Translations under genes and position numbers: made by a program
Notes under the pieces: model-generated
Databases searched by the model: none
What the model was told of the DNA's origin: nothing
The model's input: only the letters and a program-made list of their open reading frames with translations
Shown: piece after piece, positions 1 through 64,000 of the stretch
How positions within the stretch are numbered: position 1 is the first letter of the stretch
Layout: each line of letters opens with the position of its first letter
From: Octopus vulgaris
Lineage: Eukaryota
Assembly: GCA_951406725.2 (NCBI GenBank)
Contig: OX597827.1
Coordinates: forward strand, 26,412,001-26,476,000
Reading direction: 5' to 3'
Length of the DNA stretch: 64,000 nt

Positions 1-453
1 TAGGAGCAGATCAACAGTGAACTACACCTGGACCCACCACGACATGCTGACTCTTATAAAACACAAACCAATAAGGTTACCTGGGATTATCTAGACATAC
101 GAACACCTAAATGCATGCCAATTTCCTCAGTCATATATTTCTCAAGTTGTGGTATACGAAGCAAGTCATTTCCATCGACTTGAGCAATAATATATATATA
201 CATATACGGCAAGAACAAAATGAAGGGGATCAGCTGTTATATATTATATTATGTCTAATTATTTATTTTAAATAATTATGAGAATATATATACATGTGTA
301 AAGATTGAGGTTTAACATATAAAGTACCAGTAATTTCTAGAATAGAGAAAGAACAACAGTTTCTTACAGCTCTTTCTGCCAAGAGGTCTCAGTACTCCAC
401 ATGTTATTTCCATCTTTTTAGTGTTGGATTCACAACCTCTAACTCTCTTTGAA

Positions 454-534
<81 letters not shown>

Positions 535-1083
535 ATGGTGGGATGTATATATGGCACCTTTCCGTAACTTCAATTCTTTTGCTATCACGTTGAGCATATT
601 TGAGTGATGCAGAATACGCAATGAATAATAATGATGTGGCAAATTATAGGAAGCTCTGGTTTATCAGACACTCGATTTCATCCGTAAACAAATACTACTA
701 AAGTCTTAATGTCAATTAAATACTCAGAGTGAAAAGACACAGAATGTTATCCTGTTATATACCACTGAAATTATTAAGTGTCCTTAGCAACCACCTTCCG
801 GTAGTTGCTACCTAGTTTGAATCGCCATAGTCAAAACTGACGTGGAATTCATTACCTGTGTAAGTGTGACTGCGTAGGAGTGTGTATCCGAGTGTGCAGT
901 TGTGTGCAGGAGAGAAAAGATGACGTAGAGTGTGGGTACATAGAAAAATACATCTATATCTATACACGAATATATATGTGTATGTAAATGGATATATACA
1001 TATGTTTGTGCGTGTATATATATATATATATATATAGTGCGTGTATATGTATGTGTATATACATAAATACATATATATACACA

Positions 1084-1132
<49 letters not shown>

Positions 1133-1521
1133 ATAATTATATATATAGATTAATGGATATATAGATAGAAAAATGGATAGTTACATATGTGTTTGTATGT
1201 GTCTGATGTATATATAACATCATAGTATGTCATTACGCGTGTGAAATAAATAGAGAAAGAAAGAGAGTAACGAAGAGAAAGAATGACTGAGACACGTGGA
1301 GCGAGAATCTCTTCATTGAAAAAAAAAGTATTGGATTTTGTTATCCAATATAATGATCTAAAATTGAAATATTGTTAATATCACAATCTGATAATAGAGC
1401 TAAACTTTCACACTAATGATCTGAAAATTTTAAATTTAACATTCAGCCAATCAGAAACAAGTTATATAATGATATCCACCTCCTCATCACTATTCTCTCT
1501 CTATATATATATATATACATA

Positions 1522-1606
<85 letters not shown>

Positions 1607-1618
1607 GTATATGTATAC

Positions 1619-1667
<49 letters not shown>

Positions 1668-1742
1668 ATGTATATATATACATATATATATATATATATG
1701 ATATTTTGGATTGCTTCTCATGACATCAGCAATATATTCATG

Positions 1743-1786
<44 letters not shown>

Positions 1787-2008
1787 CATGCATATACATA
1801 TACGCAATTGAATGTTTACATGTATTTGTGGGTTAGGGTTGTTAGTGTGTTTGTAGATACAAGCACATACATTCATACATACAAATATATATATATATTG
1901 CATATATACAAACGTATATTTAAGATTGTACGTGTCTATGCGTCTGTATGTATGTCTGTGCCTGTGCAAGACTCATGTGCTCAGAGGTATATATGTCTAC
2001 CTATATAA

Positions 2009-2052
<44 letters not shown>

Positions 2053-2657
2053 GTACATATTCGGGTGATGAAAGACACAATCATACAAGCATAACAAATA
2101 TGTACAGATATACAATCATACCGACATAGACAGACAAAACGCCAGAAACTTGTGTGAAGAAGACAAAAATAAAAAAAAAAGAAAGAAAAAACAGAAAATG
2201 AATATTCGTAGAAGAAAAAAATTAATTAAATAAACCACATATAATAAATATAATTATTATATCAAAATTGGTATCTGAAATTGAAATGGTAAAATATCAC
2301 ATTATGGTAATATAATAGAGTTAAACTCTATCTCTAACGGCGAGGATATGTTAAATTCTGAACCGACCAATCAATGTCTAGTTGTTTAATGACTCAGTAT
2401 CGTTGCACTCTAACCTTAATTTAAAAAATAAAAGATGGCTGCCATCGCTAATGTTATCATTAGAATGACTGTTACCACGTGATTATTGTGAAGAGAGATG
2501 AAATTTCGGTGCCAAACAAAGGTTGAAAGTAGTATGTGATGAGTTTGTGATAAGTCATGTGAAAAATAAAGATTTATAATAAATAAATGTTATTTTAAAT
2601 TGTTTTATGTATACATGTGTGCGCGTGTGTGCGTGTTTATTTCTATATATGTATTTA

Positions 2658-2711
<54 letters not shown>

Positions 2712-2713
2712 CA

Positions 2714-2747
<34 letters not shown>

Positions 2748-3044
2748 CATACATACATATACATATTAATACAAGCTATATCGTGAGAAGCTTGCTTCCC
2801 AACCATATGGCTCCTTGTCTAAACCCACTGTTTCTAAACTAAGAGAATGTGTTTGAAAAGATTAATCGAAAGCGCTCACACACTGGGAAAAAAAGTTCCA
2901 AAAAGAGGTAACATCTTGATATAAGTTTTATATCGATTTTTTTAAAGATGATTGTTTCAAAAAAATCCCTTTTATACTTAAAAACTATATCAAGTTATTT
3001 TTTACAAAGACTTTCAAATATAAATACATACATGCATTCATATA

Positions 3045-3097
<53 letters not shown>

Positions 3098-5051
3098 GAA
3101 TAGGAGTTGCATAGATTATTATTATCATGTGATTTAATGTTTTGCAGGCTTCTAACTGGAACCTGGTTCATTCAGGATCAGATTACCGAATGGAGGAATA
3201 CAGGAAGTACAAGATGGATATTGGTAATCGAAGATGGAGACTGGATGTCCAAGAGGTCTACTGGAAAATAGGTACTGTTAGAATTGTGATATGCATACTC
3301 CAGCAACACCAGATGTATTAGAAGGGAGAATTTCTCGTACCATGTGGCTGGACAGGAAGTTGCTGGCGTCTAGGTATCGCACGGGCCTTTGAAGGGACTT
3401 GGAAGCCGGCGAGAGAGTGTATGTGTTTTTATATAGGTGTATCTGCATGCATGTGTGTGTGTATGTATGTGTATATACCAGATGCATGAGTGTTTGGATG
3501 TAGGTGCATTATTAGTTGTATGAATATGTGTGTGCCTGCTTGTGAATACGCATGCATTAGGGCCTGCTGTATACACCTGCATGCGCAAGCATGTTTAGGA
3601 TGAGTATTTGGGTGTGCGTGTATGTAAGTGTGTACATTCTCCTATTCGTGTATAAACGTGTATGCGTGCATGCTTACGCGTGTGTGTTTGTTTGGTGTAT
3701 GCGTGTGTGTACATATACATTCATGTTTTCGATACTCTCGTGTGCAGGCGAGTCAGCGTGGTTGCAACAGTTTTACTGGGGGATGAATGGGCGTTGGATT
3801 GAGGTTTGCTGGTGACGCGGATATGGAAAAGACGAGTGGAGAGATATAAGTACACAGATGTGTGTAGGCGTATGTGCGGGTGTGAGAGTGGCCATGTGTG
3901 GCTCTGTGTGTGTACGTAGATGTGTATGCATCTGTGTGTGCCTGCGATTTTGCGTTGATTACAGAGCCGAAGGTGGCGGGTTATAGGGGTGCATACGTTT
4001 GTAGGGTTGGCCAGCGATCTGCATAAGCATCGGTGGTTAGGAGACCTATTTGGGTTGTGAGGCTGACAGTACTGAGAATCAGACAATGTTAAGGTGGTAT
4101 ATCGGGATTATCGACAGCCAATGATTTGAAGTTCATCAGGAGGGCGTACCTCTGATGGCAGCAATAAGATAGTTTGTGTTTCCTGTTGATAGATATTTCA
4201 GGCTGGTGAAGAATGCGGAGATGTCTATTGCCGGCGCCGGATGCGTAGGGTGGAGTTCTACCAATCAAGGTTCATTCAACGTTAGGGCTTTCATTCCACA
4301 CCACAAATTCCTCCTACTATTAGTCCCACAAATGTTACCACTACCGCTAACACCACCACTACCAACACCTCACCCACACCACCGCTATTACATATATCTC
4401 ATAATAGACATCACTACCGCCACAAACACCACCACCATATTCGCCCCTACTAATACCAATAAGACGATTATGGTAACCATTACCAACACGACTACTACCA
4501 GTACAACATGTATAACGGCCAGTACTAACACAGCCACCCACACTACCATCATGACTAACACCAAAACCCACACCTTCCACCACCATCACTACCACAAAAA
4601 CTACCATCACTACGACAATCGCAAACACCAACACCACCATCACAACCATAACCACCACCACTATCACCAACACCACAACCACCAACATCACCATCACTAT
4701 TACAACCATCACTATCACTCCCTCTACTATCACTACCACTACAACTATTACCACCCCACCCCTACCACCACCAACACCACCAATAATGTCATGACTAACA
4801 CCACCCCCATCACTCAAACACTAACACCAACACCTCCGTAACTAGTACAAATTCTGCCACCACTAGCACCTCTACCACTAATACTATCCACACCACTAAC
4901 ACCACCACCCTTATCAGCCTCAACCCTGCCGCTGCAGTCGCTACAATTCGTCCGACGCCTTCCTCTGATCTTCACGATTCGGAAACAGAAAATGTTAATT
5001 CTGTGACATATTAAGTATGTATGTATGTATGTATGTATGTATGTATGTATG

Positions 5052-5082
<31 letters not shown>

Positions 5083-5506
5083 GCATGTATGTATGTATGT
5101 GTGTATTTATGTATGTATGTGTTCATGTATGTATGCATGTGTATGTATGTATGTATGTGTTCATGTATGTATGTTTGTGTGTATGCATGTATATATTTAT
5201 GTAACTGTGCGTATGTATGTATGTATGCGTATGTGTGTGTATTTAAGTATTATGTATGTTTGTGTGCGTGCGTGTATATGTATGTAGGCACGTATGTGAT
5301 ATGTATACATACATTCACGCACACATATATATATGGGTGTGCATATGTGTGTGCATGTGCCTGTATGCCTGTATTTCTATGTATGCATCTATGGGTACGT
5401 AAGTATATATGCATATATGTATATATGTTTTATACGCATGCACGCACGTATGTAGCATGTATATACATGTACCTATATGTGTGTGTGCGTGTGTGTATAT
5501 ATATAC

Positions 5507-5543
<37 letters not shown>

Positions 5544-6545
5544 ATAGATAGATAGATAAACATAGAGACCTCACACACAAACATAAACACACGTATATAT
5601 GTCTAACCACGTACGTATATGCGTAAATATATGTATGTACCTTCTTATGTGTGTGTGGGTGTGTGTTTGTGTACGAGTGCGTGCGTGCTGAGTGACATGT
5701 CACGTGAGGTAGATCGATATCGCTTTGTTGTGACGTGGCTAAATCGCCGTTCACGAACTCGAGTGGAGATGGCGAAAGGGAATGGGGTGACGATGAAGCT
5801 ATATATACGTAAGGGGGTGCCAGGGTAGTTATGTCGGTAGATAGGTAACTAGGAAGATAGGTCTCTTGGTAGGTAGATTTGCAGGTGGCTGGGTGGGTGT
5901 GTAGCTAGATAAGTATGTTGGTATTATTAACTTCATCAATGAATACCACCACAAGCATTAATACTATCCGCCCCTTCGCAACAATTGTAAACACCCCTGA
6001 AGAATATTGGTAGGTAAAGAGAAAAGGGTAGGTAGATAGGTACAAAGGTAGGAAGGGAGAAAGGTGGGTGGGCAGGTAGGGTTATAGCTGTACAGCTGTG
6101 TATGTATAAATGTAGGTAGGTAGGTAGTTTGATATATAGAAGTTTAGGTAGGTGTATGTGGTTGTGCGTGGCTCGGTGGTTTAGGTGTACTTACGATCGG
6201 AAGATTGTGATTTCGATTCCTGGACCAGGCGTTGTGTTACAATGGTCCAGCTGGTAAAACTAAGTAATGCTACGTGGACCGGTGTACCGTCCGTGGGAAA
6301 GCGTAGTATATATACACCATGGAATCCGGGAAAACATTTATGGCCCGATGGCGTTGATTCTGTTTGGTAGGCGTATAGCTAGCTAGCTAGCTAGATAGAT
6401 AGGTACTTCGCTAGATAGATAGTTCGATAGATACACATGTAGATAGATAGATAAGTACTTTGATAAATAGATACACATACAGATAGAAAACTTGATAGTT
6501 TGATGGATAAATAGATAGATACACATAATGAAAGGCAGATAGATA

Positions 6546-9500
6546 TGTTTCTTTATTGGCCACACAGGGCGAACACAGAGGAGACAAACTACAAAGTAGA
6601 GCTTTTCCTTTGGGGAAGAAGAGAAAGAAAACTGTGTCGAGTTTCGATCAAAAGGGATTATAGAAATGTCAATGTAAAAAGGGAAACCAAATTAGGTTTA
6701 TCCGTGGAAAGAAAAGCCTACGAAAAGCCTACATGGAAAGAAAAGACACGGTAACCTTGAGCAATACTGTCATGCAAAAGAACACATTACAGTAGGCGAC
6801 TAATGTTTCCTTCCTTTTTTGGTTCATAGGATTATGGTCAAGATGGCTCCGTTATTCACAGGTGCCATCCTTTCTACATTCACCCATCACTAGACAAAAC
6901 GTCCCTCTTTACTCTCACCTTCATCTTCAAGTGATACTTGAAGAAGTTGATGAGAGATTGACCAGAGAAAAAAGTGTTTGCCTCTAGACCTTTCAGACAC
7001 GCCCAGCATACATATTCTTTCGCCATTCAAGGAAGGAGACGCGACAATATTCATGAAAGACTCGGTTGATTAACCCAGTCGTCCCATACGCGATAGCAGT
7101 CGTTCGGCATAGGCCCACAGGTCGTAAATGGTTGGACAATGTACGAGTGCGTGCAGGCCGCTTGCGTCGCTCTGACCGCATCTTGGGCAGGTCGGCCCCG
7201 TGTTTCTCGAGCCATGCCTGTAGAGCTTATCCCGAACGGGTAGCGCTTCACGAGATCACTGCCAGGCCAGGGATCTCTGGAAGTCGACTTGAACAGGCGG
7301 GTCAGGTATTCCTCGTCGACGTCCTGGTTCGCCCCGAGATCGTCGTCGTACCTCCCCTCCACTAATAACCTGTAGAATGCTTTGGTTGTGGTGAAGAGGC
7401 TCAAGGTCGATCCGGGACGGCATAGTTGCTTAAGAGCAACACCGACACTCGCGATGCCATTCGCCCTTCCTCGGCCTGTTTTTGATCTACAACTGCAGCT
7501 TGGTCATAGAGACGAGCTGTGGGAAAGCGTGCCTCACAAACAGTGACCACACCTGTTCACCGTCGTCTACGTAGAGCCGGAGATGTCGCAGTCTCAGCGC
7601 GTGTCTGCGCATCATCAAAGGCGGCATGCTCAGTCCTCTTTTTAACGGGTGTTGGCAGCAAACGGGTCGCCTGACCATCGGAACGTATCTTTTCCACAAG
7701 AAGCGGAAGAGAATGCGTTTCTAGTTTGGTGATGGTAGGGTCGGGACAAGGCACGACGGTCGGGTAGTAGTAGAAGACGGAAGCGATGTACTGTTCGCCA
7801 CCTCCACCCAACCTTTTAGGGACAGCATCCTCTCGGCACATTGCTGGGCGAGAATGACCACCCTACTCGTTATCTCGCTCCAGTTCTTCTTCGTTTAGAG
7901 GTCCGGACCAAACCAGACTCCGAGCAACTCGACCGAACCGTCGGTCCAGCGTCCCACGACGGAGGCGCTGGTGGACGGCATGGGCTTGCTTCTCCAGGTG
8001 TCGAGCCTCAATCCCACTGACTTTTCCCGGTTGATTTTCGCTCCTATTACCGCTTCGCAGTCTTTCAGTGTCTCACCGACCAGCTCGATGCGCTTCCGGC
8101 TAGACACTATGACGGTGATGTCGTCCGCATATGCAGACACGCTCGTCCCGCATCCCAGTTCTTGCGGGATGCCTCTCAGCATCGCTAGTTTCCGCAGTAG
8201 TGGCTCGACAATCAATACGTATAGAAGCGACGAGAGGGGCATCCCTGACGTACCGAACGTGCAATGTTGAAGGGTTCCGATAGATGTCCATTTATGCGAA
8301 TTACCGAACAGTAATTCTGTACAAAGCAGCTATCCAGCCGCGGAAGACGGGACTGGAACTAGCCGCGATGATGACAGCCTCCAAGTATCGATTGTCTACC
8401 TTATCGAAAGCTTTGGATTGATCCAAATTGATCAGGGCCCCACCCATGCCAGGCCCTTTAACTACTCCGTCTATGATGTAACGCATGAATTCTCCGGCCC
8501 GGAACGGCGCTCGTTTGCGCCTTGTCGACCAGTTCCTCTATGACAAGCACCAATCTCTTGGCTAACACCTTGGCCAAAATTTTCAAGTCTGCAGTGAGCA
8601 GAGTGATGGGCCTAAAGTTATCTATTACGTCCCCCTTGTTTGGGTTTTTCTTCAGCAGCGTTACAGCTCCTCGGCTCACAAAACCGGGGATGCTCCCGTT
8701 GTGCGGCCAGTTGCAGTACACTGCTGCCAAGACGTCTCAAAATAAGTCTGGCATAAAATTGTAAAGCTCGTAGGGGTAGACCATCCAAACCCTGCGATTT
8801 GTCCCTCAAGCATTCTGCCATAGCGTCCCGCACTTCCGCTGCCATGATGGTACCTTCGCAGCACCCTGCCTCTCTTGTCGAGAGTCGTAGCAGGCTGTGC
8901 AAGTAGGCACTGAAGTCCACCCTGCGTTCTCGCCCGCCTCTCGTCCCGAACAGTCAGGCAAAATGCTGTTGAAAGACCTCACATATTTTACTTGGCTCGA
9001 GTAATTCGCGCTCTCTTCATCTACCAGAGACCGAATGGTGACTTTGTTGCCCTGTTGGCCCTCCGCCACCCGGGCCTCTTGCGCGGCTCCAACACCTTCG
9101 TTCCTTAGAGCACGCATCCTAGCTCTGAAAACATACCCTTCGTGTTTGACATTGAAGTGTTGCTCGAGGACCAACCTCGCCGCCAAAACGTCGAATACGA
9201 TGCCACTTCTAATCGCCTCTTCTAGCTTCTTAACTAGGTCACCCTCTACTCTGTTTCTATCTATGGCTAGTGCTTTGCTATATCTAATCGCTTCTGCTTT
9301 TATTGCTCTCTTGAAGGCAAACCACCATTTGTTGTCGATGATGGCTCCAGCAAAGCCCTCTTTACTAGCGTGCTAATCCGGTCTCTGACAAAACAGTCTG
9401 GATGGGAAAGACGCGTTTAGTTTCCAGTGCCCAGGACCCTACCGTGTAATTAACTATTTGGAATTGTGGACAAACTACGCTATCTCTATCTACTGTAGTA

Positions 9501-9900
9501 TCCTATCTAAATACGATCTCGACGACCCGATGCGGTTACTGATTGTCCACATTGGTGCACTCGGGTGGCCGAGTCGGTACCTGTCAGACAGTTGAAAGCG
9601 TCTGACTAGGACTCTGAGGCATTTGCACCCCGTCTATTCCTATCTCTGCCCACGTAGTCTACATGTGTGTCCAAGGTAGCATTCCAATCCCCCACTAAAA
9701 GTAAGGGACAAGACGTTCCTAGGAATACTTCTAGACGTCGAAAGAAATCCCGCCGACTTGTTAAAGGCAGTGCGTAGACTGCTAGGAGTCGAAAAGCGCA
9801 CCCATTGCTGCCGTGGACATTCAGGACGACCAGTCTACCCTCCGGATCTACGAATATTGTCTTTACTTCGAGATCCAGACTTTTGCGAAGACAGACAGTT
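6546..9900 (-). mobile_element. 5'-truncated, frameshifted Tx1/L1-type non-LTR retrotransposon (APE endonuclease + RT) embedded in (GATA)n
   Basis: Minus-strand translations give APE motifs (FRLLAVYA...LLLVGDWNATLD, SYLDR, GPGHWKLN at 9400-9800) and RT motifs (NFRPITLLTADLKILAKVLAKRL, LDQSKAFDKVD, PLSSLLYVLIVEPL, SAYADDITV). The 3' end carries AATAAA at 6552-6557 (-). (GATA)n-type repeats flank both sides (~6390-6545 and 9905-9985). Confidence 0.9.
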
Positions 9901-9907
9901 GAATAGG

Positions 9908-9984
<77 letters not shown>

Positions 9985-10496
9985 GTAGGTAGGTAGGTAG
10001 GTAGGTAAGTCGATGGATAGGTTACCGAGGAGGAATGGTCTGATAGAAAGATGGCAAGTAGGAGCGAATGAGGTTTTAAAATAGGTGTATAGGTATCAGA
10101 TCAATGTTGGATTTTCTCACTTGCCAATCGTCATTGAAATGAGTACCACATCCACATACCCCGGTCACCATTTCGCTGCTACCTCCCCTCCTTCACTCTT
10201 CTCTATTAACCATTCCCCAGTCCCTTCTTCACACCCTCTCTTACATGCTCACACACAGATACAAGCACACAAACCCACACATACGTATATACATACACAT
10301 GCACAAGCAAAATAGATAAATACATGTATTTACACGACCAGACATTGTGACAGCAACTGAAGGGAGATGCTCGATGAGTTACGCTCTCATCTACCTTTTC
10401 AAAAGGAATGGTTTTTATACATACGCTTAAACACGCACACAAACATAGGCAGCTACCAAAATAAGCCATTGTGTTTCGAGTAGGGTAACATACATT

Positions 10497-10905
10497 CTCT
10501 CTCTCTCTCTCTTTCAGTCACTCTATCTCTCTCTCGCTCTCTCTGTCGGTCACACTCTCTCTCTCTCTTTCTCTCTCTCGATCACTCTCTCTCTCTCTCT
10601 CTATTTATATATAACTCCTTCGGTCACTATGTCTCTCTTCGTCTCTCTCGGTCACTCTCTCTCTCTCTCTCTCTCACTCTGTCTCTATCTCTCTCTCACT
10701 CTGTCTCTATCTCTCTCTCACTCTGTCTCTGTCTCTCTCTCTCTCTCTCTCGGTCACTCTCTCTCTCTCTCTCGATCACTCTGTCTCTATCTCTCTCTCA
10801 CTCACTCGGTCACTCTCTCTCTATATATATACACCTCCTTCGGTCACTCTGTCTCTCTTTCGGTCTCTCGGTCACTCTGTCTCTTTCGGTCACTCTCTCT
10901 CCCTC
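10497..10905. repeat. CT-rich minisatellite with a recurring CGGTCACTCT unit
   Basis: Repeated (CT)n-CGGTCACT blocks; the TATATATA-ACTCCTTCGGTCACT block occurs twice (~10605 and ~10822). Confidence 0.8.
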
Positions 10906-11039
10906 ACACACACACACACACACACACGCGTATGCATGTTAACACACACATTCTTGCCTGCATTTTCGTATTGCTCATCTCGGCAAAACTTGTTAAGAGA
11001 CAAACGCTTGTATGTAATATTAATTTACAATTTATTGCA

Positions 11040-11085
11040 GCAACAGTACAGCAGTGGCAGCAGCAGCAGCAACAGCAGCCGCAAC

Positions 11086-11137
<52 letters not shown>

Positions 11138-11185
11138 ATGATGCCGGTGGTGGAGCGGACAGTGGTGGTGGTGGTGGTGGTGGCG
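11040..11185. repeat. Compound trinucleotide microsatellite (CAG)n-(TAG)n-(GGT)n
   Basis: Read directly; accounts for the poly-Q/S/G ORFs here. Confidence 0.9.
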
Positions 11186-11793
11186 TTCGTGCCGGCGGCA
11201 GTGCCAAATGCACTGTCCATCATTATGGCAATAAAATGACGTAACATCTGAAATGATGACAGGGAGGGCACTGATTGAACCACTCCATCTGGCGGTCGTA
11301 TCGATAAAATATTGACCTAGTGGCCAAAGGTCACAATGTTCCTCCTTCTGTCAGCAGAACAGTGTCGCGCTGACACTTTAAATACTTCTAAAATCTGCGA
11401 CCAACCTCTTTGAAACAGAAACAAGCGCGTCTCCATTAAATCATACTTCACAAATAGCTGACCACAGAGATAACACATTGGACAATGTAATTCTAGATAA
11501 ACAATGTCTAAATAAAACTTAGCACGATGGGGTCATCGTTGGAACCTCTTTGATCCGGAGATTAACAACAATAATGGTTTCTGATTTAGGCATTAATCCA
11601 GCAGAGGATTAGTCGATACCATGGATCGCAGAACTTGAACGATGCACCTTATTTTAGCGAACCCGAAAGCATGAAGGGCAAAACTGACTTTAGCTGGAAT
11701 AGAAATAAGAACGTTGAGAGCCGGAAGAAATATTGCGAAATAAATTAGAGAATGGGGAGCACTAAACAGTGATAAGTAAAATTGCAAGGTTTT

Positions 11794-12731
11794 AATCAGT
11801 TCGAATACGCTTGAGGCACGTTCGAACCTGGGAAGAAGATACTTACTGCGTTTTGTCACGGAAAATACAGGGTTATTCAAAATAAATAAACCGATTTCAT
11901 TATGCAATATTTTAATAAGGCAAAGTAATAGAAAACTCCAGCTGAGTCACAAGTATTTACTCACAATCAACTTTTATTTCCTGTCTTACAAGTGTTCGAT
12001 GTGGCCACCACCCTCAGCACGGGCAACATCAATGCGATAAGAGAATTCCTCCCAGACGCGTATCAGCATATCACGATCCATTGAGATGATCGCTGTTGTT
12101 ATTCGATATTTAAGGTTATCGAGGTTAGTGGGTAGCGGTAGAACATAAATGCGATCTTTTACATATCCCCACAAGAAAAAAAATCTTAAACATCAAATAA
12201 CAACAGCGATCAACTGAGAGGATCGTGATATGCTGAAACGCGTCTCTGAGGATTTCTCTTATCGCATTGATGTTGCCCGTGCAGCAGGAAATAAAAGTTG
12301 ATTGTGAGTAAATACTTGTGACTTAGCTGGAGTTTTCTATTGCTTTTCCTTATTAAAATATTGCGTAATGAAATCGATTTATTCTTTTTGAATAGCCCTG
12401 TATATCCCGTTTGTTGACAAATGGTATGTAGATCAATTCACAGCGTCATCTACCCAGACCGTGAGATGCAAGCATTTCGGAGTAGTTATCTCCTCTTCGG
12501 TGATCAGTCTCTTCAATCAGCTCGTAGCGCCGCCTGCCTGGTGTCCGTGATCGAAGAGGAGATAACTACTCCGAAATGCTTGCATCTCACGGTCTGAGTA
12601 GGTGGCGCTGCGAACTGATATGGGTGTATACTCACCACTTGTCAACAAAAGGGATATATTTTCCTTAAAAAACGCAATTACTAACTTGTTCACCGGTTCG
12701 AACGTGCCTCAAGCGTATTCCGACTGATAAC
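11794..12731. mobile_element. Palindromic fold-back (MITE-like) element whose left arm is interrupted by a younger transposon
   Basis: ATCAGTTCGAATACGCTTGAGGCACGTTCGAACC (~11796) is mirrored by GGTTCGAACGTGCCTCAAGCGTATTCCGACTGAT (~12695). Inner arms AGACCGTGAGATGCAAGCATTTCGGAGTAGTTATCTCCTCTTCG (~12456) and its reverse complement (~12552). Confidence 0.8.
11868..12400 (-). mobile_element. Non-autonomous Tc1/mariner-superfamily (DD37D-like) derivative with long TIRs and TA target duplication
   Basis: TA|CAGGGTTATTCAAAA...TTTTGAATAGCCCTG|TA, with TIRs of ~115 bp plus a second inverted segment. Internal 11986-12174 (-) encodes a transposase C-terminus (FFLWGYVKDRIY...LKYRITTAI...VWEEFSYRIDVARAEGGGHIEHL). 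Confidence 0.88.
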
Positions 12732-12799
12732 AACATTGCAACTGCAAAATAAGTTTTCCGACGCTCTTATAATTCTGCAGGTTGGTCGCCTTCAAGAGC

Positions 12800-13120
12800 C
12801 AACTGGCCCTCCGTCGGTTACGACGACAAGGAATCCAGTTGATCCTATCTACAGTACACATTGTTTGAGAAATTAAGGTGCAAGTGGCCGAGCATTCCAC
12901 GGGCATTCGTAACCTTAACGTAGTTCTCAGGGCGATTCAGCGTTAAAAAGGGCTGATCTTTTGAAATACAGGTACAATCCATTGTTGTCAGCTGGGCTAA
13001 CTGGTGGAACGGAAAAATAAGTATCTTGCTCAAGGAAAAAACACGCCGCCGAGTATTGAACTCACGACCTTACGATCGTGACCCAAATACCCTAACCACT
13101 TAGCCACGCGCCTTCACACT
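12800..13120 (-). mobile_element. tRNA-derived SINE, family C (degenerate)
   Basis: Reverse complement resembles the 40856-41237 copy (GGCGCGTGGCTAAGTGGTTAGGG head; GATCAACTGGA...CGTCGTAACCGACGG tail). Confidence 0.75.
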
Positions 13121-13273
13121 AAGCAATGATACTGGACGTTTGGTTTCTCATTTAGTAATTTTAAGGTGAGGAGGGAAAAAATTACTGGATACCAGCGACC
13201 CCTAGTACTTGCCTGGTATTTTAGTATATGCCCAGAAAGTGCTGGTCTTGTGTTGAAATTTAAAACCCAATAT

Positions 13274-13460
13274 GGTGAGCTGGCAGAATCGTTAGCACGT
13301 CAGGCAAAACTCTCAGCGGCATTTCGTCCGTCTTCATGTTCTGGGTTCAAATTCCGCTGAGGTCGATTTTGTCTTCCATCCTATCGGGGTCGATAAAACA
13401 AGTAACAGTTGAGCACTGGGCTCAATGTAATCCAACTCCTAGCCTTGTGCCAACATTTGA
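13274..13460 (+). mobile_element. tRNA-derived SINE, family A (tail type 2, degenerate)
   Basis: GGTGAGCTGGCAGAATCGTTAGCACG...GGTTCAAATTCCGCTGAGGTCGA...GGGGTCGATAAA...GCCTTGTGCC. Confidence 0.8.
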
Positions 13461-13585
13461 AGGCAAAATGTATAACAAACACCAATAGAAACGATAATAC
13501 AATTTAAGAATTAAGTTTCCCGTTCCTAGCTGTCTTACTGTATGCCTGGTTGACTATAACAGGTACAAGGTACTGTGGAGATTAA

Positions 13586-13806
13586 GGCGGCGAGCTGGCA
13601 GACACGTTAGCACGCCGGGCGAAATGCGTAGCCGTATTTCTTCTAACGGTACGTTTTGAGTTCAAATTCCGCCGAGGTCTTTCATCCTTTCGGGGTCGAT
13701 AAATTAAGTACCAGTTACGCACTGGGAACGATGTAATCGACTCAATCCGTTTGTCTTTCCTTGTTTGTCCCCTCTGTGTTTAGCCCCTTGTGGGCAGTAA
13801 AGAAAT
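13586..13806 (+). mobile_element. tRNA-derived SINE, family A (tail type 1) with an 18-bp TSD
   Basis: A-box-like GAGCTGGCAGA and B-box GAGTTCAAATTCC; AGGTACTGTGGAGATTAA is duplicated at 13568-13585 and 13807-13824. Confidence 0.92.
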
Positions 13807-14429
13807 AGGTACTGTGGAGATTAAAATGCGGTTATTTCCCTTTGAAAGAGTAATAGGCAACCTCATAATAGAGTGTGTATTTTTGCACTCTTCATCATGT
13901 GATATACTGGACGAACTACAGATTATATGAAAAAGGAAATGAGTTATATGGAAAACGAAATAAAGCAGAAATACTTTCACTAATATCAGTCCTAAGAAAA
14001 CCAATTTCTTTCAGCTACTGGTTACTGTAATGGTTAATATTGCAAAAATACATTGAAATAGTGACTACATACATGGAGATATTGCTATGTCATTTATTAA
14101 ACTTGACAGTGAATATTTTGACAGTGAATAGAGAAATACAGCCTTTCGTTCATTCTATGCGCTGTGTTCGGGAGAATATGTAATCCAGTAGTTGTTGCGG
14201 AAAGTTGCTTGCTCTCTATGTTGCAGGTTATCGAAATGTTTCGATAGCCTGCTGTCTATGAACTTTGTAAACAGCTTATAGAAAGAGAAATAAATGACAG
14301 TATTGGCAGGAGACAGAACCTAATGCCTGGTGGTTTTATTTCTGTTTCGGTTTCAAATCTTGTCGGCGCTTCATTTTGATTTTCACGTGACGTTCATAAA
14401 ATTCTTTACTACTTTGGGTCCATAGCTAG

Positions 14430-14635
14430 CAATTTGGTGGGTGGGTATCGGGTTAGTCGATAGCATCAATCCCAGTTCTTAACCGGGATTTTGTTTTAGC
14501 GACTTCAACAGGATGTAAAGTAAATGCGAGTTCGTTTTATTTTACCGTGAGACAAAGTTGACCTCGGTGGATCTCGAACTCAGAACCTACAATGTCTGAA
14601 CAAATGCAGTAAAGGGTTTTTTGAGAGCTCTAATG
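14430..14635 (-). mobile_element. Old degenerate family A SINE
   Basis: AAAGTTGACCTCGGTGGATCTCGAACTCAGAAC is the reverse complement of the family A B-box region. Confidence 0.6.
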
Positions 14636-15996
14636 ATGCCTTTAGAAAAATCTAAATTAACAGTCACGCACTAAGTCGTTTTAATCGGCTGAACTTATGC
14701 TTCGAATTCTAGAACATATAATCAATGTTTATCTCCAGATAAAAGGGCTTGTGATATTTAGTTACGTCCCTTTATTTTTTTAGTTCAGCTCCCACCGGGA
14801 TTGATTTCACAGGACATGATTTCTATGTTGATAAAATCAGTGCCAGTCCATACTTATTCTTCCTGCTTCTTCTCCTCCTCTTTCCTAAGTCCTTAAGCCA
14901 TCAAATCAACGACATCTTTGGTAAGCACTGTGTCTTTGTTGCCGCGTATTTATGGAAGAAGACAACGGTGATTTACTTTTGTCTTACTTCAGGTAGCTTT
15001 TGTGTTTTTTGTAACTTTTATTTTTAAGTTGAAGAAACCATCTTGTCTGCTTTGGTCAAACTGAGATGGTAAAAAACAGAAAAAGTTGGGAAAGAGAAGT
15101 GGGAAGAAATCACACAACTATTTGACTGTTACTTTATTTATCGATTCCGAAAGAAAGAGCAATAAATTTGATCACGACAGGATTTCAAACCAAGGAGCAA
15201 AGGGCCGCAGGTTATTCTCTCCGACGTCCTACTTAAAATTTGGAGAGGCTTGTCTTTTGCGGTGTATTCAAGATCAGACTTTAATAGAAGGAACTAGCTT
15301 TTCTAATGGTGCAGCGATTGGTAAAAACACAACTTTGGTGGGCGGAATGTATTGTGATATGTAGTTCTGGGCATCACCGCTTTGAGTTCGAATTTGATTG
15401 GGTTATACTTTCAAAGCACTTAAGAAGTAATTAGTCGATAAATAATTTCGACAGTTAAAAGACACTTCTTCAAAGTTTGCCGTTGTGAGAGGTATAGATG
15501 CTAATATTTCGGATCGGATCTTGCTCTTCAATGGCAGGCCATGGAGGAAACCGGAAGCGTAACGGATCAAATGTTTTGAGGTTCTTTACTTAAGCGCCTT
15601 TACATTATGTTTTCAAATCCCTCTCAGGTCGATTTAAGCTTCATCCTCTCAATGACCTCTTGCTATAAATATTGGTTAGAGACGATCTTAATCTGCTAAA
15701 ATTCTTTTAAAAATCTTCGACATTGTCTATCTGTCTCACTCTTTCTCCACTTTTCTCTGTCTCTTTTCCCTGTTTCTCTGTCTCCCTCTCTTTCTCTATC
15801 TCTCTTTTCCTGCCTGTCTCTCACACACTCACTCACTCCACCGAGGCCAGCATTGTATTTAATTATTCCAGAGCCAATGAACTAAAGTACCAACACATTT
15901 TTGGGAAGCGAGAATCGCCGATGTTTACCAACTAAACCCTCCCCTGAAGACTGATGGCCTAGTGACTAAATTAGAAAAGATTATTATCATTATTAA

Positions 15997-16042
<46 letters not shown>

Positions 16043-16045
<3 letters not shown>

Positions 16046-16708
16046 TAGTTTTATTTTTATAGCGTGCTTTCACTTCACTACCGAGCGCAGCTCTGTGTGC
16101 CTTGGGTATGTGCTGTGATTTGTTGTGATGCTCTGATGGTTATTGTATGGAAAGTGTTCTGCGTAGGATGTGTGCAGTGCCTAGTAGTGCAATTTTCTGT
16201 ATGTTATATGTGTTTGTAAGTCCTGGTGTTTTTGTTATGTATTTGTCTGAATATTTTTTTATCATGCCTAATGCACCTACTATGATAGGAATTGTTTCTG
16301 TTTTCAGGTTCCACATTCTAGTTACCTCTATTTCCAGGTCTTTGTATTTTGAGAGTTTCTCCATTTCTTTTAGAGACACGTTGTCATCTGCCGGTATTGA
16401 TACATCAATTAGAAAGCATTTTTTTCTTCATGATCTCTGACAACTATATCTGGTCTGTTGGCCTTAATTTCTCTATCTGTGTGTATCGGCATATCCCAGA
16501 GTATGGTTGCTTTCTCGTTTTCTGTGACCTTTTCTGGTGTGTGCCTATACCATCTTTTTTCTGTTGTTATTCCATAATGTTGGCATAGCTTCCAATGTAT
16601 GTAGGTCCCAACTCTGTCATGTCTGTGAATATATTCCTTCTTAGCCAGGACTGGGCAGCTAGAGATAATATGATTTATTGTTTCTTGTCCATCTCCACAT
16701 ATTCTGCT
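16043..16708 (-). mobile_element. 5'-truncated Dong/R4-type non-LTR retrotransposon (CCHC knuckle + restriction-like endonuclease) inserted in (TAA)n
   Basis: Uninterrupted frame 16140-16707 (-): RICGDGQETINHIISSC...RHDRV...ILWDMPIHTDREIKANRPDIVV...FLIDVSIP...EKLSKYKDL...IPIIVGALG, followed by a ~100 bp 3' UTR. (TTA)n lies on both sides (15980-16042, 16710-16888). Confidence 0.9.
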
Positions 16709-16753
16709 TTTTATTATTTTTTTATTATTATTATTATTATTTTTTTTTTATTA

Positions 16754-16877
<124 letters not shown>

Positions 16878-16889
16878 CATTATTATTTA

Positions 16890-17100
16890 AGCCAGCGAGC
16901 TGGCAAAACCGTAAGCACGCTAGACAAAGTGCTTAGCGGTACTTCGACCGTCGCTACGTTCTATGTTCGAATACCACAGAGGTCGACTATGCCTTTCATC
17001 CTGTCGATATCAATAAATTAAGTACCAGTGAAACAATGCGGTCGGTGTAATCGACTAGTCTCCTACCCTCAAAATTTCAGGCCTTGTGCCTTTAGTAGAA
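16890..17100 (+). mobile_element. tRNA-derived SINE, family A (tail type 2) followed by (TTA)n
   Basis: GCGAGCTGGCAAAACCGTAAGCACGC...GCCTTTCATCCT...AAGTACCAG...AAAATTTCAGGCCTTGTGCCTTTAGTAGAAA. Confidence 0.85.
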
Positions 17101-17116
17101 ATTACTATTATTATCC

Positions 17117-17186
<70 letters not shown>

Positions 17187-18284
17187 CATTATTATTATTA
17201 TTATTATTATCATCATCATTTGCTAACGTTGGCACTCCATTATCCTATATTATACCAATGCATCAAGGTCTCGATTTATGAACAACAAGAAAGTATATAA
17301 CAGTGTAAATATTGATGCTTCAATCATGAATATAAAGGAAGTAATAAAGAATCTTGCGCTGTATTGGCATGAGTGAGAGAGAAAGAGAGCGAGCGGGAGA
17401 AATAGTGAGATAGAGAAATAGGAAGCGAAAAAGTGAGAGAGAGAGAGAGAGAGAGTGAGCGTGAAGATCGGGATGAACAGAGAATGAAATGTGAGGTGGG
17501 GCAAAACAAAGAAGAAATAGCAATGAAAAAACGATAAGGACGAAGACGAGAAGAAAGAGAAGAAGAAGAAGAAGAAGAAGAAGAAGAAGAAGAAGAAGAA
17601 GAAGAAGAAGAAGAAGAAGAAGAAGGCCAAAGAAAAAAGATAAGAAGACGTAATTTTAAACTGATTACAGCTACAAAAGTGTGTTTCTATAGACATAATC
17701 AACTGTTGTATGATGCTTCATAGCAAAGAACAGAGAAATCTTGCATTGCAGAAGAAAATTATGACAGTGTATATGGGAGAGAAAGGAGAGAAGAAGAGAG
17801 AGTAGAAATGAAGAGACCAGGAGAGAAAAGACAAGAGAGGAAAGAAAAAAAGACAGAATGAAAGAAAGAAAAGAAAGAAAAAAGCGTCTAGAACGAAAGA
17901 TTAAAGAGCAGATATAAATCATTGCTTAGAGACATTTTCTATTCATACATGGAGCGAGATAATGCTTTTGACAATAAGAAGAGAAAATCGATCGGAATAC
18001 TCAGGCAGATATTCCTTACACTCGGCATATAGGTTTTTGGTCGAAAACACGTCTGATGTTTTGCACAATGGGTAATTTCCATTTAAGAGTGGCTCCTCGG
18101 ATGGTATGAACGTATGAACGTATGAACGTAGGATTGTATGAAAGGTCTATGTAGGCAAGACAAAATATACCACGGTTTTTGACATAGTGACATCGCATTC
18201 AGTAAAATTAAACTAATCTTCTTTAATGCATGTGTGCAGGTGTGGGTGTGCGCATACACATACACACGCATGTACATATAGATA

Positions 18285-18315
<31 letters not shown>

Positions 18316-18322
18316 GTATCTA

Positions 18323-18376
<54 letters not shown>

Positions 18377-18459
18377 GATATATGTATGTATATATATATA
18401 TCTATATCTATATACATACATACATACATACAAACATATATGCAAATGTATATGTATGA

Positions 18460-18499
<40 letters not shown>

Positions 18500-18783
18500 A
18501 TGTGTGTGTGTGTGTACACACGCACATGAATATATGTACATATGCATCATTTTGTGAAACACTAAAACCAATCCCATGACCTGAAGAAAACACACATGAA
18601 TATACACATCTGCTTACAAAGTACTATATACATGAATCATTTCTAAACAATAACATAATACCAAATTTAGTCAATAAAAATTTCTCCAAATCAATCCACC
18701 CCACAAACCAACTATCACTCCACCCAAGGAAAATTTTAACTTAACAGAAACTATATAAAACCATGATTAACTTCAATGCATCG

Positions 18784-18826
18784 CTATCCGACGATGGCTT
18801 AAATAGGCGAAACATCGAAGTCACTG
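18784..18826 (+). ncRNA. Degenerate hammerhead-like motif (TTCGAA family)
   Basis: CCGACGA-TGGCTTAAATAGGC-GAAAC-ATCGAA-GTC-ACTG; homologous to the 29027 and 30360 copies, with stem I damaged. Confidence 0.55.
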
Positions 18827-19179
18827 GCAATAATATTCTTGTTTACGGATAATACATACAGTTTTAGTTTGGGATACGTTTACTGGTTTCTGTATATACT
18901 TAGACCCAGGTTGATATTAAACAGAGTTGACATCAAAAAACCGTAGCATTAGTTTTTACAAATCTTAATCGTATATCATAGTAGCATGCACCGTGATGGT
19001 GGCAGTGCCAATTTCACGCAGATCACATGACCCAGCAATCTGTCGAGATAAAATATCTTTTCATATTTCGAGCGATATGTCTATGGTCGAGACACTTATA
19101 TGGTTGGCTATCATATATAGAATTTATGGAAATGGCCATGTTCCATTGATAGGGGTTATCCATGTAAAGAGTAAACAAA

Positions 19180-19600
19180 AGGAGTGGCTGTGTGGTATGT
19201 AGATTGCTTACCAGCTACATGGTTCCGGGTTCAGTCCCACTGCGTGGCACCTTGGCAAGTGTCTTCTACTATAGTCTCGGGCCGACCAAAGCCTTGTGAG
19301 TGGATTTGGTAGACGGAAACTGAAAGCCCGTTGTATATTTGTGTGTGTGTCTGTGTGTGTGTGTGTGTGTATGTTTGTGTGTATGTGTGTATGTTTGTGT
19401 CCGTGTGTGACCCCAACATCATTTGACAACCGATGCTAGTGTGTTTACGTCCCCATAACTTAGCGGTTCGGCAAAAGAGAGCGATAGAGTAAGTACAAGG
19501 CTTACAAAGAATAAGTCCTGGGATCGATTTGCTCGACTAAAGGCAATGCTGCAGCATGGCCGCAGTCAAAATGGCTGAAACAAGTAAAAGAGTAAAAGAG
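19180..19600 (+). mobile_element. tRNA-derived SINE, family B (full length, internal (GT)n)
   Basis: GGAGTGGCTGTGTGGTA head, GGGTTCAGTCCC B-box, ACTTAGCGGTTCGGCAAAAGAG body, CAGCATGGCCGCAGTCAAAATGGCTGAAAC tail. Confidence 0.88.
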
Positions 19601-19620
19601 TATATCTAGATATTCTAATA

Positions 19621-19715
19621 GGCGGTGAGCTGGTAGAAACGTTAGCACGCCAGGCGAAACGCTTAGCAGTATTTCGTCTGTCTTTCTGAGTTCAATTCCA
19701 CGGAGGTCGACTTTA
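19621..19715 (+). mobile_element. Family A SINE head fragment
   Basis: GGCGGTGAGCTGGTAGAAACGTTAGCACGCC...GAGTTCAATTCC...GAGGTCGACTTT. Confidence 0.75.
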
Positions 19716-19810
19716 TAGAAGTGATGAATATAGAGGGGATGTGTGGAAACAAAGTAAAAGCTACTGATAGGAATTGTTATTCTAAAACATTGCTTAAGCT
19801 ACCACTCGGC

Positions 19811-19845
<35 letters not shown>

Positions 19846-20198
19846 TGTGTGGGTGTGCGTGGATGTGTATGTGAGTGTGGGTGGGTGTATGTCTTTCTCT
19901 CTTTTTGTATCCATGTCCTAAGGATGATAGAATCTCCGTTAGCAGTGTGCTGCGGATGGCTTTTCATGTCAAGGCCAAAAGCGTACATTGTCCGTGTAAA
20001 ATATAATTGGCCAATTATCGATGATTTCGTTGGAAAGAATTGTAAAAGAATTGTAGTGCCGCTGCTTGTTGAGATGAATTCGCTCTTGGTGCGAATGTCT
20101 CTTTCTATATAGAGAGACAAACAGACAAAGGAAAAGAGGGAGACGAGAGTTTGACTGATTGGGGAAGATCTTATCTACGTGCGTCCATACATACATAT

Positions 20199-20282
<84 letters not shown>

Positions 20283-20283
20283 A

Positions 20284-21245
20284 TTGGGTTCGAAACTAAG
20301 TTACCGCCGTTTTCTTAAAGTTTGTAATCTATTGTTTCGAGAATTTAGGAATATATATATTTTTTTCTTTTTCTAGTTAATTTTAGTTAACTTTTGTTTA
20401 TTTTCAGTTCATTAAAATGGAATGTCAAGTTAAGAAAAACAAGCATTTTCGACACCTCCTTCTTTTTGCTTTTAATCAAGGTTCTAAGGCCGCAAAAGCT
20501 GCTCGCGACATTTGTGCTGCGTATGGAGAGGTTACCATAGCTGAAATAAACGCTCGTGATTGGTATGCCAAGTTCAAAAATGGAAATTTTGACCTCAAAG
20601 ACGCACCTCGTTCAGGCCGTCCAGTTGAGTTCGATGAAGAGCGATTAAACCAACTTTTGCACGTAAATTCTCGTCAGGCGACAAGGGAACTGGCAGAGAA
20701 AATGGAATGCTCCCACACTGCAATAGAGAACTATCGTCACTCGATGGGAAAGGTTCAGAAGTATGGAGCATGGTTTCCGCATGATTTAACTTACAACAAA
20801 AATCAACTATCCACAATCTCCACTGGTTTGCATGCACGTCATTGTTCAACTCATGGACACAAGCAACGACACAGCATGGAGTTCTTCTGCTGAATGACAA
20901 CGCCCGCCCTAATATTGCCAATATGACCAAGAAAGCCATTCAAACACATGGCTAGGGAGTGCTGCCACACCCGCCGTACTCTCCTGATTTGGTACCAACG
21001 GATTTCCACCTCTTTCAATCTCTTTCAAATGTATATATATAAACGCGCGGAGTTTAGTTCACTACTGATGCAGAATTGAGAGCTTGGTTGGATCAATTTT
21101 CTGAGTCGAAATCTCTACCGAATTTCTACCGAGGTACTGAAAATCTTGTTGAACGTTGGGAAGAAGTTGTAAAAACGAGGGTAAATACGTTATTGATTAA
21201 TTAGTTTGTATTTTTTAAAAATCGGCGGGAACGTTGCCAACCCAA
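20284..21245 (+). mobile_element. Internally deleted mariner (DD34D) element with TIRs and TA flanks
   Basis: TA|TTGGGTTCGAAACTAAGTTACCGCCG ... CGGCGGGAACGTTGCCAACCCAA|TA. ORF 20417 carries the HTH region (KAARDIC...WYAKFKNGNFDLKDAPRSGRP...WFPHDL). The downstream frame has NDNARP and HPPYSPDL..TDFHLF with a stop; the first catalytic D segment is missing. Confidence 0.93.
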
Positions 21246-21248
21246 TAT

Positions 21249-21316
<68 letters not shown>

Positions 21317-21344
21317 ATGTATATATACATATAAATATATATAG

Positions 21345-21525
21345 GGGGAGAATTCACGAAGAAAACAAAAGACGAAGACAGGTGGTGTAGAAAACAAACA
21401 GATGTATTAGTTTAACACTTTAGTCTTTAACGTTTCGAGCCTACGCTCTTCCACAGAAAGGAACACAGGAAGAAACAAGGAGAGAAAAGAAATGTGTGTA
21501 GTGGCTACTGATTTATCATGGCGAC
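21345..21525 (-). mobile_element. Solo 3' fragment of the Penelope pseudo-LTR family in (TA)n, with a hammerhead-like motif at 21424-21460
   Basis: Reverse complement aligns by eye to 57300-57510: CGCCATG...CTTTCTGTGGAAGAGCGTAGGCTCGAAACGTTAAAGAC...CCACCTGTCTTCGTCTTTTG. Confidence 0.85.
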
Positions 21526-21527
21526 TG

Positions 21528-21591
<64 letters not shown>

Positions 21592-21659
21592 TAAAGTATT
21601 TAAAATAGTTTGATTCGGTTCTAAGCTACTTAAAGTGTCGCAGGCTTCTTTTTCAGGCT

Positions 21660-21713
<54 letters not shown>

Positions 21714-22083
21714 GGATAGATAGATAGATTTATAAATATACTTACATGTACGTATATTTCTACGTATATATCGGTCTTGTTAACTGCATCCCTTAATTTC
21801 AATCTTTCAACCAGGAGGTAGACTTTATTCCTGTTTATGCGGATATTCTCGCCTGGTCCAAGTTTTCTCAGCAAACCCCGTATAACATGTGTGTTATCGT
21901 ACTATGTAGCTAGAATAACAGTCACTTCTGAAACGAAAATGCTGAAATTGTCAGCTGAGTGGAGTGTAAATGATGAAAAGCTATGCTTCAGTAAACCGTC
22001 ATCTTAGAAAAAGCAGTATTATGACACGATGACACGTTTACAGTTGTTTGTTGTAACGATTGTGGCGAAAGAAATTGCTACAA

Positions 22084-22133
<50 letters not shown>

Positions 22134-22184
22134 TACTAGTAATAGTAGTATTTTCATGTTATGTGATATTTAAGTATATACATA

Positions 22185-22249
<65 letters not shown>

Positions 22250-23677
22250 GTATATTTCTATGTATGTATATGTATATTTCTCTCTCCCCCTATGTCTGTC
22301 ACTCTCTCTATCCATCTATCTATCTTCATATGTATGTATGTATCTATCTTCTCTTATATTTATAATTTATATATATATATATATATATACATATATGAAT
22401 GTATATATATATATACTACGTATATATGTATATATATATATATATGTGTGTTTATGTATGTATGCATGTATATCTATATGTATACATATACATATGTATA
22501 CAGAGAGAAAGAGAGGGGATAGAAAGCGATGCCTGCATGTGTGTATGTATATTTATGTACGTATGTGTGTATAGACGTATAGACTAGCTCAGTTTCTGTA
22601 TGCACATCAATGTATAGACCAAAGCATACTATCAAAATATTCACACACATATATACACAAACATATGTGTACACCTATATGTGTATATGTATATATGTAT
22701 GTATATACGTATGTATGTTTATATGATGTTTACGAAGACGATATTCTACGATATAGTTCTGTTTTTGGCTTTTTTATCATTAGTTTGTATATAAACATGC
22801 CTCCCGCCATTCTACAACAAACATTTGTTTTTCCTCGCTGTACCTGTATGTTTTCGAATTTGTGGTACCTTTATGACAAATAAAAGAAACCATTATTCTA
22901 TTATTGAAGAATCTGTGTGATTCTTTCTCACTCCATTGTCAGAAATAGGTTTTGGAGAGAATAGAAAGAAAAAAAGATAAGATATCAGTCAAATTTCATT
23001 ACTGCTGCTACCATTTCTTTCCATTCTTTTCAATTTCTTTCTGTTCCATAACTTCTTGGTTGAGACATTATAGAACCAGTTCTTTACTGCGTGTTGTCAC
23101 CTGAAATCTTGAAACTAATAAAAACAAAATATGGGGAAAATTAGAAAAAAATCGAAAGAAAAACCCCATAAAAATGGAGTTAATTATAGCTGACAAAGAA
23201 TTTGATCATTTCTTTCTTCTCTTTTACTTTCTTTCCATTTTTATTCCGTGGAAGAATCTAAAAAAAAAAAGAAAATAAGGAGGGGGATATGATTGAAAAG
23301 AATTTTTTTCTTCTTTGTCTTGTCTGTTTCTGAAGAACAACAACAGACATATAAAGTTTACTATTTCAATTTAGAATTTGGATGAAAAATATAATGACAG
23401 TATAGAATATCTGCAGAAACAGAAATCTGATATAAAACACGAGAGACGGAGAATGGAGGAGAAAAGGAAAAAGAAGAAGAAAAAAAGATGGTAGCGGTTT
23501 TGTTGTTGATGTTTATTTTTGCTTCTGAAAATAAAATATATCCTCCATTTTTTTTCTGTGATGTTGTGACTGTAACATAAAGAGAAGTGTATAAAGGTAC
23601 ATATATAGATAAATAGACACACACACACGCGAACACACACACAAACACATGTGTTTGTGAATGTGTGCGTGTGTGTG

Positions 23678-23739
<62 letters not shown>

Positions 23740-23848
23740 GAGAGATGACATACACACACACACTTATGTATATATACATATATATATAAACGGTTAGTGC
23801 GAGGGGAAGTTATATATATTATATATGTGTGTGCGTGTGTGTGTGTGT

Positions 23849-23892
<44 letters not shown>

Positions 23893-23953
23893 ACATACAT
23901 ACACATACACATATATACACACATATGTATACAGATAAATATATAGATAAATA

Positions 23954-24001
<48 letters not shown>

Positions 24002-24032
24002 CATAGAAGTATATCAACATATAAATATGTAT

Positions 24033-24125
<93 letters not shown>

Positions 24126-27100
24126 CCTACTTACATACACGTGTGCTTGTGTGTGTGTGGAGAGAGGGAGCGGTGGGACTTACGAAGGAGAAAGGTATAC
24201 CATGAAAACTTGTAAAATATGCAGGTGTTGAGGTTGGGTGTGATAATTTAAAGGTGTAAATAGAACATTGGTTGGGTGAATGTTGTATGTTGGTGTGAAA
24301 TAAGTGATAGAAAGGGATTAGGTGGGGGTAGTTGAAAAAGAGGGTGGAAAAAACTGGGATTGGGGTAGAGAGAAATGAGTTGAAGAAGGGGGTGGATAAA
24401 AATCTAGGAGACTGATACAGAAATAAGGAAATAAGCTAAGGGGAGGGGGTTAAAAGAAAGATGGTGATATGTAAGGTAAAATATGGTAAGAAATAGAAGG
24501 AGAGTAAATGAATGAAAGAGAAAACGAATTGAAGAGAGAAAGAAAGGAAGGAAGATAGGAAGAAAGGAAGTAAGGTGGAGAACGTGGGGTAGCGTTAAGG
24601 GTTATGGGTCGGAAGAGAAGAAAAAACATTTGCATAGAAATGAAACGTGTGAGCAAACGGAAAGAAATATTCAAAATATTGTACACGTGAACAAAAATCA
24701 TCAACAAACAACATTGTCAACATCTGAGACGGATGTTTGACAACGAATGACAGCCACTAATCACCAGACGCATGCAATGTCGAGTTTTTATGTTGCCTGT
24801 GTGTGTGTGTGTTTTTTTTTTCTTTTGCTTTTCATTAGCGAGTGGCAGACGGTGTGACAAGATTGTAGTTAGTTTTGTGACGTAGTTGACAAAATCTCGC
24901 GACATTTTCTTTCTTTTTTATCTTCCTTTTTATTTGCCACCAGACGTCGCTGTAACAATTACAGACGGCAAAAATAACTCGCTGTCGTGTGTACTTGCAT
25001 TGTTGTTTCCCTCTGGTGTTGATAGTTCTGGATAAAAAAGTTAAGAAATAAAAGCAACCTCGACGTACTAAGAAGATTTGTTACACTCTTGTTTTTTTGT
25101 TACATATATATTTTTTTATGTTTGCTGTTGTTGCTTTTTATATGACGAGGTGTTAGAATCTTAGCAACAGTAGAGATTAACTGTCAACAGTAATATTGAA
25201 CAAACTGTAATAAAATAGTTATTAAATCTGGTAACATTTCATTGTGGTATGTCATATATACACGCAGGAAAATACGGCAACACACTCTCACATGCACGCT
25301 GACACAGAAAATTTAAAATCGAAATGCAGAAAATATAGTTTTAGAAAAGAAATCTGAGAAAGGGAGAAAACAGTTTAAAATTTGTAGCAAAACAAAATGT
25401 AGTACCAGAGATGTTTCAGAAGAAATGGCGATGAAGAGGAAATATAGAGAAAAGAGGAAATTAATTGTAATAATATGTGTTGCAGAAATGGAGACAAGAA
25501 ACGGAGAATAAATGGTGGACAAGCATAATCAAGAAACGGAATTACGAATCAGCAGCGGAGAGCCGAGCTCTAATATAACGCCGACAGATGTACTGTTTGT
25601 TACGACAGAGCTATTACGACTTCAGCAGAAGATAAGTGACCTGAGTGTGTTTGGGTGTATGTTTGTGTGTATGTATGTGTTTGTGTGTGTATGCGTGCGT
25701 ATGTGTGTGTGGAGGGAGGGATGGGTGTATATGTATGTGTGTGTAATATTTGGTTATATGGTCTATAAGCTTTGAGAGAATTAATTTTAAATGATGTTGA
25801 GTGGAATGTTTAGTTTATAGTACGTAGAACATGTTTATATATAAGTAAGCTGATACTGGTTTCATGTAAGAAGTATTCCTTTAAATAGCTAGTGGCTACC
25901 TTACATTCGTCTAGTCTGGCTGAACGATCGTTACTTGATGACATGAGATGCGAATGGGTGGAAAAATACAATAGAGCTCATTTTGCTAAACAGAAGATAA
26001 TGTTAAGACCTCGGAAACATAAATGTAGAAAGTTTTTAGCTAAATTCTTTTCCCTTAACTGATGATAAGCTCATTGTTATAATTGATGCAGAACTTGTCT
26101 AAAAGGTTGACATAGAATTTCAAATTGCATTAACCAAATGTGTCGGATGCTGAATGGAGAGACTTAAACTCAAACCTGTGTAAAGCCAGAGAAAGTGTTT
26201 GAACAAAGCAAATTCTTGCTCAAGTTCATAGATATAGACATGAAATAGACACATGACACAAAGAAAGGAATTTCAAGAAAGAGAAGACAAAGGAACAGAT
26301 GGAAAGAAATCAGAATAAAGGACCAAAAGAAAAAAGAAATGGAAACATGTTTGAAAGGAAAAAAAAGCAAGGTAATTAAGAGGAGAAATTAAAGAATAAA
26401 ATGAGTCTGCTCTCGTTGTTTTCTCACAGTTTTTTTTAAAAATCTCATCTGAGATTTCATTTGTTATTCAGCTATTCCTGATGTATAAAAGATTATCACA
26501 GGCCAGCCAGAAAGCTGCTTCTAACATGAAACCAGCGATGGTCTACATATGATTAATTGTGTCATAATTATTCACACATAGCCAGCTGCTCGTGCACATA
26601 CACATATATGTGTTTGACTTATGTAACACAGCGCTACGTTCACACATATGTATATGTATATAGAAATGTGTGTATGTATACGTACACATATATATGTTAC
26701 AGAACATCGCAAAACTGAACAACGATGCCTGAACGTTATCTAAACCTAATTATATTACCTACGAAAAAAAACCTTACCAACACAAATGATCTCCGCAAAC
26801 TTTGAATCCACAAACACTTTCCACTTTAAGAGAATGAAGAGCAACCCAGAATAACGAGACTAAGATATAAGAAATTCACAATCAAGAATAATATGTATGT
26901 ATTCACATCATTAGCTGCTAAATAGATATCACCATGGTTTCGACACTTCGTACGCTCTTTTAATTAACAGCAAATCTGATTGAAAGCATAGCCTACTATC
27001 GTAAAGAAACGTAAAAAGCCGGTGAGATAACGTTGTTCCAAACCCTTTCGTATTGACTTGATGTTTAAGGGGAGGGACGGCCTCTGGCATAGAGTTTAAA

Positions 27101-28074
27101 GAACAACGCCAACACAGAGACGGTGCTCACACGTTTATATGTACCCTTATCTATAGAAAATGGTCTCTGCAGTTTAACCACAACTATCAGTGTGTTAGTG
27201 GATAGTTCTGGAAGTTCACAGCTGTTTACAAATATCTAGACAGAGTTGAAACGAGCAGCATGTACAACTGAGTGATCTTTCTTGTCTGTCCGTGAATATA
27301 TTCTGTATAAAAGCCGTAATGTTCACTTTCGTCCTAGCAGACAGCATTGGCTAAAGAAAAACCTATGAATAAGTTCTGAAATACATTAGAGCAACGAAAC
27401 GCTCTTTACCCATCACTGTTACTACACGAGTAATTTAATAGCAAAACATTCATGTTTATAGAAATCCACAAACCTGCTGTTGAATTTCATTCAGTAAATT
27501 TGTATTTCGTCATCAAAACTACACGACAACGAATGTTTACTGTAAAATTTTCTCGAATTGCATTCACAAAGTTAATGTTTTCCTTTGAGGATGTTGTTTC
27601 AGTTGATGTTTAGTCCCATGCGGTCACTGATAACCATCTTATCCTACTAAATGCCTGATCAATAAAAGATATAACGATGCCTCTAAGCTTCCAGTATTAT
27701 CATAGAAATTATTGATTTTTCCAAACCAGTGTCGAAGGTATCACCCACATCAGCAACAGCAACTACCAAAAAAACCCAAAAAAAAACAACATAAAAAACA
27801 AGAAATGAAACAAAAAATCTCCACATCTACACAATACTAATTCTTAGGAGACATGACATTGTTATCGCAACTATTTTACCATATTATCCAACAGGAATTG
27901 CCCTGACGGCCATAGCAAAGAGGGAACCAAAACTAGAATACATCAATAACTTTAAAACTGAAGACTCCTGGTTAAAGTATAACAGTCCAAGAAAAACAAC
28001 ATTGCAGAGGATTTTAAACAAATAGTATGTTCTTCCATGCGTCTGGAAACAATTGTCAGCCGCGTATCGTAGAG

Positions 28075-28345
28075 AATGGTACTCCGTCGGTTACGACGAC
28101 AATGGCTTTGGTTGACCCGATGAACGAAACAATCTGCAAATGACTGAGTACTTCACACACACACACATGCAATTGATGTGGTTCTCAAGGAGATTCAGCG
28201 TGGCACAAGGTGTGTCAAGTCTGGCTCTTTTGAAATGCAGATACTACTCACCATTGCTACTTGATTGGACTAGAGGAATGTGAAATAAAGTGTCTTGCTC
28301 AAGGACACAACACACCACAGGAAATCGAACAACTAAGCCACGCGC
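28075..28345 (-). mobile_element. Family C SINE (degenerate)
   Basis: GGTACTCCGTCGGTTACGACGAC...GAGATTCAGCGTGGCACA...GTGTCTTGCTCAAGGACACAAC...CTAAGCCACGCGC. Confidence 0.7.
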
Positions 28346-29026
28346 TTTCTCTCAGAATTTAAACATCTAAAGCAGTGCTCCGCAACCGGTAGTCCGCGGC
28401 ACACTGCGGTGCCAGGAGACGATACAAGGTGTGCCGCAGTATATCCTGAATATAAGGTTGTGGAGCAACTGATCGAAAGGTTACAAACAACGAGCCTAAA
28501 TTTACGAACAATTTCAGCAGCATCTCTTTTGATCCACTATAACACTTACAACTCTCGTATCCTGGTTGTAAATTTTCATTATGTACCTTATGATCATTGC
28601 AGTAGCTGGGTTTTTGCAGCACCAGCTTTATGTAAAAAGCTGTAATTTCTGTGGTTCGCCAAGACATGGCAATGCCAATTAATCCCCGGTTCGCAAAACC
28701 GATCGATTTCATGAGAAGTGAATAGATATTCCAACATCTTGAATTTAGTTTCATAGAATTAACACATGTACGTAACCACGTACACATGTGTCCAACAAAA
28801 TCAAGTGCACCCAGCGCGTGTAAACATGATCATGCACACAACAACAACACACACACATAGATATATACAAATGTGTGTGTGTGTGTGTATGTGTGTGTGT
28901 GTGTGTGTGTGTTCGTTTGTTTATATGTTCAGCTGTAATAAAAACAATTTTACATTAATCTGAAGGGCCACTCTATAGTTTTTAGTGGAGTACAGATTTA
29001 TTGCTCTTAAGCAAGAATGTCGTTGA

Positions 29027-29069
29027 CAGTGACTTCGAAGTTTCGGTCAGCTAAGTCATCGTCGGACTG
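29027..29069 (-). ncRNA. Hammerhead-like motif (TTCGAA family)
   Basis: Minus strand: CAGT-CCGACGA-TGACTTAGCTGACC-GAAAC-TTCGAA-GTC-ACTG (stem I CAGT/ACTG, palindromic stem III, GUC triplet). Confidence 0.65.
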
Positions 29070-29385
29070 CGATGCATTAGAGTCAGTCTCGTCCTTATAT
29101 AGTCTGTCGAGTTAAAATCTTCCTTGAGTGTCAGGGTTTGTGTAGGGTTGTATTTAGGATTTTTTAGTGTCACTTGTTATGGAAAGGTGCTTTGGAAAAA
29201 TATATTATTGATTAAATTTGGAATTATGATATTGTCTGGTATTCATTCATGCATGCAGAAGTTTGTAAACAAGCCTGTAGGTGGTTCTCTTTTGTTTAGT
29301 AGGCACAAGGTGAAGCAGTAATTGTGTTGCTTTTCGTATTTTTGGATTTAACCATTCTGCTTTGACAATATAAAGGCCAAAGTAA

Positions 29386-30087
29386 GGCGGCGAGCTGGCA
29401 GAAACATTGGCATACCGGGTGAAATGCTTAGCGGTATTTCGTCTGCCGTTACGTTCTGGGTTCAAATGCCGCCGAGGTCGACTTTGCTTTTCATCCTTTC
29501 GGGGTCGATTAAATAAGTACCAGTTACGCACTGGGGTCGATATAATCGACTTAATCCGTTTGTCTGTCCTTGTTTGTCCCCTCTATGCTTAGCCCCTTGT
29601 GGGTAGTAAAAGAAATAGGTATTTCGTCTGCCGCTACGTTCGGAGTTCAACTTCCGCCGAGGTCGACTTTGTCTTTCATCCGTTCGGGGTCGATTAAGTA
29701 CCAGTTACGCACTTGGGTTGATATAATCGACTTAATCCGTTTGTCTGTCCTTGTTTGTCTCATCTGTGTGTAGCCCCTTGTGGGCAGTAAAGAAATAAGA
29801 AACGTTAGCACGCTGGCCAAATGTTTAGCCGTATTTCGCCTGTATTTACGTTCTGAGTTCAAATTCCGCCGAGGTCGACTTTGCCTTTTATCCTTTCGGG
29901 ATCGATAAATTACGCACTGGGGTCGATGTAATCGACTTAATCCGTTTGTCTGTCCTTGTTTGTCCCCTCTGTGTTTAGCTCCTTGTGGGAGTTGATAAAT
30001 TGAGTACCAGTTGCGTACTCGGGTCAATCCAATCGACTGGCCCCCTTCCCCAAAATTTCTGGCTTTGTGCTTAGAGTAGAAAAGAAC
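29386..30087 (+). mobile_element. Head-to-tail multimer (about 4 units) of family A SINE bounded by one TSD
   Basis: Units start at ~29386, ~29618, ~29799 and ~29994; ATAAAG[G/A]CCAAAGT at 29370-29383 and 30088-30101. Confidence 0.88.
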
Positions 30088-30359
30088 ATAAAGACCAAAG
30101 TTACACATTCCAGTCCTTAGTAAATTGGTGTGTCAACTTTCTTTTTCTAAAAGAATGTAGGTAGGTAATAACTTAAGGCTGGTTCTGTCTTTACTAGTCG
30201 TTGTTATTTAGAGTTGTTTCATGTTTTCAATTGTAAGGTTTCGGGTTAGTAGTCAGGCATGTTTAAAACCTAATTACGACCCCAATCAAACCCACACATC
30301 CAGAGATGGTTTCAGTTCAACAGAGACTATCTAAATGGAAGACTATCTCCAATGCATCA

Positions 30360-30402
30360 CAGTCTAATGATAGCTTAGCTGGATGAAACTTCGAAGTCAC
30401 TG
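30360..30402 (+). ncRNA. Hammerhead-like motif (TTCGAA family), inverted relative to the 29027 copy
   Basis: CAGT-CTAATGA-TAGCTTAGCTGGAT-GAAAC-TTCGAA-GTC-ACTG. Confidence 0.6.
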
Positions 30403-30531
30403 TCAACAATATATACATATATATACACACATACATCTATACATACATCACTCTTTATTCTTCTATCGACTATTTTATTAGTTTATAAACTGCGAATTCC
30501 CTGTCTAGAACTTTCATACATACTCAGCTTA

Positions 30532-30605
30532 TCTCTGATGAAGGAATTCCCAGAGTATGGAGATGCTAACATATCATTTGGGACATCCCAGAAGCATCAG
30601 TAAGA
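30532..30605 (+). ncRNA. Degenerate hammerhead-like motif with long stem II
   Basis: TCT-CTGATGA-A-GGAATTCCCAGA...TTGGGACATCC-CA-GAAGC-ATCA-GTA-AGA. Confidence 0.5.
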
Positions 30606-31674
30606 CATCCAATAATTAATTAATTAGCTAATTAATTAGTTAATTGAAATACCAGTCCTGCCTTGGTTTTGTTGTCCTTTTCCCTCTACTACACACACAC
30701 ACAATGGGCTTCCGCGCGGTTTCTCTCAAGCGAATTTTATTTACAAACTGTTGACAAACCTGAAATTATAGCAGAAAGCACCGTGTTCTCTGCTCGTACC
30801 TACAACCCCGTCTTCATGATGTGATCAATTTAACCACATAGCCGTAACTTCACCGATTTATATATTTGCATTATTTCTTCACCTGCATCTTTCTATGCGT
30901 GTGTGTTTTTCTACCTGTGTCTCTGTGCCTTTATCTATATGCGTTTACATATGTTTGTGTTGTGTGTGTGTGTGCTTGTGATGCTACAGCGGAACCGACG
31001 TCATTAGACATCAAAGCAGTTGAGGCTTTCATTCTGTAAAGTTGACAGTATTTGCGCTGCCGCTTATTCTTTTGAAGCTGTCTGTAGGGATGTATATACA
31101 ACAGTAAAACATTATCATTTCGAATGTTTGAAAAACCGTGTTTACGTGACAGTTTTTCCCCACAAATCCAATGCTGTCGTTATAACTAAATAGATTAGAT
31201 CCTCTATAGATATATTCTTTGATTTTTGTTCTGTTTTTCTCTATTAATTATCAAAGCACTAAGAACATCAATTCTTTGTCTTCGATCGCAATTAAATATT
31301 AAGCATTAATTGTTTTTCTTTACGTTATTTTCATTTAGGATGTTTGTTCTTTTTGCCTTTTTGCCTAAGCCTAACAAGTGAATTTATGGCGTACATTTAT
31401 GCAAAATGTGAATTTGTGCGAACATAGGAAATGGGAATATTTCCACTTGTTTATGTAAAATGTAAATGAACATGTTCACGTAATAGTGTAAACTGTGAAT
31501 GCTTGTGTACTCATGTTGATAAAATAAAATTTAAAACCTTTCATCTCTATTCCTCTGACAGTCACATTTCAATCACAAAGCGATTGAATAAATACATAAC
31601 TGAAATTCGCCCTTAGAATTCTTTAAGTTCACTTACAGACAGAAAATTAAATCATGAGATTAGAAAACGTGCAT

Positions 31675-31875
31675 TGGCACACCGTCTGTTGCAACGACGA
31701 GGGTTCAAGAAGATCTGATCAACGCAGCAGCTTGCCCATGAAATTAATGTGCAAGTGGGTGAGCGCTTCACAGACAGGCATGCCCTAAACGTATTTCACT
31801 GGGAGATTCAGTGTGACACGGAATTCGATAAGGCTGGCCGTTCGAATTACAGGTACAACTAGCTTTTGTCCGCTA
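31675..31875 (-). mobile_element. Family C SINE 3' portion
   Basis: GGCACACCGTCTGTTGCAACGACGAGGGTTC...GAAATTAATGTGCAAGTGG...GAGATTCAGTGTGACAC...TACAGGTACAA is the reverse complement of 41050-41237. Confidence 0.75.
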
Positions 31876-32761
31876 AGTCGAAAATGAACTATTCCCAACA
31901 AAGGGAGTTAACTCCCCTGATCTACATCGTAAAACGGCCAGTAGTCTTAGAGTCATATCACTGTAAAAATATCTTTCAAAACTATAATCCTCTTTTTTTT
32001 TTTATTAAACATTGATTCATCGTATCACAAAAGATATCACCATTGAGCTATAAATTATAGCATTTTAATACTGGGCTGAAAAAGCGTTTCGAATAGACGG
32101 AGTCGAACTCTACGCGATATTTGCATGCTGCTATTTATTGCATGATCCACTCTATCGCAAAAGTCAATGTCCCGAAAAAGAATTATGTCACGTTCTCTCA
32201 AACGTTTATAAAGTTCTATTGACGTCAGCAAATTCCAGCATCATATTTTCTTTTACAAATTTTATGCGCAGTCTATAATACAAGACGTAAGCTAAGCTAC
32301 ACGGTGTAAAGAAAATGGTTTGGCACCATCTTGGATTATTCTAATAGTTCTTTGTTTTTATAATACCAGGAAACGCATTAGTTACGTGATGAAATGTGGC
32401 GAAGGAAACTCCGAGGAACGGAACAGAAAACTACATAAATTCATGTTTTGTAAATATGCTGACGTCGGCTATACACGCACTCATATACTGTAAACACAGA
32501 AGTAAGCTTAAACTGATACATACGCACCAAACACACACACGCATACACACACACACGCACGCACACACGCACTCACACACAAGAACATACATTATCAGAT
32601 ACCACATGCGTGCATGCACAATCAAGCACGCACATACACGCATATCACAGAACAATATATATATATATGTATATGTATATGTATGTGTGTGTGTGTTGCT
32701 TTGATGTAAATAAATCGCGCATGCATTCCTGTGCGTGAGTATATATATATGTATATGCGTG

Positions 32762-32894
<133 letters not shown>

Positions 32895-33510
32895 GGACAG
32901 TAAACCAGTGAGAGAGACAAACACGTATATATTTATATATATGCACATGCATAATCATGTGTGCGTGCAAACACCACGCTCTTCTCATATATATCACCTG
33001 TTCTCTTTACTACATTTTGCAATATGAGTTATTCCTCTTCTCTCCTCGCCTATTGTATTTACGTGTGTCGTGTTTATATATGAAAGAGTGTATATGCCTG
33101 TGAATTCTATCGTATACGATACGTATATACGCCATTTTGTGCTTTCTTGCTGGTTTAAGTGTGTGCCATTATGTGTCGGTAGCATACCAGTATAAAAGTC
33201 TTGTATGCGGTTTTCTGAAGAGGTTGTGTATATAATGTTACATCGTCAAAGAGAGGCAAGAAATGTTTATCAGCTCTATGGATGTCAGCATGACAACCGC
33301 CCTTAGTCATTGAATTAAAGCTGAACTAAAATATTTCCAAGATGGCGTCACATGTAGCGTATCTATTTCTGTCGATAGATTTGTGTATACATATATATAT
33401 ACGTACATAAATATCTCTTACTTTCTTTTTCACCATTCCCACTCACTTACTCTGTCTTATAGTCTGTCTTTCTTTCTTTCTCTCTCTATCTACACAAATA
33501 CAGACACATA

Positions 33511-33560
<50 letters not shown>

Positions 33561-34224
33561 CATAAACATATAATATACATGTACATATCCATATATAAAC
33601 ATATATGTATGTGTGTGTCTCAAAATGTTTATAATTTATTCATATATATATACATATATACAAATATATTCTTGTATTTATAAGTTCACACAGGCATATA
33701 TATAAACGTAGATATATTCATATGTATATAATTTTACATAGGAATATATATATATATACAAACACACACATGTATGCATATTTATGCGTATAAATGAATT
33801 TATATATGAATTTACTATTTATACATGCATCTCTATAATATAATAAATCAATATATACATACATGCATACACACAAAAATACATACATACACATACAGAC
33901 ACATATTTATATATATATATATATGTACAGAGCTAAATACAAATACGCACAAGTTTAGATAACTTACATACATACCTATAAATGTGTGCGTGTAAGTGCG
34001 TGCGCATAGTGTATGTACATATTTCTGTGTACGCCCTTATGTATGTCTGTGCGAATACACGGTTATTAATATGGCTTCTTGCTTACTCTGTGCTAAAAGC
34101 CAAATGCAATTATCGCAGTATCAACATGTATATTTTTTAACCTCTATATTACGTCTCCCTCACTCACCCCTCTCTCCTCTTTCTCCTTCTTTCTCTCTCT
34201 CTCTCGCTTTCTTCTCCCTCTCAC

Positions 34225-34271
<47 letters not shown>

Positions 34272-34353
34272 TTAACAGCCTGCCAGCAAATGTGAACAGT
34301 TTTGCAAAATCTCGCAATAACTGTATTTAACCTTTTCAAATATATACACACAC

Positions 34354-34442
<89 letters not shown>

Positions 34443-34955
34443 GTGTGTGTGTGTTTATTTTCTCCATATAACTTATATCGACACATAGAGACACATCGAT
34501 AACTTTACTTCCTCCCACCTCCTTCCTGATATTTCCCATCGCCTATTTCTCATTGCTCTACCTTTACAAACATGCGCGCGCATGTGTGTGTGTGTGTCTG
34601 TGTAAATGTCAGTGCGTGTTCAAGTGTAGTGCACCGAGGAAGGAAAAGTTTGCATACTTTATAATCAAATATCGAAGTGTCTCTATCTGTGTGTGCCTCT
34701 CTGTGTGCGCTTATGTATGCGAGCACGTTTGTGTGTGTGTGTTTACATATGTATGTGAGTGTAAGTGTGTGTGTGTGACTATGTATGTGTTTGGTTCTTT
34801 GTACAAGTGTATGCGTGCGTATATATAAATATGTATGTGTATGAATGTTTATACATAAAATACATACTTGGAAATATATATATACTTTATGTATACAAAT
34901 GTATATTGAATATATATATATCATATATATATATATATATATATAAACATGTATG

Positions 34956-35007
<52 letters not shown>

Positions 35008-35010
<3 letters not shown>

Positions 35011-35345
35011 ATGTGTGGCTGTTTGGTAAGAAGCTTGTTTCTCAACCATATGGTTCTGGGTTCAGTCCAACTGCGTGTTACCTTCGGTTAGCGGTTTCCA
35101 CTATAGCCTCGGTCCGACCAAAGATTTTGTGTAGACGGAAACTGAAAGAAGTCCGTCGTATATATATATATGTATATATATATTTCTGTGTCTGTGTTTG
35201 TACCCCGACCATCACTTGAGAACCGATGCTGGTGTGCTTACCTCCTATAACTTAACGGTTCGGCAAATGTGACCGATAGAATAATCACCAAGCTTAAAAG
35301 ATTAAGACCATGTCCGCTGTCAAATGACTGAAACTAATACAAGAA
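35008..35345 (+). mobile_element. Family B SINE (degenerate)
   Basis: GTGGCTGTTTGGTAAGAAGCTTG...GGGTTCAGTCC...GACGGAAACTGAAAGAAG...AACGGTTCGGCAAA...TCAAATGACTGAAAC. Confidence 0.82.
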
Positions 35346-35379
35346 TATAAATGAATATGTGTGAGTGTGTGTGTGTGCA

Positions 35380-35428
<49 letters not shown>

Positions 35429-35430
<2 letters not shown>

Positions 35431-36117
35431 TGTGTCCCAAAAGTACTGATGGGTTTCAATTTTTAAAACTTCCTTAACTTTACAAATAAATGCATGCAAT
35501 TTTGGTACAATGTAAAGAACATACTCGAAATTAATATGCAATTTTGCAACACCATTACATCACATATGAAAAATGATATTGTTTAAATGGCATCCATTTT
35601 CGACTTCGCACGCCCGTGTTCTTTCCAAAATTTGCACCTAACGCCTTCAAGAATTTCAGACCCCACTTCTCTAATTTCTTTATTGATGTCCTCCTTCATT
35701 TGCACTAGGGTCTCCGGTTTGTTGACGTAAACCCTCTGTTTGAGGAACGTCCACAAGACAAAAATCAGGGTTAGTCAAGTTTGGTGAACGTGAAGGCCAT
35801 TTAAATTAGACCCCACGCATGGTTCCAGCAAGATGAGGCAACTGCTCATACTGGCCGAGAAACAATGCAGTTGTTACGGCAGTGATTTGGAGAGAATAAT
35901 CTCCTGCTACGGCAACGTCTGTCGACCTTCACGTTCCTCAGACTTGACGAACTCGATGTCATTTTTCATGTGTGATGTAGTGATATTACAAAGTTTGAGT
36001 TGTGCATATTAATTTCTACTATATTCTTTATATTGTATCAAAATTTGATGTATTTATTTGTAAAGTTAAGGCAGTTATTAAAAATTGGAACTCATCAGTT
36101 ACTTTTGGGACACCGTG
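35429..36117 (-). mobile_element. Non-autonomous Tc1/mariner-superfamily (DD37D-like) derivative with ~150-bp imperfect TIRs
   Basis: GTGTCCCAAAAGTACTGATG...ATTAATATGCA versus TGCATATTAAT...CATCAGTTACTTTTGGGACAC. The internal minus-strand relic reads WPSRSPNL...VYVNKPETL..MKEDI..EI (WPPRSPDL motif region). Confidence 0.8.
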
Positions 36118-36199
36118 TTTATACTGCGAGTTTGGAGGATATCATCGAGGTAGACAGTTAAAATTTGAGAATTATATATATACATTTATATATTTGTTG

Positions 36200-36676
36200 T
36201 GCAACATTTTTTATGTGAAATCGTGTGTTGAAACAGATATTGTATTTCGGAATGGTCATATTGCCAGTTTAGCCAATAAAAACACACGCACTATATATTT
36301 GGTGTTACTTTGCTTCACTGTTATCTATTTTTTACATTAAACTTAATCTTATTTCAGCCAGAGTTCTTTCGTCACACTCCTGTGACCGCATCAGTGGTCC
36401 TTTGATTTCTTCTTTCTTATTTGTGTGTCTCTCCTTACTAACGGTCAGCCATTTTGTATTCCTATTGTCCTATTGTCATTTGTGCATGCATATACCCCTA
36501 TGTGCATATATGTTTAGTTAGTGTGTGTGTGTAGGGGGGATGCCTGTAATATTTATATCTGGCCGAAATAAGATTAAGTTTAATGTAAAAAATAAATAAC
36601 AGTGAAGCAAAGTAACACCAAATATATAGTGCGTGTGTTTTTATTGGCTAAACTGGCAAAATTACCATTCCGAAAT

Positions 36677-36683
<7 letters not shown>
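36200..36683. mobile_element. Short non-coding PLE-type element with ~120-bp inverted arms and a hammerhead-like motif (36358-36397, minus strand), between (TA)-rich flanks
   Basis: Arms 36240-36362 and 36558-36680 are reverse complements. Minus strand reads CCA-CTGATGC-G-GTCACA-GGAG-TGTGAC-GAAA-GAAC-TC-TGG. Confidence 0.75.
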
Positions 36684-36715
<32 letters not shown>

Positions 36716-36856
36716 ATGGTCTCCAATTTTTTGTCTTTATATGTGTTTAAGTATATGCGTAGGTGTGAATGAGAGCATAATATGCACAGGCTGGTTCCTG
36801 GATATTCAACCAGTCTTCAGACATGCAGCCAAATATACATGTCTGCACACACACAC

Positions 36857-36942
<86 letters not shown>

Positions 36943-37397
36943 CTACAGACACACACATGCATACACATACCAAAGCATACAAACATGCATACATACATGC
37001 GACACAATATTATATCTTCAATCAACATCTTGAGTTATCATCTTTACCTTTTTCGTGCTTCTCCTTGTCTATGTATGTATGTATGAGTGTGTGTACGCAT
37101 TCATATACAAATATATATGGGAGCGGTATATACACGCATACACGCAGGTGATGTATATGTAAATATGTGTATACGCCTGTGTCTACATATGCGCGTATTA
37201 ATGTGTCTGGTTTTGTGTGCGTATGCCGTTCTCATTTTCCTTCATCGTTTGCTATTTATAGCGAGAAAGTATAAGTCAGCGAGATGAAACCTTCCTGCTA
37301 CTGTAACAAATAACCCCAGAGGTTATTAACAGAACAACAACCACAACAACTACAACAACAACAACGATCTCAAAATCATTATTATTATCATTATTAC

Positions 37398-37399
37398 TT

Positions 37400-37473
<74 letters not shown>

Positions 37474-37484
37474 AAGAAGAAGAA
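37398..37484. repeat. Compound microsatellite (TAA)n-(GAA)n
   Basis: Read directly. Confidence 0.95.
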
Positions 37485-40400
37485 TGATAGTTTCGTTATT
37501 TTCGAAAACCCCTGCTGTGAAATGTCATAGTTACTTCAAGAGGAAAAAATCTTCTAATATCATCCGTAATTTGGTTCCAGTGCGACCGCTGAAATCTTTC
37601 TCTACGCTACAGGTTGCTCTGTGTGTGTTATACACACCTCTGCAAATATATATTGATTATATATATTCGTATATGTATAAAATGCAGCAACAACAACAAT
37701 ATCATTTCCTTGTCGTTAACTTCAGTATTACAGGTTTTTTTTTTTTCTGAGATTAGGTTTGCTTTTTTGACTTTTTAAAATTTTGTTTTTAGTTTTTCGT
37801 TTCTGCTATTTGCACTCGTTACTAATATCGTGGGGAATTCTGAAAGTGAATATTTGATCTGCAGAAACACACCTTTACATCCCTCCCTACTGGAATACTC
37901 TGAGATGCCCTACGGGTTTTATAGAGAGGGAGTTATCTCCCTTGCTGGACATTGTTTACAGCGCATGACAGGAACTGTGGAAGGATCGAAACGGTGGCCT
38001 CCTGGAATGCATGCTGAGTGTGTACCGGGAGTCTCTGCTGTGAGATTGCCCGTGCTGCAGCATATCTCGGACATTGATATGTGACGGTCATTGTGGTATA
38101 TCTTCTACTTTCGATATTACCCGGAAAGCAGTCATTACTCGTTCACGTGAATCTCCTCTTATCAGCGAAGAAGACATTCCACCTATCATCATGATAAAGT
38201 AAAGAAAATATTGGGTAAAATACTCCAATGTATATAAAAATAGGTCGATCAGTCAGGGATAGAATGATTGGATCATAAATATACCTGAGTAGAAAAATGC
38301 TTATCATATTAACTACAAGTATTGTTAAGTGTACATGTATATTGTTGCGTGCAGAGACACTAGAACGTCCCCACTCGTTTATCACTGATTCTTTCATCGC
38401 TTATCCGGGATAACACAAAGCATTCAGTTGTTACGTTTTGCACTGGTTACAAATTGATCTGTGACGACACGGGACGGCGATTAGATAAAGGTTCTCTTTG
38501 CATCACCCAAAAAGTGCGATCCAACAACCAGCAGCAACGCTTGTGACAACATGGGCTCTCTGAATGAAACCTATTTCTCCCATATGTTTTATCATTAATT
38601 TAAGGTTGATTCATTTAACATGGTGATCTTGGAACCCAAAACACGTAATAAAAAATGCAACATTGCTTATCTATAACCTAGGCATTAAGCCATTTTTGTG
38701 TGTGCGTATGAGTGTGTGTGTGCGTGCGTGTGAGCGTGTGGCTGTGTATGCGTGTGTGGGGGGTGAAATAATGTGTCTCCTGGACAGTGTCAGAAACTGA
38801 CTGGTTAATTTATCGAAACTGGAAATGTTAAAGCCGAAGATGACGACGATGCGATTCGAATTTGATAAAGAGATCTAATACCATAAGACATTTTTCGTCG
38901 GTCTCTGAATGCTATGAAGGACTACTTAAACCTCTCCAAAGATCCCCAAAAATTTTTCGTTGGAACTCGAAAGAATTTCATTTATGAAAGCACAGCATAT
39001 TTTGTCTTTGAGTTGAACGAGATTCCTTTATATGAACTTATTTACCTGACTATACTTCGAAATGCCTAAATTTCAAGGATTTAAAGAATGAAAGCTTCGA
39101 TATGAATTTTTTATCAGAGGTGCACAATCTAGAATAGTGGTACCTAGACGTTTCGCTATCAAGGACCTTTTTTAATTAAATGACTATTCAATAGACTTAT
39201 ATTACCGAACTCCAAATTAGCTTTCTCTCTTTCATCTCTGAATATTTATTTTAAAATTTAAACATTTTGTGCACAACACACAGAACTTATACCATCAATG
39301 CTCTGTATTCGTTTTGTAACCCTCACAGGTCCCTAAATCCCATATTCAGAATAGTTGATGTGGAGCGTCCTAAATATATAGTCTCCCAATTTTAACCATA
39401 GAATAGTATCTTATAGCTTGTAGCATCTCCAATTTCCGATCTCTACTTGTACTGTAGTAGACAGAGCATATAAATTTTTCTCCGAGTACCTAAAAGAATA
39501 CGTATGTTATGTGTAGCTTTTTTTAAATATACGCTCTGTCACACCTAAATAAGCAAAGCAATTTAGACTGATCTTAAAACATTAGTTTTCTGTTGCAGTC
39601 CAACTGCTTACTGCGTCATTTTTTTTTGTGAGCATGAGATAAAACAGATACATTTCTACTGGTGTTGAGTAGACGATGCGTGATATATTTCTAAATCATT
39701 AAGAGTGTCACTACAAATTGTATCAAACTATTCATAGGGATATACGATGCAATTACCAAGAACTCTAAGTCACTGTGCACAAAGGCCTAAGTTTCGAAAC
39801 CATACTAGACGTTTTAAATCGTGTTGCATTATTCTCTATTGACGTCTCCACTGAACTTACAAAATTCCAGGGACGAAAATAGCTCAAAATGTCGTCATCA
39901 AAATACCTACATTTCATGGAAGTTTATTCAACACATACAGGTTGAATGTATTGTTCCTTCATTGTTGAAATTTCTTTTAACTTTTTCGAAAGTTATAGAA
40001 GTACTTTGAAGTGTTTTGAAGATTCTTTGAAGGTTTAGAATTCTGCTTTGTAACTAAAAACTTCACGTCAAAGGCTTTTTGTAACCAAAGGATTGTTCAA
40101 AGGCTTTTTAAACCAAAGGATTGTTCAAAGCCATTACGTATGATAACTTCAGACTTTTTGTGAACTACTCATCTTTTTTTTTTATAACTATAAAACAAAA
40201 TTCGATTCCTTTTGTCTATTGAATTTTATATATTATTTATATTATATTGCATAAGTAGCGACCATCTGTTTCATTTGTATCGCTAATATCACTCTCGCCC
40301 TCCACCACTCCTTCCCTCCATCACGCCTCCTTTTTCTCTCCATATCTCTTTCTTTCTCTCCACTTTTCTTTACTCTCTTCTATTTCTCTTATGTTGTACG

Positions 40401-40729
40401 AACCACTCTCTTTTTCATTTTTTTTATTGTTCATCTTTTTTTTCAAAACAAACGAGTCTGTTTATCTCCGCTTCAAATATCTTCCTGAATTCCCTTCCCC
40501 ATTCTCATCTTCCAAACTCTCGATAATCACTCAAGCCAGCTTTTCCCTTCCTATCCTTTTCGTTTCCATATTTTTTGCTTCGTTTTCCGATCAAATATAT
40601 ATATACATATTTTTCAATAGACCATTTCTAAAATAACCGTCTCATCTACCTGGATGCTATGTCATGATGCTCAGCCGCTTATCTCCTCATTCACTGCGTA
40701 TTCCCTTTTTGTATTCCTTTCTCCATTTC

Positions 40730-40771
<42 letters not shown>

Positions 40772-40855
40772 CATTTTTCCTCTTCTCATTCAACTTCTCT
40801 CTTGCCCCATACTTCCGGTTCCTCCCCTTTTCCCTCATCTACATTTGTCTTCAGT

Positions 40856-41237
40856 GGAGGCGCAATGGCCTAGTGGTTAGGGCAGCGGACTCGCAATCGT
40901 AGGATCGCGGTTTCGATTCCCAGACCGGTCTTTCTGAGTGTTTGTTGAGCGAAAACACCTAAAGCTCCACGTTGCCACGACAGGGGGTGGTGGGGAACCC
41001 TGCTATACTCTTTCACGACAAATTTCTCTCGCTATTTCTCCCTGTTTCTGTTGTACCTGTATTTTCAAAGGGTCAGCCTTGTCACACTCTGTGTCACGCT
41101 GAATCTCCCCCAGAATTACATTAACGGTAAACGTATGTACGGAATGCTTAGCCACTTACACGTTAATTTCACGAGTAGGCTGTTCCGCTGATCGGATCAA
41201 CTGGAACCTTCGTCATCGCAACCGACGGTGTGCCACG
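40856..41237 (+). mobile_element. tRNA-derived SINE, family C (full length)
   Basis: GGAGGCGCAATGGCCTAGTGGTTAGGGCAGCGGACTCGCAATCGTAGGATCGCGGTTTCGATTCC tRNA-like head with A and B boxes; the body is shared with copies at 12.8, 28.1 and 31.7 kb. Confidence 0.88.
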
Positions 41238-42306
41238 ATTTATCTTTATTTTTTCTTACTTTTCTTATATTCTTCTTATTCTTATTTTAATCTTTATTAT
41301 TCCATGTTTGGTCAATCTTCACATTGTAATTGTCGACATTTAAGCTGCATATTTTCCAAAATTTGAATGTCTTATGATTCCCGTTTTCACCTGTTTTCTA
41401 TTCCCTATATAAGTGTGTACGCGATATTAATATTTTAGCCATGGTGATAAGACATAAAATGAATCTCGGAGAAAAATAGTATGAATATTTTCACAAACAT
41501 GCATACGCACACCTACATATACATACACCACGCATAGGCACTGCGCACATGCACACTTATATAGAGATATACAACGCATACGCAGGCACAAACGTGTTTC
41601 AGCCTCAATACGCATCATCAGTGCAACAGTTTTATTCTCTTGAATCTCGCTACATAAAATGCTAAATATACACAACACAGAAATTATCTATGGCTTACAG
41701 AAAGTTATATTATACACAAATACACACACACATACATATATATATATACATACAAACGTACATAAATGCAAGCATGCATACATACGTACATACGTGCCTA
41801 CATACATATATACACACACAAAAGGATAATTAGAAATGATAGGTAGGAAGAGGAACTGATAGTGTGGGAAGAAGGACAGAGGAAGAACGTAAGCTCTTGT
41901 AGGGTTGATGTTAGCTCAAAGAAAGTTCTGATGAGAAGATTTATTTCCGTTTGATATAGGATTCAATCAGAAGTGAAAACAAAAGAGGAAACACGAGTAG
42001 TAAATTAAGGTCGCTACATTTTTTGTATATAAAACATTGTTCTTTTGGTCTTCATTAAGACTCGAAGAAGAACTTTTGTCAAATAATATGTTTTTAAACA
42101 GTATTGAGTAATCATTCAGTTAAATTGTTTTTATATATGTGTAATATATATACATATATACATATATATATGTACATATATATGTGTGTATATATATACA
42201 TTCATGTATGTGTATGTATATATATTCATATATATGCATGTGTATATATATACACATACATATGTATATATATATGTGTATATACACACATACATATGTA
42301 TGTATG

Positions 42307-42364
<58 letters not shown>

Positions 42365-42366
<2 letters not shown>

Positions 42367-42800
42367 AAGTTGGAGAAGATTATAAATATTGTCAGGAAGC
42401 CACTAGAGTTGGTTGGGGACTTCCTGTACCCGGAAACAAAGATTGAGAACACAGAGGTTAATATAGTTGAGAAGAAGTGTAAAGTTTGGGCTGCATGCTA
42501 CAGTTTGAGATCTGTATGGAAATCGGACCTTCGTAAAGACCTGACGATCCGTCTCTTCATTGCTGAACTGGGTGAAAAGAACACAGATGCGACTGAGCTT
42601 AGCTGGATATGTTCACCACGATTCAGAGTTGATAGTGCACTCAGTACTCCAATGGGAACCCCTAGAGAGACATCATAGAAGAAGGGGACCGAAGTTTAGA
42701 GATGTGGATGTACTAAGGACAGACAGTGGTCCCTGGGAAATGTAGGACATGGCAGCAGTGATGAAGAACATGGACCGCTGGAGATAACTCGTCCATGGAT
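42365..42800 (+). pseudogene. Degenerate 3' fragment of an RTE-clade LINE ORF
   Basis: LELVGDFLY...[17 protein letters not shown]...IRLF and [22 protein letters not shown]...RRGPK...DVLRTD resemble the RTE post-RT region. Confidence 0.7.
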
Positions 42801-43049
42801 CTCGGGAATTTTACCCACCATAGATAGATAGAGTGCAACGTTGTGTCTTAATGACCACGATTTTAGTGCGGTGTAAAATAGCAACTCAGATTGATCTAAC
42901 TTAGTTGACGCTTTAGAATGCTTAATAGTTGAGATTTGGACAGTTAATTAATGGTATAATACATTTATCAAATACTTTTGTGAGTGTATATATATATGTG
43001 TGTGTGTGTGTATGTGTGGGTGCGTGTGTTTGTGTTTGTGTATGTAGTA

Positions 43050-43235
43050 AATCCAAAAAAACGAAGAACAAAAACAAAAAAACAACAACACGAAGACGTG
43101 GTACATGTAAAGTGTTAGCAGACGCTCAGGGAAGGAAAGAAAGGTGACTTTACATTTCGAGTATATCCTCTTCTTCAGAAACAAACCAAAGAAAAGGAAG
43201 ACAGAGGAAAAAGATCGCCAACGATTCACATGTGG
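43050..43235 (-). mobile_element. Short PLE pseudo-LTR-related fragment with a hammerhead-like motif (43147-43182)
   Basis: Minus strand GTTT-CTGAAGA-A-GAG-GATATA-CTC-GAAA-TG-TA-AAGT, followed by CCTGAGCG...CTAACAC as in the pLTR; homologous to 47660-47855. Confidence 0.7.
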
Positions 43236-43244
43236 TTATATATA

Positions 43245-43450
43245 TATATATTATATTAAATTAGAGATAAAGCCACTATTAGGCAAATCAAACAGTGAAA
43301 ATCATAAGCCAATACATAGAAAAAAATCAATAAAAATATATAATATAAATATAAAAAATATATAATATAAAATTCAAAATTAAAATATTTAAATTAAAGT
43401 TAAAATTTAAAAAATTATTTAAATAATTTAAAGTTATAAATTTTAAATAT
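43245..43450 (+). repeat. AT-rich interspersed repeat, copy 1 (inverted partner at 45165-45335)
   Basis: CCACTATTAGGCAAATCAAACAGTGAAAATCATAAGCCAATACA; its reverse complement lies at ~45262-45305. Confidence 0.85.
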
Positions 43451-43985
43451 ATATATATATATATATCCTTGCTCCCTACTTTTCTTTTTCTTTCTCTTTC
43501 TTCCGTGCTCTCACGTGACCGCATTCAAACCGGTCTTTTCGGCTTGACTGCTGCCATGTTAACGTTTGTTTTCGTTTTGCCGCAAAGGCATTTTTCATAT
43601 ACGCCAGCCAAGATAAGTTAAAAATTGTCTAAAGACGTAAGACGCCCGCTGTTTTTGTCCTGCATACCATTCTTATTTTTTTTATTTTTTGTTTCTTGTA
43701 TTTATATTCGTGTGGCATCCTGTCTTTGTTTCGTATACATTCGATCCTCTTTCCAAGAAATCTAATGCCTGTGGCTTAGTTTTTCATTGGGGCTGGCCGG
43801 TTCGGAGTGATATCGAGATTAAACAGCCGAAATTGCTAAGATGATCCGGTTCCGACTGAAGATTAGAGGCTTCGAGTGACCCGTCTGTTTTTTTGTGTCA
43901 TCTCTTTGTGTGTTTTTGCGTTCTTCTTCCACTTTGTAATTTATATTTTATATTTAATTTCTATACATATATATATATATATATA

Positions 43986-44692
43986 TAAGAAATATTGAAT
44001 TTCTAAATCTCTCGTAGAGACATGTACGGTGGCGGGGCGATAGAATGGTTGTATACTGTCAATCTAACAAGAACCTGACAGTAGGGGGTACACCACCGCT
44101 GTATAGCCCTAGGAAGCATCGAACGCCTCCTGATGGCTTTGACACATCTTTCCCTGTGTCCTTATATACATATACGAAGGGAGACAAACACCCCCGGCTG
44201 CCGGAACTGCATCTAGGGACACCGTGTTTCAGGATCGTTGTCCTTCATCGGCCTAGAGTAGCAGACACCGGTCAGCTGGTGATATTTGCCTCGACTTCGT
44301 AATTGTATATATCTATATTCAGTGAAGTCTATTCACTGATTATCAAAATCACGAGAATCTACGAGAGATTTAGAAATTCAAAATTTCTTATTTTGATAAT
44401 CAGTGAATAGACTTCACTGAATATAGATATATACAATTACGAAGTCGAGGCAAATATCACCAGCTGACCGGTGTCTGCTACTCTAGGCCGATGAAGGACA
44501 ACGATCCTGAAACACGGTGTCCCTAGATGCAGTTCCGGCAGCCGGGGGTGTTTGTCTCCCCTTCGTATATGTATATAAGGACACAGGGAAAGATGTGTCA
44601 AAGCCATCAGGAGGCGTTCGATGCTTCCTAGGGCTATACAGCGGTGGTGTACCCCCTACTGTCAGGTTCTTGTTAGATTGACAGTATACAAC

Positions 44693-44699
<7 letters not shown>
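43986..44699. mobile_element. Near-perfect palindromic element (308-bp arms) in (TA)n carrying a well-formed hammerhead ribozyme in each arm
   Basis: 44041-44348 is the reverse complement of 44391-44699 (one homopolymer indel seen); 43986-44018 is mirrored at 44358-44390. Confidence 0.9.
44482..44527 (+). ncRNA. Type I hammerhead ribozyme (mirror copy at 44212-44257, minus strand)
   Basis: TCTAGG-CCGATGA-AGGA-CAACGA-TCCT-GAAAC-ACGGT-GTC-CCTAGA: 6-bp stem I, 4-bp stem II, stem III, GUC cleavage triplet; one core variant (U4C). Confidence 0.8.
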
Positions 44700-44757
<58 letters not shown>

Positions 44758-44920
44758 TGATTCTAGTTTCAGCTCATGAGCTGTGGCCATGCTGGGGCAT
44801 ATATTGATTCGCCATTATATATATTATATTTATTATAATATTTTTTTTTTATTTTTTTTTTATATATTTATTTTTTTTTTATTAAATATTTCTGATTACT
44901 TATTAAAATATTACAATTAA

Positions 44921-45011
44921 CCTGAAGATTGACTGTAACCATAATTCGAATTATTAATTGAATTTAAATTATTGTTATTTGAATTGGCTACGTGCATGAA
45001 ACAATCGTAGT
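44921..45011 (+). ncRNA. Degenerate hammerhead-like motif with long AT-rich stem II
   Basis: C-CTGAAGA-TTGACTGTAACCATAATTCGAAT...ATTTGAATTGGCTACGTGCAT-GAAAC-AATC-GTA-G. Confidence 0.45.
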
Positions 45012-45116
45012 GTTTTTACTATTTATATTATATTAAACTTTTAATACTTTTTGATAGTATTAAAAGTTTACAAAAAAATAAATAAAATAAAATAAAATAA
45101 TAATAATATATATATA

Positions 45117-45164
<48 letters not shown>

Positions 45165-45165
<1 letters not shown>

Positions 45166-45335
45166 ATATTTAAAATTTATAAGTTTAAATTATCTAAATA
45201 ATTTTTTAAATTTTAACTTTGATTTAAATATTTTATATTTTTTATATTTATATTTTATATTTGTATTGGCTTATGATTTTCACTGTTTGATTTGCCTAAT
45301 AGTGGTTTTATCCCTAATTTAATATAATATATATT
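45165..45335 (-). repeat. AT-rich interspersed repeat, copy 2
   Basis: Reverse complement of 43245-43450 with indels. Confidence 0.85.
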
Positions 45336-45398
45336 TATACTATAAAATTGGATTTAATCCTAAATCTAATTTTTCCCTGTAAGTTTAGATTTACTCCC

Positions 45399-45465
<67 letters not shown>

Positions 45466-45643
45466 GTATATATGTTTGTATGTCTGTCCATATGTTTACA
45501 CGTACATGCAACCAACATTCGTTACTACAGTACCTAAAAACCTAAAAGAAACAACGTCAATACTTCGTAAATTGTAAAATAATAACACCAACAAAACAAC
45601 AGTAATGTTCATAATAATAATGATGATAATAATAATAATAATG

Positions 45644-45686
<43 letters not shown>

Positions 45687-46163
45687 TAACAATAACAATA
45701 ATTAATCACAACCACTTTGGTCACTAATGAGTTTCTCTGTCACAACAGATTTCGGTGTATTGTCTACATAAGTAGTTCCCTCTTTAGTAAAGTGCTGTCG
45801 TTTTAGTAGAACCAGATTGCAAGTCTCTCGTCTATTGATTGGTAGGAATTTCTGTGTTTGATCAGATTTATTAACGATATTTAGAAAGTGTTATCCACTC
45901 AGTCTCTGTATTGAATTGACCTATGTTTCTGCTTTTAGCTTATTTTTTTAGTTTTATCTTTTGTTTGGTGTTTTTGTGCTTTAGTTTTTGTAGTTATTTC
46001 CTTTCCTTTTCTGTTTTGTTGTAAATACGATAAAGGAGATGTGAATTTTCACTATAAAAACATAAATAAAAGATGTTTTATGTATAAAAGTATGAGTGTA
46101 TGCATGCATATCTATCTGTCTCTATATATATATGTATATGTGTGTCCCTGTTTGTAGCATATG

Positions 46164-46239
<76 letters not shown>

Positions 46240-46307
46240 CGTATACATATGTATATACACATATATACCCATGTATATGTGCGGATGTGTGGAAATTTCG
46301 TTCATCT

Positions 46308-46338
<31 letters not shown>

Positions 46339-47029
46339 AATTGTTTGTTATATGCAACAGATTCAGTATTTGATAAAAATAAACATATTTGTATCATACT
46401 AAATGTAGATGCATCGTAGAAAGCAAATTCACTGTGGTATATGTTCTGTGATGATCTTTCTAATGGCTGTTCTATGTGTAGAAGCACAATACATATACGA
46501 AAATCATTCAAGTAGCGGTTTGGTAAAAACCCTATTTGCGCATTTCCTCCTTGTTGTGTGTTATCAGTAGTATATACACACAGACGACCATATGCATAGA
46601 CGAAATCTGTCGCCACCGACGATATAGCAACATATTGAATGAACATTCAGTGGCTTTAGAAATAGCCACCAAGCTGAAAAAATATCCGTTTGTGCATCTG
46701 GCATTTCTACAAGACGTTGCTAGGATGGTGTTTCGTCTGCCTTCGATATATATTCTGTTTTTAAACACAGCACGTCCATATAAAAAACATTATCGCAGGA
46801 CGAATACTGCAGTGAATTCGCTTTTCGCTCTACCTCTACATTAAATATGATACTCAGAAACTCATAGTACTACAGTAACTGTCTGTTTCCCTCTTTCTCT
46901 CTTGTTCCCTCTCCATCTGTGTGCATGCATATATATTTATATTTAGGTATGTATAGGGATTGAGGAGTAGCAAGAGAGTTAGCTTCCAGCAATCCGTAGT
47001 AAGTATAAAAAGACAACTTTCAGGGACAA

Positions 47030-47506
47030 TAGTGGTTTATTGAAACGGAAAGTTGTGGATTTTTTTCGTATCGAAATCTTCCATGTGTTGGTATGGACCT
47101 CCTGGCGGCAATGTAGAATGTCATTTAATCAAAATATCCTCGGTCTGAAGAATAGCCTGCGTCATACCCCTCGCCTGGATATTTACCACTTTTTAGCCTC
47201 CATTCGCTACGAAACACACATGCATTGGTTTTCTGACATAAAATGTGCAGTCAGATTGCAATGCTTGTCACTTCTATGGCGAGTGAGAGAGTGGCAAAAT
47301 GTCGTACAAGCTTTTATACAAATATTTCGCTATCATTTCATTACTTGATCTGTTTTGCATTTTACTAATCTTTTGTCTTTTGTAAAAAATGTTATGGAAG
47401 TGTCGCGGTTTTATTTTTGTAGCCTAAGGAAAAGTCTCTTTTTTTTCAAAACATGAATTTAATGGCTCTTTGCAAATGTACTCGTTTTCCACGTTCAAGG
47501 GGTTAA
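47030..47506 (+). mobile_element. Possible piggyBac 3' relic (Cys-rich C-terminus + right end)
   Basis: Frameshifted IRYETHMHW...R/CNACH...AKCR...FH resembles the piggyBac RxDxxxHW...RCxxC...CxKC...YH domain; the segment ends in AAGGGG|TTAA at 47497-47506. Confidence 0.45.
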
Positions 47507-47594
47507 ATCTTTAAATGATAATCTAGTTAGTGATAAAAATTTTTGTAAAATTGTTTCAACAAGAAATCGAAACCGAATCTCAACATATGTAAAG

Positions 47595-48110
47595 CTGTGA
47601 GGTAAAAAGTTTGCTTTTCAACCACGTGGTTCCCAGTTCAGTTCCACCGCCTATATATAGTTAATACAAACATGAAAACACAACAATACGCGGACGTGGA
47701 ACAAGTATAGTATTATTGGACGCTCAGGAAAGAAGGAAAGAAGGAGGGTTTAACGTTTCGAGCGGATCTCTTCGTCAGAAACATAGGAAAAGGAAAGATC
47801 CAAAGAAGGGAAGACAGAGGAAAAAATCGCCAACGGTACACACGCGGTCACAAAGACACACGCGGGCACAAATACGCGTAAATACACATACAAGATGTAT
47901 ATATATATATGACCTTCACCACCTCTTGACAACCGGTGCTGGTTTGTCTTCGTCCCCGTAACTTAATGTTTTGGTAAAAGAAGCCAATAGAATAAGTACC
48001 AGGCTTTGAAAATAAATAAATACTGTGATCAATTTATTCCACAAAAATTCTTCAAGGTGGTGCCCAAGCATGGCCGCTGTCTAATGACTGAAACCAGTAA
48101 GAGGTAAAAT
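47595..48110 (+). mobile_element. Family B SINE interrupted by a PLE-type hammerhead fragment
   Basis: Head at 47595-47650; body resumes at ~47925 (TTGACAACCGGTGCTGG...CCCCGTAACTTAA...AGCATGGCCGC...AATGACTGAAAC). Confidence 0.75.
47660..47855 (-). mobile_element. Short PLE pseudo-LTR-related fragment with a hammerhead motif (47748-47782)
   Basis: Minus strand GTTT-CTGACGA-A-GAG-ATCCG-CTC-GAAA-CG-TT-AAAC, then TTCCTGAGCG...TAATAC. Confidence 0.78.
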
Positions 48111-50059
48111 ATAAAAAATGAAAGATATGCTTTGTTCTGTTTTTTTTTCATTTTTTTTTCGGATTCATTGATGTAACAATCTAACTTGAGATTAATTTCT
48201 AATCGGATTAAAAGCAAAATCACTTTTGGATTTTTAAAAATAGTTTTCAGTTGACTAAGATAGAAATACAATGTGATGTTGGTCATTAGTAAGAAATCTT
48301 ATTCAATCTCTTTCAACAGTTTCGTAAAACTTCTTCGTTAATCCTTCGCAACCGTTGGCAATGACGTAATAAAATTAGACGTCGATGCTTACAGTTCCAT
48401 GTAGAGCATGTAATCGTTATCAGAGAATTACTGAATCTAGGAAGTACCCAGGGACGGGTGCTGCATGGAAGGTTAATAGTAAAGAGGGCACTAGCGTCTA
48501 GGATGCAGGAAACCGTAAACTTTGGTATCGTTAATTACATAATTTGTAATCTATGACCAAGTCTGGCGAGACTGAACAGAATAAACTTATTCTGAAACAT
48601 CCGCGCGCACGCTCACACGCACACACACACACACACACAGAGACTCGCACATACACACACACACACATAGGCTCGCACACACACACACACACACAAACAC
48701 GCAAACACGTACGCGCCTACACATGCATACACCCACAGACATACACATGCACTGACACAAACACATACACACACACACATAGATAGATGCACACTCGGAC
48801 ACATACATACGCACGCACACACACACATTTACACACACACACACACACACACATATAATCACTTGTAAAAAGCGAAGAAACACATACAGAAATATATGCT
48901 TGCTTTTTTATAAACTATTACTGCTGCTACTACTACTAATGCTGCTGCTGCTGCTGCTACTGCTACCATTACTGCTGCTACTATCTGCCACTATCTGCCA
49001 CTATTCTTCCGCCTCCGTTTCATCATCTTCATCTCCTCCTGCCCTCCTCAAATTCTTCCTTCTTTTTTTTCTTGCTGCTTCTCCTCTTCATCCTCTTCTA
49101 TTGCTATTGTTACCGCTTTTAGAGTTACCACTACTTCTGCCCCACTACCTTCTTTGCTTCCTCATACTACTTCTTCTCCTACCTTCCCTCTCCCACCACC
49201 TTCTTCTTGTTCCTCTTCTTTTTAACCATTAAGCGACCATCTTGTATGCATTTGCATCATACCTCTGTCTACTGGTAACAACGAAAGGCGGTTTCCTTCC
49301 CAAAATCATAGTAACTCTATTGTTCACCTATTGCTTTCTATTTCTAGCAGAGCAATCAACCATTTAAAAGAAACCAGACACCCACGTTCGTTGGCTCCTT
49401 CAACTAGTTTCAACATTTCTGTCTATTGTTACAACCGACAGCATATTTAAATCTGAAATCTTAAGAAATCCATTGGTTTCCTAACACCAGCGCACAACTT
49501 TTGGATGATTCATCCGTATTAGAGGAGACACAGAAGCTTTAGTTATATCATCGAATGCTATAAAACCGACGCAGATAATTCCATTTCTTTGTTAGACCAA
49601 ACTAATGGAAGTGAAGCCGTATTACGTAAATGTGTGTGTGTGTGTGCATGTAAATGTCGGCATTGATGTCACACACTTGCCTTTATTCAACAATCTACTA
49701 CAGTAATTAAACCGAGATGACAAGTTAGTGATTGAAAAAGCATGTTTTACATAATCACAACTGAAATATTTAGCCATTGTTTATTAAATTCCTCATTCGT
49801 TAATGGGTCTTCCTCGATTTCGACGATGAGTGTTCCAGTTGCGCGATGTCTTCCGAAGAAGTGTCTAATTTTAGCGCGTAATCAAGATTGGAATCCACAG
49901 AGAACTAATTGATCTTGGGCCTACCTGCGACAGAGTAGCGTCATTTATAAGGGTTTCGCATATTGGCACAAAACCAGCAATTTTTTGCGTGGAGAGGAAT
50001 GGAGGAGAAGGAAATATAGGATATCATTAATTCCAGTAGACAGAAATTGGTTTAGTAGT

Positions 50060-51735
50060 CAAATAATATACTAAGAAATATTAATAGCAAAATCAGAGAA
50101 GCTCCTGTGCTACAAAAGTAGAATAATAACAATACTGGAATAGATTAAATGATAAGCATAGCGCTAGATTTACGCATTTCGATATAGATTTTTATTCCTT
50201 TCTATAGAGATCACTGCTTGATAATGCGATGCAGTTTGCTAAAACATATATTGATATACAAATAGAGACCTAGAATTTATGATGCATGTGAGAAAGCCAC
50301 TTCTATTTAGTAAGGGCTCAGCGTGGGTTAAAAATTCCGGCACAGATAAATCGTTCAATGTAACGATGTGATCGTATGGCAGTGCTGCTTACGTCTATAA
50401 TCTTCTACGCCTCTATATATTAAATACATTGAGATCTAAGGTCCTATCCCACGCAGGTGCTCTAAACCGAGACGATGGTTTGAGAATTTCTCGTGGCTAC
50501 GACGGATATACTCTTGATAAATTGTGGAAAAACTCATTGCTACCTTTAGTCAATTGAGACTCAAAATCAGTAATACGATAATGTCAAACGGCAATCTTTT
50601 AGAATTTTCCCTACATCTAAACACACACACTTATAAATGTACCGTACGCCCGACATAAAACTTTTCTACATACACAGAAAGTCCTGCCCCCTCCTGTACT
50701 GTTTAAAGACCTAATGGATAACATTAGCATTGGGATATCCAAACTCACTTCTTCAAAAGAATTTTTTGATAAGGCAGCGCTCTATTATGAAAATAGCCCA
50801 GCTAATAGTGGTTTCAAGGATAAGTTATATTACAACACTTCTAGTAATGATACGAACAATAAAAATAGACTTAAAAATAGACCTAGGAAAATAATTTGGT
50901 GTGCCCCTCTTCCCTAAATGTTAAAACTAACGTAGGTAATAGATTCCTGTCTCTCTTAGATAAGTGTTTCCCAGGAAATCAGAAATACAGGAAAATATAG
51001 CTACTGCCCCAATATGAAGTGTATTATTACCCGCAAACACGACCAACAGCCCACTCCCGGTTGAAACAGTCGAGTACCTGGAACTTGTCCACTCGATCGG
51101 GGCTGTATGACAAACTGTCTTACATATGAGGAAAAAGTCACAACAACGCTACATGATAACATAATAGAAGAACTATTATTACATCGGGTTATGTGAAGGC
51201 AACTTCAAAACTTGCTATGCCAATCTCTTATGTTCTTTCCAGTACGTGGACAAAAGTCAAACCACTAAGTTGTCTAGCCACATATGGAGTTTGAAACCAT
51301 ACAATTAAGTGGTAAATCGTACAAAACTCCAAGTCGTGTGTAAATGATAGAAAAAAAAGCGCTTTTTAGATCTAAGAATTACACTGCATTGCTGCAATTC
51401 AGATCAGAAATTTTCAGAAATGCAAACACATGAACAAGTTATTTTGGGCGATTTAGAGAAAACTATCATCTCCATATTTAGCAGCTGTATCGCAGACTTT
51501 AGAAACCTTCCGTTGATTCTACACCATCTAGACTTACGTCTCTTTTGCACTATGCCACTTTTTGAACTCAACTTCCTCAACATTTTTTCTCGTGACTTCT
51601 CCTGTTGCATTGTCCTGATCTGTAACATCAACACGCCATGTACTCACAAACCGGTGATTACTTGGAGACACTGGGCATTCTTTAAAACCTGCTTAGATAA
51701 CATCTTCAATGCGTGAAACTGTTAGTAGCTCATAA
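50060..51735 (+). pseudogene. Heavily degenerate Penelope-like element of a second type (RT + GIY-YIG relic)
   Basis: Fragments read FDI.(F)YPSI-like (50178), HVRKPLLFSKGSAWVK...FNVTM*SYG (50280-50380), LNRDDGL (50462), RPRKIIWCAP (50880) and YYIGLCEGNFKTCYAN (51175-51225). Confidence 0.8.
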
Positions 51736-51761
51736 GTATATACTGCTTAATTTAAACAATG

Positions 51762-51812
<51 letters not shown>

Positions 51813-51891
51813 AATTGCAGCATAGAATGTGTGTATAAGCCATTTAAAAACACACAAAAACCGTTAGTTTCACTTCAATATTTAAATTTAA

Positions 51892-51943
51892 TTTGTCAAA
51901 ATGTTTTCGTCGCTTTGAAACCGCGACCCTTTCGCTGACAAAA
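51892..51943 (-). ncRNA. Divergent hammerhead-shaped motif in a short TA-embedded element (51810-51955)
   Basis: Minus strand TTTGTCA-GCGAAAG-G-GTCGC-GGTTTCAAA-GCGAC-GAAA-ACAT-TT-TGACAAA: stems I and II and GAAA are in hammerhead register, but the CUGANGA box is altered. Confidence 0.4.
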
Positions 51944-51950
51944 TTCTCTG

Positions 51951-52039
<89 letters not shown>

Positions 52040-52071
52040 ATATGTGTGTGTATATATGTATATATATATAT

Positions 52072-52102
<31 letters not shown>

Positions 52103-52273
52103 CATATATATGTATATATATACATATATATATATATAAATATGTGTGTGTATATGTGTACTTATGTGTATAATGTGTATATGTATGCGTATTTATATAT
52201 GTCTGTATATATAGTCAATCCAAACAAGAACAAGCAAGAAAAAACAATAATGCGTGGACGTGGAACAAGTAAT

Positions 52274-52320
<47 letters not shown>

Positions 52321-52323
<3 letters not shown>

Positions 52324-52908
52324 ATATAAATAAAAGGGGCAGGCAACAGGTTGCTTAGACACATACTGAGAAATTAGAAATAGCAGTCAAAGACTATTTA
52401 TTTCTATTTTCTACAAATGGGACTCCACATACGACATATCCCTGCAATCCACAAATGCAAAACACAAGGAAGAAATAACGAAAGTAAAGTCTAAGTGTTA
52501 TTTACGAACGCGATTCTGGATTAGGAATATAAAATCCATATCCTTCATCAACGTAACTCTCCACTTCGATAGATCTTTCAAATACCATGCATACCTCTAC
52601 CTCCCGAGCTACGATTGAATTCGCATTTTCCTTCCAACATTCTACCATGCGTATTACAAAAATAGTTCCTTAGAGATAGAACTATGGGTTGTCATAAGGG
52701 AGTGAAAATTTCAATTAGTAATATAATAAGAGTAAATAATAATTTTAATAGTTTATAAAAAAACCATCAATTATTTACGGGTAGATTTCGGCATGCAAAT
52801 ATAACCATTAACGGTAGGCACTTTTATAAAAATAGTTCAATATATATTTTTGTATATAAATAAAAGGGGCAGGCAACAGGTTGCTTAGCCACATACCGAA
52901 AAATTAGA
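52321..52908 (-). mobile_element. Short element with ~58-bp terminal direct repeats and an internal minimal hammerhead-like motif (52503-52555)
   Basis: TGTATATAAATAAAAGGGGCAGGCAACAGGTTGCTTAG... at 52321 and 52851. Minus strand TACG-TTGATGA-AGGATAT...TAATCCA-GAAT-CGCG-TT-CGTA. Confidence 0.7.
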
Positions 52909-53068
52909 TATATACATACATGTATCCATACGTACCCGTGCACACACATTCACTCCCTCTCACAACATACACATGTATGTATGTATGTGTGTGTGTCGTG
53001 AAAATCGCCGATAAGAAATTTTTGCCAGTCGTGAATTGTAGGGAAAATATATGTTGGACAATGTATAG

Positions 53069-53118
<50 letters not shown>

Positions 53119-53559
53119 ATGTGTGTGTGTGTGATTGTGTGTGTGTGTGTGTGTGTGAGTGTGTGTGTGTGTGTGTATATGTGCGTGTTTATGTATATGT
53201 ATATATATACATGGTCGACCGGTTGTGCTAATCATGACTTTATGACGTGACTGATAATGTTACAATTTCACGCTATCATAAGATGTTTTTATTCGATGTC
53301 AGTAGAAGGAAGGGTATTTTGTAAATGAATCAAGCGACAAATAAATTTTAGGGGACTTAATTCACACATACACGACATGTATGTCCACACATAATACGAC
53401 AGATATTGCGATCGTTTTTAGTATATTCGTGCCATTTTTTGTGTACCCTGATCTAACGAATAAATTCATATCTCGATTCACATTGGAAGCATTAAAAATA
53501 TTCCCATTCATTTTGTATAGAAAACAGTGAAGTCAAATCAGCTATATTCACGCGCGCCC

Positions 53560-53607
<48 letters not shown>

Positions 53608-54490
53608 TTACACACACATGCGCGCAATTTCTGCGTGTCTTTCTGATATTACTTTCTGACATTACTTTATGATAGATCTTCTTCAATGAACTTACCAATA
53701 AGAATAAAAGATATTGGTTCAACCAAGGCTGTTCACACGATGTTTTTGTGTGTCCGAAGAAGTCATAATCGAGAGAAATATTTGGAATTTTATTAGATTT
53801 TCGTTGAATATAAAGAAAATATTCTGTGAAAGAGAATACGCTGGGTTAAGCAATACTAATTGTAACTGGCAACGTTAGTTTAGAAACAGCTGTACGCGTT
53901 TTCTGTAAATAAACCTAGGCTACCTGTGAATTCTACCATTCTTCCTTTCTTTCTTTTAATCAGTTACACACACAGAAATACAAGTAATATCTCTACTCTG
54001 TTAAACTATCAAGTAGGAGAAGTTTAAAAGACGGCTATTTTACTCGCAGACGCGTTATTTTCAATCGTTCTAAAGAAATAGCCTGAAGATAGAAGGCGGT
54101 ACAACATAATTCATTGATATAGCACCTAACTTTACGTTAAAAAGCATATGTTCTTACCGATCAAATATTGGCATGAGAAATCTGTTTTGACTCGTGTATG
54201 ATTATGTGTGTGTGCTTGTGGTGTGTGTGTGTGCGTGTATGTGAGTGTATGTGTGTGGTTGGGTGTGTGTCTGTGCGTGTGTGAAGTGAGGAATTCCTGC
54301 AGATATGCAAGCGAGAAATCAAAGAATCGTGTTGTTAAGATGCCGTCTGCAACATCAAGAGCTCGTCGACTAGCTTGCTACATCAGACCGTATACTTCGA
54401 TTCTGTATTGATTATCACTATTGCCTGTGAACTTGCAGTGACCTCAACATGTTCGAGATGAACGTGTTTTTCGAACAACAGCTGGACAAG

Positions 54491-54571
<81 letters not shown>

Positions 54572-54854
54572 ATATATATAAAGTAGTCTAGTTGTTTATA
54601 TCCTGTATCTCCAGCTAGATATTTATCCATTGTTCAACTGAAAACATCGAAGAACGAACTAATGGAATGTAAAAGAAACACCATACACAGCTCAGACAAA
54701 AACACACACAAAAAAAGCAACTCACATACAAAAAGCAAGTAAATAAATATAATGTATAAATGTTCATATTTTGATGTAGAATATTACTCTATTTTTGTCT
54801 CGCCTCTTATTGTTATCATGTCTCATATATCTGAGTGGATTATTCTATAATTCT

Positions 54855-55470
54855 ATTACTTGTTTCTCCTCACTGGACTTCGGCCATGCTGGAGCACTGT
54901 CTTGTTGGATTCGATGAACAAAGCAGTGTTTATTTGAAGTCTGACAGTTATTCTATCGACTGTTTTGCCGAATGGGACGTAAACAAACAAACACTGGATA
55001 TCAAGTGGTAGGGAAACAACCACAATGACGCAGAGATGAACACACACAAACGTATAGATCACGTGCTACACACCCCTTCAAGCTCTGCAGTAAACAGCGG
55101 AAGTGAGCTAGAACGTTGAAATTTAGCGCGCATGTACAGCATAGTTCAAGGTGAATCTCTGCTAAGTGGCTTCACTCTCCGTACTTTAACTTTGCTACTA
55201 CGGTAACAGTCCGGATACTTCTTGATCAGACTTTGTACATACATCATTGTGTGTATGCGTAGTGTGTGTGTGTATGCGTAGTGTGTGTGAGTGTGTGTCT
55301 GTGTGTATGTGTGTAAGACAGGATTCTAAGACATAGATTATACCACCCGGATTCACTGAGATGGCATCAGCTGATCAGAGGTTATGATAGAAGACATTTA
55401 CCCAAGACGATACGCTACGGGACTGAACGCGGACCCATATAGTTGGGAAGCAAAACCTTTAACCACATGA
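54855..55470 (-). mobile_element. Fragmented family B SINE
   Basis: Tail CGGCCATGCTGGAGCAC and TTTTGCCGAA at 54880-54975; head GGGACTGAAC...GGGAAGCAA...AACCAC at 55418-55467. Confidence 0.65.
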
Positions 55471-55907
55471 CCATCATTGCATTTTCGCCTGAGGTTGTTC
55501 TTTATTTGTGAACACACGCGCCATAAAAAAAAGACACGCATTGAACAGAACAATAAACAAAATACCTGATAATGAAACAGCAAAGATGAACGAACAGCAG
55601 GAAGTTGATCGTTTGATATGCTAGAAATAGTAAAGAAAAAGAAATTCGCTCAAACCTCATCCCTAGTAACCGCCGTAGAGAAAAAGGTGCATTCAATAAT
55701 GTAGTTCTAGAGGCACCATTTCTGAGAATTCGATAAGAGGACAATGAATGGAAGGTTCTTAGTTTATATAGGTTTGCTAACTCTAAGCTGACTTAGGAAT
55801 AAACTCTGCATTTAGTGATCAACCGCACATTGGAGTGGAGCTTTGCTTTCTCCATTTTTAACATGTCTCCTTGGGAACAATTCTGAGACGAAATATTACA
55901 GTTTGAA

Positions 55908-56820
55908 AGGCGGCGTTCAGAGTTCAAATTCCGCCGAGGTCGACTTTGCCTTTCATCCTTTCAGGGTCGATTAAATAAATACCAGTTACGCACTGGGGTC
56001 GATGTAATCAACTTAATCCCTTCGTCTGTCCTTCTTTGTCTCCTCTATGCTTAGCCCCTTGTGGATAATAACGAAATAAATATATTACAGTTGGAAAGGA
56101 AGCGAGCTAGCAGATCTAGTCGACTGCCCCCACTCCCAAAAAATTTCAGGATTTGAGCCTAGAGTAGAAAAGAATATATTACAGTTTTAAGGGGCGAGCT
56201 GGCAGAAACATTAGCACACCGGGCGAAATGCATAGCAGTATTTCGTCTGTCTTTACGTTCTGAGTTCATATTCCGCCGAGGTCGACTTTGCCTTTCATCC
56301 TTTTGGGGTCGATAAATTAAGTACCAGTTGCGTACTGGAATCGATCTAATCGACGGCTCCCATCTCAAAAAAATTTCGGGGTTTTTGCCTAGAATAGAAA
56401 AGAATATATAGCAGTTTTAAAGAGGGGAGCTAGCAGAAACGTTACCACACCGGGTGGTATGCTTAGCGGTATTTCGTCTGCCGCTACGTTCTGAGTTCAA
56501 ATTCCGCCGAGGTCGACTTTGCCTTTCATCCTTTCGGGGTCGATTAAATAAGTACCAGTTACGCACTTGTGTCGATGTAATCGACTTAATCCGTATTGCC
56601 TGTCCTTGTTTGTCCCCTCTGTGTTTAAGCCCCTTGTGGGTAGTAAAGAAATAGGTATTTAGTCTGCCGCTACGTTCTGTGTTCAAATTCCGCCGTGGTC
56701 GACTTTGCCTTTCATCCTTTCGGGGTCGATAAATTGAGTACCAGTTGCGTACAGGAATCGATCTAATCGACTGCCCACCCCCCCAAAAAGTTTCGGGCTT
56801 TGTGCCTAGAGTAGAAAAGA
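55908..56820 (+). mobile_element. Cluster of 4-5 family A SINE units separated by a recurring AATATATTACAGTT-like spacer
   Basis: Units at ~55908, ~56098, ~56191, ~56422 and ~56654; spacer variants at ~55892, 56079, 56173, 56403 and 56819. Confidence 0.88.
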
Positions 56821-56845
56821 ATATATCACAGTTCCACATGGCTAT

Positions 56846-57519
56846 ATATATGATGTGCCATACTAATACATACACCAATTAATACATACTAATACGTACT
56901 AATACATACTAATACATACTAATACATACACCAACCCTATACATACACACGTCCAGACCCCGCATACGCACTTATACTCTCTCATACACACACACACTTA
57001 TACATACTAATACGTACTAATACATACTAATACATACTAATACATACTAATACATACTAATACATACACCAACCCCATACATACGCACGTCCAGACCAAT
57101 CCTACGCACTAATACTCTCTCATACACACACACACACACACACACACACCCTTATACATACTAATACATACACCAACCCTATACATACACACGTCCAGAC
57201 CCCTCCTACGCACTATTAGCTGGTCCTTCAACCCTATTATCTCCCCTTATTTCGCTCTCGCGTCTCATGTTTGATCTTTGACCTCTGGCCGAAATCAGAT
57301 CGCCATGTTGATTCGTTAGCTACTGCACGCATTTTTTTTCTCTCCTTCTTTCTGTGTTTTTTTTTCTCTCTGTGTATCTTTCTGTTGAAGAGCGTAGGCT
57401 CGAAACGTTAAAGACTTGTTTTATTTATATTTCCTGAGCGCCATACTAATACAATTGTTCGTTTGTTTTCCACCTGCCTTCGTCTTTTGTCTATTTTCAT
57501 AAAGCTTCCCGTTATATAT
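56846..57519 (+). repeat. Left pseudo-LTR (CATACTAATA minisatellite, three ~120-bp subunits, hammerhead-like motif at 57377-57414)
   Basis: Matches 61430-62078 except for repeat-count and homopolymer differences. Confidence 0.93.
57377..57414 (+). ncRNA. Minimal hammerhead-like motif in the left pLTR
   Basis: TCTTT-CTGTTGA-A-GAGC-GTAG-GCTC-GAAA-CG-TT-AAAGA, with palindromic AACGTT in place of stem III; PLE pLTRs are known to carry minimal hammerheads. Confidence 0.7.
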
Positions 57520-58172
57520 TATGCGCTCACGTGGTCTCACTTTCATCCTATATTCTACCAATACCACTATCAACACTTACCTCTACCTTGGATTTTCTTT
57601 ACCTCTTGGATACTTACCATTGGCTGCACCTCTCTTTCGCGGATCAAAGTGACTTTGCATTGATGTGAAATCCTTAAAAAATATACCACGACGTCTACAC
57701 ATTTCTCACCTTGAACTTTCAACCTTGAACTTGTTCGCATAAACTGTCCCGTTTGTTGTATTTTTATTTTCTCTTATATTACCACTTTTTTTACATTCAT
57801 TTCATGCTTTCCACATTTTCCTGCATATTTATTCTCCTTTCCGTCTTTCTTCCCTCTCTGGATGTCCATACTCCGTTTCCTCTGCCTGCACCCCCCTTTT
57901 TTTGCCTCCCCCTCTCTCTGCTTCCCTTCTTTCTTTCCCTTTTCCGTTTGCCCCGTCTTTTCTGCCCCTATCGCTTACTTATCTAGTTTTTTCATACGAT
58001 TATTATTTTTTTATTTTTTTATTATTTTTTAAATTTTTTTATTTTATTATTTTTTTAATTTTTTGTTTTTTTGAACGTTTGTTTATTCCCCTTTTTTCGC
58101 TTTCCTTTTTTTTTTCATACGATAATTTTTGTTTTTTTGTTTTTTCGAACGTTTTTTTTCCGCTATCCCATC

Positions 58173-59627
58173 ATGCCGGATCCTAGGTCCTACCTCCTCA
58201 CCCTCCATCACCGTTTGAAGGATCATCTCCGTTCTCTTCCTGTATATTGCCTTCAGCCGTCCGTTAATCTCTCTCTACTTCTTTTTAAAAAAACCCGCTT
58301 CTCTAGCCATGTCTCTTTCCTAAGCCGCTGCCTACATCACCGACTCATCCCTAAAGGTTTCCACCTCCACTTCCAACCTGCTCTCCACTCGGATTCTTCC
58401 ATCTTACCCATACTCCGCACCACATCTTACCGCCTTATGCGGGCCACCATTCGCTCCAATCTCTCCAAACTACATGCCATCAACCGCCTTCTTCCTCCTG
58501 CTTTCTCCACCTTCTTCTCCTCTCTGCCGCCTCTCTATGCTCCAAACACGCTACGCTTCATTATCCATTTGAATCAACTCTTCCATCAATTTCTTTCTGA
58601 TACCAAACTTCGTAAACTCCAATCACTCTTCCATTCCACCCTACCCGACGCCACTACCCCAACTCCTCCACCACCCTTCTCCCCTCCCGATAGGCTCCAT
58701 CCACCCACACCTAACCCCACTGCCCCTCCCTACAACCCCTTCTCCCCTCCCGATAGGCTCCATCCACCTACACCTAACCCTACTGCCCCGCCCAACCACC
58801 CCCCACACACCTCCCCAATCCCTCCCCCTCAGACCTCCACGAGACCTACCACCCCTCCTACTTCTATTCCACCCACCCCTTCTCCACTTCCGTCTGTTGT
58901 TACCATTCCCCCCGATCTTCCCCTCTCTGCGGCTGAACGCTCCGTCCTTGGTAGGGGTCTGCGTTTCATCCCCCTCACTCCATCCTGTAAGGAATTCCAG
59001 ACGCGAGTTGATGTCCACAGCTTTGTGCGCCGTGTCCGGTTGGGTGCGCATTACCACGACTCGCCACCCACACCCAACGAAGAGGACTGCTTCACTGGCC
59101 TGGGCCGCCGACCATCCCCGTGGACGCCTGCCCCTGGCCAGATCCTAGCAGTGGATCTTTTCGCGGGCGCTTGTCAGCGTGCATTGGAGCGGTTCAACTT
59201 CTCCAGGCGCCAACGCCGCCTCAACATCTCCCCGGCTGAGCTCTTGGCTCTTCGTTCCCTCCAACGGCGCGCTGACATTATCATCAAACCGGCTGACAAG
59301 GGTGGAGCTGTAGTGGTGTGGCGCGCGGACCTCTATAGGGCCGAGGCTTTCCGCCAACTCAATGACACCTCCTTCTATTCCCCTCTGCCCTCTAACCCCA
59401 CACGTAGCTACCAACAGACGGTATCCTCTACTGTCCACGACCTCATCTCGTCCTCCCGTCTCCCCCGCACCGCATCCAACCTAATTGTGCGAACCCCACG
59501 TACCCCCACCATTTACTTCCTCCCCAAAATCCACAAACCCAACAACCCTGGCCGCCCCATCGTCTCCGCCTGTAACTGCCCCACGGAGCTCATCTCTAAA
59601 TACCTTGACCGTGTCCTTGCCCCCTAG
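58173..59627 (+). CDS. PLE ORF, N-terminal part (N-terminal domain, Pro-rich linker, start of RT)
   Basis: First ATG at 58173 (MPDPRS); SHVSFLSRCLHHRLIPKGF, LSAAERSVLGRGLRFIP, IIIKPADKGGAVVVW, IYFLPKIHKPNNPGRPIVS. It ends at a TAG created by a C5 run where C6 would continue into the next frame. Confidence 0.88.
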   Translation: MPDPRSYLLTLHHRLKDHLRSLPVYCLQPSVNLSLLLFKKTRFSSHVSFLSRCLHHRLIPKGFHLHFQPALHSDSSILPILRTTSYRLMRATIRSNLSKLHAINRLLPPAFSTFFSSLPPLYAPNTLRFIIHLNQLFHQFLSDTKLRKLQSLFHSTLPDATTPTPPPPFSPPDRLHPPTPNPTAPPYNPFSPPDRLHPPTPNPTAPPNHPPHTSPIPPPQTSTRPTTPPTSIPPTPSPLPSVVTIPPDLPLSAAERSVLGRGLRFIPLTPSCKEFQTRVDVHSFVRRVRLGAHYHDSPPTPNEEDCFTGLGRRPSPWTPAPGQILAVDLFAGACQRALERFNFSRRQRRLNISPAELLALRSLQRRADIIIKPADKGGAVVVWRADLYRAEAFRQLNDTSFYSPLPSNPTRSYQQTVSSTVHDLISSSRLPRTASNLIVRTPRTPTIYFLPKIHKPNNPGRPIVSACNCPTELISKYLDRVLAP

Positions 59628-61450
59628 TGGCATCTCTTCCCTCCCACATCCACGATACCAACCATGCTCTCCGGCTTTTCAACTCTTTCTCCTTTCCTCC
59701 CGGCTCCTCCAAAATCCTTTTTACTATGGACATCCAAAGCCTCTATACTGTTATCCCTCACCACGAAGGACTGCAGGCCCTTCGACACTTTCTTGACCTC
59801 CGCTCTAACCCTGTACCTGACACCTCCACACTCATTCGTCTGGCCGAACTTGTCCTTACTCTGAACTGCTTCTCGTTCGCGGGCGAGTTCTACCATCAGG
59901 TCTCGGGAGTGGCCATGGGAACGCGAATGGGCCCCAACTATGCGAACCTGTTCGTTGGCTATGTTGAGGCCCAAATATTCTCTAATTTCACTGGTCCCAC
60001 TCCTGAACTATATGGTCGTTACATTGACGACATTATCGGTGCCACCTCACTCTCCCGCGAACATCTAGATTCCTTCCTCTCTTTCGTCCAATCTTTCCAT
60101 CCAGCCCTCCACTTCACTTCCACTATCTCCAACACCTCTGTCTCCTTCCTCGACATTTCGGTTAGCATTCTTCACTCCACTCTTACCACCTCCATTCACT
60201 ACAAACACACAGACTCACACTCCTACCTCAACTTCTCTTCCTCCCACCCAGAACACACCAAGCTTTCCATCCCCTATTCCCAATTCCTCCGTCTACGTAG
60301 GCTCTGTAGTGACGACCATGACTTTGAGACTCAGTCTCAACGTATGGCTCACCACTTCACCCTACGTGGATACCCCCTCACCACTATCCACACCGCCCTT
60401 GCCAGAGCACGGTCCGTGGACCGTGTATCTGCTCTCTCTCCCCGAACCCGCCCTGTAGTCTCCCGCCTCCCTTTTCCCCTCACTTACCACCCCACGACCC
60501 TACGTCTCCAACGCACCATTCTTCGAGCTTTCCGTCATCTCCAGTCCGACCCGTCCACTTCACACCTCTTCCCTAACCGACCCCTCCCCTCTTTCAAACG
60601 AGCCCACAACCTTCGAGACCTTTTGGTCCATAGCTCCTTCCCTGACCCTACCTCCCAACCCGGCTCGTTCCCCTGCTCCCGCCCACGTTGCCGCACTTGC
60701 CCTTACCTCTCCAATACCACCCGCCTCACTAGCACCCACCATCGACCCTATCCCATCATCCACTCCTTCACCTGCACCTCCAGCAATATTATCTATTGCA
60801 TCTCTTGCTCTCTCTGCAATTCCTTGTACATCGGACAAACGGGACGCCGCTTGGCTGACCGGTTCGCGGAACACCTTCGTGACATCCACCTTGCGAACGA
60901 CACACCGGTCTCACGCCATTTCCACTCCACCGGTCACTCCTTGCAACACCTATCTGTGTTCGGTTTGTCCTTACACAGAGGCCATCCGGATTCCCGTTTG
61001 CGCCGTGAACAGGAATTAATCTTCTCTCTTCGCTCTTATACGCCATTTGGTCTCAACTCTCCCCCCTCCTCATCTAACCCCCTCTCCCCCTCCTCACCTA
61101 TCCTTTCCCCCCGACCCCTACTTCTTCAGTCCTTCATCCTTTCACCCCTACTCCCCTTCCCTTCTTCCCTCTTTCTCCCTCTCTCCTTCCCTCTTCCCTT
61201 TCCCTCTGCTCCCTCACTCCCTCTCTCCCCCTCTCCCCCTCTCCCCCTCTCCCTCTTTCCTCCTTCCTCCCTCTCCTCCCCTTCCTTCTCCCCCTCCTCT
61301 CTCTTCCCCATCCTCTCCTCTTCCCCACTCTCCTCCCCCTCCCCTTCTCCCCCCCTTCTCCCCCTTCTCCCCCTCTTCTCCCCCTCCCCTCTTCTCCTCA
61401 CTACACCACACGACGTTACACATCACATCATATATGATGTGCCATACTAA
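59627..61450 (+). CDS. PLE ORF, C-terminal part (RT core, Cys linker, GIY-YIG endonuclease)
   Basis: LFTMDIQSLYTVIP, QVSGVAMGTRMGPNYANLF, YGRYIDDI, SFLDI, IPYSQFLRLRRLCS, PCSRPRCRTC, FTCTSSNIIYCISCSLCNSLYIGQTGRRLADRFAEH, PFGLN. The tail after ~61060 is probably CT-rich 3' UTR read through. Confidence 0.92.
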   Translation: MASLPSHIHDTNHALRLFNSFSFPPGSSKILFTMDIQSLYTVIPHHEGLQALRHFLDLRSNPVPDTSTLIRLAELVLTLNCFSFAGEFYHQVSGVAMGTRMGPNYANLFVGYVEAQIFSNFTGPTPELYGRYIDDIIGATSLSREHLDSFLSFVQSFHPALHFTSTISNTSVSFLDISVSILHSTLTTSIHYKHTDSHSYLNFSSSHPEHTKLSIPYSQFLRLRRLCSDDHDFETQSQRMAHHFTLRGYPLTTIHTALARARSVDRVSALSPRTRPVVSRLPFPLTYHPTTLRLQRTILRAFRHLQSDPSTSHLFPNRPLPSFKRAHNLRDLLVHSSFPDPTSQPGSFPCSRPRCRTCPYLSNTTRLTSTHHRPYPIIHSFTCTSSNIIYCISCSLCNSLYIGQTGRRLADRFAEHLRDIHLANDTPVSRHFHSTGHSLQHLSVFGLSLHRGHPDSRLRREQELIFSLRSYTPFGLNSPPSSSNPLSPSSPILSPRPLLLQSFILSPLLPFPSSLFLPLSFPLPFPSAPSLPLSPSPPLPLSLFPPSSLSSPSFSPSSLFPILSSSPLSSPSPSPPLLPLLPLFSPSPLLLTTPHDVTHHIIYDVPY

Positions 61451-62070
61451 TACATACACCAATTAATACATACTAATACGTACTAATACATACTAATACA
61501 TACTAATACATACACCAACCCTATACATACACACGTCCAGACCCCGCATACGCACTTATACTCTCTCATACACACACACACACACTTATACATACTAATA
61601 CGTACTAATACATACTAATACATACTAATACATACACCAACCCCATACATACGCACGTCCAGACCAATCCTACGCACTAATACTCTCTCATACACACACA
61701 CACACACACACCCTTATACATACTAATACATACACCAACCCTATACATACACACGTCCAGACCCCTCCTACGCACTATTAGCTGGTCCTTCAACCCTATT
61801 ATCTCCCCTTATTTCGCTCTCGCGTCTCATGTTTGATCTTTGACCTCTGGCCGAAATCAGATCGCCATGTTGATTCGTTAGCTACTGCACGCATTTTTTT
61901 CTCTCCTTCTTTCTGTGTTTTTTTCTCTCTGTGTATCTTTCTGTTGAAGAGCGTAGGCTCGAAACGTTAAAGACTTGTTTTATTTATATTTCCTGAGCGC
62001 CATACTAATACAATTGTTCGTTTGTTTTCCACCTGCCTTCGTCTTTTGTCTATTTTCATAAAGCTTCCCG

Positions 62071-62078
<8 letters not shown>
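61430..62078 (+). repeat. Right pseudo-LTR (hammerhead-like motif at 61936-61973)
   Basis: Direct repeat of 56846-57519; runs into (TA)n. Confidence 0.93.
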
Positions 62079-62106
<28 letters not shown>

Positions 62107-62739
62107 GTATATTATTCTTCAGGTTCTTTCTATAAATATTCTATAGAAACTATAGCCAGCGCTGATTTTTTGCTATAACGATTCGTATCGAGACGTCAGA
62201 TATAGACATACAAGGAAATTGGAGCCGAAAATGGATAATGAGATTATATGCCATATTTCGGGGGTTGTTGCCCCTTCATTAGCACCCATCTCAAACACTT
62301 CTGTCTTCGAACACATTGCTTGTACAGCCACCAAATACAGCAGTGTTAAGTTACTGGATATAACAATTTACATATTAGACGCATTCCTCGAACTGGGATC
62401 TGGTATGTAAATATTTTACGTACGTGACACTTCGGTATGCAAACACAACATACTATGAAGTACACTAAATGTTTTTATAAGTGCACAGCAAATTAATAGA
62501 TACATGACCATTATTTATGCGTGTCTTGTATATCACTCTGTGTGAAAACCCGTATAACTGGAGCTACACCTTTGATTTACAATATTCAAAGGTGGTGAAC
62601 TATAACCTCACAATCTGCCTCAACAATATCCGTAGTTCTTTACTAATATAAACAATACTGTCAGTCTGGTGTACTAATAAAGAGTTTTAAAGTAGTTTGC
62701 CAGGATTGATAATCCCTCACTATGTATATAAATGCAGCT

Positions 62740-62865
62740 ACTCACGTGTTGTTGCTGACTTTTTTTCCTTCTTGCATCCTTTTGCTCTTGGACGAAGTGC
62801 TATGCTCGAAACGTCAAAAGCTCTTTCACCTTACTGAGCGTCGAACTGATACATTCCGGTTGATG
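62740..62865 (+). mobile_element. Old pLTR-related fragment with a degenerate hammerhead-like motif (62783-62821)
   Basis: GCTCTT-GGACGA-A-GTGC-TAT-GCTC-GAAA-CG-TC-AAAAGC followed by CTGAGCG...CTGATAC. Confidence 0.6.
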
Positions 62866-62995
62866 CTTGTTATTGTTATTTTTAATCTTTAATGTTTATT
62901 TATTCGATTTGTCTGTATATATATATATATATATATATGCATACAAGCGCGCGCACACCAGTGCATATATATGTGTACTTATATATTTCAATTCA

Positions 62996-63077
<82 letters not shown>

Positions 63078-63301
63078 ATTGTATGCGTGTGTATATATAT
63101 ATACGTATGCAAACATATCTAAATATATATAAATATAAATTACTTTGTAGCTGCAGCAGCAGTTGTAGTAGTAGTTGTTATTGTAGTTACAGCTGCAGTA
63201 TTTAATCTACACACTGGTTGGTTGTATATATGTGTGTGTGTGATACAGTGTGCATTATTGTAACTGCAGAGAATGTGCATAGATAAAACGGAGAGCAGGA
63301 A

Positions 63302-63375
<74 letters not shown>

Positions 63376-63468
63376 TATTGTGTTACATACAATTTTTAAT
63401 CTTCGGATTTTTTCAATATGCTAAGACACTGGTTTTAATTGATTAATATCAATTTCTACCCTTATTTA

Positions 63469-63513
<45 letters not shown>

Positions 63514-63771
63514 TGCATACATACATATATAAGGCATATACATACATAGACACATGTATATGATATATATATATGCATATATGTGTGTTTATATGAGAGA
63601 GAGAGTGAGTACGTGAAGGTGAGAGAATGGAGACAGAGATTGTATTTACATACCTACATATCTGATAAGAACGACGATGATGATAATGACAATCTTGCCC
63701 AGGTATTTTCAATGAATTCTCCGTCTCTCCTCCTTCCCTGTTTGTCTGTGCGCCTGTCTTTCTCTCACTCA

Positions 63772-63809
<38 letters not shown>

Positions 63810-64000
63810 TTGTTTCTCCCTCTCATTTAATAACGAACATAAATAGATAAATGTAATCGCATTTGTTTAAAAACGAATTGAATGTTTTGAAACTGTGCCT
63901 GACTCATTGAAAAGGTCATTCGTACTCTTAAAATGAACGTGAATCGTTCTGCTTCTCTCTCTCTCTCGCTCTCTTTTTTTTATTTCTTTTGTCTGTACAA

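What the first reader, a model, noticed from the sequence alone, without database searches (positions are those of the whole stretch)
43986..44699. Very young palindromic hammerhead element whose two arms are circular permutations of one ~360-nt unit
Seen: the plus strand reads X(43986-44018) - 22 bp - A(44041-44348), while the minus strand from 44699 reads A then X directly. The unit order A-X-spacer-A is therefore only consistent with a tandem or circular template of about 360 nt. A contains the best-formed hammerhead in the window (6-bp stem I, GUC). The arms differ by about one indel in A and one substitution in X, with (TA)n on both sides and no coding capacity. Established: retrozymes are small non-coding hammerhead retroelements that form circular RNAs. 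Inference: a candidate active retrozyme/circRNA family, integrated as an inverted dimer.
Basis: partly seen in the sequence, partly recalled or inferred. Interest (0 to 1): 0.72.

Follow-up and report, generated by a model that had tools for sequence, protein, structure and literature searches.

The report
Penelope-pasted two-armed hammerhead retrozyme
This 714-base palindrome is one young copy of a many-hundred-copy, non-coding 363-base repeat with a predicted self-cutting hammerhead RNA motif, and its two back-to-back arms end at two fixed points 55 bases apart, which likely records a borrowed Penelope-type jumping-gene enzyme copying the RNA, possibly a circle, onto both sides of one DNA cut.

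Summary
The element is one insertion of a 363-nt tandem, non-coding type I hammerhead repeat (852 exact hits to one 24-mer in this genome). The kind is known: animal non-LTR retrozymes. The 'circular permutation' is a Penelope-like (PLE) footprint. In 34 of 34 scorable two-armed insertions one arm ends at unit position ~310 and the other at ~365; one exception turned up among ten loci interrupted by a second element. A coding PLE in the same genome follows the same rule (6 of 6). Arms of one insertion share their source haplotype, run through the cleavage site (1 of 87 stop there) and are not fold-back copies. This fits twin target-primed reverse transcription on a circle or an uncleaved multimer; the circle is unproven. 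Against 'active': the core carries U4C family-wide, and this locus has one hammerhead per strand, buried in a predicted long hairpin, so it is probably a dead-end product. No partner PLE with matching ends was found. This scan reported the same kind and end rule earlier for sister families elsewhere in this genome.

The parts
43985..44349 (-). Left arm: one whole unit, U1-365, ending at the long (L) 3' site
43985..44039 (-). 55-nt 'tail' (spacer + X) between the short (U310) and long (U365) end sites
44212..44257 (-). Type I hammerhead motif, left arm; predicted cut after 44218
44350..44357 (.). 8-base filler at the 5'-to-5' junction; resembles the bases next to it (joining scar, inferred)
44358..44700 (+). 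Right arm: U332-363 then U1-310, ending at the short (S) 3' site
44482..44527 (+). Type I hammerhead motif, right arm: 6-bp stem I, U4C core, 4-bp stem II, near-palindromic stem III, predicted cut after C44521
43968..43987 (.). (TA)n target, left; 2-3 bases shared with the arm end
44698..44754 (.). (TA)n target, right; 2-3 bases shared with the arm end
43466..43987 (+). Host context, not part of the element: a separate, older ~520-nt repeat family in whose TA tail the element sits

Best explanation
This is a young, probably dead-end insertion of a non-coding 363-nt hammerhead repeat (an animal non-LTR retrozyme) that was likely pasted in trans by a Penelope-like RT/GIY-YIG enzyme, which would have nicked both strands of a (TA)n target and primed one cDNA from each nick. 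Steps: (1) tandem copies elsewhere are transcribed (inferred; 8 of 67 mapped insertions hold two hammerheads on one strand). (2) The RNA is cut by paired hammerheads and closed to a 363-nt circle, or stays an uncleaved multimer (inferred; I put the circle at about 55%). (3) The enzyme starts at two fixed sites, U310 and U365 (the two fixed ends are shown; the enzyme is inferred). (4) Each cDNA runs a variable distance, often past one unit and through the cleavage site (shown). (5) The two cDNA ends are joined head to head by microhomology or short filler (junctions shown; repair route inferred). The result is a palindrome whose arms are permutations of one unit.
For: Two fixed 3' ends, variable 5' ends; 43 of 67 mapped insertions are head-to-head. 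34 of 34 scorable ones pair one short with one long end, 9 unscorable; 6 of 6 in the set picked only by the hammerhead pattern. Same rule in a coding 781-aa RT+GIY-YIG element of this genome, 6 of 6 two-armed copies, 35-nt tail and in a sister retrozyme family, 11 of 11 scorable of 15. 77 of 98 fixed 3' ends abut TA-rich sequence against 7 of 24 outer 5' ends; 11-13-bp target duplications at six less simple sites. Arms share the source haplotype: 79 of 91 minor-allele comparisons agree against 11.5% between loci. 1 of 87 arms reaching the cleavage site stops there, about 3% expected from random stops; 49 of 99 arms exceed one unit. Successive rounds in an arm differ no more than the two arms do (difference 0.2%, CI -0.15 to 0.49; 23 loci). 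Fold-back excluded in 20 of 29 simple loci, this one included; none has a symmetric junction. Monomer folded as a circle: -132 kcal/mol, z -6.7; sister family z -4.2; neighbouring control repeat z 0.35 and -0.19. 70 of 116 predicted pairs kept in the 58%-identical sister family against 44-52 when slid; hammerhead stems and C3-G8/U3-A8 covary. Literature: tandem/inverted copies, one-sided tail and (TA)n targets in PLEs (PMC8557442); two RT start sites bounding the tail, both strands cut and extended (PMC11167929).
Against: No PLE with ends homologous to the unit among 40 GIY-YIG loci. The tail is 55 nt against 30-40 nt in published PLEs and 35 nt in the coding family here. One short/short locus, L186, which carries a truncated second element. 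Two of the three locus sets were picked by queries that include an end region and long matches, which inflates arm lengths. U4C is reported to lower cleavage considerably in vitro (PMC3088659), and a PLE hammerhead was not needed for insertion in vitro (PMC11167929), so an uncleaved linear template fits too. Both-side pair changes in the sister family (19) barely exceed the best slid control (17), and the antisense monomer also folds well (z -5.6), so the fold says little about strand or circularity. Haplotype comparisons are not independent of each other.
Confidence: 0.72

Rival explanations
1. Same PLE mechanism, but the template is always a linear, uncleaved tandem transcript; the U4C hammerhead is weak or vestigial and no circle takes part.
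For: U4C in 96 of the first 100 listed hits; no pile-up of 5' ends at the cleavage site; hammerhead dispensable for insertion in vitro (PMC11167929); genomic dimers exist; 8 of 9 Xenopus retrozyme dimers did not cleave in vitro (bioRxiv 2026.07.22.740005).
Against: Arms reach 855-866 nt while no array longer than about 2.4 units was seen in 67 insertions; successive rounds are no more diverged than arms; no common 5' stop that would mark a transcript start; hammerhead helices covary between families. A young, homogeneous source array that I did not sample would explain all of this.
Confidence: 0.35
2. The second arm is a fold-back (self-primed) copy of the first cDNA, as proposed for rotifer Penelope inverted repeats.
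For: Arms share haplotype; model proposed in PMC3846280.
Against: In 20 of 29 loci the short-end arm reaches further 5' than the long-end arm, and the long arm has a tail the short arm lacks, so neither can template the other; no junction is symmetric within 10 nt; arm lengths are uncorrelated.
Confidence: 0.05
3. Assembly or library fold-back chimera.
For: Arms unusually alike (1 difference in 334; P about 0.009 at the family mean).
Against: Flanks are different repeats, not mirror images; the ends follow the family's short/long rule; 43 other-junction head-to-head copies exist; the arms differ at two places.
Confidence: 0.03
4. A DNA-level element (MITE or fold-back transposon) with long terminal inverted repeats, or a SINE moved by a LINE.
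For: Palindromic shape; AT target; 5' truncation with inversion also occurs in LINE twin priming (recalled).
Against: The two termini are different sequences; 24 of 67 insertions are single-armed; units run in tandem; two fixed 3' ends and no poly(A) tail.
Confidence: 0.05

Closest known systems
Animal non-LTR retrozymes (Cervera and de la Pena 2020, PMC7229834; passages and two sections read)
   Same: Type I hammerhead in a tandem, non-coding unit of 150-450 bp (mussel 350-390 bp), GC under 50% (45.5% here), target duplications over 4 bp, strongly self-paired predicted monomer; PLE mobilisation proposed there.
   Different: Core is U4C; cleavage and circles untested here; the passages I read do not describe head-to-head arms with two fixed ends (the word 'inverted' does not occur in the main text).
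Retrozymes as non-autonomous PLE derivatives (Li, Clavereau, Pollet 2026, bioRxiv 10.64898/2026.07.22.740005; parts 1-3 of 5 read)
   Same: Same conclusion on origin; same unit size range.
   Different: Their evidence is co-occurrence and pLTR homology in vertebrates; mine is insertion anatomy, and I found no homologous pLTR.
EN+ Penelope-like elements: PAc of Anolis (PMC11167929), Naiad/Neptune/Penelope structures (PMC8557442), Adineta Penelopes (PMC3846280)
   Same: Partial tandems, inverted 5'-truncated arm, tail at one end only, two start sites, AT or (TA)n targets, duplications of about 10 bp, hammerhead in the terminal repeat.
   Different: No ORF; the whole element is one repeat unit; tail 55 nt; ends share 2-3 bases with the target.
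Non-autonomous Chlamys elements such as MRC1 (PMC8557442, passage)
   Same: Non-coding PLE passengers with pLTRs and head-to-tail multicopy insertions.
   Different: Those share 3' sequence with an autonomous family and belong to a clade reported to lack canonical hammerheads.

Membership tests
Animal non-LTR retrozyme | Type I hammerhead motif in each unit | tested here: met
   Motif and stems found, kept across copies, covary with sister family; core is the U4C variant; no Rfam hit
Animal non-LTR retrozyme | Tandem units of about 150-450 bp | tested here: met
   363-nt unit, arms up to about 2.4 units; 8 of 67 with two hammerheads on one strand
Animal non-LTR retrozyme | No coding capacity; GC under 50%; target duplication over 4 bp | tested here: met
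   Longest ATG-ORF 38 aa sense, 85 aa antisense; GC 45.5%; 11-13-bp duplications at six sites
Animal non-LTR retrozyme | Self-cleavage of the RNA | not testable with these tools
   Hammerhead fold is 5.4 kcal/mol above the local minimum as a monomer; stem III can pair between two copies at -10.7 to -11.7 kcal/mol; predictions only
Animal non-LTR retrozyme | Accumulation as circular RNA | not testable with these tools
   Only contigs were available and no holder is on record as RNA
PLE-mobilised non-autonomous element | Partial tandem and inverted 5'-truncated arms | tested here: met
   43 of 67 head-to-head; variable 5' ends
PLE-mobilised non-autonomous element | Tail at one end only (two start sites) | tested here: met
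   34 of 34 scorable; 8 more short/long and one short/short among ten two-armed loci carrying a second element
PLE-mobilised non-autonomous element | AT-rich or (TA)n target | tested here: met
   77 of 98 fixed 3' ends
PLE-mobilised non-autonomous element | Sequence shared with an autonomous PLE's terminal repeat | tested here: inconclusive
   None among 40 GIY-YIG loci, mostly one family; most PLE families of the genome were not sampled
Autonomous PLE | RT + GIY-YIG ORF | tested here: not met
   No ORF in the unit
MITE / fold-back DNA transposon | Identical inverted termini fixed in all copies | tested here: not met
   Termini differ; single-armed and tandem copies are common

The most novel reading that the evidence does not exclude
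Each two-armed insertion is a fossil of one Penelope dimer copying a single 363-nt RNA circle twice at once, rolling past the ligated hammerhead site from two fixed starts: direct genomic evidence that an animal circular RNA is a retrotransposition template, with a ready-made in vitro test.
Probability: 0.4. Interest if true: 0.7.

Novelty: new member of a known kind. Interest (0 to 1): 0.42.

Why it matters
Animal retrozymes are known to make abundant circles, and Penelope-like elements were proposed as their carriers, but the link rests on co-occurrence and terminal homology. This family adds the insertion footprint: two fixed start sites, one per arm, the same rule as a coding Penelope element of the same genome. 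It names the nucleotides (U310, U365) at which a purified enzyme should start and predicts longer-than-unit cDNA from a circle, so the open question of how retrozymes move becomes directly testable. My seven literature searches showed no paper with this footprint in a retrozyme or a cephalopod retrozyme; supplements were not seen. The locus itself is an ordinary young copy.

Tried and rejected
Rfam on the window and on the right arm: no hammerhead family hit; only microsatellite-driven miRNA noise. Public runs: no RNA holder listed on record; three runs guessed to be RNA hold contigs over the unit, but contigs cannot show strand, ends or level, so no verdict on expression. The central junction was not bridged by any listed contig of four other runs; a hole proves nothing, so no verdict on whether the insertion is polymorphic. 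Partner search: none among 40 GIY-YIG loci; a wider protein search was not completed. A shared upstream sequence at L072 and L107 first looked like a 5' transduction or a partner's body; it is a separate site-specific element. Pile-up of 5' ends at the cleavage site or at U64: none. A genomic source with this locus's private variants: the 275G 20-mer has 3 hits, two being these arms and one an unrelated single-arm change. The AT-rich inverted repeats at 43239-43466 and 45150-45339 are 80% alike copies of another repeat, not part of the element. Look-ups of earlier notes by sequence and near this place were empty.

Full report
What is in the window. The window lies on contig C14 of a 2.8-Gb animal genome of 227 contigs; it is probably a cephalopod (my inference from size and repeat make-up, and the wording of earlier notes). 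The palindrome is as described. Read in hammerhead sense, the unit U is 363 nt. The left arm is U1-365 on the minus strand, the right arm U332-363 plus U1-310 on the plus strand, with 8 filler bases between their 5' ends and (TA)n outside both 3' ends. The arms differ by one C-run indel and one substitution. The hammerhead is type I with a 6-bp stem I, 4-bp stem II and GUC at 44519-44521, but its core is CCGAUGA. Rfam does not score it. There is no sizeable ORF.

The family. A DNA search gave 2037 first-look candidates; the 40 scored are 96-98% identical. Exact patterns give 852 hits near the 3' end and 180 on the hammerhead; of the first 100 listed, 96 have C4 and 4 have U4, so U4C is the family state. 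From 90 fetched loci I mapped 67 distinct insertions (a few are fragments, and L002 and L072 later proved to be two halves of one). 43 are head-to-head and 24 single-armed. 3' ends fall at U~310 (short) or U~365 (long); 5' ends are scattered.

The end rule. I saw the two fixed ends. Ten two-armed loci interrupted by a second element add 8 short/long, one short/short (L186) and one unscorable. A sister family, 58% identical over the whole unit, gives 11 of 11 scorable of 15. A coding element with an intact 781-aa RT plus GIY-YIG ORF gives 6 of 6, with a 35-nt tail. 77 of 98 fixed ends abut TA-rich DNA, and six less simple sites show 11-13-bp duplications. Craig 2021 (PMC8557442, passages) describes partial tandems, inverted 5'-truncated arms, a tail often at one end only and (TA)n targets for PLEs. 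Frangieh 2024 (PMC11167929, parts 1-2 of 4) shows a PLE protein cutting and extending both strands, starting at two internal sites that bound the tail, with a predicted dimer. The 'circular permutation' is therefore the PLE tail on a tandem template.

What the template was. At common variable non-CpG sites the two arms of one insertion agree in 79 of 91 minor-allele comparisons and successive rounds in 35 of 44, against 11.5% between loci: both arms come from one source lineage, probably one molecule. They are not fold-back copies: in 20 of 29 simple loci, this one included, the short-end arm reaches further 5' than the long-end arm, and no junction is symmetric, which argues against the self-priming idea in PMC3846280 (passages). 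Only 1 of 87 arms that reach the cleavage site stops there, and 49 of 99 arms exceed one unit, a figure inflated by my queries. A self-cleaved linear monomer is thus excluded as the usual template. Rounds within an arm are no more diverged than the two arms (difference 0.2%, CI -0.15 to 0.49), as a monomer circle predicts, but a young homogeneous source array predicts the same. The cleavage-to-cleavage monomer folds strongly (z -6.7; sister family -4.2; neighbouring control repeat 0.35 and -0.19; antisense -5.6), and 70 of 116 pairs are kept in the sister family against 44-52 for slid controls. The hammerhead helices and the 3-8 core pair covary between the families, so the motif has been under selection in the lineage.

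Is it active? Not shown. Perreault 2011 (PMC3088659, passage) notes that U4C lowers activity considerably in vitro yet still permits viroid infectivity. The short, near-palindromic stem III suggests cleavage as a dimer (PMC4209133, passages; duplex prediction). This locus has one hammerhead per strand and folds into a hairpin that buries it, so it is a product; candidates for sources are the 8 of 67 insertions with two hammerheads in tandem. It is young for the family: 1 difference in 334 bases, the lowest of 31 loci, family mean 2.0%; gene conversion between arms could also give that. Public runs under four organism labels hold the family but give no verdict on expression or on this junction.

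What is missing. No autonomous partner with homologous ends among 40 GIY-YIG loci, most of one family. No cleavage or RNA data.

Comparison and verdict. It works like a non-autonomous PLE and meets every sequence-level feature of animal non-LTR retrozymes (PMC7229834, passages and sections 14 and 17), whose authors already proposed PLEs as carriers; Li 2026 (parts 1-3 of 5) adds pLTR homology in Xenopus. A 2026 octopus repeat annotation does not mention ribozymes in its main text (PMC13282606, passages). Supplements of these papers were not seen and may list cephalopod families. The insertion footprint is a useful addition, but each element of it is known from PLEs, and this scan has reported it for sister families in this genome. 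New member of a known kind; interest 0.42.

Side result. A 1.74-kb element with one 474-aa zinc-knuckle ORF and no RT inserts at exactly U64 of this family with a 12-bp duplication; 20 of the 24 closest 3'-end hits are at that site. It is absent from the window's copy, and earlier notes already cover it.

Noticed in passing
L134:1572-3315; also L135, L136, L179-L193: A 1.74-kb one-ORF element (474 aa, CCHC knuckle, ORF1/ZCCHC3-like by Atlas features, no RT) sits at exactly U64 of this retrozyme family, 30 nt before the hammerhead, with a 12-bp duplication; 20 of the 24 closest hits are at this site, some stacked in tandem. An 85%-identical relative abuts the matching site of the sister family (L194). 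Likely a site-specific half-LINE; noted earlier by this scan.
   Followed up: partly
L062:437-990; L229-L258: Sister retrozyme family, 360-nt unit, 58% identical, U3-A8 hammerhead core, 2724 first-look candidates, same short/long end rule.
   Followed up: partly
L058:481-5312; L199-L228: Young coding Penelope-like family: 4.7-kb unit, intact 781-aa RT+GIY-YIG ORF in many copies, U3-A8-type hammerhead motif read by eye about 80 nt before the 3' end, 35-nt tail; many short copies begin near unit position 4290.
   Followed up: partly
L061:1321-4483: A second Penelope-like family with a 766-bp perfect inverted arm, so very recent.
   Followed up: no
window 43466-43987: Separate ~520-nt repeat (3581 first-look candidates, 90-96% identical) ending in (TA)n, some copies with an inverted 3' arm; possibly another PLE-type passenger with a decayed hammerhead-like motif near 43857.
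   Followed up: partly
window 43239-43466 and 45150-45339: AT-rich inverted pair, 80% alike, belonging to another dispersed repeat (matches in L024, L120, L179); it brackets the element and two other repeats.
   Followed up: partly
window 12551-12586 (+) and 47752-47778 (-): Weaker hammerhead-like motifs from the loose scan.
   Followed up: no
unit position 127-128 in family copies: About a fifth of copies lack one G in stem III, which makes it a perfect palindrome, the form best suited to dimeric cleavage.
   Followed up: partly
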